Assembly (NCBI GenBank): GCA_010093995.1
Contig: ML992511.1
Location: forward strand, 233,917 to 297,916
DNA from: Elsinoe ampelina
Lineage: Eukaryota
Length of the DNA stretch: 64,000 bases
Reading direction: 5' to 3'
The notes beneath the pieces were generated by a model. The model saw only the letters and a program-made list of their open reading frames with translations. It was not told the origin of the DNA and made no database searches. Made by a program: the position numbers and the translations under genes. Position 1 is the stretch's first letter; each line of letters begins with the position of its first letter. Below are positions 1-64,000 of this stretch, in pieces.

Positions 1-826
1 GATGACGATGATCCCCTGCGAGAGGATAGTAAAGTGGAGGAGGACGACGATTTCCAGCAGATGCCATCAGAATCTCTACTCAACGAGCTGTACAAAACAC
101 AAGTCATGGACAAGACCAGGCGCAAAATACCTTTCAAGGATTTGATTAGGAGCAAGGAAAATCGACGACATATTGTGGTGTTTACGAGACATCTGTTCTG
201 CCCTGTATGTGTCATCCCAGGCTGCTCCCCTGAATTCCTGCTAACACCCCCAGATGTGCTACGCCTACGTGAAAGCGCTTTCTCACCAACTACCACCAGA
301 GCGACTCGCCAAACTCAACCCACCCACCAAACTAGTCGTAATCGGCTGCGGCGACCCCGTCCTCATCCCCAAATGGACCGAGCAAACCGAATGCCCCTAC
401 GAAGTCTACGCCGACCCCTCACGACAACTCTACCTCAAACTCGGCTTCGCCATCAACACCGAAGCCAACGCCGTGGTCCCACAATACGTACAAAAGCACG
501 CCCAGACGCCATTCCAAAACATCCTCCGCTGCTTCGGTCTGGTGGCGGCGACAGCCAAAGTCAACGCCGGCGTCGTCTCCCAAAACGGAGGCGAGATGAT
601 CTGGATCGATGGCCAACTGCGCTTCATCCACCGCATGAAGAACAGCACGGATCACACCGAGACGTTCGAGTTGCTGCGGCTGCTGAAGCGGCAGGGGCAA
701 GAGATGGGTAGGCGGACGCCGAGTATCAGGTCGACGGCGAATGACGAGGGGACGTCGTCGAAGAGGAGTTCGTGGGCGAGGTACATTGGCAAGCGGCTGT
801 CGTTGATTTCGGACAAGGGGGATTAA
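1..826 (+). CDS. AhpC/TSA-like (peroxiredoxin-like 2/AAED1 family) thioredoxin-fold protein, 5' truncated by the window edge
   Basis: Intron 205-253 (GTATGT..CTAAC..CAG) joins VVFTRHLFCP to MCYAYV, giving a CxxC motif. LVVIGCG, YEVYADPSRQLY and QNGGE..HRMKNSTDH fit the family. Confidence 0.8.
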
Positions 827-2803
827 GGGGTGGGCATGTTGAGGAAGGGATAGGGTGGTGTAAGATAGGTGGATGGGATTTGTACTATAATCATACCCGA
901 TGACATGAATTGCTTACTCTGTTTCTTCACGTACCTACCATGCGCATCTCAACCATGGATTCTTTCATCTCGTGGCTGAATAGCCCAGTCCAGCACCTCG
1001 TGGTCGATATCCTTATCCCACGCCAAACGTGACATGGGCGGCGGAAAGGCATCTCGACCTCCTGGCCGTTGCAGTGCCGTTGGGCTAATCTTGGGCTGCA
1101 GGTGCGTGTGCGGCGGTCGACGGGCGTGCGAATCATGGAAAGAGTCCACACATCACGTTGAGGGGCCTCTCTTTGCGACAGTCAAATGGCAGGTACGGTA
1201 TATCTGTCAAAGTCAAGTGGTCATGGTATTCTCTTTTCTTGGCCGAGTGCCAAGGCTGGAACAAAGGATCTGAGGTAAGATGCCGGCGGGAGGATGCCAA
1301 AAATACGTGTCGACAGAGGTCATGACGGCAACGATTTCTGGTAGTTCATGCATGCCCTCGCGCGCGGAAGATTTCGAGATGTATGGAAGCGTGTCAGGGC
1401 ATGATCGAAGCGTGTTCATAAGGGCTCTTTATTGCTGGAGCCGTGCAATTTGGAGGCGTGGCGGGGTCGCGTTGTGATTGGTGGCGGGTCGGGAAATAGG
1501 CGCCGCGAGAGGGAGAAGAAGAAGAAGACGGGAAGGGCGCTTTGACAGTGGAGCCCCCAATTGGATCTAATTTCGAGTCTTTGCGCATTCGTGCAGCGCG
1601 GAGAAGACACGCGAGATTGTCAAAGGACGGGGAGAAAAACCTTGTGCCATCAAAGGCCGTTCTAGCTCAGCGGGTTTTTGAAGCAGCGTGTTTTACAGAC
1701 ACACCGGCGAGTGGCTTGTGAGGACGAGATGGTCATGTCCTGGTAGGATGGAGTAGCAGGAGTCAATAGGGCAATGCCATCGTGGTTGTTCTCAAAATGG
1801 CCGCGAGCCGTGTGAAGAAAGGAGCTATTGAGGGCCTTTGATAGGGCGGACAGGCGTGGACTCGTGCATTAGCGACAAAGCCTGAGACCCCTGCAGCGAA
1901 CGAGAACGAACAGAGGCGATCCCCACTTTGCAGGTGAGAGAGAAGAGCGAAGCCTGTCTCTCCCTCTCACACGCAAACTGTTCCCGAAGCCTAACCGCCT
2001 CGTCTCCTGTCCTTTCACTCACACCTGCTTTCCAGCTTCTCCTTCAACCTCTCACTCCTCCACACAATCCCTCTTCTTTCGCCTTGTCGCCCTTTTCTTC
2101 GCTTTTGCCTCTCCCTCCGCCACTGTCGTCTTTTCCGTCCTTCCTTGCAGCCTTGACGTCGTCACTAGGTCCGCGCTTTCTCGGTCGCACTCAGCCTCTA
2201 GACCCTCATACATCGCCTGAGGCCCTATTCCCATCCACGACCCTCTGTGTCTCGTGTGCTACTCTCGGACCTCCAATCTTGCTGGACATAGTCTTCGTCG
2301 ACATTCACTCTCTTACATTTTGACACCCGACAAAAATAAAACCATCGGCAGCGTACGTGCAGGCTTCACTCGGCTTATCACCTCGACCTCGACTTCCCGA
2401 TATCAGACACGTTCACCCTCAACGTCTGCACATCAAATTTCACAACACAACCTCGATCCCATCTCACTCGACATCTCCATTGCATTGCTTGTCATCGCGA
2501 GCCTCAAGTCTCGCCCGAGCTATTAGCTTTCCACTGATACCCCACGGTTACTCTTCCAGCACTCGCACCCATAATTCAGTAATACAATCTCCACCGAGCC
2601 TGCCGCTGCCTGCTTGCCTGAGCGCCGCACTCGATAGTACAATCCGACCACTCATCACCTAGTGGTACCACCGTCATCAAATACCATCACCATTCGTCTC
2701 GATTGACGGAAGAGACGATCGATTACGCATCAATACGACTTCATCAATTCACGAGCTTTATTCTATTCTCATCATCAACAAGTAGATACTACTGAACAAG
2801 AGC

Positions 2804-4396
2804 ATGGACACTGGTGGTCTCGCTCACATGTCTTACAACAATCAATTCAACGCTGGTGGCTTCACTCCCAGCAATGGTTTTGCTGCTCGTAACAAGGGTG
2901 GTAATCCTAAACGCCTGAGTGTCGCCCTCCCACCCAAGGTCGACTCGATCAGTGAGAACCAGACTGGTGCACCGACTCCTCGTACCACTAGTCGCTCGCA
3001 CCTTCTTGCTGGGCTCAGGACTGCTCCTAAGAATAACGCTACGCCCGCTTCCGCTCCTTACACCCAGACCAGGCATCAGATGCAAGGCAACAACCAGTGG
3101 GCGAACGCTGGTTATGACTCATATCAGCAAGGTGTTCCCCAGACTGCTGCTGGATACGGCATGAACCAGTATGCCATGCAGGCTGGTCAGCAGACCTACG
3201 CTCTTCCTGAGCAGGTTCTGGCTCCACCCTCGATGTTCGAGGATGCCGAGGAGATGGACCCGAATGTTCTGGAGCAGCTCCAGCTCACCGGCCTGTACCT
3301 CGCTCAGCGTCAGCAGGAACTTCAGCAGCAGCTTGCCAGCATCACTGCTGCTGCCAATCAGTTCCAGGGTCTGAACATGGGCATGTACCAGCAGACCATG
3401 TCTATGCACAATCTGCAGCAGCAACTCGCAGAGCCGATCGAGGTCCCTGGCCAGCCTGGTCTCTTCGTCGTTCAGAACCCAATGACTGGCGAATTCCAGT
3501 ACGTCCAGGCCAACACCCAGCAGACTGCTCAGCGTAACCCTTCGCCCCTTGGTCGCTCTCAGACTATGCACAATCTGTCAACCCCGGTGTTCCGTGCCGA
3601 GATCTCCCCACCTCCTTCCGATCGGCCTACTGCTGCGAATACTCGTTCGATCACTCCTCCCACGAAGAGCAAGTCTCCTCAGCCAAATCTGGAGCACGTC
3701 GAACCTCTTCCTCCTCCATCTGCCAACGCTTTCCGTCGCGGTCACCAAAAGAAGCTTTCCTCTCTGTCTATTGCCAACAATGGTAATGTGACGGAAGGAC
3801 CCAAGACTTCGAGTGCTGCTATCTTCGGCTCAAACCGCGTCTTCATTCCTCCTACGCCCATGACTGGCACCTTCGGTCCAGGTGCGGCTCGCGCTGGTGA
3901 ACATCCTATTCGCCAGCCTCGCGGTCCTCCTTCTCTCGACGAGCTCAAGGCTCTACCGACTGCCAACCACGAGGGTAGCAAGAACTTTGCTGCTCGTCGC
4001 CGCCGTCGCGCTCTCAATAACCTGTTTCGTGCTGGTAGCGTTCGTCGTAGCGCGTCCAACCCAAACAGCTCAACCAGCCCAACCAGCGAGAGCGGTGCAT
4101 CCCTAACCACTTCCGAAGAAGATGAACCAGGTCTCTACCGCAAGCAATCTCCCATTGGAAGCGAGAGGAGCGCCAAACGCGGCAGCCAGAGTAGCGTCGA
4201 CGGCAGCCAAAGCGGCTCCGCCGTCCAGACCCCCATGACCGAGAACGGCGATGCATTCGACATGTCCAGCTTCGTCAAGCAGCTGCCGGCACACATGCAG
4301 CAAGGCATCAGCCAGGGCCACTCTCCCTTCGGCGGCGAGAGGAGGAAGCTTCTCAACCTCGCCAACCGCGCGGAGAAGAGGAAGAGCGTTTTCTAG
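2804..4396 (+). CDS. Low-complexity Gln/Pro/Ser-rich protein of unknown function
   Basis: 530-aa single ORF with strong C/T third-position codon bias and a long pyrimidine-rich leader upstream. Confidence 0.8.
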   Translation: MDTGGLAHMSYNNQFNAGGFTPSNGFAARNKGGNPKRLSVALPPKVDSISENQTGAPTPRTTSRSHLLAGLRTAPKNNATPASAPYTQTRHQMQGNNQWANAGYDSYQQGVPQTAAGYGMNQYAMQAGQQTYALPEQVLAPPSMFEDAEEMDPNVLEQLQLTGLYLAQRQQELQQQLASITAAANQFQGLNMGMYQQTMSMHNLQQQLAEPIEVPGQPGLFVVQNPMTGEFQYVQANTQQTAQRNPSPLGRSQTMHNLSTPVFRAEISPPPSDRPTAANTRSITPPTKSKSPQPNLEHVEPLPPPSANAFRRGHQKKLSSLSIANNGNVTEGPKTSSAAIFGSNRVFIPPTPMTGTFGPGAARAGEHPIRQPRGPPSLDELKALPTANHEGSKNFAARRRRRALNNLFRAGSVRRSASNPNSSTSPTSESGASLTTSEEDEPGLYRKQSPIGSERSAKRGSQSSVDGSQSGSAVQTPMTENGDAFDMSSFVKQLPAHMQQGISQGHSPFGGERRKLLNLANRAEKRKSVF

Positions 4397-5052
4397 ACAG
4401 GACACCGCATCGGGAGGATCTTCACTTCTATTCAGCAGCCCCTGCACGACAGGCAGGCTTAGGGCACGGCATCACGACACGGGTTTTGTTTCTTTGTTTT
4501 CCTGGTTCGTTCCGACATTACACTCCACGAGAAAACTCCGATGGAGACGAGGAGGAAGGCTATCGCATTTTCGCGCGCACCCAAGGCGATGCCACTTTTC
4601 ACGGTCTATCCGCCTTTTTACACTCGAGGAGATCTTTCCTTCTTGCTCGAGCAAAACACCATGTACTTTATTTTTCTAGACGCTCGCTACACAGGCCTTT
4701 GTTTGCCGCCGGTTCGCCTTTCTCTCCGCCCTCTTTGCGGGCCACGGCTGTGCCGGGACTCGACTAATTTGGGGTTCATGGAAGGGAGGGAAAGGGACGG
4801 TGGGGGTCGATCGATTGATGTTATGTTTTATGAGGGGGGAGATCCCTTCTGAGAGACTGGAGGGGGAATAAAAGATTTTTACCCTTTCTACGATGTGCCT
4901 TTTGTGCCTTTTCGTTCGTGATGTGTCGTGCCGTGCTCGACTGTGAGGGGCCTGAGGTGTCAGGGAGGTTGTGGTGTTGGAGCCCGTGCTGGTAGTACAT
5001 ACAGGTTGTGGTGGAGCTGGCCAGGGAGGTGGTGGGAGTGTTTGGGAGGTCC

Positions 5053-6057
5053 CTAGAAGTCGCATGCTTCCGAGAGGAGAGTGGCGAGTTGCTCGAGGTA
5101 ATGTTGGTCTTCGCTGTCAAAACCGGAGGGGAGGGCGCAGTCGATGTCGATTATGGCTACTACCTGGAGAGGGGTCAGAGGGGAGAGATGCAGAAGGCAG
5201 GCGCAGGGGAACATGGAGGAAGGTGAGGTGGGAGATATGAAGTGAGGGATGTGAAGTCAAGGTGTGAAGTGAGCATGCGAGGCCGAAAAGATCTGCTGCA
5301 CCACGGTGGAGATCTTGGTCAAGCCTCCTCACCCCGATCACCACGTGCCAGTACCAAGATCTATCCAAGGCACTGTCCCGAAAATGCGCTGGGAGTCAAG
5401 ATCTGCTTCAAAGATCTCATGTGAAGCAAATTTTCTCACATCCTCACGATTCCTCACATCCTCGCATCCTCGCGTTCCCCAACCTCACCTCAACCTCTAA
5501 TGAAGAAAGCACCACTCACCTTCCCACCCTGCTTCACCGGCACCACAACCTCACTCCTACTATCCCCATCACAAGCAATATGCCCGGGAAACTCCTCCAC
5601 ATCCGGCACCAACTGCGTCGTCCCCTCCTGCGCCGCGGTCCCACAAACGCCCCTCCCAAACGCAATCGTCTGACACGCCACCTTCCCCTGGAACGGACCC
5701 AGGATCAACGACGGTTTGTCTCGTGGCGCTGAAGGGTCAAGGACGTAGAAGCCTGCCCAGTTCACGGCGGGTGAAGGCGAGGGGAGGGATTTGTAGAGGT
5801 GCCATAGGAGGGAGGCGGTGTTGGAGAGGTTGCTGAAGGGTCAGAGAGGGGAAAGAGGAAAGAGGAGAGGGAAGGATGGGGAAAACTACCAGACCCAGTT
5901 TCTTTGGCCGTCGAAGAGGGAACTGGCTTGCGAGAGGACTTGGGTGTAGGCTTCTGCTTTGGTGATGCCGGAGTGGAAGTTTGAGGCGTCGGCGTGGACC
6001 TTGAGAGGGGTGTCAGGGACGAGTACAGGTGAGGAGAGAGAGAAGGGGGTTTACCAT
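5053..6057 (-). CDS. GAF-domain free methionine-R-sulfoxide reductase (fRMsr/MsrC, YKL069W-like)
   Basis: Exons 6057-6055 (ATG only), 5999-5890, 5832-5520 and 5163-5053. Motifs VHADASNF, NWAGFY, LGPFQGKVAC, GRGVCG, FPGHIACD..SRSEVVVP and VAIIDIDC. Confidence 0.92.
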
Positions 6058-6551
6058 TTTAATGGTGCTATATCACGCTGGTAGGGGGGGCTCTACTTGG
6101 ATTGGAAGACGAATATTCATTTTGCATGTTGTCGTCTCGGGACACTATTTTGTGCTCGGTTACAATCGCGCCATTCTTGATGTCGGCGTGTCGGAGCCGA
6201 AGCTCCGATGAAGAGCTGGAGCTACGGCACCGGTATTCCATGAGAGTGGTTGCTATAACAGAATGGAGTGTTTCTCAGGTAGGTGTGGAAGCGAGTCTCC
6301 TAATTCAACATAAGGCTGAATTGGAGTGACTGCTTTGAGGACGATCGGTGGGTCAATTTGTTTGATCAAGACGCGATATCACATTCCTCATGCACCCTTG
6401 CATGCCCCGCTCCGCTATCCGAGGACTTCACCAGCACGACCTATCGCTCACCCAGAGCCCTTCACGACTTGCTTGACCTACCTGCAGCTTGATATTTGTC
6501 TCGCAATTTTGATCTGACTTCCACGACTTGTCGGGGGATAACAAACACAAC

Positions 6552-7475
6552 ATGTCGACGGGACTTCCAAGACAATGCTGCGCCACTGGGTCCCTTCACA
6601 CAGGCACGCCGACAGGCAAAGTGGGCAAGCTTCACGGCCTCGACGCGTACATGACCAGTCCTCCTGACGGGATCGCACCCAAAGGTGTCGTCGTGATCAT
6701 TCCCGACATCTTTGGCTGGACGCTTCCCAACTCCCGCATCCTTGCCGACGAGTACGCAAAGAAAGGGCCCTTCAACGTCTACCTCCCCAACTTCATGAAC
6801 GGTACATCCAGACCTATACCCAGGACTGTATCACCATACTGACAATTGCCAGGTCCCGCATTCCAACCAGACATGCTCATCTCTATCGAGACCGTCTCGA
6901 CACCAGGCTTCACCGCCCTCTTCTCCCGCGCCTACCACTTCCTCCGCCTCCTCTACCACGGCGTCCCCTTTCTGATCCGCAACCGCGCCTCGGCCGTCAT
7001 GCCAGTCATTACCTCCTTCTTCACGCAGCTGCGCGACGCCACACCTACCGACCTACCCATTGGCGCCGCTGGGTTCTGCTGGGGTGGCATGCCCGTCGTG
7101 AAGCTCTGCCACGACGAAGTCAAAGCCAAGAACGGCCTAAGTCTCATCGAAGCGGGCTTCATCGCTCATCCGAGCTTCATGAAGATGCCAGATGATGCGG
7201 AGAAGCTGGTGAAGCCGTTGAGTTTTGCTGCCGCGGGAAATGATGGGAAGGTGTTGGTGAAGCAGGGGGAGGAGTTTGAGAAGGTATTGGAGAGGAAGAA
7301 CAAGGTGGTGGAAGAGAGGGAAGGAGGAGGCGGTGTGAGGCATGAGTATGTCTTTTATGACAAGGCGGATCATGGGTTTGCGGTGAGGGCGAACGAGAAG
7401 GATTCGGAGGCGGCGGAGAAGGGGAAGAAGGCGGAGGAGCAGGCTGTGAGTTGGTTCCAGAGGTGGTTTGGCTGA
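6552..7475 (+). CDS. Dienelactone hydrolase family protein
   Basis: Exons 6552-6801 and 6853-7475. CCATG start motif, PDIFGW, GFCWG nucleophile elbow, AHPS and HGFAVR. Confidence 0.9.
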
Positions 7476-8130
7476 TGGGGCAGGGAGGAGGGCAATGTCC
7501 TGGTAGTGTTCATGTTTTCTGTATTACCACGGGTGTGTCGTGGCGTTCGGATGTTTATGATCGGATCCTGGGGTTCTGCAAGTCAGCTAAGGGGTCCTCC
7601 GGTATGCAATACTCACAACTCCACTCTGCATTTGTTCCATTTCAAGATCCATTTCACCCAGCAATGATCAATGTGGGGCTTCTCCACATGTCTCCAAATC
7701 TCGCAGCTTCTCCAAGAAATAATTCAAGTCCAGATCGCCGGTGTGAGCCTGGAAAGAGCAGCAACAAAGACGACATTTCGGTGTCCGAAAAGCAGGTTCA
7801 TGAATATCTGACAGCAGAGCCGCCACGGGACAACGGTGACCAAGGCTCATCGGTCATTTGCCCTGCACCACTTTCTCTGACCTGTCGGGGAGAAGCAACA
7901 GGCTCAAGTGGAGGGGACCAAGCTAGAGTGACGATGTGGATGCGGGGAAAGCACCAGAGGCTGAAGTGGCCCCTCTTCTTGAAAACTTGCGGTCGGTTTG
8001 TCTTCTCTCTCTTACATTCTGCTGTTTTGTGTAGTGTACGAGTGTATTGGACAATCGCAAATACGAACAGACCCATATAGCTATACAATTGGACACATAG
8101 ACAGCGTTCAAAAGCAGGTACAAAGCAAGA

Positions 8131-9543
8131 ATGGCCGCAGCTACAGCAAAGCCACCCTTCAAGGCAGAGGTACGTACACCGCTTATGCAGGACATTCGGT
8201 GGACATTACGGTCGCCAACAACTCAACTTTATCTCGACGCGATCTCTCACCAAAACCACAGCTGACAAATACCAGCATCTCGGCTCTCTCCTCCGTCCTC
8301 AAGAGCTCCTCGACGTCCGTCACGCCGTCTACGAGAAGCGCTCAGATGGCAAAGAGCTCCCTTCTGTCGAGGACGAGGCGATCAAGAAGGCTCTAAAGAT
8401 CCAGTACGAATGTGGTTTCCACGCCCCTTCAGATGGCGAGTACCGCCGTCACATGTTCTGGGGTACCTTCTTTCCTTCGCTGGACGGCATGACTGAGATC
8501 TTCAACCCCTCGATCGACCTATTCCGCGAGTATGCCCCGGACATGGCTGCGTTCATGGAAAAGGGTCACCAGCCTGCCGAGTCCGTCATCTGCACGGGCA
8601 AGATCAAGCACACGGGCAAGTCTAGCTACATCGACCAATTCGAATATGTGAAGAAGCAGATCCCACAGGAGTACTGGGGAAACATCAAATTGACTCTTGC
8701 GGCGCCCAACTGGTAGAAACGAGCACGAGAGGTAGAGGTGAACAACATGCTGATTCATCACAGGTACCACTTCCGCTACAAGGAGGGCAAGGCATACCCA
8801 TCCGACGTCTACTCGAGCGACGAGGAGTACTTTGCCGACATTGCCAAGGCATACCAGACCGAATTGGACATTCTATACAAGGCTGGTCTGCGAAATGCTC
8901 AAGTCGATGACCCCAATCTTGCGTGTAAGGCGTGCTTTTGAGAATGAAGAGAGTAGCGCTGACAATATACACAGACTTCTGCGACGAAAAGATGCTGGCT
9001 GGCTGGTCCGCCGACAAGCTGAACAAGAAGACCGCTGATGAGCAACTCGATGCCTACATCAAGTTCTACAACGAATGCTTCAAGCGACCCTCGGACATGC
9101 TTTTAGGCGTGCATCTCTGCCGTGGCAACTTTGTCGAATCCCGCCATTTCTCAGAGGGAGCTTATGACCGCATCGCGAAGAAGCTCTTCCAGGACCTTGA
9201 TGTACCCGTCTACTACCTTGAGTACGACACGCCTCGTGCCGGTGGTTTCGAGCCACTCAAGTTCCTACCAAAGGACAAGACCGTCGTACTGGGTGTTGTG
9301 ACGAGCAAGTTCCCTAAGCTTGAGGACAAGAAGGAGATGGTGGACAGAATCTACAAGGCGGCGGACTACGTGGCTGAAGGCAACAAGATCTCCCGCGAGG
9401 AGGCGTTGAAGCAGCTCGCGGTTAGCCCGCAGTGTGGCTTTGCTTCCCACTCGGACGGTAACCTGCTCGGCTGGGATGACATGGTGAACAAGCTGAAGCT
9501 TGTGAGGAGCATCGCGGACGAAGTCTGGCCAGGCCAGCCATAG
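8131..9543 (+). CDS. Cobalamin-independent methionine synthase catalytic-domain-only (MetE/UROD-like) protein
   Basis: Exons 8131-8169, 8276-8712, 8764-8924 and 8975-9543. Motifs PPFKAEHLGSLLRP, DGEYRR, and Zn ligands in HLCRGN, LEYD and SPQCGFAS. Confidence 0.88.
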
Positions 9544-9690
9544 AGTAGTAGTTTTGTGTCCCGGAGTCGTCTGGCGTCGAGGAGGCGAGCGTGTTGATAG
9601 TGATACCATGAAGTGACGAAGTGAAGCGGATGGAAAGTCGAGGTTCAACCCTCGCAGAATGTAGATACCACAAAAAGCAAATCAACCCTT

Positions 9691-10902
9691 TCAACCAGCA
9701 TCAGCGGTCCCCCTTGTCCATCCGTCTCCTATCGCACAAGCGTGCAACATTGGAGGACACCAATGCCCCGTGGCCGGCCCATGTATTACTACCAGTAACG
9801 ACCCTCCCACAAAGATCAACAGTAGCACCAACGCCATGCACACCACCGCCCGTGTACTGACCCTCATCTTCTCCCTCCTCTCAAAATTCGTCGCCACCAA
9901 CGCCGCCACTAAACCCCCATCCGGCTTCTCGGGATAATCCATGACCACGATCCCCAACCTTTGCCTCCCCTTGTGCTCCCGCAACCACTCCCCGACCCTC
10001 CTATTCACCCCCTCCACAAACCTATAATACCACCACCCACCCACCGCCACATCATGCGGACTCGCCTGAAAATACAAATTGAACTCATACCCACTCACAA
10101 AATTCAAATACCACCTCGCCGGATCCTCATCCCGCCTCGCCAACTCCAACAACCCCACCACATCCCCGGCCTTCCTCTCCACAAACTCGGGCAGCGCCAA
10201 CGGTTCAGACGGGTTATAGTGATCCTGCACCACCAACTCCACCCCGCGCCAGGTCCGGATCGTGAACGGCCGCGCGGGGTTGTCCTCCCACCCACTCACG
10301 TCGATGCCGCGGTAGGGGCCCCCTCGCGCGACCGCGAACCGGCGCAGGAGCTGGATCTTGCCGCGGCATTCACCGAGGGAAGGGGTGGTGGGGTCGAAGC
10401 GCCACTTGTCTGCGTCGGGGGTCAGGGCGGCCCAGACCGCGTCCGGGAAGGAGACGTCCGAGGATTCGGGGGCGCGGTCTTGTTTGATTTGCACGACGAG
10501 GGCTTCGGAGGGGTGGGATGTGAGGAAGGCGTGGAGCATGGCCAGGCAGGAGGCGAAGGTGCGGGGGAGCAGGGCGCGGCCGTGCACCATTTCGAGGACG
10601 TTGGAGCGGAGGCCGAGGCGGAAGTCGAAGTAGCGGATGCCGGAGAGGAGTTGGGTTTCGAGTGGGAGGTTCTGCGTGGCGATGAAGGGGAAGGGGGTGG
10701 CGTAGGCGGCGCTGTCGTGGGTGCCGGGCAGGGTGAGGGAGGAGAGGGGCAGGTGGGAGGGGAGGAGGGACATCCATTGTGTGAGGTCTGGGGTGGTGGT
10801 GGGGTGGTGACGGCGATGGCGGAGGCGGCGGTGGAGGGTGGCGTGGGCTTTTTCGTTGAGGAAGGTGCCGTAGCTGTGAAGGCTAGGGGCGGGAGTGGTC
10901 AT
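9691..10902 (-). CDS. Phosphatidylinositol-specific phospholipase C (PI-PLC X domain) with C-terminal hydrophobic anchor
   Basis: WMSLLP..LSSLTLPGTHDS, TQLLSGIRYFDFR, HPSEALVVQIK, RGKIQLLRRF, GIVVMDYP. Confidence 0.88.
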   Translation of the reverse strand: MTTPAPSLHSYGTFLNEKAHATLHRRLRHRRHHPTTTPDLTQWMSLLPSHLPLSSLTLPGTHDSAAYATPFPFIATQNLPLETQLLSGIRYFDFRLGLRSNVLEMVHGRALLPRTFASCLAMLHAFLTSHPSEALVVQIKQDRAPESSDVSFPDAVWAALTPDADKWRFDPTTPSLGECRGKIQLLRRFAVARGGPYRGIDVSGWEDNPARPFTIRTWRGVELVVQDHYNPSEPLALPEFVERKAGDVVGLLELARRDEDPARWYLNFVSGYEFNLYFQASPHDVAVGGWWYYRFVEGVNRRVGEWLREHKGRQRLGIVVMDYPEKPDGGLVAALVATNFERREKMRVSTRAVVCMALVLLLIFVGGSLLVVIHGPATGHWCPPMLHACAIGDGWTRGTADAG

Positions 10903-11320
10903 TGTGTTGGGTGGAAGGGTGGTTTCACGGTTGTCCCTTGCGAGGGCGGTGATGCATGTCCGGACAATGATGCGTGTGTTTCGGGTTTCGTTCGGAGGTG
11001 CGGGAGCCTACGCCCTGTGATGCGGCTCCGAGTGATTTACGGAGGTGTTGGGATGAATCTGGTTGAATATCTCGAGCTTGCAGGGATAGACAAAGAATGG
11101 GAGAGGTTGCTCGCCACTCATGTCGTCGATGACGATCATGCGGCGACCTTGCCAAGCTTTGCGGGGACTGATGTGCAGATCGCAGGCATCAGAAATGCAT
11201 TTTCCTGACGAAAGCATCACAACCCACATTTCCGACAGGTTGCGGCTCCGCGCAAGAAGCCGAAACATCGAATTCCGAAGATGCATTAGCACATTCAATA
11301 GTCTTTGTTCCCGGCCAAGC

Positions 11321-12032
11321 ATGTCGCGTGCTGCTCCGTCGAGCCGCAAGGCCGTCAAGAGCGAGTACATCGAGACAGTGAGCTTGTCCGTGTTACTGAT
11401 GTGACAAGCTCATGACTGATGGCAACCAGGACACCGGGAATAAGATATCACGCAAGGCGAGAATCGAAGGCAAACCGAACATCATGCTCGGTGGACGTTC
11501 TGCCATCATGGCCGATGTCTGTATGCGTGGCGACTTGCACAGATTCTCTTCAAGCGAAAGCGGCGAAAAAGGTCCGACGACCTCGATTAGCATTGGGAGG
11601 TATACCGTGGTGGCGACAGGAAGTACCTTGCGTCCGCCTTGCCGGATCAGTCGAGGACAAATGTCGTACTACCCCATGCGAATAGGAGACAATGTGTTCA
11701 TCGGTATGCAGCAAGGTCCAATTATAAGGAGAATCGAGTAACTTTAATCAGGACCCAACTGCCTCATTTCCTCCGTAGCAATAAGCTCCCACGTCTACAT
11801 CGGCGCCAACTGCGTCCTCTCACCCTTCTGCATGATCAAGGAGAACTGCAAGATTCTCCCCGACACCGTGGTCCCTCCCAACATGGTCATCGCTCCTGGA
11901 TCCGTGGTCGGCGGTAACCCTGGCCGGATCATCGACCGAGTGGGCGAAGGATGGGGAGCCGGCTCCGGTGGACCAGGCGAAGATTGGGTCGAAGGGGGCG
12001 ATTTGCGAGAATTGGTGAGGAGCATCAAATAA
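11321..12032 (+). CDS. DCTN5: Dynactin subunit 5 (p25), left-handed beta-helix
   Basis: Exons 11321-11377, 11430-11703 and 11752-12032. SEYIET|DTGNKISR, NIMLGG, RGDL, IKENCKILPDTVVPP. Confidence 0.9.
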
Positions 12033-13560
12033 TGACGAGCCTGTCCATCATCGACTTGTGACGAGTCAAAAGAGGCCTTTCGAAATAAGCAGCGATATGC
12101 TCTTGAGCCAATCTGTTGCTTTGCAGGTTGCAGTATGCTTTCGGCAGCCTACGGGATCTGTGCATGATCTAAACCGCGCGAGCACACGAGGCGCAGACAA
12201 GCAGGTTGGATAGACTTTGCGGCCCGCCACCACTATCTGCGCAATGCCAGATTTGCTTGAAGCTCCAAGATTGAGCTGTGATATGCTTCCAAGTGAGACA
12301 ATTACCATGGCACGGACTCGAAGATGGCTACCACCGGGGCTCAAAACATTATCTGATGTAACCTTTGCCTAGTGCTAGGCGCCCTATGTCGCGGGTCGGG
12401 AAAAGATCGGACTCGAGTGTCACGACTCAGGGTGATGGGAAATGCATGTCAGAAGGACGGCCTGGAGGCACGGAAGCGGAGGAACGGAGGCACGGAGGAT
12501 TTGGAGGCGTCTGTGCCTGACGCAAGGACGCGGGTTTGACATTAGGGGATCCACTTGTGTTTAGTGAGAACCATGGCCGTGAGTACGCGTATTTGGTGGT
12601 CTTTTGGTGGATTGAACAACTATTGTCCTCGCGTGGTGCATTTGCGACGAACGAGGTGGGGTCCTCCATGTTTAGATCCTACCACACTTGGCAGCCGGAC
12701 TTGCTGTCCGAGCGATGTGTGGCATCTATCCAGTTCATGACTTTGCTCAGTGGACCGCTGACCATTCATGGCGCTCGAGATCTTTGATGGTTGTCGACTT
12801 ATTCTGGACGCTGATACTGTGTAGGTACTACTTGAATCATGAATCAACTGTGAACCAGACAAGACCTACGAGGCCATCAGGGTAGAGGAAGCATCTGGAT
12901 TGGTATATAGCTCGTCTATCCTTTCAGCCAGACAGATACCTTGTCTGCAAAACTGGGAGACTGCATTCTCTCTGCTCCTTAACCTTCGAAGTGACTGCTG
13001 CCTTCTGTAGTCGAAGTAGATTCGTCTGTTCATGGCTCAGAGTAGTATCCGGAGAACATCATACCAACCCATCAGCGGGTGAGATGGATTATGAGTACTA
13101 CGCTGACCACTAGGCACGCGATGAGGGATGAATGTAAAAGCAGCCCTCAGCAACGAAGTTCTTCGACGTCGACGCCGACCTACCGACCCCGGAACAGTTC
13201 GCCAAGATGGGTTCTGGCGTCCGGATACTCCTCCACATTCAGCAAAACAGTTCGCAAAAACTCGGAAGACCACCCCGATTCTTGCTGTCCTTTCCCGATG
13301 TGATGGATGGTTCCACATCACGCAATTGGACCTGCTACACGAATCTGCGTTCAGAACGAGCAATGTCGGGGCCTTGGAAGCAACGATTACGATTGCCGGT
13401 GCGGGGTTCCAAGAGCTATGAGGGGAAACGTCAAGGGTTATGAATCGAGAGCATCGAGCTGGATATAACGACTACAGCCGCAGGTCCGGTGCATGAACAA
13501 TATCTTCAACACATCTTCCTACCAGCCCAGGCACCTTTCCACAGCACGTTTCCTACCACC

Positions 13561-14133
13561 ATGGCACCCTCCCTCCATCCCCTCGTCGACAACGGCCTGA
13601 CCCCAGGCTCCCCAACCTTCTCTGGGGGCAAGCTCAAGTGCCACTGTCCCAGCGACAAAGTCGAAGTCACCCTCTCCTCCAACGTCCTCCACAACCACGC
13701 CTGCGGCTGCAGCAAATGCTGGAAACCCTCCGGCGCACTCTTCTCCATCGTCGGCGTCGTTCCCGTCGACAAACTCGCCGTCACAGCCAACAGCAACAAA
13801 CTCACCGTCGTCGACCCATCAGCCGTCATACAGCGCAACGCCTGCAAGCAATGCGGCGTGCACCTCTTCGGGCGTATCGAGCAGGATCACGCGTTCAAGG
13901 GATTGGACTTTGTGCATGTTGAGTTGAGCGATGAGAAGGGCTGGCAGGAGCCCCAGTTTGCGGCTTTTGTGAGCAGTATCATTGAGCAAGGGTTTGATCC
14001 GGCGGGGATGGAGGAGGTGAGGAATCGATTCAAGGCGGTGGGATTGGAGGCGTATGATGCGTTGAGTCCGGCGTTGATGGATGCTATCGCAACGTTTACG
14101 GCGAAGAAGAGTGGGAAGCTGGCTAAGTTGTGA
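13561..14133 (+). CDS. gfa: Glutathione-dependent formaldehyde-activating enzyme (S-(hydroxymethyl)glutathione synthase)
   Basis: [47 protein letters not shown]. Ends in AKL. Confidence 0.95.
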
Positions 14134-17100
14134 GGGTTACAACCATATAAGGAAAGTGAATAGTGAAGAGAGATGCGCGAGCATTAGTGTGCTGCCGCAG
14201 ACACAAGAAGATCACAGGTCGCTCCGCTCGCATGGACAACAAGATAGGCCCTTCGAATGCAGGTCAATACATGCATGCATCATGCTCTACAAGCTCTCAC
14301 GACTCAAAATTACTTCCAGAGCATGTCCATCTGCACAATCGGGCTACTTCCGTAAGGCATGCTGAAGGACGTCCAAACGAGAAACGGCTTCAATAATGAT
14401 TTTGAGTGTTCGTGTTCGGATGTCCGTCGCCGATATTACCAGTCTTCCATGCGAACGGCCCTGTATATTGATAGCTTAAATATGGTTCATCTCATAGAGT
14501 TCCGATGGGTTTACGGATCGTTGGAGGCATCGTCTTTGTGGACGGGTAAGGTTACGCTGCGCGCCCGTTCATGCAAGATTGCACAGTAGCTCCGATGAAG
14601 ACGATGTACCGTAGATGTTAAAAGTTAGAGTTGTTCTCGTAACTGGCAACGAAGGTCATGTCGGACAGGAGCACCAGAATTGGACTTCGTATGGGCTCGC
14701 CTCGCCCCGACCATTGAGCACCGTTGTATGAACGTCTTCGGCGACATCACGTTATTGTTATTCCCCCAGGCAATGAAGTTGACGGTGTGCGGATTGCCGC
14801 ATTATGAAAGGCCGGTTAATCCCTGGTAGTCTCACTGCCGTGTCTTGAAGCCTTTTGCAGGATCATGTCACAGGTCCAGGTCAAGCTTCGGGGGATCGAC
14901 GGTTGGTCCACGATTCTCAGGGCACCCGGACGTTCGCGGGCATCGAAACTTTGGCTATGGAACGCGCGTGTAGATCGGGCCAGCTTCGTAAGCCATGGCT
15001 TCCTGTGGCTGCATGCCGTGACCAAGGCTTGTGGAGCCTGTCAGGCCGCCGTGACCGTGCATTTCGGGGCTAGTGCCAGTCTGAAGTTGTGATGGAAGGG
15101 AAGGGGAAGGGGTTTCGCGTGGAGCGTAGCATCTTGGCATGTTGACTATTGAGCTCGTAGTATCGTTTCCAGCATACCGTAGCTGGTGGTTTGCAACCTT
15201 GCGGCTTGTGGGAAAATGTACAGTACCTGCGACCTGTAAGGCTATGGAACTATCGGAGGACAAGCCAGGCCAGTGCAAGGATGGAGAAAGATTTCATTTC
15301 TCCTTGCCTCGTGTCTTTAACCTGTTAGTGGGGCCTGTCTGGGCGATGTCGCAACTGCGTAAACGCCGCTCAATTTCGCTATCCACCAGGCTGCAAAACA
15401 ACAGATCACTTGCCCCGTGCCTAATCAAATTCACTATACATGAGCGACCAAGGTTCAATGCTACCAGTAGTCTAGAGATGCATCCATGCGTCAGGGTCCA
15501 AGCTGGTTTGTGCATGTCGCGTGCCGGCCTGGTACATGCTGTAGAATGTGAAGCCGAACTACGGATAGTTATCCAACGCACGGGTGTAGATAGTCTTTGG
15601 TTCAATCTTCCAGAACCAGACTTGACCGTGGCACAAAGAAGCCCAGACGAGTATCTTGGACCGACAGGACATATCTCGGCGAAAGCATGAGACATGCTGC
15701 CTTGTTTCGACAACTCCAGGACGGTCACGGCAGCCGGGAGCTGTTCAACAGCCATGGGCCAGACCGAACACGAAGCGACGGGACAGAGACAACTGACGTC
15801 GTAGCAAATAGACACAGCTGCAAGGTACGTACACGGTATGTACAGTACCGTAGTACCTGAATCATGCTAATCTCGCGCACCGAGATTCAGCATGTGATGA
15901 GAATCTGAGTGTGTGTGTATTTTGGCAAATGGACTGCCAGCGACTGGTCACTTCAAAGTGACGGCGACTTCCGCAAAAACTGTGGGGCAGACTTACTGCC
16001 CCCGCCCCTCGAGCGGACCTACCAGCCCTGGCCTGGCAATTGATCAGAGATGAAACAGCTGAGATGAGATGAAGATCTCATGGTCCCAACCGTTGATGGA
16101 TTTTCTCCACCCCACGGACGTTCCGACATGTAGGCCAGCCAGTCCTCACCTGTGTGTGAGCAGCATTACTGCAACGGGTGAGAATACGAATAATGTTGTT
16201 GGTCTCATCTTTGGCACGCGTCCAGCCCATGTCGGTCGCGCAGGGTCACGCTATGGGCGCTGGACCTGTTCGAGTGATCGCCATGGAACTAAGCTGAGTC
16301 GATGCGACGCATGGGGGCATTCCCGCAGATCTCGATCGAGGCCTTAGCGTCAACCCTAGTCGGTCAACCAGTGATGCTTCTTGGATGAGATGCAAGCATG
16401 ACTCGTCGGCGCATTTGACCGCTTTCCGCGAGCCAGACGATGGTTTGATGACTGAACGTTTTTTTGTCGTTGTGACAGCTTACACCTTTTCCGTACCGTA
16501 CCCTCGTCCCGTTCTTTCAGCGCCATGTGTTGTGAAGCATACCGAGCATCGGCCGTAGAGGCTCACTATTGCTGGTAGTTGGAATGTGGTACACTGTTTG
16601 AGTATACTCGGGCATGCCACACGACCAGCAATCAGGTGGTGGAATCGACAGGGACTTCTGCAACCTGTTCTGCATCCTCCTGTGTGCACATGCCGTCAAG
16701 GTGACGGCCATTTCTCAGGGTCTTGAAGCAACACTATTCGGTCACAGCACACGGGCGTTCCGGCGGAGGAGCAGGCAATGCGACGATCCGAGACGGCGTC
16801 AGAACAAAATCGCTTAGCGACAGATGCACAGCTGTCGGCGGATCAAGGATCTCACGCAACTCGGGCCTGCACGATCCATCTCTCGATGGATCGGCCACGC
16901 TAAACCGTTTCTGCGATATCCGGCCGCTCAAACTTTGAGTCTTTCTCTGGGAGAGCGGGTGTGCCACCACCGGCCAATCGTGCTAATCGTGAGCCCTCCC
17001 CGTTCGTTGTGCCTCTTGCGCCGTTCTGTCCAAGGTCAGTGCGTCTCGCCTCGATTGCTTGTACTTTTGTCCACCACACCTCCTTCTCTCCAAATATTTT

Positions 17101-17414
17101 CTGAGATAGGCTTACACTGAAAGACGACCGATCCGCCCAAAGCAACATATGGTGCAGATCCTTCGACATATCGACATCGCCTTTTGTCTCTGTTCCACTA
17201 CACCCTACCACATTCTCTCGTCGTGACTTCTCGACGGCTGGTCCGACATCGAATTCTCAGCGTCACTACCACCCCTCTTTTCCTCTGACCTGTCAGGTCT
17301 TCTCTCGACACAACTTGACCAACTCCCACTCGTTATTCGGGAGGATCAACGACGCAGCTGACATATCTGAATTCGCATTACGCTGCTTTACATATCCTCG
17401 AAACTTCTAGCGAA

Positions 17415-19032
17415 ATGGAGACTTCAAACGCGGCCAGGTTTGTACACCTCAGCCACGACGACCGACACTCCGCGACTAACACACCCAGACCTGCTCTGCC
17501 GCCTATTTCATTTCTCGACTCGGACAAGCTTCGACGCGAAGAGGTGGATTATCCGAAGCGCCATGGCGAGCTTCCACCTCCATCTGCTATCTCTTCGAAC
17601 GTTGTGAACGCGCCGTATCCACAAGGACCACCTCCGCCCTACAGCGCCGCAACACAACCTTCCTCTCTTACCCCATCTGCGACTCCACACTCACAAACAC
17701 CTGCACCAGACCTCATGTCGAAACGGGCGGATCTGAAGGACGCAGCCAAGCATTCTCTACCGTCTCTTCACGAAGCTCTCGGGGTTGAGAGAAATACGCC
17801 CTACTCCTCAGACGCACCTCACTCTACCACAACACAGACAGCTCACTCTACCACAACACAGACAGCTCACGCTACACCACAGACGCACTCTCCTCATTCA
17901 CCACGCAGATATCAAGTAGGGCCGTCTCCCCCACATCGTCCTCAATCCTTTGGACCAACCCACCCACCTTATTCGCAAGCCGAGCCTACTCCACCTCGTG
18001 CACCGGTCTCTGAACCACAAGAATTCCGCCGACCAGAATATGCCGAATCATACAGGACATACCAACATCGCTCGCCACAATCTGCCTCGAGTCACCGAGG
18101 CTCATATCCGGGCCCGGAGCCGGGAAGGTCGTACGAATCGTCACAAGGCCCTACTCCACCTTCATCACAATTCACTTATGGCTATACTCACACATCCGCT
18201 CCGTACACTTCTGCAGCTCCAGCTCCTGCTCCTGCCTCAGCTGCACCTATCTTCCATCCTTCAACCATCCCACACACTTCACCGGAAGCCTCTCACAGCT
18301 GGCGTTCTGGTCCACCAAGCATGCCACCATCGAGACCTCCCCCGCAAGCGTATAGCGAATCTGTGAAAAGGCATCTTGATTTATATGATTTCGAGATGGC
18401 TCTGAATGAAATTGCCGAGCACAGCACTATCATGCACGATTTCAGCAGACAATACGGAGCACGACTTCACCAAACGCAAAGAAGTGGTCCTACCGCTGGG
18501 ACGCTTCCTGCCATCACCGAGATCGATGACCTGATGAACAAGACTCGCCACACACTGGAGAGCTTGGGCAAACTCAGGGAAGGGCTAGTGGCTCATCAGA
18601 CTGCCTATTTCCAGCAAGCGCAGGAGAACCTGCGCCTTTCACAGGACGCGAAACGCAATGATTCGGTCCACCAGCACGATGACAGCAAGTCTGGAGGCTT
18701 TGCTGGAGCCGAGCCCAAGAAACGCAGAGGGGTACGTCTCGTCATTTTCTTCCATCTGACAGCGCTAACCACAAACAGCGAAATGCTGCTCCCGGCAGAT
18801 GCCACAGCTGTAACAGAGCCGAGACACCGGAGTGGAGGCGTGGTCCGGACGGTGCACGTACCCTCTGCAATGCATGCGGACTCCGTAAGTCAAATGCTTT
18901 CTCGTACGCTCGGGATCTCAGCTGACATCAACAACAGACTACGCCAAGTTGACCCGTAAAGCTGGAGCGAACAAAGCGGCAATCGGCAGCTCCAGTCTTC
19001 GACCAAAATCGAAGGAAGAAAACATGGATTGA
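17415..19032 (+). CDS. nsdD: GATA transcription factor, NsdD-like
   Basis: Introns 18732-18778 and 18885-18937 rebuild [33 protein letters not shown]. Also SLPSLHEAL and [10 protein letters not shown] motifs typical of NsdD. Confidence 0.88.
17820..17867 (+). repeat. In-frame 24-bp tandem duplication (HSTTTQTA x2) inside nsdD
   Basis: CACTCTACCACAACACAGACAGCT occurs twice in tandem. Confidence 0.85.
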
Positions 19033-20094
19033 TCGCCATCCCCTGCATTACCCGACTTCTTTGCACTTCTCGACACATTCACATCTCTCTTGATTTTTGA
19101 TTCGAAGATACCCGTCAGGCACATGGCTGCTTTTAGGCAGTGAAGCAGTATTGCAAATAAGCGACTGCGATAGCACATCAAGTGGGCCAGCTTCACGGCC
19201 AACCACTTGTGAAAGGAAACGATTTCATGACGCATGAATTTCTCACGGAGTATCATATACACGGACTATCAGGTCCGACGTGGCGGGAGTCATCAGACAT
19301 GGCCCGACCATTTACGATGGAATTCGGAGCTTCTTCTTGTTTGTCATTTGTCAAGACATTGGGCTGGAGTTGGATAGCCTGCAATGGAATATGCGAAAAA
19401 GCAATTTGGTAGTGGAGAATCATCGGTGGAAGGATGGAATGAATGATCCGCATCACCTTTTCATACCGTCTTCGTACTTGTCGTGCACTCTCTCATCGCT
19501 AGCGCGCATGTTAAAATGCCTTGGTGTAGTTGCTTCCACGGTCTGACCACGACGCTACAGTCTCGCCAACGCCTGTCAGGAACAGCGCAGACTTGGGACC
19601 GCGCGAGATGGCTGCGGCCTGAGCCGAACGGATCCCAAAAATTGCATCATTGCTCACGCGAAAAAATTCCGCTTTGGTGCGGGCCCGGCTCGAATTTGTA
19701 AGCTCCAAGGAACGTGGGCCCGAAAGTGAATCCAGCGATCACTGATGGACGGGGAGGGGAGTGAGCTAATAATTCATCGTCTGTTGACGCGACTTCGGCC
19801 GCTGCTTCGAAAAGTTCATGTTTCGCACCACAAACTCCTCCGATCCAACAGCATCCCTAGGAGGCATTGGGTGACCAGAGTCGACTTACCTCGAGTCCGC
19901 AGCGCATCCGACGACATGAGGGGTATCTCGACTTAACAGCAGACGTTCGTCATGCAAACGGACTAGGATTTGAAAACGACTTTCTCTTCACCTGAGCAGA
20001 TCACCTCGCTGGACTTGCTCAACTCAACGCTCGAGTCCGCTCGCAAGCATCACTTGTCCACGGATAATCGCAGATGCGGTAGAAGAGCGCAGCA

Positions 20095-22329
20095 ATGGGT
20101 CTTCTGTAGGCGTCCGCGCTCGATTGTACCCCACATTCGACTGACTGTTGCACAAACAGAGCCATCGGAACCCCGCTAGCCTGGCCAGAGGCCGCAAAGG
20201 TCGCCGACCACGTCCGCCAATGGGGAATAGAACAACTTCTTGCGATTTGGAACAGAGCAAAAGGCAAAGAGCGGGATGCACTACTGTGGGGTGACGAGGT
20301 GACAAAACACATTACCCGGATGATGGGATGAAGCTTACAGGCATGCCGCAGATCGAGTACCTGGTCGTTTGCTACGACGACCAAAACCGACTCGTACGAC
20401 TCTCGCTCCGGCAGGGAGACATCCTCAAAGCTTTGGCCAGAAATGAGGACTTGCTCAAACAAGGCGGAGGAGTGCCAGATCTGCAGCGAGGAAAGGTCAA
20501 GTATGCCACATATCTACCGATGACATGCAGGGACTGTGCCTGACGTGACACAGGAACGGCACATCCGCCCCTGTCTTCCACCCCGAGTTTGGACGCTTCA
20601 TGCTCGAAGCTACTCCCGGCAAACCGTGGGGAATTGGCTTCAAGGATCTTCTACAAGTTGAGGCTGACATGAAGTGGAGGTAAGGTCGCTACCCATGTCA
20701 ACAGTGGTCCGGAGACTGACAGACCCCCGCAGGAGGGAGATTGCAAAAGACCACATGGAGAAGACGGAATATCCTATCACATTGACAACGTTCCCACGCC
20801 TCGGAGCAAAGAAGAATTCTCTCGTTCCGGAGTATCCACTATCCGGGGAGAGACTGCGGTCCCAATTCCTGCCAGACGAGATCGCCAACCCTCACATCCG
20901 ATTTCCGACACTTGCTGCCAATATCCGGTCACGTCGAGGACGAAAGGTCCAGGTCAACGTTCCCGTCTATAGAGACACAAAGACCGACTGGCCTTGGAAA
21001 GATCCTACCGTGGACTACGACTTGCACAATTGGCCAGAAGATGACGATGTACGTAATGGAGCCGCCAAAGACAACTTTATTCACATGGATGCCATGGCCT
21101 TTGGCATGGGTAGCTGCTGCCTGCAGATCACGTTCCAGGCTAAGAATATCGAGGAAGGTCGGAAGATGTATGACCAGTTGAGCCCGCTAGGGCCTATACT
21201 ACTCGCACTCACGGCAGCGACGCCCATCTACAAGGGTTTCCTTGCAGACACGGATGTGAGATGGAATCAAATCAGCAATGCTGTGGATGATCGTACCCCT
21301 GAGGAGCTGGGCGAGAAGCCACTCAAGACAGCACGATGGCAGATCCCGAAGTCTCGTTATGCGTCGAACTCGACGTATATCTCACAGGATTCGCGATTAC
21401 GTCCAGAGTACCACGACCCCGATCTTGTCGTGGATGAGCAATTAAAGGCAAGACTGGTCGAGGGTGGCATGGACGACCTTCTCGCCACGCACTTTGCCCA
21501 CCTGTTTATTCGTGATCCCATTGTTGTCTTCAACGAGGATCTCAAGGAGCTTGATCTGGACAAAGTCGATCACTTTGAGAACCTGCAGTCAACAAATTGG
21601 CAGCACATGCGGTTCAAGCCGCCCCCACCTGGTAACGATACCGGCTGGCGTGTGGAGGTAAGACCTATGGAGATTCAGATCACAGACTTTGAAAATGCTG
21701 CCTTCTCTGTCTTCGTGGTTCTCATAACAAGAGCGATCCTTAGCTTCGACCTCAACTTCTACTTACCGATACCGCGGACGACTGAGAACATGGAGACTGC
21801 GCATGCTAAGGATGCGGTGCTGGAACGAAAATTCTACTTCCGCAAGAACCCATTCTCGACGAGACCACCACGCTCGAACGCATCCTCCGGGACGTCTACC
21901 CCGGTAACTGGGAGCCGACCAGCCAGTCGCCCCGGATCGCCACCAGTCATGCCAGTAGACGACGAATACGAGCTCATGACTGTTGACGAGATCATCAATG
22001 GCCAAGCGAAACCCAATGGCTTCCCAGGCTTGATTCCACTGGTAGAGAGCTATTTGAACAGCATGAACATCGACGTTGAAACGCGATGCGAGCTAGCACG
22101 GTATTTGCGCCTGATCCGAAGGCGAGCTGACGGTTCGCTATGGACGGCGGCGAAGTGGCTGCGCCATTTCGTAGACAACCACCCAGAGTACAAGCATGAC
22201 AGCGTCGTGAGCGAGGGTATCACGTTCGACCTGGTCAAAGCTGCTCAGCAAATGACAGAGCACGAGGGAAGTGATGGTCTCGGCGCAGAAATGTTGGGGA
22301 CTAGTATCAAGAATGGTACAGAAGTGTGA
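20095..22329 (+). CDS. GSH1: Glutamate-cysteine ligase catalytic subunit (gamma-glutamylcysteine synthetase)
   Basis: Multi-exon 5' end (MGLL|AIGTP..LLWGDE, FHPEFGRFMLEATPGKPW). MDAMAFGMGSCCLQITFQ, HFENLQSTNWQ, GWRVE. Confidence 0.96.
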
Positions 22330-22362
22330 TGAGTCCCAGGCAGCAAATAGCTCCTTGTGCAA

Positions 22363-23438
22363 CTACACAAGACTTTTCTGCTGGCTCAGTAAGGCATCTG
22401 CAGCATAGTCGACGTGTTCACGTGCAAAGGTGGACATGAAATAATAGCTGTGTGTGTGACCAGCATGCTTCCTGCTTCTGATTTTCCCCTCCACGCCCGT
22501 TGCCTTGACTGCCGCAGCGAAGTTGTCCAACAGCAGCTGGCCTTGTCTGTCAAAATGGTCTTCAGAGCCTGCTGGACTTTAGTACTCGTGGTCGTTGGAA
22601 GAAGTCTTTCGCCACCCACAAGGTCGATCAACAAGTCCAAGCTTCCTCTTCCAGCTTTTGACCAGTTCTGTTGAATCGTGCTCCTTCCACTTGTCCTTGG
22701 CTTCTTCTCCAAAGAAATGGGCAAAAAGCCTTCTTGCCTCAGGGAGAGCAGGAAGGATTGGCGATCGGGGCAAATGCCGAGCAAGAGCGATACTTTCCCG
22801 GAGTTCTTGAGGTACTAAGGTATACACTTGATGTCAGCGTCACCGAGAGCAAAGGTGCATGCAGCAAGCCACGAGGTCAGGTATGGTTTCGCACCAACAT
22901 CATCGCTTCGTGTCCTCCGACGCACATGCCCGTGAGACTGAGCCGTGTGAGATCGAGCTGCGGGAGACCCCTTGGAGAGGACGGCGGGTAGCTCTTCCGT
23001 GAGGCACGTGTACATTCTATAGCCTTTGTTCCATGGATTCTCTGGTCGCATCCACATAGTAGCTGGCTCCTGTTCCCAGATCGATTTCGTCGTCCTCTCC
23101 GGGCACCATTCAGCCCTCCTGGAGGTGACTCTGGTCAGCCTTGCGAGCGGAGATGGAACGGGGAAAGCTTACTTGGACTCGTGCCAGGGTATACCACTGC
23201 AGTTTTAGGCTGGCTGGCCGGCCCTGCACTGGAAGAATCCTTTCTCCGAGTAATTGTCAGGGGTGCATGTCAGCCCGGAGAGGAACATGAGTACGGGTAT
23301 GCTGGAGACGGCAGGTGCTACCCCTGACGGTAAGTACACGTTGACTGCCATATCGCAGGCAACCACTTGTGAAGAATGAGAGCATTTCAGCATCTCGCCA
23401 TCGAAGGAAGCGATCCTCCCATTGATGACAAGGCTCAT
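22363..23438 (-). pseudogene. S-formylglutathione hydrolase (esterase D) pseudogene
   Basis: Fragments FLSGLTCT..EKGFFQ, AVVYPGTSP, YYVDAT, EELP, SAFAPIANP and HSYYFMSTF lie in shifting frames. Several frameshifts, a TGG>TGA stop, and the nucleophile motif GHSMGG reads GMCVGG. Confidence 0.85.
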
Positions 23439-23569
23439 GATTGATGTTTCGTTCGTGACAGAGAGCGAGACTGAAAACACAATCGATCTCTTGGATGAGG
23501 AATGGTCCGGATATTTCGACCATAGACACTTTTGGTCGAACAGCAGGACAGTGGGCCGGGCTCCTTTAT

Positions 23570-24350
23570 CCCAAACCCGTGCGCATGCTACAGGCAAGCT
23601 GTCCCTACCTCGTCCCAGCCCTTCCAGTCGTCAATCATCCGCTCGCGGGAGATTGGGACGAGCCAGGAAGTCTCGTTCCAGCGAGTAAAGTCACTCACAT
23701 GACAAGCCGTCATGTTCATGAAGCTGCCACCCTCCACGGGATAGTGTATGATGTAGCCTCCATAGCCGCATTCCAAAGTCATGGTAGTCGCTCTCTCATG
23801 GCCAAGCTCTTGTAATCGCGACATCGATAGGGAAGAGGTGACGATACGCGTACTGTCCCGCGTATTCTGGGTCGAAGTCCTTACCAAATACAAATTCTCG
23901 CGTCCTGCTCTTGATGCCGTCACAGCTTACCACCACGTCGGCGGACTCTCGCAAGTGTCATCGTCAACGTGCAAGGTCAAGGCAGCATCGGCCGAATCAT
24001 TCTCCGTTATGCGGGAAATCCTCCTGTTGAAAGACGCGCTCTTCTCCGGGAGTAGATCAATCATTCTCTTCGATAGCTTGGCGCGGTGCACGTATTCGCT
24101 CTGACCGTGATCGTATTGTTGCAAGAAGTCGGTTCCCGTCGTATCCTCGGCCGAGCATCCATGAAGTGGTCTCATCCCATTTCGATACGTTAGCCACTTG
24201 CCGGGGGAGGGTTGAAGGTGGCATCTTCGCGGACACCGGCCAAAAGAGTTAAATGGATCAAGCCGAGCGCTGATATGGCATTGTTGCCAAACACGATCCC
24301 GGCGCCGACTTCGGAGAAGCATTCGGCAGCTTCAACTCCTGCACGTGCCA
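23570..24350 (-). pseudogene. FAD-dependent monooxygenase (salicylate hydroxylase-like) relic
   Basis: Frameshifted fragments EAAECFSEVGAGI, VHRAKL, ADVVVSCDGIKSRTR, YAYR and IIHYPV. The N-terminal GxGxxG and the C-terminal half were not found. Confidence 0.75.
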
Positions 24351-24410
24351 TAGAGCAACCCAAAGCCGACCCCGGTGCGTAGCAACCCCGGCCCTGTTTT
24401 ACAGCTGGCC

Positions 24411-24830
24411 CTAGTGCGGCTGTTGACATGGGGTCAAGGGGCGGCCTTAGGCCGCCCTAACCCCGCCCCAACGGTCACACTACTCTATCATACCTTCTTT
24501 GGAACAGTATAGACTATTATACTAAGTTTTACAGCTTTAAACGACGAATGAGGAGAGTTATAGGCGATTTAGCATACTATCTTTTACCTAGTAGTGCTAG
24601 CTAACTAATTTAGACAGAACGCTAAGTCTAATAGAGAACCTAAAAATCTCGGTAGGGCTTTAATGTAACTAGGGCTTTGGCGTAGTATGCTAGCCCACCT
24701 GTTAGTTACCGAAGACATTTTAGTAGTGCCCGCTATCTATACCCTAAGAGAGCCCTATAGACAGGGCTACTAAAAAAGGGGCCTCCACTAGAGCGTACCT
24801 CTCTAACTCTGTGAAGATATTCCGAGGGGG
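24411..24830. repeat. AT/TpA-rich degenerate repeat relic (probable RIP-mutated transposon end)
   Basis: Abrupt TpA-rich, CpA/TpG-poor patch that starts next to a perfect GGGCGGCC-TTA-GGCCGCCC hairpin and abuts the truncated monooxygenase. Confidence 0.55.
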
Positions 24831-25526
24831 AGACTGAACGTCATATTTTCCGGAAGGTGAAAAAGTCACGTGGCCTGCAATGGGGGTCCCCCTGCAAAGC
24901 CCCACCTTACATGCAGACAACATAGCTTCCCCACATGGAGGTGCTGGAAGTGATGACTTGCAACAAGCGTCCCTTGGTCCTAGGGCTCTACTCCTTGTGA
25001 CTGCTGGAGCGAGACACTTGTAATTACTATTGTGGGTCGACAGTCATACGTGTGATTGACCGCATACAAGACCTGACACCGAGAGGCCTCGTGATTGGAC
25101 GCGCTCCATTGCAGTCGAAGATGAGAAATTCGCAGATAACGAAGACTACTACGGTCCAGAAACGTCAGTGACTAGGGCTCTTTCACGAATACTGGCACCC
25201 AAATGGTGCTGGAGGTTGCCGAGTGTGCAGAGAGGGGTGCGACATCAAGCAAAGCCCTGCGAGGCCGAATCTTGCTGGTCGACTGCGTGATGCAGACAGC
25301 CAATCTTATCATGATCGTGGTGGGTAGCACGTGCTTCGGATCGGTCTTGTCTATAACCCCTGAAACGCAGATGGATGGTCAAGGTCGATATGTCACCCCT
25401 CCTTGACATCGCTAATGATGGGCACCCAAGCACCTTCGTGCCGGGGTCAAAGCTTTACATTTCCTTTGAAAGTTGGCTCCTGATAGTCTCTCAACTCTCA
25501 AGCACAACTTTCTCGTCCTTGAAAGG

Positions 25527-27980
25527 ATGAAGTGCGATCGACGGACTGCCATCATGGTTCAAGACCTTGCAGCACAAATCGAAGCGAGTCGCAAGTCTCG
25601 GCTTCAGAATCCTTTGACAGAAGGGTGGGATGGCGCTAAGCTCTGTGGTATCCTGAGGACTCTGGATGCACTCAAAGAAGGATGGAATAAAGCGCCACTG
25701 CTTGCATTCTCTCCAGACTACGACAGTACCGCGCTCGACGTGGTAGCCGCCATGCAGGAAACGGGTATCTTCCGCTTCAATAACGGTATACTCATGCCAG
25801 AAGATAAGCCCGGTAACTGGCCTTTCCACCTGAAAGACTTTGAGCGGCGTGCCGTGGTAGCGAAAGGTGCTAGGGTAGGGCTAAGTCCCGAAGAGGTGAC
25901 AGGATACGTGTGTGGGGCCAGTGAAGCTCACCAATACTGCATACGCGCGGTGCGCGACAGAATTCTCCAGCAGGCACCAAATGCTAAAGTGACACTGCTG
26001 AGTGGGCAAAGAGCGCATAGCGGTGTTGGAGTTACTGCCGAGGTGCTGGGAATGCCACATGTGCGGGTGAAATGCAACTCGTCGGGATCGATGCGACGGG
26101 ATCACCTGGACGAAACGCTCCGAGGGATCAGCAGTGCCGTCATTGTAGTGGTGACATGGGCAAATGTCGCGGGTGGCGGCTACGACGATGCTCGTGCCGT
26201 AGCAGAGAGAATGGAGGAAACCAGACGGCGCACTTGCCTACCAGTATCACTACATCTCGATGCCAGCCGTTGCTTCGACGACGTTACAACCATGAGCGAA
26301 GCCCAGCGAGAGGAGCTTGGACTTCCAGAGGTCCGGATGAAAGATTGTGGGCCACACGCAGTGAAATTCGACACGATCGCAGCTGGTGGCGTCACACTTG
26401 GTGGGATGGGGACGGAGCTCGTCGTGGCACTGAATAATCAGAACAACGTTGGACACGGCTCTTACGTTGAGTATATCGCTGGCCACGACAGTACCATCTC
26501 CGGTTCTCGGGATGCCCTTTCTGGTGCTATGGTCGCTTTGCATGAAGAGTGGTTCGTGCAAGCAAAGGTCAACAGTACATACGATAGGCGCCGACGACTT
26601 CGAAGAGAGTTGATGACCGGCCTGGAAATTCTAGGCATTCCTCTCCGGTACGATAAGATAGGACTGGATGTCGTTCTCGGACCCCACCCACGGTTACCAT
26701 GGGAGATACTCGATATTTGGGGCGCACGCTTGCTCGACGACGGTTCAGCCATGCTGACTGTCAATTCAGCGGCCAACGAAGATACGGTCCGTTCATTGAT
26801 CCACTCGTTCGAATCGAATCAACCCCCACAGTCCCATGACGTTGATGTGGCGAAAAGCGTAGCTCGACCCCATGTGGTCGACATCATGCTTGAACGGCTT
26901 CGAAAGACGGCAGAGCGCTGGAGACTGCAGGCCGTTCGCTCGTGTGGCTATCCTGGGAATCACTCGACGCTTTCATTGCTCGGTCCAGTTGTAGGACATG
27001 CTCTTAGCTCGCCCATACCTCGCAAGTGGTTGGATGATAAGGCTCGAGCGCTATTGAAGGATACCTGCACAGCCCTTGAAGTGGCAGATCATTCTCAAGT
27101 TAGGGCAGCATTTACAACTGGGAGTACCGCAAGCAATCGCGTTGGCATACTCACGGCGCTTCGAAAGTATCCTCATGCTTGCGTGTACACGTCACAAGCC
27201 GCCCATTACTGCGTCGCCAAGATCATGTCTGATGTTGGGCGGATCTCGCACCTGAAGACGATCGCCACCGACGCCCTCGGCAGGATTAGACCCGAAGCAT
27301 TTGCGATGCAACTGGAGCTGGATCAGCTATCGGCGAAAGCAAAAGGCGTACCATCAGCCTCGATACTCGTGGCTAACTATGGGACGACATTCATGGGAGC
27401 TACTGATGATATCGAAGCTCTATGCGAAGCTTCAGAGGCGGTAGGATGTTCGATAGATCACATCCACTTAGACGGGGCCCTCATGCTGGGAGCAGACATG
27501 TCGAGGTACACGCTTGGTCCGTCCCGCAAATCCCCGCGGGATCCCGACACTGGTCGCTTGGTCGTTCAAGGGATATCTGCCAGTCTGCACAAATTCCCTG
27601 GATTATCTGTCGCAGGTCAGGTTGTGTGTTGGAAGCCAGTCAATGGTAGACTCGTGGCGAACGACGAAAGACTGCAAGCGAAACACATTGTGGAAATGTG
27701 GATCTATAACCAGCTCGTGTCTCCGGAACAGTCTCGAATGCTCTATGATCATTGCTTGAACCTTGCGCGCAGGCTGCGGGAGCGATTGGAGCACGGCGGT
27801 CGACGATTGTTGTATAATCCGGAGTCTATCGTTACAGTCCTGGAACGTCCTCCGGATTGGGTTGTTGAGAGATATAATTTATCCGCGCAGGGTAAATGGG
27901 CACACTTCATAACGATGCCGCATGTTAGCGAGGCTGTTGTGGACGAGTTCGTTGCTGTTGTGAGCAGATGCACAATTTAA
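25527..27980 (+). CDS. Tandem two-domain group II PLP-dependent decarboxylase (histidine/serine decarboxylase-like)
   Basis: Intronless ORF, open from 25473, first ATG at 25527. Domain 2 has GYPGN, TTGSTASN, AHYCVAK, NYGTTFMGATDD, HLDGAL and SLHKFPG. Domain 1 has FNN, GYVCGASEA, AHSGV, YDD, HLDAS and VEYIAGHDSTISGSRD. Confidence 0.8.
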   Translation: MKCDRRTAIMVQDLAAQIEASRKSRLQNPLTEGWDGAKLCGILRTLDALKEGWNKAPLLAFSPDYDSTALDVVAAMQETGIFRFNNGILMPEDKPGNWPFHLKDFERRAVVAKGARVGLSPEEVTGYVCGASEAHQYCIRAVRDRILQQAPNAKVTLLSGQRAHSGVGVTAEVLGMPHVRVKCNSSGSMRRDHLDETLRGISSAVIVVVTWANVAGGGYDDARAVAERMEETRRRTCLPVSLHLDASRCFDDVTTMSEAQREELGLPEVRMKDCGPHAVKFDTIAAGGVTLGGMGTELVVALNNQNNVGHGSYVEYIAGHDSTISGSRDALSGAMVALHEEWFVQAKVNSTYDRRRRLRRELMTGLEILGIPLRYDKIGLDVVLGPHPRLPWEILDIWGARLLDDGSAMLTVNSAANEDTVRSLIHSFESNQPPQSHDVDVAKSVARPHVVDIMLERLRKTAERWRLQAVRSCGYPGNHSTLSLLGPVVGHALSSPIPRKWLDDKARALLKDTCTALEVADHSQVRAAFTTGSTASNRVGILTALRKYPHACVYTSQAAHYCVAKIMSDVGRISHLKTIATDALGRIRPEAFAMQLELDQLSAKAKGVPSASILVANYGTTFMGATDDIEALCEASEAVGCSIDHIHLDGALMLGADMSRYTLGPSRKSPRDPDTGRLVVQGISASLHKFPGLSVAGQVVCWKPVNGRLVANDERLQAKHIVEMWIYNQLVSPEQSRMLYDHCLNLARRLRERLEHGGRRLLYNPESIVTVLERPPDWVVERYNLSAQGKWAHFITMPHVSEAVVDEFVAVVSRCTI

Positions 27981-28039
27981 GATTGCCTTGTTGCGTGAGT
28001 ATAAAGGCAAACGCTGTAAAGTGACAATGTTAAGTTGTG

Positions 28040-28205
28040 TGTAGGGGGGAAAAGCATTTATTACTACCTAATCCACCAAAATTAGGTAGATTATAAATAG
28101 TTTACTATACTATGATACCTTTTTTTTAGCTTTAAAAATTAAGTAATTAACAACAATTACGACTACAATCTATCTAGACTTCTGGCTAGCTAAATTTTAG
28201 TAATG
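28040..28205. repeat. Short AT/TpA-rich relic (RIP-like) downstream of the decarboxylase
   Basis: Abrupt AT-rich patch containing the 9-bp inverted repeat CTACCTAAT..ATTAGGTAG. Confidence 0.45.
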
Positions 28206-28796
28206 CAGCGTCGACAACGATCGCGCCAAGCCTGGGGGTGGCTCGTTTGAACTGAAAAGCCCTGTATACCCCGCGCTCCGCACGTTTTAGATGACAGCAT
28301 TCCCCACACGATGCAGGCCTTACCCAATGACAACAGCCACGGTCTTGGAGCTTGTTCTTCACTACTTCTAGCGCCTTGCCGGTTGAAGCTTTGCTCGCGC
28401 CGATCCTACCAGCTCTGCAGCTCTATACTCGTTCCCAGCAGACCAGACAACGTCACACCGTGCACCGCGTCGGCATTTGACAGGCTCTCTGACTCTACGT
28501 TACGGAAGTAGCTCGGAGGCATGGCCGAAGGTTGCTGAACAAGCAAAAGATCAGCCCCAGTACTCGGTCCGACTGGTACTATGGTTCTAGCTATGCATGA
28601 TTCCGTCTCGCTAGTAGCGCAAAAGAAAGTCTACCAGTGGGTACTGCCCATCGCTCCGACGAAGGAAGTCAGAGGGAAGAGCTTTGAAAAGATTTTTTGA
28701 AGTACAAAAGGTGACCTCACCTCGCTGTATGTAAGTCGGGAGATCAGCATCGATTCTACATTCTTCTCTTCCTGCTTCTACACCATCACGCAAATC

Positions 28797-30425
28797 ATGG
28801 CTCCATACACTGTCCTCGGGGGCATTGTCACCCTCGCCTCTCCTGCTGCTGCTTTCTTGACCAATGGATTGGCGGTCACTCCTCAGATGGGATGGGTAGG
28901 TCTCCATCCTCGGCCAAGTACTACAAGCACTGACCCCTCGCACCAGAACAACTGGAACACCTTCGGCTGCGACGTCAGCGAAGACCTGCTCGTCAGCACC
29001 GCCCGCACCCTCGTTGACCTCGGCCTCCGCGATACAGGCTACAACTACGTAGTCCTAGACGACTGCTGGTCCGAAGGCCGCTACCCTAATCGCACCCTCC
29101 GCCCTGACTTCCGCAAGTTCCCCAACGGCATGGCGCACGTCGCCAACGCCATCCACAACCTCGAAATGAAGTTCGGCATGTACTCCTCCGCGGGAAAGTA
29201 CACCTGCGCACAATACGAGGGCTCCCTCGGCTTCGAGAAGGAAGACGCAAGCACCTGGGCCTCATGGGGTGTAGATTACCTGAAATACGACAACTGCTAC
29301 AACGAGGGCCAAACAGGCAACCCCCAGACGACTTTCAACCGCTACGCCGCCATGTCCCGCGCCCTCAACGAAACCGGCCGACCTATCCTCTACTCCATGT
29401 GCAACTGGGGCGAGGACGCGCCGTGGGCTTGGGCACAGACGATTGCCAACTCCTGGCGGGCGACGGGGGATATCACGGATAGCTTCGACAGGCCGGATCC
29501 GAGGTGTCCTTGTACGGGGGATGAGGGGTATGATTGTGTTCTGCCGGGGTTTCACTGCAGTATCATGAATATTTTGAATAAGGTGGCGAGTTTTCCCAGT
29601 AAGGCCCAGCCGGGGGCGTGGAATGATTTGGACATGCTGGAGGTGGGGAATGGGGGGATGAATGATGTGAGTATAATCTATCAGCTGAGAATTGCTACCT
29701 ACCCCTGAGTGAGCAAAATCGGAGTGAGCAAATCTGAAAAATGCTCCGATCACTTTGAAAGTTCGCTGGCTGACCCTACACCCTCACAGGAGGAGTATAA
29801 GCTACACATGACTGCCTGGGCGGGCCAGAAATCGCCCATGCTCATCGGCTCGGACGTCCGCAAGCTCTCCCCATCAGCCTACAGCATCTACACCAACCCC
29901 GCCATCCTCGCCATCAGCCAAGACCCCCTGGGCAACGCCGCCGTGCGCCGCTGGCGCTACTACGTCCCCGAGGTCGACGAGTACGGCCAAGGCGAGATCA
30001 GCCTGTGGGTCGGCAACCTCTGGGCGGACAACACGCTTGTCATCCTCCTCAACGCAGGCAACGTCGACCGTCTCATGCACACGTCCCTCGCGGAAATCTA
30101 CTACGACAACGGCGCCGAACGCTCCACGCAGGCTCAGCGCTCGTACGACCTCTTCGATCTGTGGGGGAACCGCATGCCGAATGCCACGGCGGAGCAGGTT
30201 TTGAATAGTAACTCGACAGAAGGCGTGGCTGATTTGGGGAATTATTGGTTCAATGCTACGGCGAGTACTTACGCGGACGCGCTTGCTAGGAATGATAGTT
30301 TGGTCTTGGGTAAGCAGGTGGGTACTGTGGAGGCGCTGGGGACGATTTCGGCCATGGTGCCGAAGCATGGGGTTGTGGCTTATAGGTTGAGGCCGGTGAG
30401 GGGAGCGGTGAGGGATGAGTTGTGA
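28797..30425 (+). CDS. Alpha-galactosidase, glycoside hydrolase family 27
   Basis: Signal peptide; introns 28896-28946 and 29667-29789. TPQMGW|NNWN, LDDCW, DYLKYDNC, SWRATGDI, WNDLDMLEVGNGG. Ends in RDEL. Confidence 0.95.
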
Positions 30426-30429
30426 GGAA

Positions 30430-30481
<52 letters not shown>
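30430..30481 (+). repeat. Poly-G homopolymer of about 52 nt
   Basis: Uninterrupted G run starting 5 nt after the GH27 stop codon. Confidence 0.9.
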
Positions 30482-31199
30482 CGTTATGATGTTATGATTT
30501 AGGTAGGGGGAAAAAGTGAATGTAATGTGTTTGCATAGTAAAGGGTGTGGTGTCGGGTAGTGCACTTCGGGTCGGGGATGGGGGAGGATAATGGGCATTG
30601 CACGGCTCACAGTGATGTCTTCATGAGCGACACTATGCAGACCATCAATGAAGTATGAGTTACGATTGAGATGTGTCGTTGGATCAAATGAGCATAGAAG
30701 ATTGCTCCATGGAGGTGGCTGGTTCGCCGTTGGACCCTGCACCGGACTAGATTGGAAATTGCTGAGCGGCTGGTAGTTTCAAGTACCTCGGCTATGAGTC
30801 TGGGACGAGCAAATGAATCAGATGTCAATTTCATGTCGAGCTTGAGACTGTGATCATGTCATTATTCGATAAAGAGGAGATGAAAGTGACAAAGCCATTT
30901 CAAAGCCATTTCACATGCTCGGCAAAGTTCCCCACTCGAACCAGGGCGGATCAATGCCGATGCCGCAAGCCTCTCTTCCGAATGCCGTTGACGTTTCTTC
31001 GGGCCAGCATCGAGTGGTTGCATCACTAAGCAGGACCCCATTAAGTTATTCCCTTCTCCCACGGCCGAACACTTTCTCAGTCATTCGGAAAGTCCGTCAC
31101 TGCCATTGCTCACTACCACGTCTTGTTTCCTCACCACACAACCCAGCATACCATGTCCCGATAGCGACTCTTCCACTCCCGCGAACCACCAATCCCACA

Positions 31200-32389
31200 A
31201 TGGCCGATTTCCCCGCCCACGCCTCGCCGGGCCTTCCTCCCCTCGCATCCCCCTCGGCCCACGCCAACCACTTCCACCTCGACACGCCCGACCACCGCAC
31301 CGCCCCTCCCCTCGTCACACCAAGCTACACACCCCCCCTCACCCCCAACGGCACCCAACCCTCCTTCATCCGCCCCTCGCCCACCGACCCCACATCTCCG
31401 TCCACCTCCACCACCGACCCTACCCCCAGCCTCCCTCCTCTCCCAGAAGTATGGTGCGAAGTCCGCGCCCGCATCCCCACCACCGCAGGGCAAGAAATGT
31501 TCCTCCACCTCTACCACAACAACGTCGACAACAAGGAGCACCTCGCCATCGTCTTCGGGCCACATATCCGGTCCAAGTCCCTCGATGCGCCGCGCGAAGG
31601 GGAGACGGAGAGGGACAGGATGATTCGAGGCGCTTACACGGGCACTCTATTCCCCGGTCGGACGAAGAGTCGGGTCGAGGAGATCCGGCGGGAGGCGGGC
31701 GTGAGGGACGAGGAGGCACGGCTGGCGAAATTGGGGCCTGCGTTGGTGAGGATCCATTCGGAATGTTATACTGGAGAGACGGTGTGGAGCGCGAGGTGCG
31801 ATTGCGGGGAGCAACTTGACGAGGCGGCGAGGTTGATGAGCGAGCTCTGCACCGACGCAGAGGGGAAGGTGAAGGAGGCCGGCGAGGAGGTGGCGCAGGA
31901 AGGCAAGGAAGGGGAGCACAAGCATAAGTGGCAAGTGGAGCCATCATTGGGTGGTGTGATTGTGTATCTGCGCCAAGAGGGGAGAGGGATCGGGTTGCTG
32001 GCGAAACTGCAGGCGTATAACCTCCAGGATTTGGGGGCGGATACTATGCAGGCGAACTTGATGCTGCGGCATCCGGCGGACGCGAGGTCGTATGGGCTTG
32101 CCACGGCGATGTTGTTGGATCTGGGGCTGGGAGGGGACAAGGGGATTAGGTTGTTGACGAACAATCCTGACAAGGTGCGGGCTGTGGAGGGGCCGGGGAG
32201 GGAGGTGACGGTTGTGGAGAGGGTGCCGATGATACCGTTGGCGTGGAAGACGGGTGGGAAAGAGGGGATTAAGAGTAAGGAGGTGGAGAGGTATATCAGT
32301 ACAAAGGTGAGTGGCTGTGATGTGGGTTTTGTGAGTGGTATGCTGATGTGTGATAGATTGAGAAATTCAAGCATATGTTTAGCGAGTAG
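31200..32389 (+). CDS. RIB1: GTP cyclohydrolase II (riboflavin biosynthesis)
   Basis: [49 protein letters not shown]. Intron 32307-32356. Confidence 0.95.
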
Positions 32390-32689
32390 ACATTGGTCTC
32401 GCTCAACATCGTCTCCGGCATATTCCAGCGCTTCTTGTCCAAACTATACACCGTCGATATACGTCCGACATAGATACCCAAGTGGCGGATCTCGATGCCA
32501 CAATATATCAGAATCTCAAGAACCTACACACAAACTCGATCTTCTACGTGGAATTGACAAATGGAATACACTGGATGCCTACACCAAGTGGAATCTCCCC
32601 GACATGTGCCACCAGCACCGCCACTCCCGCCAGCACTCGCCACCCACCCAAAAGCCAGGGTATATATTTAATCTTATTCTCCCCCTTCA

Positions 32690-32986
32690 CAAGTCGAGCC
32701 GTGGCCTCCAGGTGGTGGAGAGGGGGGGGGGCCCGCGTCAGACCACGGTCTGGCGCACTCAAGACTGCCAAAATCAAACCAGCAGAAGCCTCATCATCCG
32801 CGAACAAGAGGAGGACGAGGGTTCGACTCCCCCTAAAGAGAGTGCAAAAACATTTGAGCGCGCGGGTCCGCACCGCAATACAGAAAGATGCGCATAATTA
32901 TTCACAGCAAAAACATAATAGGTCGGGATTCAGGGGTTCGCGACCGAGCAGCGAGTTTGGGGATCCTCGAGAGAGGAGTCTTTTTT
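32690..32986. ncRNA. Candidate structured non-coding RNA, family not identified
   Basis: Nested stems, upstream TATATATTTAA, internal GGTTCGACTCC, terminal GAGA-tetraloop hairpin followed by T6. Confidence 0.3.
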
Positions 32987-34107
32987 GCTGGGTGGGAGGG
33001 GGGCCTGTTTTTGCAGTGCTGGCAGAAGGCATGGTAAGTCATGGATAGTCTGCAGGGATTGACGATGATTATCGTTTTTGAGGGAGAAGGTGGCGAGGCT
33101 GCGATATCAGGATCTGCACACCTGCGCAGTCACTGTCCACTTCGACTCTACAACAATTCGGTCAATGATGCCGAGAGGAGCCGCGACCGTAAAGAAGGGG
33201 GATAGATTCAACTACCACACCGAGCTAATCGATGCGACACTTCAATGTGATACATGAAGCCCATCGTGTCCAGCACTGCTGGCCAGCTCACGCCCTGCAA
33301 TCGCACTACATTCGTTATACACCAAGCCCTTCTCAACTCAAGCCCCCTCCCTTAAAAGCACCATGATGGTCCCTCCGAACCCAAGCGCAAAGACGACAGG
33401 ATTGATGGCCGCTCAAGACCGACCGGCACACTCTCCCCTCAAGACTGACCAGCGCCCTGGCCCCTCTCTCTTCCAGAACTACATCTATGAGGAAACACAG
33501 CGCAAACCAACCGCACTGTCTCGCCGCCGTCTGGAATCCGACAACCCTGCCGGTATCCCAGTAGTCCAGCACAGTGACTGTCCCGCTCTCTCTCAGCGTT
33601 ATCAGCCACTCGCTTGCAACGAAGAGAAGCGCTCGGCACGCACAGAAGAGTAGTTCCATAACGTCGATCGTGGAGGTGGTGAAAACAGGCCAATGAGGTT
33701 ACAGCTGGGGAAAGGGTGTGCAGGGTCGATCAAGGGAGATTGGACACTTTGAACGGGGGAAGATGGGCGAGCCGAGGTCGGTACGAGATATGTTTGTCGG
33801 GCGAGATATCGCTGGTGCTCTTGGTGAGGCTCACACGGCACCACGTTGCGAAGGGCAAGATCTGGGAATACCGTACCTCTCCGGTGGTACAGTCGGCCGG
33901 GGGACACGTGGTACCTGATCCCGCGCCACCGTGTCTGCGCAAGCAGAGATTTGGGAAATATACATGCATAAACCCGTAACTCGCGAATGGCACACCGCAA
34001 CGCTTCTGCAGATGCGACGCCTGAAGCCCATGAACAGACGTTGCTATCCCTGCTACCAACGCACAAGTCGCTACCTCGACCCGTGTACCCCATGTCCCCA
34101 CGCGCTT

Positions 34108-36282
34108 CTACCTCCCCGTCCCACCCCACCTCCCATCCAACCCCTCCACCTCCCCTCCCCACCTCCCATTCCCCATCGAAACCCAAACCCCACCCACCCT
34201 CTCCATCCCCCCCGCCGGCGCCTGCCTGTTCAACTCCCCTTTATTCGAACTAGTCATTAATTGCAACACCCCCTGGCCCCTCTCCCTCCTCCCCCTCCTC
34301 TTCGCCTCCCTCTTCTCGTCCTCCTCATCCCCCTTGCTCGTGAGAGTAAGCACCTCATCGCGGTACTTGTCGGTCAGAGAATCGAGCCGTATTTCCACGA
34401 CGCTATTCTCCAGACCCATGTAGATGAATGGTGAAAAGGGCGAGGGGGAGGAGAGGCTGTAGACCGGCCCATCGCGGTGGGTGGCCTGGCGGGGGATGTA
34501 GAGGTTGTAGGAGGAGGATTTGGGTGGTTGGGTGGAGAGGGGGGAGGCGCGGAGGGTGTGTAGGTTGGTAGGAGAGAGACGGCGGGATGGTGCGTCTTTC
34601 CAGGGGATGGGGATGGAGGTTGGGTCGGGGTGGGTGGTTGGCAGGGATGAGGGGTTGGGATCGGGCGAGTCTTCGTCGTCGATGATGGGGTGGGGTTGGA
34701 GGAGGGCGCCCCGGAAGCGGAGGTCGAAGATCTTGCAGACGTTGTGGCGGGCGGCGCCGGCGAAGATGTGTGCGTTGGGGCGAGGGAGGAGGGAGTAGAT
34801 TGGTCCGTCTTCTTGGCTGTCGAGGAAGAGTTGGACTGGATTTGAGGAGCGGGTATCGTGGATCCTGTGAGGTGGTTAGAAGTGATGGCTGGTGGTAGGA
34901 ACAGGGTCTATAGGGGCGCACCTGACGAATCCATCGTATCCTCCACTGGCAAAGACTCTACCATCGCCGTCCCACAGTGGCTCGACTGGGTAGACGGACT
35001 TGGGCGTCACGCGCCCGTGGGTATTGTTCCGATCGAGAATACTGAATTTCGATACCGGCACATCAGATAAGCCGTCAGGTCGGACCTGGTAGATATGAAT
35101 GGGCTGCAAGGAGGGCCCTAGGCTCACAGCAAGCAGTCGAGGGTTTAGGAAGGATGTCCTCCAGGCTCGGATCCCATCATCAGCAAGACGCTGATCTGCC
35201 ACAGGTTGGACGACTTGCGGTACTGCATCTTTACTGGCTGTGGTTCCAGCATCTCGCGTATCGGTGACCGGATGAAGGCAAAGTGACAAGTCTGCAAGTA
35301 TTGTGGCGAGAAGAGACGGCTCAGTCGAGTCACTCGTTTGTGAAAGGCTGGCAGACTGCACCGGTCTGGCGCCGGTGTTGAAGACCTGGCGAACGATATT
35401 GAAAGGCTCCGGCGAATGAGATATCCGTGCGGAAATATACTGCAGTGATCCAGCCGCAGTACCTACCAGGAGCTGTTCATCATACGGTGAAGAGCCTCCG
35501 ATGTGGTTCAAGAGCTTGACGTAGGTGATGTCGTCCACGCCCTCTTTGGCGCCTGGGGGTCGATATGTGGCCCATCTACTGGAGTACAGTGCCTGGACAG
35601 TTGAGTTGTTCTGACGATGAGGTCTCTGTCTGACCCTCAGTACCAGTTCAGAACCAGCGCTGTATGCCAGAACCTCCTTGCGGTCGGTCCACTTGTCGCC
35701 GATGATGCACTCATAGCTGTCAATCACTGGCGTGAATCCCATAGTCTGACCCTTGGGTAACTTCCATTTCGTTGTTTGCTTTGGCGTGACAATTGATTGT
35801 CTGGTCTCGGATTGCGTGGAGGAATCAGATCTTGCAGGTGAATGCCCGGGCGTGGACCGGAAGAGGCGTGATCCTGGATAATGTCTGCTCAATCGTTCTG
35901 GATCATCCTCATCCTTGGATACAGTAGCCTCAGTCTCTGGCTGAAGCTGAACAATGTCGCCGGACGGCTGGATGAACATTGCCTGGAATGCTCGCCGGTC
36001 CAGGTTCCGATTTGTCGTCAGCAACGACCTTGCAATCTCTCTCCATGGTGGGTGGGGCGTCGTCTTATCGCTTGTCCCTCCGTTGCCGATGACACTCTTG
36101 AGTGAGAAAGAAGGAAAGGTCTCGGCTACAAAGACTTGCCAGCCATTCGTGTCGACCAGAGTCCTGAGCGACTTCGATGTTTGCGAGAGTGCCCCCACCG
36201 ACTTGGCCTGCTCGACATACGATAAGATATATGCGAATACTTCGGGTGGTAGTTCTTCAAGCTTGCTGTGCTTGATGCTCAT
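34108..36282 (-). CDS. F-box protein with WD40-like repeats
   Basis: N-terminal LEELPPEVFAYILSYV F-box. ASGGYDGFVR|IHDTR across intron 34921-34865. IYSL, CKIFDLR and VYSLSSPSP in exon 2. Confidence 0.8.
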
Positions 36283-36732
36283 ATTGATATGCTATGTGAG
36301 ATTTCGATCAAGTTATTTTTGTTGTTGGGAGACATTGTGTATTGTGAAAGTGTCAAGGATGATGTCAGAAAACAGCGAACAGAATGTCAAATGGACTTAT
36401 GTTTTTTCATCGCCATGACTGATCCTCACCACATGGAAATCGACTCATACTTCAGGCCCGATGTTGTCTGTGCATCGAGGAATATGGTCGAGTCATCGGA
36501 GCATTCACATTGAGTAGAAACACGTGACATGCGGGGTACGCATAACCAAGATAAACGTTATCTTTATCGATGTGTAAACACCCGGCAAGCTCAAGGTAAA
36601 GTATAAAGATGCCAACACATCCCCGGTCTACCATTCTGTAGGATCACCCGCTTGACCTCCTCCTCGTCGCCTGATATCACCGTAGCATAAAACCACTCCG
36701 ATCACTACCAGCACCCCACCTCCTTCGCAGAC

Positions 36733-38326
36733 ATGACGCTCCCCCTCCTCGCTCTCCTCCTCCTCTTCCTCTTCCTCACCTACCACTTCCTCCTCCACCC
36801 CCTCCTCCTATCTCCCCTATCGCAGATCCCCTCAGCACACTGGTCCTCCCCCCTCTCCCCCCTCTGGATCCTCCACCTCCGCCGCCGCGGCCGCCCCAAC
36901 GCCACCATTCACGCGCTGCACCTCAAGTACGGACCCCTCCTACGCCTCGGCCCCAATGAACTCAGCGTCAATTGCGTCGACGGCGGCATCCGCACTGTCT
37001 ACGGCGGAGGCTACGAAAAGGGAGACTGGTACGCTGTGTTCCGCAACTATGGCGTGAGCAACGTCTTTTCGTCGGCGTCGAGGGGGGAGCATAGCGCCAG
37101 GAAGAGGATGTTGAGTAATGTGTATGCGAAGACGACGCTGCTCGGGAGTGGGACGTTGAAGGCGGTGGAGAGGAGGGTGGTGGGGGAGAGATTGGTGCCG
37201 TTCTTGAGGGGGGTGATGGGGAGGGGGGAGGAGGTGGAGATGTACTCGCTTTTCAGCGGGGCGGCAATGGATTTCGTGACGGGGTATATCTTTGGGTTGA
37301 AGTGTGGTAGTGATTTTCTTGGTGATCCGGAGAGGTGTCACAAGTGGGTGATGGATTACAAGGCCAGGCAGGAGTTTATCTTTTGGCCGCAGGAAATGCC
37401 GGGGTTGGTGGCGTGGGCGAAGAGGCTGGGCTGTAGGCATTGGTTGGTGCCGGAGTGGGTGGATCAGGCGAATCAGAATATCGAGGATTGGGTAATGGGG
37501 TTGTGTGATGCAGCAGGGGGGATCTTCCCGGAGCGAGCAGGGTTGAAAGATGGGGATAGGGCAGTAGTGTACGATCAATTGAGGACGATGATGAAGAAGG
37601 GTAGAGGAGAGGGACCTGACAATGCCTTGACGACAAATGAGCGACTGGAAATCGCCTCTGAACTGCTCGATCATGTTGCAGCTGGCTTCGACACTACAGG
37701 TATCACACTTACCTACCTCGCCTGGGAACTGTCCAAACCATCGAATCTTGAGATTCAGCAACTGCTGAGGAAAGAGCTTCATGAGCAGCAAGCACCGGTC
37801 GACGCAAGCGAAGGAGGTGCGATTCTGGACCTGAAAGAACTGGACAACCTACCAGTCCTTCATGCGGTAGTGATGGAGTTCTCTCCGACTACACGCCTCA
37901 ATACCAGGAATCCAGCCCAGAGTGACACCACCGAATGCAGAACTGGGTCCATCCGGCAACACTGTCAAGGGAATTCCGGCGGGCGTGCGTGTTAATGCGC
38001 AGGCATACTCCCTACATCTCAACGAGGATGTCTTCCCAGATCCTGACAAGTGGGAACCACGAAGATGGCTCACGTCCGAAGGCGGGACTGACACTGGTGG
38101 AGAGAAGTCAAGGTGGTTCTGGGCTTTCAGTAGTGGTGGTAGGATGTGCATCGGTAGCAACTTGGCTATGCTGGAGATGAAGAGCATTGTAGCTGCCATA
38201 TGGGGAAACTTCGCGACCAGTATGGCGGACGATCGTGGCATGACTCACAACGATGGCTACACATCGGAACCACATGGGACCCCGGATGGAGCATATCTCC
38301 GTCTCCGCTTTGCCGCTGTGACATGA
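36733..38326 (+). CDS. Cytochrome P450 with a single +1 frameshift at about 37879 (recent pseudogene or sequencing error)
   Basis: N-terminal TM segment, LRLGPNELS, I-helix AGFDTT, heme motif FSSGGRMCIG. The ExxR motif is restored only by removing one T from GAGTTCTCTCCGA. Confidence 0.85.
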
Positions 38327-39882
38327 GGCTATCGCCAGGAGCCATTTGGCCGATCTCGCTTTGGCAACACGTAGTCGGTTGAAGCAGTCTCCGACAACAT
38401 CTGCCAAGATCTGCTTGCGGCCTCGTAAGGGCGTTCAGGTGTCTTGTGTAAGCTCAAGACTTGTCTTCGTCACGGACTTTACCGCTATGACGTCCGGAGG
38501 TTGTCGCAGCATCTTGATATGCCTTGTGACCGTCTGGTCCAGAAGATGCGTTATGCAAACGTTTCAGGTACTTTGCCTGCCGAGAAATGACAATAAGCCT
38601 TCACTGTCAAGTATGCTTATCGTCTGGTGCATTCGACCGAATCGCAACCGTGTAGCCGCCAAGATGTCTATGACGACTTCGTTGTATGAAGCGTTCGACG
38701 TTCTGAGGATTGGAAATTCTTAAACATGTGGGCGTTGCTTGTCATATAAAGTCGTAACGCAGAATGTCAGCGTCTTTCGTTCGACGTTTGTGGAACACGG
38801 CAGGGCTTTGTGAGACCCAATTCCATAAAGATGGTACAGCAGTTGTTGTGTCTCGGCTTTTCAGTCAGTCCTTGCTTGTCGTGGTAGGTCGTTCGTTGCA
38901 CGGTGCCTTTTCGGATGATGACGCATGTTATTTGATATGTGAGGCGAGGTGACAAATATCGACAAGCAGCCAAGATGACATGCGGAACAATAATTTGATA
39001 TGGATTTGGCTCCAAGGTGACGTGATCGGCCGGAGGTGAGTGCGAAAAATGTCGTAGATGAGCATTGAGGTGGAAGAACGGACATGTCAAGTCCTTATAC
39101 TACCAGGTCTGCTTGAATCGTGGTAGTCACGGTGCATGACCCAGGGTTCCTGGTTGATTTTGGCCGTTGACCAGTGGGGGCGCCCATTGGTTCTGCAGCA
39201 GTGAGCCGTGGGGGATTTGCTTCCCCTCGAAATCGTGTTATTACGATGAATGCGAGTTGACGGTTGAACTAGCAAGAACAAACAAAATCTTGTGCTACCT
39301 GCGCAGGAGGTGAAGTTGGGCCTACTAGTCAGTCTGCATAGGGATAAAGCCCCACTCCTTGCGTCTTCAGGTTCATTGCCCCACAAGCTTGACGACAACA
39401 GCTGGTCCAATCGTCTTTCTTTTTTCCTCCAAGACGATCTACCGCTTTTACCGAACCGCGGAAGGAAAGCATCGGTCGACAATCTACTCGTACATAGATT
39501 CTAGATAGTGTGATCATAGATCGTGCAACGTCTGATGGCGCTTGAATTTTGCACTGAAGGAGTCGAATGCAAATTGCAGTTTTGCCGTAAACATGTGCGA
39601 GCTGGGCGATCATATGCAGGTCCTTGGGCCTAACGGAACAGGTGTAAGACTAGCCCTGGATGATCTACAAGAAGCCACGTGCTGTTTACAGTGAGCAATT
39701 GCCAGGACATGAACACAAGCCGGATGAGCGCTCCGGAGTATGTGCATCTTCATAAGCCGTTCGACGATCAGCACTGCCATGCAGCTGGTACGAGAAGCTT
39801 CCTCCTCCTGATCCTCATCTGTGCCGCGGGAAACGTTTGGGCAGAAGTTTTTGCAAGCAGGATCCTGCTGGGCAATCACTAA

Positions 39883-42828
39883 GGGGCCGTCTCCTTCGTC
39901 GAATTTGACCGGTTTTTTGTGCTCGATTAGGAAGGTGTAATAGATGACCGATTTACGTATCCTTCGATAACTAATAGTTAGTCTTCTAGTAGCGCTTTTA
40001 ACTAGCTAGACTAACTCGATAGCCTAATAGAGTAAGGTTAGCTTATTAAGGCTAGTTATTTATACTTACTCTCGTAATTGTATATATAGATAACTAGTCT
40101 TTTTACTAGTCTTAGTAAACGCGTAAGTAAAAGCCTTATATAATACCTCTTAAGAAGTACTTTATCTACCTCCTCTACTACTCTCTCTACTACTCTCTCT
40201 ACTACTACAATTATAACCTTAATAGCGCTACTAGCTAGCTAGCTAACCTTCTAAGTAACCTCTATAGTGTTATTAACGCTAGTGCTATAGCGATTTAATA
40301 GTAGCTAGACTAAAGACATAGTCTCTATATTCCTTAGTTTCTTAGTAAGGGAAAAGACTACTAGTAAATAAGCTTAATTTAGCTTTAAGGCTATTACCTT
40401 TTAGTAGGCTATACTAATTATTATAGTAGTAATACGGCATATAGAACCTAGCGATATAATAGAAGAGAAGGTTTATAATAAGTATAGAGCTTTAAAGGGG
40501 AATTAGTTAAATTATAAAGCGCTTTACTACTAGTCTAGTTAGATAATAGATAGTAATAGTATACTATATACTAAGCCTTATATAATAGAGAAGTACTTTG
40601 TCTCTTACGCTAGCGCTTAAAAATTTAAATACTATAAATTTAAGTAGCTAGATCTTAGTAATAAGCTTTAGAGTAATATTATAGCTAGTAGTAAGTATAC
40701 TCTTACTTCTTCTAATATATATAAGGTTAGTAAGAAGAAGAAGAAGAAGAGAGAGGTACTATAGACAGTAGAGGAGTTAAATAGGCCTATAAAATTTAGC
40801 TAGTCTCTAAGCCCTTACCTTATATAGCTACCTTTAATACTAGTAGCCTTCTTATATATAGGTATACTAGTAAGCTTAATTATTCTAAATAAGAGGTAGA
40901 AGATAGATAAGGTAAACTAGACAATATAAGCTATTCTTAATGTAATAAAGAGGTTAAATAAGATAGCTAAAAGGCCTTTAGCTATTACTTATATAACTAC
41001 TAAATTTACTAAGGAGTTTACTTATCTTATACTAGCGATAAAGGTAAAGGCTTTACTAGCCTTAAAAGAGGTAGTAGAGTACTAGCTTAAGTTAGATAAA
41101 GGTATAAGATATAAGCTTATAAGTAAATAGACTAACTTACTACTTATAATACTTATTAAAGATAAGGTAGATAGAGAGGTATAATAGAAGAAGAAGAAGA
41201 ATAAAGAGCCTTTATAGCTTAAAGTTAACTTCTTATATAACTATTACTCTTATAGACAGGTAGTAAGGTTTTTTTTATAGCCTCTTTAATTCTTTATACT
41301 TACTTATAACCTTTATTATATATTTAATTTAAATATAGAAGCTACTAAACGATTGTTAAATAACTAAAAACTATTATTTAATTATACTATATCGTTTACT
41401 ACTCCCTTCTATCGACCTTAGTGCTACTATAGCTTAAGCTAGTAGTTATACTATATATTCTTAGCTATCTTATTATAATATTTAACTATATATATATTAT
41501 CTAAATTTAGCTCCCCTTTACCTATTAGATAGCTAATAGGCTTAGAGATCTTCTTCTTCTTCTTCTTCTTCTTCTTCTTCTCCTTAAGATAGATAGATAT
41601 CTAGATACTTAGTAAAAGGTTATAAAGTATAGCTAGATAGTATACTATTTACACCTATGTAAGTATTAAAGGAAACTTAAATTACTTATCTAGTATCCGC
41701 TACTATCTCTTAAGTAATCTAAAGCTTCTTTTAATAATATTATAGAGTTATAAGTAGTATAAATTAAAGAGCTCTTTTAGACTTTAAGGCTATTAGTTAG
41801 TAGCCTTATATTTATAGAAGTAGTACCTTATACCTTAATAGAGCACTAAGATATTAATCCGATTACTATATCTAGTATTAGCGAGATAATAAGCACCTTC
41901 TAGAGTAGAGAAGCTCTTAGTATAAGTATTAGTAAGTACTTAAGTATTATATATAGATCTCTCCTATTCTAGTAATAGGTAGATAAACTTTATCTTATAG
42001 TTTATAACTACTAATACGTTCTATAATAGGCTACCTTTTTAATTCCTCTAAGCTAATTACTTACTAAGAATATAAGCGTAGATATAAGTGCTATTAAGAG
42101 CACTAATATAGCTTTAGAAGTAAGGCTAAAACTTACAATTTATCTAGATATCTAGTAGCACTTAGAGTAATATAATTAGCACTATATATTTGTTATATAA
42201 AGAGAAGAGACTTTATAAGGCTTAATAGAAGAATTAGCTAACTATTTAAATAACTATACTAACCTTAGTAGTAATGTACTAATAGCTAGCGCTAGTAGTA
42301 AGAATATAGAGAGTAATAAAGAGCTTATAGTAAGTAAGTAACTTATAGCTATTATTAAGAGCTAGAGTTATTATTATTAAGCGCTTATAGAGATAGTAGA
42401 AGAAGGCTACTATACACTATATATATTACTTATAGTTCTTATTAACCTTAATACTCTAGTTAATCTAGTTAAGGCTAAAGCCTTAAGTATTAAGCCAATA
42501 GTTACTAGTAATCCCTAGAGGCTTATATATGTCCTTTAACTATGTAAGTAAAGTACTAGAGAGAAGACTAGTAAGAAGTATATGTAATTAATTATCTATA
42601 ACTACTTAATTTAGTATACTAATCTTGTTAGTATAGAGTACTATAACCTTACGTTCTATAGCAATACTAAACACAACACTTGCGTAACTTCTTACTGCCT
42701 TCCTTAGCTATAAGAGTGTCTTAGCTCTGTCTCTTAGCCTCGGCCGCTACTAATTTTACACTTTTTACACTAATTACGCTAAAAAAGACTAGCTCCACTA
42801 AAACACCAAGATCGAAGGAGACGGCCCC
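39883..42828. mobile_element. PIF/Harbinger-type DNA transposon, RIP-inactivated
   Basis: Perfect 16-bp TIRs GGGGCCGTCTCCTTCG / CGAAGGAGACGGCCCC with TAA on both sides (39880-39882 and 42829-42831). Interior is extremely TpA-rich, CpA/TpG-depleted and has no ORFs. Confidence 0.88.
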
Positions 42829-45468
42829 TAACGAAAGCATCACGGATCCAGCAAGGAAGTCGAAAGCGATAAGTTAATTATGCGAGGTCGCAATGAGGGC
42901 TTCCTCGATTTGGTCTAGCCTCGAGGGAGATCTGCCAACACGAGTCGCGCGGCCGTCGCAGCTCCTCGGACAAATCATTAATTGCGTCTTCACTCCATTT
43001 CCCGCGCCAGACGTGCTGAATTAGCTGCAAGCCCGCGTAGGATTGGCTGCCACGCGACATCTGGGCTGAAAGTATCTCAAAGTATGTCTGGTGGTACGAG
43101 CCTGCGAAGACAAAAAGTAATCTTGACAGCGAGCGTGACCATACGAATGTTCCAACCCATCTGACCGATTGAGTTCAATCACCAACCTCGCTGCGAACCT
43201 GGTAGGTTCGCATTGACATCAGGTCGTGTGCGCGCGCCCTTCAGCCTGGATGGTCCTGAATTTAGCAACGCCGGCCAGCTGACTTGATGCTCGGGGCAGT
43301 CGTGCAACGCGCTGGAGATGGATCTGAGACACGATGATGGAATAGCAATCTCCTGAATCGTCCCAGCATGTCGGAAGGGGCAATGCTTGTGCAGAGTTCG
43401 CAACTCAAAATCCGAGCGTGCACGTTTTGAACAGCCGTAAACGTCCGGGAACGGTCTTTTCCTGGGCAAAGCGCCGGCAGCAACAGCAGCATCTGATTTG
43501 CTGGATCGACCGCGCTATGTCACGTGTCGAGTCTCTCATGCGGGACTAGTTCAGTGTGGTGATCCCTGCAGAAAGCGAGCAAACCGGTGACGTGCCGGTT
43601 TGACGACGAAATTCGGCCCTGTCGGTCAATCCCCCGGCCTCCAGGCTCTTTGATGATTTTCCGCATGTCGGTCGACCTCGTGGCTAGTCTGGAGATCCTC
43701 TGTAAAAGGCTTCGGCTCTGTAGCTTAATCGTCTGCACCATGACTGGGGGACATGCATGAACCTAACCAGCGCCCAACCCCTCTTCCATATCCAATCAGT
43801 CTAGACTTTGAGAGCTTCTTCTTCTGCTTCTTCTTCTTCTTCTGCTACTGCCCGAAATCTTGTCCACGAACCAGTCTTTGCGACCTGAGCCCCGTCTTCT
43901 GTCATCACCTCCAGCTCCATCTTCAGCCCAGTCAACAGTCACCGCCAGTTCTCACCCGTCGTGTAACCGTTTATCCAACGTCGAATGTCTTGACCGAGAC
44001 TGGCGGCAGAGCCTGTTGCCATTAACCATCTTCGCCGCTGCAAACTGCTCACCGCTTACACCCTTTTGCGCGCATCTCTGGTGCTGTCGAGCTGTCCCCG
44101 AGTATCGGCGCGACCAGAGACACGGTACCAACGGGCATCCGCCCATCTCGCCTCCGCCGCTGCCACAACTGTCCGCGCCGAGACAGCCTGTCGTCAGCTA
44201 CCGCCAGTCTCACTGTGCCGACATTGCTTGCGCCCTGTTCATATTTGACGGAGCGCCGCATCGCCAGCTTGAGTCCCAGTGCCGAGTCTGCGACACGTCC
44301 CGAACAGTGGAACACTAGGGAAATCGTCGGCGGGAGACGCAAATTGGAGACCAAACTGACCTTTGTCCAACACGCTAGCCTCACTGCCCTACCGCGAAGA
44401 GACAGAGCCAGAGGGGTCCCCCAAATCTCACTTTGCTGCCCAGCATTCGGAGCCCGCTCAGACCTCCAGAAGGGCTCCCAATTCGCCAACCGCGTTTCCT
44501 ACATCATCCCATCCAGACTCTACCCCCTCAAAGGTCTCACACCGCATCGCAATCATTTCCAACAAAGGTTGACTGTCGACTGCTCATCTGTTTCATCCAC
44601 CATTGACTCTGTCGACCTGCTGAAATTAGATCCCGCCCTGACCCAGCCGGAGACTGCACCACATACACCGTCTCCAGTTTCGCATCCCACTTCTGGTACT
44701 GGCTCATCCGTCGGCCCAGTCTTTCTTTAATACCATAGTTCGTCCACCGGCCCGGGAGCTTTTTTGACAATCAACCTTCACTGCGCGTCTCCCACGGTAC
44801 AAACAACTTACATCAACTCCCCCAGAAGACCGGAGCTGTCGATCACGCGCACATTACCAGCGATACCACTCAACACTGCCGACAGATCAGCCAGGCACCA
44901 GCGAACCAAATGACCCTTGAGGCTTGACGGCGGAAAGTACTTACAGAGCCCGACGGACTGGTGATTGGACGCGTTTCCTTCTCCGCCCAGACGACCTTTT
45001 CAACCCAACCCACCGATTTCAACTCCGCTGACCCGTCTTTTGACTTGATTTCTGTCTTCTCTTGTGTGCTGCAATCGGAGGCCTGCGACTGTACTTTGAT
45101 CCTGCTGGCGCATGGAACTGGAATCGTACGCGCAAATTTGAATAGACTAGCAAGCTGCAAGTCTTGGAACCTCTTCCAGTCACTCCTTTCCCCTCGGACC
45201 AGTAGACCAGCAACGAGTAGGTCGCACGACCGATCAGTAGAAAGCGCAAATAGATCGAGCGGCAGTCGAAGAGACTCCCGCACCAACCGCAATCATTCTC
45301 GCACCACAGCAACACTTTTACCCCACCCCACCAACTCCCTCCCAGCAATTCACTGAAGCGCGGGTGTACAGAGGGAGTGAAGTCAAGGATTCGCGCATTC
45401 ACACCCCTCCAAGATCACCCCAGCAGCACAGCATCGCGGACGCTGCGACGCACCGCTGGTGCCCGCCT

Positions 45469-47206
45469 ATGAACTATTACTACCCGGGTTACGGCGAACA
45501 GTCGCAATCCAGCTATTACCAGCTGGCCAGGTGAGCACTCCCGAAAGATGGCGGCGGTACTATCCATGCCAGCGCGTCTCTGGTCTTTGGAGGACCAGCG
45601 GCTGATTCCTCCTTTTAGCGAGGACTATGACCTCAAGATCCGCCAGCAGCCGAGGGACGCGCTGTTAGCGCAAGACGGCAAGGAGAAGAGTGAGTGTTTA
45701 CCGGAAAGAGATGGCAGGAAAGAGATTCGCTGACAAGCTTTGCGACAGGTCGTAAGCCCATCGACCCTCCGCCGATCGTCGAAGTCAACGTACGCGAAGC
45801 AGCAGATCCTATCAGGTGAGCAAACGACCATCGGCCAACGCAAGTGCGACAAACGAAACTAACTCGAGCAGACAATTCTTGCAGAGCCCTTACCTGTTCA
45901 TGACATGCAGTCTGGTCCCAGCAGATACTCAGTACGCAGATCCAAACGTCGCCGACGAGAAGGGACTTTGTGGATCCATGGTCTCTTCTCTCCACAAGCT
46001 GAAGGACATTGACAGCAAGGGTATGACCGATCAAGTAATCAGCTTGGTTCCAGAAGTGCTGACGCGACGAATTGCAGATGGTGGCTTCTTCGTCTTTGGT
46101 GACGTGTCAGTAAAGAGATTGGGAGAGCATAGGCTACTGTTCAGCTTGTACGAACTGCAAAAGTGTGCACCTCAACTCATCGCAAATTGGGCCAGGAAGT
46201 CTGACCGGACCAGGGAAACTCTTCAAGTCGCATTTCACAGGTCGATCCTGTCTGACGTCTTTACTGGTATGGGAACAATCTGATGGCCTTGAAAACGCGT
46301 CCATGCTGACGAGCTCAACAGTACATCCCCAGAAAGAATATCCAGGGTTGGAAGAGTCCACGCAACTATCGAGAACATTTGCCGATCAAGGTGTACGTTT
46401 GCGGCTGAGGAAAGAGTCGAGGACAATGGGTGCAGGGTAGGTCCTAGTCCTGAATGTTGATGATTGGTTCCATTGACGACTTGAGCAGCTCCAGCAGGAA
46501 GCGTAGCTATCCGTACACTTCGCAGCCTTCAGCAGGTCCTTCGAGACAGGCCACTTCAGGTCGCTCATCATCTTCTTACGGCTCCAGTCAGGTAGCAGGG
46601 TCAGCCTACAGCCAGCTTTCCAGATCTCCTTCTAAGCGTCAGCGATCTGAGGAAGGACAATATTCTGGATACCAGCTGCCAGCAAGACCATTGACCATGC
46701 ATGAGCAAGGCGGATCCTATTCTGGTTTACCAGAACCATACACCTCACCAGGTGCTGTGCCGAGAATGGGAGCTCAAAGTGCTCAGAGGACTAATCGGTG
46801 GTCCCACATGCCAGGAGGACCTACATCCACACCAACAGCAAGCTCAGATTTCACCTTCCGCAGCTCTTCTCTTCCTCGCCTCGATCCAAGTCTAACTTCA
46901 GCCCAGGGAGCTGGTATGCTTCCTCAAGGTACTGTCCAACAAGGTCCGGCTGGTTCCTCAACCATCAACCCGGCAAACGCTTCCTTCCAGCAGCAATCCT
47001 TCTCTTACGGCAGCGTTCCTGTATCCGGAGGCTACCAGCAGTCATTCCCGCAAGGCCAGTATCGTAGCGACTCCGGTTATCCGTCCCAGCCTGGAATGTA
47101 TCCATCCGACCAGTATGGCGATCCGAGTCAGGGCGGATACTCCGGTTCGTTCGATAACAATGGGCGGTCTGGATACTCAGGCGGATCATCTGGACGATGG
47201 CAATAG
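45469..47206 (+). CDS. vosA: Velvet-domain transcription regulator, VosA-like
   Basis: Multi-intron gene. [75 protein letters not shown]-terminal velvet domain plus a low-complexity tail. Confidence 0.8.
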
Positions 47207-48185
47207 TAGAGTCTTCCTCGCTGGAAATGACAATGCTGCTGACGAGGATATGTTGAATAATGACCTGGAGAAACGCAAAACTGAACGACACAAGCGCATT
47301 TCGGGCCGACTTGAGACTGGCGCTGGCGACAAGAACGAATCGACTCTTGATACTGTTTTGGATGGAGGAAACTACTATGTGCGACACTGTTGATACCCCG
47401 CGACAATTTCCCTTGTTCAGAAAAACACAAAGCGTTTCGCGGTCCAGGTTGTACAATAATGGGGGTTCAGGAGCAGGAGGGAAAGACTAGGCGAAGAAAC
47501 AAGCCGCACCTGCATCTCTCGCGAGATTGCTATGGATGCTGGCTGACAGGCATTGGGCGGATATTTGCTTTCTGGTTGTTTGACCAGGTCATCGCAGACC
47601 AGTCTGACAATCTGCATCTTCGGATCCGGCACACTCGCACGACACACAATAGATGGAATGCCCTCACGGGCTGTTTTGGGGGAATATCATGGGAACGAAC
47701 TACCAGGCGTGCGGCAATCTGACACTTTCTTTCGCTAGCGTTTCTTGGAAAAGCAGTCAAAAGATTTTGCTGTCCTTCTATATAATACCCATGTATATTA
47801 CATCACGCTCGTTCTGCCATATCTTGAAGTACCAGACTTGTTCTGAAGAAGCGTGCAGAAGAAGGACCGCCTCGACAACACCGCCAGAATCGATCAATGA
47901 ACCGATCACAAAAGCAAACCACATTATTCAATCCTTCACCGCTCCGTTCGGCGTATCAATCACACGAGCAACCACCATCTCCACTTTTCAAACGAGGCAA
48001 AGGCAAGCGACGCAGATCCCAAGAGACTGGCTAGGGTTCGGCCCGCGAGCGCGGTTGACGGCCATCGAAGCAATCAAGAACAACTTTAACATTCATCCTG
48101 GTCGCCTTGTGAACATCTCCGTCATCCATGGCGCAATTGCTTTCATGACACCAATTTGATAGGGCGAGCGCCAACGCAGACAGCC

Positions 48186-49079
48186 ATGCTCGCTTCTCGC
48201 TCACAGCGCGGCCCGGTCATCGCAATGAAGAGCTCTCTTCATGATCTAGACAGGCTGCTGTCGCGACTGGAGAAACAGGTCCTGTCAGAACAGGCAGATC
48301 CAGAGCTGCGCACATCTGTCTTTCTAAGGCGCAAAACTGGAGCTGTATGCGTTATCCTTGAGCTTGCGACACTGATCATACGCTGACTTCAAACACAGAA
48401 CATAGAATATGCCAGTACCCTCCTCCTTCGCCTCGAGCACGACATCTCCACCATCACGATCGTGTCACAGCGCCAATCTCTCTCCGCCGACCTGAAAGTC
48501 AAGCGCGACCTTATAAAGCAACTCAATCGTCATCTCATTGAGCTCGATCAGCTAGACACCGCATCAGACGATGAAGAGGAGGGGGACATTCCATCTGCGC
48601 CTACTTCTGAGCCCACTGAATCTACACCTACCTCCGCTCCCATTATTACCGAAGCGCCCACACTCCGCGCAAGGAAACAACGATCCCCTGCACCCGACAC
48701 AGCAGCCTCCTCTGCTCTCTTCAGCGGCCGTCCAAAAGACGACAGCACCCTCCAATCTCGCGAACAAGTCCTCACCTCTCAAGCGCAAGAGCAAGAAGCT
48801 ATCAAAGCATCCCTCGTGTCGCTGGCATCGGCACTGAAGCAATCAAATATCTCATTCTCGCAGTCATTGGAAGAGGAAAAGTCCGTCCTCGAAAGAGCAG
48901 CGAGTGGGTTGGACAAGAACACACTCGGCATGGAGAGCGCAGAGAGACGTATGGGGACACTCAGGAAGATGACAGAAGGACAAGGGTGGTATGGGAGGAT
49001 AAAGCTATATGCCATCATTGCGGCGCTGTGGCTGGCTTGCTTTCTGTTGGTCTTTATCGGCCCCAAGTTGAGGTTTTGA
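48186..49079 (+). CDS. USE1: ER Qc-SNARE, Use1-like
   Basis: Intron 48345-48398. LDRLLSRLE, NIEYA..LLRLEH, heptad SNARE coil and C-terminal TM ending PKLRF. Confidence 0.75.
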
Positions 49080-49195
49080 TATCCGTCTCCACAACATACC
49101 CTCTGATAGGTCATCGGATCACCTCAAATCGTACAAGTAGCCCAAATCACGACATCATGAACTTCATTACCCCATCTAATTCTTTCCATCAATAT

Positions 49196-50187
49196 CTACG
49201 GCTCAAACTTCGGGGTATACTTCCCCGCCGCCGCCTCAAACGCCTCCCTCCTCTTCCCCATTTCCTCCAAGAACGGATGTCCCTTATCCACTCCCTGCAA
49301 CTTCTTCACCACGGCATCCGCCTCTTCTCCCTTGCCCAGTATCGTGTTCAACACCGCCTGGTTGGCCAACGCGTCCGCGTTCTCCCCATCCAGCGCCAAA
49401 GCCTGCTGCAACGCCGTCTCCGCCTCGGGCAACCGACCGAGGTGCAGCTCCGACACAGCCTGCGCGACGAGCGATTGAGGCGACTGCGTCGACGGCGCCT
49501 GCGCGAGCTCTTCGAAAACGTAGAAAGCTTGTTGGTACTTGTCTCCTCCCTGCGACGAACGTCAGCCTTGTGCTTTCCTCTCTCGAAATACCCGCCGATG
49601 CCCTCCACATCTATCCGTTGACGAAGAAGAAGTAGACTCACCTCCCTCATCCCCACCCAAGCCTCCCCCAGATTCACAAGCAACGCATCCTGCGCAAAAC
49701 CCCTCGCGGCCTTGCACTCTTTCCCCGCCAGATCCGTCCTGTTCTGCAACAGATACACCTGTACGATCAGCGCCACGGCGTCCAGACTCCCCTGGTGTTT
49801 GCGCAGCAACGCCAGCGCGGCGTCGTACTCGCCTGCCCGCGCGAGGAGGGTGCCGATGAGGATCTGGACGGCCGCGTCGTCGGGGTGGGAGGCCGCGAGG
49901 GCGTGGGCGTCCGAGAGGGGTTTCGGGGTGGGGGACGAGAGGTGGGTCGTGAGCAGGCGGGAGGCGAGGTCTTGGGGGGATGCGGTGGGGGAGGGGGACG
50001 GGAGGCTGGAGAGGGCTTCGGTGTATTGCTTTAGGGCGAGGTGGGAGCGGAGTTGGAGGAGGCGGGCGAAGGCGGCGGAGGTGGTGGGGAAGGAGGAGAT
50101 GTCCGTGTCGATGACGGTTTGGTGTTGGGATTGGTGGAAGGCTGTGTGGATGTTGATGAGCTCCGAGTCGGTGGTGTAGGGGTCCAT
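49196..50187 (-). CDS. SEC28: Coatomer subunit epsilon
   Basis: MDPY..ELINIHTAFHQ, HQGSLDAVALIVQ..QNRTDLA, E|GGDKYQQAFYVFEELA across intron 49641-49550. Confidence 0.9.
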
Positions 50188-50507
50188 GGTTGCGGGAGGG
50201 CGGTGGAGGGGAGGGATGGGGTCAATGGGGTATGTGGCGACGGACTGGAGGGTGGAGATGGTGCTGGAGAGGGTTGAGGAGGTTGAGATGGTCAAATGTG
50301 CTCTTTTGTTGATGGTGGGTTGGAATTCAAGATGCTTGAGGAAGGTTGTCCACTTCGGCTGAACCCCGGATTGGCACCGAGTCAGCTCCCTGCATCTCAG
50401 GGGTATGAGAGAAGGCGGTAGGTTTTGTAGCGAGAGTTGTGAGTGATCGTAAATTTCGTATGTATGTGCGCTTGTTCTACATGTGGTTGTATGCTACAAA
50501 GATGCGC

Positions 50508-51779
50508 TCAGTCGAATGGTACTCTTCTCAACCCCTGGTCGACACCACGCTTCTTCATCTCTTGCATGGCTCCCACACTGCTCGGTACGGGAATGCCGCA
50601 GCAGTCACCCCATCCGGTTTCAGCGTGCTTGTGGACCATGCCGTCCTTCATGACCACACCGTCGCCTTCTGTAGCTTCTCCTTCATAATCCTCCTCCTTA
50701 CTCATGCCATCTGCTGCTTGCACAATGCCGCCAAACAGAAAGTGCTGCATGACTGGCAATTTGCCCAAGACTTCGGCCAGAAACATCCTACGCATACCTG
50801 CCTCTACCTTCATCCAGTTCTTCGCCGAGCTGATATCGTCCAGCATGGGACTGTGCCATCTAAGACCCTCGACGTTCTTGACACTGTTGACGAATGCCAC
50901 TTGATCCAGGTAAAGATAGTCCTTTGAGCATTCTTCCAGGATCATCGTCTGATGTATGCTCATTGGTCTGATGTGTGAATGATGGAGGAGTTGGCTTGCG
51001 CCGAACAGAAAGGGCAGAAACTGATAGTCATCGAGTCCCCAGACACCGTGAGATCCAGCAGGTTCGAGGTAGTACGTAGTTTGAATTGTCCTCATCAAGC
51101 GAAAATAGCGTGGGAATAACACCAACGTTACTTGGTCAAAGACTGTCTGTGGTAGTAACGACAATCGATTTAAGCACAACAACCAGACCGCAAAGTTGAG
51201 CTCATGGCCAGATCCGTAGTCGATTCTTGTCCTGTTCCCGAACGCATGGTGCAGATACGTCGAGACTTCTTCCCTGGCAGCCTTGGGCACTCCCAACATG
51301 TTGTGCCATGACTCGAGCTTGAACTCGATCTTATCCACGAAATCCTGGAACGATTTGTTACCAAAACGAGAGCCTTCAGTGTCCAGTGGTGGACATTCCG
51401 AGACTGTAGCCTCCGCTTGGTCCAAGACGTTGAGTAGAGCTGTGATGATGGGATCTCGGTTCTGAGCCTGAACAGAAGTGATGGACTTGTCCTCGGCAGA
51501 CTCGGATAGTGTGAACACGAATGCTGTCACTAGATCATATGCTGGGGATGAAAGAAACACATCATGGTCCTTCTTGGAAAGAATCCGGCGTGTTGGCTTG
51601 GAAAAGGTGAACGATTCGGATGCTGGTGGTAATGGCAGTGCAGGTGTTGTTGGTCGAGGCTTTGCAGGTCCCTCCGTCTGTTTAGATGCCCGTCGTGGTG
51701 TGAGCTTTGGCAGACGCGCCGACAGATCTGAATTACGTAGCTGGTGACTCGCAAGTCGCGATTCGGTTATTGCAGACAT
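50508..51779 (-). CDS. PP2A phosphatase activator (PTPA; Rrd/Ypa family)
   Basis: SRFGN, FGNRTRIDYGSGHELNF, YYLEPAGSHGVWGLDDY, AEVLGKLPVMQHFLFG. Confidence 0.95.
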   Translation of the reverse strand: MSAITESRLASHQLRNSDLSARLPKLTPRRASKQTEGPAKPRPTTPALPLPPASESFTFSKPTRRILSKKDHDVFLSSPAYDLVTAFVFTLSESAEDKSITSVQAQNRDPIITALLNVLDQAEATVSECPPLDTEGSRFGNKSFQDFVDKIEFKLESWHNMLGVPKAAREEVSTYLHHAFGNRTRIDYGSGHELNFAVWLLCLNRLSLLPQTVFDQVTLVLFPRYFRLMRTIQTTYYLEPAGSHGVWGLDDYQFLPFLFGASQLLHHSHIRPMSIHQTMILEECSKDYLYLDQVAFVNSVKNVEGLRWHSPMLDDISSAKNWMKVEAGMRRMFLAEVLGKLPVMQHFLFGGIVQAADGMSKEEDYEGEATEGDGVVMKDGMVHKHAETGWGDCCGIPVPSSVGAMQEMKKRGVDQGLRRVPFD

Positions 51780-52426
51780 GGTGTTTGTTTCGTAGTGTTG
51801 TCAATAGATCAAGTGAGAAAGGGGGTTCTCCGGGGCAACGCCAAGAGATGTCGTGGCTTAGTCATGGTCACGTGAATCTCCAGCCCATCTCCACGTCTCT
51901 CTCACACGTGCTTTTGTCAGGCAAATTTTCACCAAGATGCAGTGGCATACCTCACGGCTGATAGTTTGATACGCATCATGATCCTCCTGCACTGCATCAC
52001 AGCATGTCGACGTGGCAGACCACAAAGTATCTTATGTACTGCTGCATGGCTTGCAGAATCCACGCTTTCGTCACACAAGACTATCGACTCGTGTGCCAAC
52101 CAGGATCGGCGGTGTGCCTGTCCATCACTCGGGACTGCTCTGATGGAGGGTGACATGGAGAAGCGAGCAAATCAAAAAAATGCTGTGGTCGCCCTCTCAG
52201 CAATTTCTCCGTGGATTTGTGATTCGTTGGGAAACCCCACTTCCAAGGCTTCCCACTTTACAGCGAGTGGGTGTGATGACTCTTGCTCTGGCTCCCCCTC
52301 GTTTTTATCTGCTTCTCACCTCCCCGTTCCCCTTGCTTCTTTCCTTTCAAACACTTTTTGCCTTTGCACGCGTATCGATTACTGCATACAAGCGCTGCCA
52401 GATCAACAAATTAGTTCTACAATCTT

Positions 52427-52767
52427 CCAGGACCATTTACTAGGATTACAAACAAGTACATACATTCCCAGGATTTACCATACCCGGATCTTACCAGGAT
52501 GACATTTCGCACCCGCGAGGACTGTCTTGATAACAGGTACTTTACCCCTACCCTCATAGACCTCTTGCGAAAGCTCGAGTAATGTCAACATCTACATGTG
52601 TTGGCAGTTGTCTGATGTCGTTTCTTTTGTCTTGTTTGCAGCACATTGGAGAATCAGGACGGAGCTGGACCGGATCCACTCCCATTTCCAGGATCATATT
52701 CCCAGGACCCATTTTCCAGGATCAGGACTATTCCAGGACCATAACCAGGACCATATCATAACCAGGA
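52427..52767 (+). promoter_or_regulatory. Cluster of CCAGGA motifs upstream of, or in the leader of, the C2H2 gene
   Basis: Nine exact same-strand copies plus variants within about 340 bp. Confidence 0.5.
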
Positions 52768-53603
52768 AACATGTTGGAAAGCTTCTACCCGTCCGGGCAA
52801 GCTCAGTCAAGGTAGGTATGATTTTGTGACTCGCAACGACTCATGTGAAATGTAGCTCCAAGGATTTTCCAATGGATTCATAACGACGAGCTGAGGTCTG
52901 CCATGTATCGAGGGCGACCACAATAGGATACTAGTGGACCCATGCTCACAAGACACCATTCCGGAGACCAGACCATTTGGAAGCGGACTCATTTCATTCG
53001 CGTTCACTCAGCGAGAATAGCACGCACGACTTTTGTTTTTCCGGACCTGGGATGCAAGACATCGTGTTCATCATCTTCTTCAGACTGACGACGACGAGAG
53101 TTGTACCTCTAGATGGATAACCTTCTACGAGCTTGGGATGTTCCCAGGATGACTTGGATATTAACCTACTTTGGACGCGGCGCGAAATGAGTGTACCGTT
53201 ACCAACTTTCTTCTACTCCTGAACCTCACGGAAATATAATGGACCCACCAAGGAACACGCTGGTCACAGAATATAAGAACCTGGACAACCGCATGGTCTG
53301 TGTATGCGGCTATATCGTGTATTGATTGTAGCTGATTTGTCGCAGGACCTCTTCGAACCTGCTCTTCTCCAATATGACTTGCGTATACCATGCGTCGTCC
53401 ACTTACTAACATGTTTTGTTTTCAGCGAGTTCCTTTTCTCCCCCACGCAGTCGGATTCCTTGTCTCTGGCCTCTTTCCAGGATCTCTGCGATATTTGGAG
53501 CGAGCCCGCTCAGGAATCACTCTCTTCACTCTCGCCACCTGACTCGCCCGAGTCTTTCCACGGATCCCAAGCATTTGACTGGGATAGGTACTGCTCTGAG
53601 GAT

Positions 53604-55120
53604 ATGTCTTGGGCCATCAACGACTACCCGGAAAATACGTCAGACAACACCAGCCACAATGGACTGTTCATCTCACTACCTGCCGAGGAGAGCAATACTT
53701 GGAATATTTCTTCGGAGCACACTGGTCAGGCTGTATCAAGAGGGTCTATGACTTCTTCGGACGTGATAGTCGCCCCTTTGCCGTCATGGTCATCATCCAT
53801 GCACGTTGTTCCGGATACCTCACAGTACGGATGGCCTCTCCAAGGACAAGAGACATTACCCGGATCATCACAAACTCCCGCACAAGGAGGTTCGGCATAT
53901 GCCGATAGTGTCCTATTTGACGCTTCGTATAGTAAGTCTACTTCCACTGGACAAGAGCGATCACAAAGGAACCCTGTGCCTTCCAATGCCTACATGACAT
54001 CTATTCCCGGAAGCACAGCTCAACATGGACCAATTGTCGATCCATCCAGCTTGTCGTTCGTAGACCCGTTTGTCGGATATTCCATGGATGCAGATGTAAC
54101 CTTCAATGCACACATGCTGCCTGGCGGAACGGGCCCGACCTTTGCTGGACCCTCTTGGGAAACTTCACTGGGTATGCCTCATCCTGGTCCCAATAGCAGG
54201 CAGGATGCTAGCACTCCGGACTCGTTCACGGCGGGGATGATGATGCAAGATCGGGCTTCTCGTACTGGAACTGGATTCTATGACTTCCCTGTCGTGCTCA
54301 AGGAACCTCTTCACCGTCACGCCAGCTCAGATCGCCAAAGTGGTTGGCCAGCCATTCGACCCGCAGAGCAGCGCAGATCTTCACATCCACTGTCTCCTTC
54401 TCGAACCACAGTTGCTACCGCTGGAAAGTCCTTGCCGGAAAAAGAAGGACGTTTCCGCACTCACCCGCATTACACCGCAAAGCCAAAGCAAGATGGCATG
54501 TACCACTGTCCATTCGATGACTGTGCCCACCAGCCTACGCCGCTCAAGTGCAATTACGAGTGCGTCACCAAATGTGTCCATACATGTACAGTAGCTGACC
54601 ATAACCTAGCAAGTTCATCGATTCCCATATCAAACCATTCCGCTGCCGAAATGCACACTGCAGCGAGCAACAATTCTCCTCGACTGCATGCTTGCTCCGA
54701 CACGAACGCGAGGCGCATGGTCTCCATGGGCACGGCGAACGTCCGAATCTCTGCCAATATCAAGACTGCGACCGAGCACGACCCGGAAACGGCTTCCCAC
54801 GTCACTACAATTTGATGGACCACATGCGTAGAGTCCACGGCCACGAGACCAAGGAAGAGGCAAATACCCCTTCCAGCACTGGAGTCCGCGACTCCGGCCG
54901 CGTCAGCAAGAGCCGGAAGAAGAAGGGAAAGACGGTCATTGCAGAGTCTTCCAGGAGAGTCTCGAATTCCAGAATTGAGGTGAGGAGGCATGATCGACAA
55001 GGCAAGACGCAACACTGACAATGCCCCTAGCCAGCTACCCGTACACGCACCGGCTCTCGCGTCGGTGCCACCCAAGAACGGCTGCTTCAGCAAGCTGTCT
55101 CGCGCCGATCTATGGGTTGA
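53604..55120 (+). CDS. C2H2 zinc-finger transcription factor (start and 3' end uncertain)
   Basis: YHCPFDDC..LKCNY|DKFIDSHIKPFRC..C..FSSTACLLRHEREAH and CQYQDCDR..GNGFPRHYNLMDHMRRVH. Introns 54560-54609 and 54980-55030. Confidence 0.82.
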
Positions 55121-56246
55121 GCCAATGACCATCAGATTGGACCTATATACTACCAAGCGCCGGATCAATGTAGATGTTCACCAGATCCACGTGCATGTCA
55201 CGGCCGAGGAAACCAGCGAGTCGGCCAGCGCCGTATCATTATCAGCGAAGCGGCGACTGCGGTACCTTCAGGCCGAGGGGAGGCGCCATTATGAGTGGGA
55301 AGATGAGGAAGAGAGTGTCAGTAGACACGAAGATACCCACACTGAAGGAAGAGTGTCGGCATTTCGGTTCAAAGTTTTGTCTTTCAACGATGTTTATCAG
55401 CGATGTTGTTGAGCGATCTGTTTCGGCGGCTTTATCGAGCTTGATTTCCATGTTCAGCATGTACCTTATATTTTCGGTATCATCCATCTAAAAGCGTTGT
55501 CTTTTTGCAAGTTACGAGCGGTCAGATTGCATCTCGTGCCCCAACACCGAGGTAATGGGCTTGTGTGCCAGACCTGTCGCCATGGTGTGTATCCCACTTG
55601 TCTGGTCCACTCTCATACAGCCCCAGAAATACTGACCAATGATATCAATTCAAAGGCTCTATCGTCAAAGGAAGTACCCGAACGCCTCGGCAATGCTTGG
55701 AGCAGACAAGAACATCATGAACAGTCATGAATCAGTGCGAGGATCAAGGTACGCGCTTGCCTCAGTCATCAACGCCTCGGGTCCGGATACCATGCTCTAG
55801 ACCTACCAACTGACAAGCGACACTTGAAGACGTTGCATCAACCGATAAGCGACATCACACAAATCCTGCACATGCTGCACAATTCGAGAAGAAAGCCCCG
55901 CCATTCGGCCTGCACATCTCGGTCAAATCCGCGATGACGTCTGTCCCGGCGAACCTTGTCGGGAAGCATTCCGCCCGAGGATCGCACATGTTTCGCGGCG
56001 TAACACCCACCTGTTTAGTGAACATGTGACCGTCCTGGCTCTGCTTTGCAATCCCGCATGGTTGCCTTCTCACAAATGGTTCGACCCGCAACGACGTGCT
56101 TCCGTTCACTTTTCCTCACTACCAGCCTCATCCGTCCAACCCTATCCCAGTTCGTGATCCAACAGCCAAACCCACTCTCACAATTCCTCCTTCCTTCGCA
56201 CCACCACCAACAACCCCTCTGCCCCGCCGTCCGCACCGCCGCGACC

Positions 56247-56855
56247 ATGGCATCAGCAACCAGCTTCCACGAATTCCAAACCAAAGACAGTGCGTCCCTC
56301 CCCTCATACCTGCCCCCCCCTTCGTCCCCTCCCAGGCTAACCCCTTCCCCCCCTCCAGAAAAAGGCCAACCCTTCCCCCTCTCCACCCTCAAAGGCAAAG
56401 TCGTCCTCGTCGTCAACACAGCCAGCAAATGCGGTTTCACCCCACAATTCGCCGGCCTGGAAACCCTGTACAAAGACGTCAAAAAATCCCACCCGTCCGA
56501 CTTTGAAATCCTCGGCTTCCCCTGCAACCAGTTCGGCGGCCAGGACCCGGGGTCCGACGACCAGATCCAGAGTTTCTGCCAGCTGAACTACGGCGTCACG
56601 TTCCCCGTGTTGGGCAAGACGGATGTCAACGGGGACAAGGCCGAGCCCGTGTGGGAGTGGATGAAGAGTGAGAAGCCCGGCATTATGGGGTTGAAGAGGG
56701 TGAAGTGGAATTTTGAAAAGTTTTTGATTGGAAAGGACGGGAAGGTCAAGGGGAGGTGGGCGAGTACGACTGATCCGGCGACGTTGAAGGGGGCGATTGA
56801 GGCCGAGTTGAAGAAGGGGGCTGGGAAGGTGGATAGTCCGCAGGTTGCGAAGTAG
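56247..56855 (+). CDS. HYR1: Glutathione peroxidase-like thiol peroxidase (Hyr1/Gpx3 type)
   Basis: In-frame intron 56290-56358. VNTASKCGFTPQ, GFPCNQFG, KWNFEKFL. Upstream in-frame ATG at 56076. Confidence 0.93.
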   Translation: MASATSFHEFQTKDSASLPSYLPPPSSPPRLTPSPPPEKGQPFPLSTLKGKVVLVVNTASKCGFTPQFAGLETLYKDVKKSHPSDFEILGFPCNQFGGQDPGSDDQIQSFCQLNYGVTFPVLGKTDVNGDKAEPVWEWMKSEKPGIMGLKRVKWNFEKFLIGKDGKVKGRWASTTDPATLKGAIEAELKKGAGKVDSPQVAK

Positions 56856-57053
56856 GGGGGCCAGTCGGAAGGGATGCAAAGGGGTGGGAAGGAAGCAATG
56901 ACACATGAGAGATATCCAGGTAGTTTAGTTTCATGAATCATGGTATTGCATGGAACGTCTGCGCTTGGTGCTGCGTATTGATTGGCCGTTTAAAGACATG
57001 GACTATGAATCGCTAATATCAGATCCCGCCTGTACCCTCGTACCGTCCTGGTT

Positions 57054-58439
57054 TCAATTCAAGCGAACATAATTACCTGCATACAATCAGTATCATGTAA
57101 TCAGAAGCTTGGTTTCGGATTGAACTCACCCGGGAATTGTCCTTGCCTGCCATGCACCTTGCCGGTCCACCATTCATTTTCGTTTTGCGTCCGATGTACA
57201 ATCTCAATGACATCTCCAGTGGTAAAGCTCAAGTCACCTTCCGCCTGCGCTTCATAGTCGTACAATGCTGTCACTGTCTCTGTAGCAGGAGCGCCACTCA
57301 ATCTTGACGGCTTTGGCTTTGGTGGCGGAGGTGCTGCCTTTCCTATCGTGCTGAACTTGCTTGTGCTGCCGAGAGATGGACTGCCATTCGATAACGTTGG
57401 AGATGCAACCCCGTTCGCGTTCGCGCTATATGGAGGTGGTTGCGCTGAAGAGGAGCCACCTGTTGGGTTGTACTCGATTGCGGCAGGCTTATTGGCACTT
57501 GGCCCTGCTTCTAGCAACTTATTCTGACTGTACTTGCTGAGTGGTCGACCCAGACCCTTTGTCTTGAAATGTGTAATGGCAAGCGCCTCTGCCCTTTGCT
57601 GAATGTCGCCACGCTTCTCTTCGAATGCTGCCTCAATGTCGAGGGTGAGGTTGAAGTAGCCGATGTCGATCGCCTGCATGCGCTCGTGTAGAGTATAGAA
57701 CACATTGAGTTGCATGTAGTAGAAGGATTGGAAAAGAGGTCTGATAAACTCTCTTTCCAGGCGGAATAGTTGAGGCAGCTCATTCTTCAGCAGCGTGTTG
57801 AAGTATTCGTACTCCTGAGTCGCAAGCTCGACGTCATTCTCGGCACGGTACAAGGCCTTTTCGGTTTTCAGGTCCTTCTCCGGCTTGTCCTGCAGCTTCT
57901 TTAGGGTCGCTCGATGCCGGTCATAATCCAATTGCTTGTGGTCTCGTTTTACGGCAGCCTTGCGCACCTGCTTGATGATTTCCAGAAGTTCATCCGCAGG
58001 CTTGACTATCCGTGACTCTATCATTTCAAGCTCTGGTTGCAGGGATACCTTCAGCTCGTTGACAATCTTCTGGTACTCCTCGCATGCTTCGATGCCTTCG
58101 GGGTTTCCGTCCACCACGAAAGAATCGGGATCTGACATCCTTCCAGAGATTGGCTGGTAGATTTCTGAGCAGGCTTTTGCGAACTCAATCTGGTGGTCGA
58201 GCATGCCATTGATCGATTGAAAGTACCTTCATATGTCAACCACGCATTCCTTTCTTTGTGTGCCGGAATCCTTACTTTTTCGATTCCTCATGCAACTTCT
58301 TAGTCTCCGTCTCCAACTCATCGAAACGGCGCTCAGCGTCTATATAAACCGGGTCCCGAGATATTTCTCCCATGTTGAATCGTTGCTTGAAGGTCTGCGG
58401 AGCTCGCAAGGCCCCCTTCGAGAAGCCCTTCCATGACAT
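57054..58439 (-). CDS. RVS167: Amphiphysin-like BAR-SH3 protein
   Basis: [53 protein letters not shown]. Introns 58275-58227 and 57129-57077. Confidence 0.93.
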
Positions 58440-58952
58440 GTTAGGCGATCGTGCGTGACCCTTTAGCGATTCTATTGCTCCAGTGGAATACAGAAAGAGG
58501 CGAGATGCTGGTGAAGTCGAAAGAGAATGACGAGTTCTGCGCAGGCAGCGGGATATAGTGAGGCTGCGCAGACACACACTCTTGGCCTAATCCTTTGAGG
58601 GGTGCTGATCGCCGGCAGCTGGCGGTAGAGCAATGAGACCTGGATTGGGTTCGGTGGTCCTGACAGTCGTGTCGAAAATATGATATCCGATCAATTACTA
58701 TTACTATTGTGGTTGTTCAGGGAGCAGTTGTGTGGGAAAGAAGTGGACCTGGTTGCTGACATGTGGGTTGCTTCGACGGCCGCGACTGAGGGAGGATCAA
58801 AATACGTCACTGCCAAGTCCGGCATTATCAAAGATCTCGCCGACCGGAATCTTTGCCCCGATGAAGGGTCCGAGCGTCCAACAATTCATCATTCGAGACT
58901 TTGAAGAGCTTCATTATCGTGACAGATCAAACAACACATCCTACATATCACC

Positions 58953-60693
58953 ATGTCGAATGTAGCACCCCTCGCAGCTCGCCAGGTCATGCGCCAGTGC
59001 TCTCGGCGTTTGTCGACCACGAATGGACTGGTCCGCCAGGCTCCACGCGCTATCGCCTCCCCATCATCAAGAAATCGTCGAACTTATGTATCAGAGACTG
59101 GTCCGAAGAAGGCGACTGTCAATATCGAGCAGACCATCCGCGAAGATCAGAAGAACTTCGTTTCGCAGACTGGTATTCAGCCCAAGGATGCTACCATGCC
59201 TACGACTGGTATCGCCGCAGATGCAATGCTCTCTCCGACTGCTGGTATACTCAAGCAAGCTACTATTATGGACGAGGGTACACGGCCGATCTATCTCGAT
59301 ATGCAGGCTACCACACCGACAGATCCGCGAGTATTGGATGCGATGCTTCCATTCATGACTGGCCAGTATGGTAATCCACACAGTCGGACACATGCTTATG
59401 GATGGGAGACGGACAAGGCAGTCGAAGTGGCGAGGAAGCACGTTGCGGACCTCATCGGAGCAGATCCGAAAGAAATAATCTTCACATCTGGCGCAACCGA
59501 GTCGAACAACATGTCGATAAAGGGTGTTGCGCGCTTCTTCAAGAAGGGTGGAAAGAAGAATCACATCATCACCTGTCAGACCGAGCACAAGTGTGTACTC
59601 GACTCGTGTCGTCATTTGCAGGAGGAGGGATTTGATGTCACATACCTGAGCGTTGGTGAAGACGGACGGATCAGCATGGCAGAGTTGGAGCAAGCTATGC
59701 GACCGGAGACAATGCTGGTCAGCATCATGACGGTCAACAACGAAATTGGCGTGGTGCAGCCTATGGATGAGATAGGCCAGCTCTGCCGTAAGAAAAAGGT
59801 CTTCTTCCACAGCGACGCCGCACAGGCAGTCGGCAAGATCCCCGTCGACGTCAACAAGATGAATGTCGACCTCATGTCCCTGTCCGGACACAAGATCTAC
59901 GGACCAAAGGGTGTAGGTGCCTGCTACGTCCGTCGACGACCACGAGTCCGTATCGATCCCCTCATCTCTGGCGGCGGTCAAGAGCGAGGTCTACGCAGCG
60001 GCACCCTCCCCGCCCCTCTCGCTATCGGTTTCGGTGAAGCAGCCCGCATCGCAAAGGAAGAACTCGAAGTAAGCCTCTCCCCCCCTTTTCCTCCTTACCT
60101 TTCCCATTACATGATTATATGCTACACACATGCATGGCTTTCTGAGCAGACGCCGTGACAAGCGTCGACCCAAATATGCAGCCACACAGCAGGGGTTATG
60201 ACCACTCTTCCCTCCTCCCTCTTCTTCCCTCACCCCCTCCTCATCAACCCCCAACTAACAAACTCCCAAGTACGACTCCCACCGCGTCACCTCCCTCGCC
60301 AACCGCCTCTCCTCGGGCCTCCTCTCCATGGACCACACCACCCTCAACGGCTCCGCCCTCCACCGCTACCCCGGGTGCGTCAACGTCTCCTTCGCCTACG
60401 TCGAAGGCGAATCCCTCCTCATGGCGCTCAAAGACATCGCCCTCTCCTCGGGGTCCGCCTGCACCTCGGCCTCGCTGGAACCCAGCTACGTGCTTCGCGC
60501 GCTGGGGAACTCGGACGAGAGCGCCCACAGCAGCATCAGGTTCGGCATCGGTCGGTTCACGACGGAGGAGGAGATTGATTACGTGCTCAAGGCGGTGAGG
60601 GAGAGGGTGAGTTTTTTGAGGGAGTTGAGTCCGTTGTGGGAGTTGGTGCAGGAGGGGGTGGATTTGGGGACTATCGAGTGGAGTCAGCATTAG
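58953..60693 (+). CDS. NFS1: Mitochondrial cysteine desulfurase
   Basis: [49 protein letters not shown]-terminal IEWSQH. Intron 60069-60270. Confidence 0.97.
60110..60203 (+). ncRNA. Intronic box C/D snoRNA (18S rRNA guide)
   Basis: Box C ATGATTA at 60111. Guide ACATGCATGGCTT (60128-60140) is complementary to the conserved 18S 5' sequence AAGCCAUGCAUGU. D' CTGA at 60142 and D ATGA at 60198. Confidence 0.75.
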
Positions 60694-61299
60694 GGTTATC
60701 GGGGACTGATGGTAGGGGGTTTGGGTGGTGTATGCTAGATGAATGGCGTTGTACAGAATGATACCTCGCGTTCACTTGTCTTTACCGTCCGTCTGCTCAT
60801 GCCTGCTGGTGGGGTCTGGCACAGTCTGTGATGACAATCTTTCAGATCGAACTTTTTCCATTCCTCTCGCGCAACAGCGCGGTAAGCACGCGCATAGGGC
60901 ACGATATGGTATCTACAAGAAGACTTGGTCCTTCTTCCCCTCCTTTCCTGCTCTCCTAATGACAAACGAGATCTCCTCTTCTGATACTGAGCCCGTCTTT
61001 CCTTCGCTGGTAGTAAAATCCTTCCCATTACCCCTCGCAGGCTAGTCCGTTCCAATGAAATGATCCCTCCGATCGCGCGTTGCGCCGTGCAGAAGAAGAC
61101 ATAAAGAGTCCAGGAAAGCCTTGGATGGCCGAATATAGGTGTGGTGGTACATTGCATGCCGAACGCATGGGGTGTGGTTGTAGCGACTGTCCCGGACCCG
61201 CCAGGCGGTCGCGCTTCTCTTTCTTGCTATCCCGGCCTTTCAATCGCTTCGTACGATCCCTCCTCGATGTTTGAGGTCAAACCGGTGTGGAGGAGACAT

Positions 61300-62824
61300 T
61301 TACTTTCCCCAACCAAACATACCCGCGTCACCTGCATCATCAGGGTACACGTAGAACGCAATACCGAGGATGAGGTACATGCCGAGACACATTGCTCCCT
61401 CGAGGTAATTGCTCTTCCCGTCCTGAATGAGGTAATTCACCACCATAACAGACAGGAAGAACACCACCGTCTCGAACAGCTGGAAGTGCAGCGTCATTGG
61501 CTGACCCATAGCCCAACCAAGCAAGACCAGGAACGGAGTGACGAAGAGCGCAATCTGCATTGAGCTGCCGATGGCGACGCCGATGGCGAGATCCATCTTG
61601 TCCTTGTACGCGACGACAACGGCGGTGACGTGCTCGGCTGCGTTTCCGACGATGGGGATGAGGATGAGACCGATGAAAGTCTTTGAGATGCCGGTCGAGG
61701 TGACGATGGATTCGATGCTGCCAACGAGGTAGTCGGCGCAGATGGACACTAGGACGGTGATGAGAACGAGGACGACGGTGGCGGAGTACGGAGAGAGGAT
61801 CTGGCCTTCTCCTTCGCCTTCGCCTTCTTCGCCGTCATCGGCGGCGGTCTCTTCGTCGAAGAGCTCGGTGTGGGTCTTGAGCTGGAAGACGAGGTAGAGG
61901 ACGTAGAGGATCAGGAGAATGATGGCGGTGCCATGGGAGAGAATTAGGATGTTGTCGTCGGTAGAGGACTTGGAGCGGGCAAGAGCGGCATAGAGTGTGG
62001 CGGGAATGACTAGCGATGCGGATGCGACGGCCATGAGGGAGGACATGGTGCTTGCGACGGTTGAGTTGAAGGATTGTTCCTGTCGTCTGAAACCACCGGC
62101 GATGAAGCAGCATCCTAGGACGAGCAGGATGTTGGAGAGGATAGAACCCAACATGCTTGCTTGTACGATGCGGATCTCGCCGTCTCGGAGCGCGACAATG
62201 GAGACCTGTGAAGCTTGTCAGACCTGTGTATTACCCATGCCATGTGGCTCTTACAATAAGTTCAACGGCATTGCCGAAGGTTGCGTTCATGAGACCTCCC
62301 AAGGTTTGACCTAATTTGGCACTAATCTCTTCAGTCGCAAAGCTTAGGAGAGCGGCCAGGGGTATAATGGCGAAGAAGTTGACCACAAAGACGGCTGGTA
62401 GGATATGTTAGCGGTGTATCATCCTCCCGTCCTCGACAACCTCACCTGTAGGGTTTCCGCCAGTTGCGCCAAGGATAATACCAGCAGGAACAAAAACGAG
62501 AAGACAATTCACGTAGTTTGAGGATAGAACCTGCCAGGTCTTGTGCAGGATGAGTGCCGGCCACTTGATATACGCCCGATCATCCTCCCAGCGCGGGTTT
62601 CCATCCGAATCATGCAGTATCGAAGTGACACTATTCAACCTCGACGACGAGTGTCCATTGACCAGCGGTGTATTCTCGTCCGGCATGTCTTCTGCGACTC
62701 TTCCCGAACCTCTCCTGTCGGGGAACTTCCCGCTACCAGGTCGACCGGCGCTTCGAAACTGTGACTTGAAATTCGAGTTGATTGCTGTATGCGATTGGCC
62801 CAAGGTCAGTCTCGCGGCCTCCAT
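61300..62824 (-). CDS. VCX1: Vacuolar Ca2+/H+ exchanger
   Basis: Multi-exon. [57 protein letters not shown]. Confidence 0.93.
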
Positions 62825-64000
62825 GAGAGAATCTGAGGTAGTGTAGGAAATGTGATATTAGGCGCGGCGTGGAGAGCACGGAGCTCTGCGAGCTAAAGAG
62901 TACAAGAGATACAAGTACGAGTGTGCACTGCCATGAAGGATGATTGATGGAATGCAAACTCACGCATAGTTGTGGAGCAGCTTCCTCTAGTTGAGAGAGA
63001 GAAGGACAAAGACTGCGCTTGGCGAGGCGAAAGTGTCGAGAAGGGCTTTGCTGGGGCCCAAGGGTTTGATCAGCACAAAAGCAGCAGAGTGGTGGAGGCT
63101 GGAGATGTTGCGGAAGATTGGCTATAGCACTAACGGGCGGGACTGCCAAGAGTTGCTGTGCGCTGTGTGGCTGAAGCTGGGCAGGCAAATGGAGTGCCCT
63201 GTCTGTCAGTGTCTGTTAAACGAGGATCAACAGGACCAAGCGGACCAAGCAAAGGGGCGTGTGATCAGGGAAGCAGTGAGAAGAATGCCATCATCGACAA
63301 GGAGGAAAAGAGGGGGTTTAATGCAGGAGCAACAGCGAAAGATCAAGCTCGCTCGGGCGTGTGATGTCAGTGGGCTGGCCGGCCAGCAATTTCATCGACT
63401 GCACAGCCCCGAAACAGACTGGTGACAACCGGGCAAAAAGGCTATGGTCTTGGCTGCTCTGGCGGGTTTCCATCCCATCGTCCATCTTAAGGTTGGTTGT
63501 TGCGCTCACGATGATCTCCTCGCCGCAGATCTGCTGTTTGCGAATCAGGAATGTTTTTGCGACCATGTGTTTGACCCGTCTCCCAAAACTTATATCGGCG
63601 AATCAAGTGGACGGCACAGAGAAGCTTAATGTCATCAAGAGCCGTGCCGTGTCGAGCAAGACCCGTCAAGGTCTCCCGTTTCAGCTCGACAGGACAGGAC
63701 CGTCAGGACGGGATGAAAAGACACTTTCTCGGGCCTGAAAATCAGACGGAAATCGTGCGAGGATCAGCCGTGGGACCTCACACGGCCGGCATGTCCCTGG
63801 GTCCGTCGTGCCGTCAAGTAGCTGTTCCTGCTTCGCGCACATGCTCAGATGAATGTGTCATGATGGGAAAAAGCATCTAACATGGTTCTAATATTCCGTC
63901 GTATTCTTCTCAACTACAAATGTGAATGATAATGGCAGCTAATCATGCATGTCCTACCAGACACCAAGCATCACCCTATGTGTGCTGCCGCCATGTACAA

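Follow-up and report, generated by a model that had tools for sequence, protein, structure and literature searches.

The gene examined here lies on the forward strand of a 64,000-nucleotide stretch of Elsinoe ampelina contig ML992511.1 (hereafter the window) and encodes two homologous PLP-enzyme units in one chain. A single shared active site is to be expected, since each unit has lost the catalytic half that its partner keeps. We consider it probable (about 0.7) that the protein is a single-chain pseudo-heterodimer of group II, fold type I PLP units with one functional composite site and one decayed site, which would hold one PLP per chain and decarboxylate an amino acid. Homology of the two units, the residue pattern with its conservation, predicted packing and transcription were all established by computation. 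An intramolecular pseudo-heterodimer with one composite site had already been put forward in a preliminary description; conservation of the pattern, apparently one-sided selection and the predicted packing now lend it computational support.

Two decarboxylase-like units in one reading frame

The reading frame, earlier described as intronless, is covered from 25515 to 27690 by one RNA-derived contig with 0 gaps and 0 differences that spans both units; both are thus carried on one unspliced transcript. The start was placed at the ATG at 25554, according to the database gene model P0002 (808 aa, 100% identical to the window protein) and to the N-termini of homologues, which align at this Met. Every motif named in the preliminary description was located where it had been placed (Table 1). 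The neighbouring genes in the genome gave no hint of a substrate.

Table 1. Features of the two-unit gene, numbered along the window
Feature	Position	Strand	Remark
Mechanical ORF	25473..27980	+	835 aa from TTG, one uninterrupted frame
Likely CDS, two-unit protein	25554..27980	+	808 aa plus stop
Unit 1, residues 1-423	25554..26822	+	complete serine/histidine-decarboxylase-like fold without Schiff-base Lys
DTIAAGGVT motif	26370-26396	+	replaces S-x-H-K region in unit 1
Gly278-Gly279	26385..26390	+	occupies His-Lys place of S-x-H-K
Unit-1 catalytic-loop segment VEYIAGHDSTISGSRD	26466..26513	+	VEY...SGSRD loop
Tyr307	26472-26474	+	within unit-1 loop
Ser318	26505-26507	+	Ser of GSR in unit-1 loop
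Linker, residues 424-437	26823..26864	+	unstructured, poorly conserved
Unit 2, residues 438-808	26865..27977	+	serine/histidine-decarboxylase-like, full set of PLP-binding residues
Y466-P467-G468, YPX motif	26949..26957	+	unit 2
G523-S524-T525	27120..27128	+	equivalent of phosphate-binding Gly-Thr in solved enzymes
GTTFMGATDD	27381-27410	+	unit 2
HLDGAL	27465-27482	+	unit 2
Asp640	27471-27473	+	equivalent of Asp pairing with PLP ring nitrogen
SLHKFPG	27582-27602	+	unit 2
S677-L678-H679-K680	27582..27593	+	S-x-H-K of unit 2
Lys680	27591-27593	+	predicted PLP Schiff-base lysine
Unit-2 counterpart of catalytic loop, residues 694-712	27633..27689	+	8 residues shorter, without loop Tyr or GSR

Profiles and structural superpositions agree on two complete serine/histidine-decarboxylase-like units in this frame, as had been claimed. 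Profile-profile comparison of unit 1 with unit 2 gave a probability of 98% (E 2.9e-13, 303 aligned columns), and the resemblance of the halves is not due to chance. The Pfam decarboxylase profile matched the whole protein in 2 stretches with E 7.4e-09, its 35.2 bits exceeding the cut-off of 27, the halves alone remaining below this cut-off with 14.4 bits for unit 1 and 23.6 bits for unit 2. With the NCBIfam histidine decarboxylase model, E values of 3.6e-13 (unit 1, model positions 55-359 of 382) and 1.1e-27 (unit 2) were obtained; the whole protein reached 140.5 bits against the histidine decarboxylase equivalog NF002748, under its curated cut-off of 305. In the predicted model both units show the three-domain fold type I of group II enzymes (Z 31-33, rmsd 2.3-2.5 Å, 344-363 residues): for unit 1 (model residues 29-423), VIA-align gave Z 31.4 and an rmsd of 2.5 Å over 363 residues with 8jij, tea alanine decarboxylase, and for unit 2 (438-808) Z 33.2 and 2.3 Å over 344 residues with 8jg7_C, Arabidopsis serine decarboxylase. 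The profile match and the superposition of both units show the duplication-fusion proposed earlier to be real.

By sequence as well as by fold, both units have their nearest solved relatives in AtSerDC (8JG7), CsAlaDC (8JIK/8JIJ) and HDC of Photobacterium phosphoreum (7ERU/7ERV), the last being a Gram-negative histidine decarboxylase. The entry 8jij is deposited as a serine decarboxylase. The family profile matched 8jij with E 2.1e-34, and unit 2 matched 8jik with E 7.2e-18 (phmmer). All of these are homodimeric, with chains of about 370-480 residues, two equivalent sites and both the Lys and the trans loop in every chain, whereas the window protein has two fused units, divided features and one predicted site per pair. 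It carries once each the S-x-H-K, H-x-D-A, GTT..DD and YPX motifs and the loop E-Y...D-x-T-I-x-G-S-R found in these three enzymes. This division was also seen with the family profile in HMMER: residues 98-253 and 313-390 of 8jij were assigned to unit 2, and its loop (269-305) to unit 1. The C-terminal zinc finger of the plant enzymes, described as 3 Cys plus 1 His in a 17-residue loop (PMC11407765), was not found in unit 2, whose residues 726-808 have two Cys, 734 and 806.

About 25 representative clusters, spread over many fungal genera, have the same fused order, and all homologues with source names come from Pezizomycotina. In trees, unit 1 and unit 2 of the fungal family are each monophyletic (support 100), with matching inner groupings. 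Split database models, such as those of Lasiosphaeria miniovina (a 466 aa entry and a partial one of 329 aa, against 995 aa in L. ovina), could suggest that tandem paralogues were mis-joined in assembly or annotation, or that the gene is a decaying pseudogene. The single open frame of 835 codons, the RNA contig continuous over the unit junction, the recurrent fusion and the conservation of unit 1 refute this as far as sequence data allow, and we give it practically no weight. Indeed unit 1 does not evolve neutrally, given a mean pairwise identity of 37.5% where the linker region (426-454) has 18%.

Division of the catalytic residues and its conservation

The Schiff-base Lys of S-x-H-K is found in one unit of the two, as S677-L-H-K680 in unit 2, and unit 1 reads T-I-A-A-G-G there. 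In the family alignment (28 rows), 25 rows have a residue in the Lys-equivalent column of unit 1, of which 24 show G, one S and none K; H679 and K680 occur in 26/26 rows. Conversely, the loop segment VEYIAGHDSTISGSRD belongs to unit 1, with D312, S318 and R319 present in all 26 family rows. Unit 2 has no equivalent loop: an 8-residue deletion (hhalign gap) lies opposite the unit-1 GSYVEYIA, GRLVANDERLQAKH is a diverged stretch where ...DSTISGSRD is expected, and G[ST]R was found in 0/26 rows at this place. The preliminary description was thus right on the missing Lys and retained loop of unit 1, and on the SLHKFPG, HLDGAL and GTT..GATDD motifs of unit 2. Its statement that unit 2 has no VEY..D.T..GSR segment holds for the Tyr and the GSR; the segment itself is lost in part by deletion, and its remainder is degenerate rather than missing. 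Homologues share the reciprocal pattern (non-Lys in unit 1, Ser318, Lys680) without exception, in 23/23 rows having all three columns.

The roles presumed for these residues follow the plant enzymes. Tyr336 of CsAlaDC and Tyr341 of AtSerDC are reported to act in trans, the Y-to-F change abolishing product, and Ser347 and Ser352, the Ser of GSR, to contact the phosphate of the neighbour's PLP (PMC11407765). The earlier claim that a loop of one subunit completes the partner site is thus true, on this account (PMC11407765), for the Tyr and Ser of the nearest solved enzymes. The Gly-Thr of solved enzymes is described as binding the phosphate (PMC11407765), and its equivalents G523, S524 and T525 have conservation values of 1.00, 1.00 and 0.94; H638 and D640 are invariant across the family.

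Conservation is unequal between the two sites. It reaches 1.00 for D312, G317, S318 and R319 of unit 1 and for G523, S524, S677, H679 and K680 of unit 2, against 0.19-0.69 for their pseudo-symmetric counterparts. In the lining of the dead site, values of 0.25 (S123), 0.38 (H155), 0.19-0.44 (282-287) and 0.19-0.69 (unit-2 701-709) were obtained. Residues of the interface, as predicted, are more conserved than the rest in unit 1 (0.548 vs 0.475, p 0.011) and in unit 2 (0.603 vs 0.545, p 0.034). Read from the alignment, selection appears one-sided and concentrated on one composite site. The suggestion of a dead site released for regulation or new chemistry went unsupported, conservation being poor in much of the pseudo-site lining and few residues invariant. 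These few are H234, D236, R239, F241 and D242 at the unit-1 dead pocket, and pure decay of the pocket does not explain them; because they are invariant despite the lost Lys, the pocket may bind a regulator or second ligand.

Two positions bear on the reaction. In plant enzymes, the X of the YPX motif is reported to set substrate choice, Tyr selecting Ser and Phe selecting Ala (PMC11407765). The window protein has Gly here, matching the X of neither characterised plant enzyme; in unit 2 of the family, X is L in 10, G in 8, V in 3, F in 3, D in 1 and I in 1 of 26 rows. The unit-1 counterpart is W89-P90-F91. The loop Tyr column 307 holds Y in 19, C in 6 and M in 1 of 26 rows, and the Cys/Met rows include the window protein's four nearest homologues. 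Since Tyr307 is not universal, either the chemistry differs in these 7 rows or the Tyr is less essential than in plants. The same architecture could then serve another reaction, for instance an aldehyde synthase (decarboxylation plus oxidative deamination) or other PLP chemistry, or else act as a binder without catalysis. The 140.5 bits against the histidine decarboxylase cut-off of 305 fit such a reading, and so does the chemical plasticity of the group, whose plant serine-decarboxylase-like members are reported to span acetaldehyde synthases and aromatic amino-acid decarboxylases (PMC4177580). In the window protein itself, Tyr307 and all the PLP-pocket residues given for solved decarboxylases are retained (cf. 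PMC11407765), and we regard another reaction as unlikely.

Predicted packing and the proposed composite site

AlphaFold2 modelled the full chain with a mean pLDDT of 90.3 and a pTM of 0.92, closing the pseudo-dimer within one chain; the linker is unstructured over 14-16 residues (no secondary structure at 422-439, pLDDT 70-74). When the two units were predicted as separate chains, their pairing scored 0.90, whereas none of 3 controls exceeded 0.00; this mark is attained by 51/78 solved complexes and 2/108 mismatched pairs. At least 75% of contacts agreed between runs (about 275 contacts, partner pLDDT at least 81). Both predictors thus pack unit 1 on unit 2, and computation supports a pseudo-symmetric dimer, although the predicted packing may echo the predictors' memory of solved homodimers in this family. 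The predicted interface includes the unit-1 N-terminal helices 21-62 and residues 312 and 315-320, together with unit-2 residues 522-526, 677 and 679; the models thereby support placing both the SGSRD segment and the residues flanking Lys680 in it. Residues 301-311 are absent from the confidently placed contacts of the two-chain prediction, and the loop looks mobile, given a pLDDT of 55 at 301-310 in AlphaFold2.

Like could instead pair with like (unit 2 with unit 2', unit 1 with unit 1'), unit 2 working loopless and unit 1 being a scaffold or regulatory pseudoenzyme. Homodimers are described as usual among ordinary family members (PMC11407765), but this arrangement gives no account of an invariant unit-1 loop (1.00) beside a decayed unit-2 loop (0.19-0.69), the loop Tyr is reported to be needed in plant enzymes (PMC11407765), and both predictors put unit 1 against unit 2. 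We hold it to be very improbable.

The composite site could also form between chains, in a head-to-tail pair in which unit 1 of A meets unit 2 of B, giving two sites. The residue pattern and its conservation fit this equally, and the two-chain prediction is compatible with either case: run on separated halves, it is blind to intra- versus inter-chain pairing, and even taken together the single-chain and two-chain predictions do not separate the two. Nevertheless AlphaFold2 closes the pseudo-dimer in one chain (pTM 0.92) with a linker of 14-16 residues, and the single-chain glycine decarboxylase P-protein is described as holding both halves within one chain (PMC7259800). Pairing between chains therefore seems quite unlikely.

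For the single-chain pseudo-heterodimer, we infer PLP binding, trans action of Tyr307 and Ser318, intramolecular pairing and the reaction itself as follows. Unit 1 would pack on unit 2 like the subunits of an ordinary homodimer. Unit 2 would give the PLP pocket, with Lys680 forming the Schiff base, His679, and Gly523-Ser524-Thr525 for the phosphate; His551 of unit 2 would stack on the ring and Asp640 pair with the ring nitrogen. Unit 1 would lend its mobile loop in trans, in which Tyr307 would donate a proton to the intermediate left after decarboxylation and Ser318 (SGSRD) would bind the phosphate of PLP. The mirror site, made of the unit-1 pocket with Gly-Gly for His-Lys and of the shortened unit-2 loop, would have decayed. 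Each 808-residue chain would then be expected to bind a single PLP and to decarboxylate an amino acid.

Parallel architectures and significance

A precedent overlooked in the preliminary description is the P-protein of glycine decarboxylase. This enzyme is described as one chain with a Lys-less N-half (Gln there) and PLP on a Lys of the C-half, human Lys754 (PMC7259800); both proteins therefore have two homologous fold-type-I halves in a single chain, with Lys solely in the C-terminal half. In Foldseek, the top 11 whole-model matches were P-protein chains (926-984 columns, TMq 0.55-0.61), single-unit matches giving TMq up to 0.36 only. Identity in the structural alignment was 11-12% with an rmsd of 8.3-11.3 Å, and P-protein was not found in the best 50 VIA-align entries by Z. 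Similarly, no match to PF02347 (GDC-P) was found in the full chain at E up to 1 or in the halves at E up to 10, and none of 38 PDB sequence matches at E up to 0.01 was a P-protein chain. The two-half architecture thus has a precedent in P-protein without a sequence-profile relationship to the window protein. P-protein hands its product, an aminomethyl group, to lipoyl-H-protein. Both units of the window protein, by contrast, have ordinary serine/histidine decarboxylases as their nearest relatives, and the hallmark of their family is the Tyr/Ser loop retained in the dead half. To our knowledge this arrangement has not been described for the serine/histidine decarboxylase group.

Fused two-unit histidine-decarboxylase-like proteins in the same order are also encoded by an Omnitrophota MAG locus (L001, ORF 4799-8440) and seen as P0052, P0055, P0125 and possibly P0104; the sources of L001, P0052, P0055 and P0125 are uncultured bacteria. 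They share the reciprocal pattern, with the GSR loop in the N-terminal unit only and S-x-H-K in the C-terminal unit only. Their unit 2 is much nearer to canonical histidine decarboxylase (523 bits against the equivalog model for the L001 ORF), their unit 1 has also lost the ring-nitrogen Asp (H-I-H-Y-S-M-S in P0052), and they bear other extensions, with a weak methyltransferase match in P0055. In the tree, bacterial units were not joined to fungal units, although a common origin was not rejected (p-AU 0.198); the two units of P0104 are sisters. A wider and tentative reading, to which we give a minor share of probability, is a repeatable decay ratchet after fusion in independent lineages, combined with a fungal unit-1 pocket that is now a site for a regulator or second ligand. 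Fusion of identical half-site subunits may be followed by decay of one site, the Lys always remaining C-terminal and the loop always N-terminal, and this may have run separately in Pezizomycotina, in Omnitrophota-like bacteria (L001, P0052, P0055, P0125), perhaps in the P0104 lineage and anciently in P-protein.

The active sites of fold-type-I PLP enzymes are made from two subunits, and for this reason these enzymes are obligate dimers. The family described here is a natural experiment on this rule: its fusion is conserved and each catalytic element survives exactly once. It can be compared with P-protein because it is a second case of the architecture, with no detectable sequence-profile link. 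Its about 25 representative clusters form a distinct family, at present labelled only 'pyridoxal phosphate-dependent transferase' or 'histidine decarboxylase', and its Cys-for-Tyr subclade may have a different chemistry. The family would offer a single-chain, single-site group II decarboxylase in which the trans loop could be studied without the symmetry problem of homodimers.

Gene, transcript and the two decarboxylase-like units

Residues are numbered on the 808-aa protein, residue n starting at nucleotide 25554+3(n-1); unit 1 covers residues 1-423, the linker 424-437 and unit 2 438-808. The motifs quoted in the preliminary description all lie in the window sequence where it had placed them. 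Three public runs, belonging to two studies, have contigs in which both introns of the adjacent alpha-galactosidase gene are missing (28894>28946 and 29666>29790, both GT..AG), and the runs were therefore taken as spliced RNA, although no record labels them RNA. A 2188-letter contig of one run spans 25515-27690 with 0 differences and 0 gaps, crossing unit 1 and the linker and reaching beyond Lys680 in unit 2, and further contigs extend to 27978. Thus, the fusion is transcribed as one unspliced message, in line with the earlier claim of an intronless gene.

In run X2, an RNA contig jumps over 56 bases at 27606-27663; the ends of this gap are CT..AC on the + strand, hence GT..AG for an opposite-strand transcript. 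In run X3, a 12-letter loose end starts at the same place (27663), and run X1 is continuous here. Conserved residues right after Lys680 are encoded by the missing bases, whose number is not divisible by three; the gap is more suggestive of a spliced antisense transcript across the gene's 3′ part than of an intron in the gene.

The Pfam Pyridoxal_deC model matched weakly (35.2 bits for the whole protein, 14.4 for unit 1 and 23.6 for unit 2). Unit 2 matched the tea alanine decarboxylase and Arabidopsis serine decarboxylase chains with E 7e-18 to 4e-15 and the Photobacterium histidine decarboxylase with E 2e-11, while unit 1 matched the NCBIfam histidine decarboxylase model (E 3.6e-13, model positions 55-359 of 382). 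Compared with each other, the unit-1 and unit-2 family profiles gave a probability of 98% (E 2.9e-13, 303 columns). In the AlphaFold2 model (mean pLDDT 90.3, pTM 0.92), unit 2 (438-808) superposed on 8jg7_C of Arabidopsis AtSerDC with Z 33.2 and rmsd 2.3 Å over 344 residues, and unit 1 (29-423) on the tea CsAlaDC entry 8jij with Z 31.4 and rmsd 2.5 Å over 363 residues. Profile-profile comparison, the NCBIfam model and superposition agree on two complete decarboxylase-like units in one ORF, as originally described.

Coordinates of the fused gene, its neighbour and the unit-unit segments paired in the predicted interface
Feature	Position	Strand	Details
Open frame	25473..27980	+	Uninterrupted, 835 codons, TTG start
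CDS taken	25554-27980	+	Public gene model P0002, 808 aa; homologue N-termini align to Met at 25554
Alpha-galactosidase gene (Melibiase_2 + Melibiase_C)	28797-30425		Introns 28895-28945 and 29667-29789; RNA contigs of three runs
Paired segments (residues)	21-62 / 435-463		N-terminal helix 'clamp' as described for plant enzymes
Paired segments (residues)	64-96 / 466-493
Paired segments (residues)	120-124 / 522-526
Paired segments (residues)	156-166 / 552-562
Paired segments (residues)	282-287 / 677-686
Paired segments (residues)	312-337 / 701-730

A probable single composite active site

In the active-site passages of the study of the plant enzymes (PMC11407765), the Schiff base of CsAlaDC is formed with Lys309, the PLP phosphate is bound by His308, Gly169 and Thr170, His196 stacks on the PLP ring, Asp277 pairs with the ring nitrogen and Thr247 contacts O3; Ser347 from the adjacent subunit is an additional phosphate ligand. 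The catalytic loop of one monomer enters the site of the other, and its Tyr (336 in CsAlaDC, 341 in AtSerDC) has been proposed to donate the proton, Y-to-F mutants giving almost zero product; in the crystal of CsAlaDC this loop is disordered (PMC11407765).

We observed in unit 2 equivalents of every cis residue (K680, H679, G523-S524-T525, H551, D640 and T612), and an 8-residue deletion at the place of the loop, where GSR is absent. Unit 1 carries Gly278-Gly279 in place of His-Lys and retains V-E-Y307-...-D312-S-T-I-S-G-S318-R-D, with a Tyr-to-Ser spacing of 11 as in CsAlaDC. The complementary losses first proposed, of the lysine in unit 1 and of an equivalent loop in unit 2, were thus both recovered. 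In a HMMER comparison of the family profile with 8jij (deposited as serine decarboxylase), residues 98-253 and 313-390 aligned to unit 2 and the loop 269-305 to unit 1, making the complementarity of the units directly visible.

The same pattern was then followed in 28 aligned rows (P0002-P0029, fragments included). The unit-1 column equivalent to Lys contains G in 24 and S in 1 of the 25 filled rows, and K in none; Ser318 with Arg319, and Lys680 with His679, are each present in 26/26. All 23 rows having the three key columns show the reciprocal pattern, and a G-S-R or G-T-R motif was found in the unit-2 loop counterpart of none of 26. A Tyr occurs somewhere in residues 690-713 of unit 2 in 16/26 rows, mostly, as read from printed strings, at the Trp693 position, in the strand just after Lys and outside the loop. 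In the Tyr307 column, six of 26 rows have Cys (P0003-P0006, P0016, P0027), including the four closest homologues of the window protein, and one has Met (P0019); the window protein has Tyr. Judged from these sequences, Cys or Met may reflect a changed chemistry in those members.

Identity and conservation were calculated on the 16 full-length rows, the 12 fragmentary ones being dropped. Mean pairwise identity was 37.5% for unit 1 and 44.2% for unit 2 against 18% for the linker, and the most conserved 20-residue stretch of unit 1 is the one with the loop. Unit 1 is therefore under purifying selection; neutral drift, which the preliminary description had named as fatal to its proposal, is not what these rows show. 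Per-residue conservation over the same rows was read against the interface from a two-chain prediction. In unit 1, D312, G317, S318 and R319 reached 1.00 and D320 0.94, whereas the mirror positions 701-709 of unit 2 ranged from 0.19 to 0.69. Conversely, G523, S524, S677, H679 and K680 of the unit-2 pocket all scored 1.00, as opposed to 0.25 for S123, 0.19-0.44 for 282-287 and 0.38 for H155 at the unit-1 mirror positions, and a stacking His in unit 1 was seen only in the window protein's own subclade (8/22 filled rows). Interface residues were more conserved than the rest (p 0.011 in unit 1, 0.034 in unit 2). Thus, exactly one pseudo-symmetric site is maintained; it is that of the unit-2 pocket and the unit-1 loop, and this one-sided selection is the strongest argument for the composite site. 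The idea that the dead site was 'freed' for other use is not supported, as part of that pocket varies freely; H234, D236, R239, F241 and D242 of unit 1 are nevertheless invariant there, which free variation of the pocket does not explain.

As to packing, a pTM of 0.92 is reached in the model only if the two units are placed confidently relative to each other. Folded as separate chains, the halves scored 0.90 versus 0.00 for the best of three controls, a value reached by 51/78 solved complexes and 2/108 mismatched pairs. The two-chain runs shared at least 75% of contacts, with a partner pLDDT of at least 81, and the interface of about 275 contacts is pseudo-two-fold symmetric. It includes S-G-S-R-D of unit 1 and G523-T525, S677 and H679 of unit 2, listed as interface members and not as touching pairs, which is what phosphate binding by Ser318 in trans would predict. 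The predictor may owe the high score to having memorised solved homodimers of this family, and the two-chain prediction is alike for pairing within a chain and between chains. The dimer-like packing initially suggested is accordingly predicted for the halves. The Tyr loop itself (301-310) has a pLDDT of 55, as expected of a mobile catalytic loop. Taken together, independent computational lines support well a single composite active site made from the unit-1 loop and the unit-2 pocket, to which we give a probability of roughly 70%; the proposed intramolecular pseudo-heterodimer is supported on these computational grounds as the probable arrangement.

Known precedent and substrate clues

In some bacteria, the halves of glycine decarboxylase P-protein are separate alpha and beta subunits. 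In the whole-model Foldseek search, the eleven best matches were P-protein chains (human, Neanderthal, Synechocystis), with E. coli at rank 16. These matches covered 926-984 columns with TMq 0.55-0.61 (rmsd 8-11 Å), above the 0.36 of single-unit matches, so that both halves were co-aligned. All 50 matches listed by VIA-align were to single units, P-protein not being among those listed, and are uninformative on architecture. PMC7259800 describes residues 113-472 (N-terminal) and 531-906 (C-terminal) of P-protein as structurally homologous fold-type-I domains, with PLP on Lys754 of the C-half and Gln at the Lys position of the N-half. The window protein is alike in having one chain, two homologous fold-type-I halves and a predicted PLP Lys in the C-half only; a single-chain pseudo-dimer with one PLP site is therefore an already known design. 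That the window protein is itself a P-protein was ruled out by sequence profile: it has no PF02347 match, no P-protein was among the 38 PDB sequence hits, and both units are nearest to serine/histidine decarboxylases. Full-text searches of the accessible literature (subscription journals aside) and passages of a preprint on fungal Pyridoxal_deC proteins yielded no account of a group II decarboxylase with two fused units.

Concerning the substrate, X of the unit-2 YPX motif is Gly in the window protein, and family members have L, G, V, F, D or I at this place; in the plant enzymes, Tyr goes with Ser as substrate and Phe with Ala (PMC11407765). Aromatic decarboxylases and acetaldehyde synthases also belong to the serine-decarboxylase-like group (PMC4177580). 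The histidine decarboxylase equivalog scored 140.5 bits, below its cut-off of 305. Genomic context was also considered as a clue to function and set aside. The neighbours in the window (a GFA-family protein, glutamate-cysteine ligase, alpha-galactosidase, GTP cyclohydrolase II, an F-box protein and a P450 fragment) do not add up to any obvious pathway or gene cluster, and those at the Omnitrophota MAG contig L001 (pilin-like, DUF7305, response-regulator and MoxR/DUF58/BatA genes) are likewise uninformative.

Two further features of the window were observed. A sharp AT-rich block occupies 40001-42000 (GC 0.28 versus about 0.54 elsewhere, the next 2 kb having 0.44). A simple repeat at 30419-30493, skipped as repeat in read placement, is a long poly-Pro run in the - strand ORF 30380-30742.

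Distribution and origin of the fused family

A word-indexed search gave nine two-unit homologues (31-49% identity, 890-1070 aa) and an exhaustive profile search 1771 proteins at E up to 0.001, of which the top ~25 representative clusters are two-unit proteins or fragments and the remainder ordinary single-unit relatives. The named sources are Pezizomycotina: Boeremia, Fusarium, Dactylellina, Arthrobotrys, Diaporthe, Aspergillus pseudonomiae, Caloplaca, Trypethelium, Curvularia, Lasiosphaeria and Xylaria. After unit 2, eight of the nine first-round homologues (P0003, P0005-P0011) have a C-terminal extension of ~110-310 residues and P0004 has 47 residues; no Pfam family was found in the extension. 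The window protein is without it: tblastn of the nine homologues' tails against the window, in search of a downstream exon, gave a best E of 0.09 and zero matches in 27980-28800.

No split form with a stand-alone Lys-less unit was seen among the 73 single-length proteins of the representative hits; the four without an exact x-H-K all keep the Lys, as Y-K, Q-K or D-K. In Lasiosphaeria miniovina, the two-unit gene is split into adjacent models (P0033 and P0173, 466 and 329 aa), a sister species having a single 995-aa model, and short 'unit-only' database entries can be annotation artefacts. Two-unit proteins of the P0014 cluster are assigned to Mycobacterium kansasii and M. persicum, their contigs being 9.5 and 2.8 kb long. 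They nest within the fungal clade, adjoining the Aspergillus sequence in the unit-2 subtree, and contamination of the bacterial assemblies with fungal DNA seems likelier than a gene of bacterial origin.

Four more distant proteins share the unit order and the reciprocal pattern. On L001, with bacterial neighbours, a 1213-aa ORF (4799-8440) has GSR only at 452 and S-x-H-K only at 796. This Omnitrophota protein has extra N- and C-terminal regions, and its partial relative P0055 shows a weak Methyltransf_11 match after unit 2 (residues 747-844, E 0.006), which hints at a decarboxylase-methyltransferase pairing in bacteria. Scanning metagenomes with the family alignment yielded 5 loci. Of these, L003 (4.8 kb) is a two-unit relative and the match in L004 lies within a single-unit 395-aa ORF; the ORFs of these two offered no usable genomic context. 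The clusters matched in the ESM Atlas were all of the ordinary histidine-decarboxylase family.

A 98-row mixture-model tree puts the fungal units 1 in one clade and the fungal units 2 in another (support 100 each), with matching inner groupings; on these sequences, this favours a single fusion basal to the fungal family, the halves co-evolving since. The bacterial units form their own clades, and the units of P0104, a protein of odd composition, are sisters (support 95). On a reduced 47-row set under LG+G4, the fungal unit-1 and unit-2 clades join, a grouping that carries a long-branch warning. The AU test on that set did not reject a topology keeping fungal and bacterial unit 2 together (p-AU 0.198), and deep nodes of the larger tree are unresolved; these trees therefore do not discriminate between one origin and several.

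Finally, an algal entry from Picocystis (P0048 and P0171) has two histidine-decarboxylase-like units with motif strings identical letter for letter, S-G-H-K and the loop being present in both units. Either a tandem fusion of very recent date or an artefact of isoforms or assembly may account for this; a genuine fusion would represent a fused form in which decay has not yet begun.
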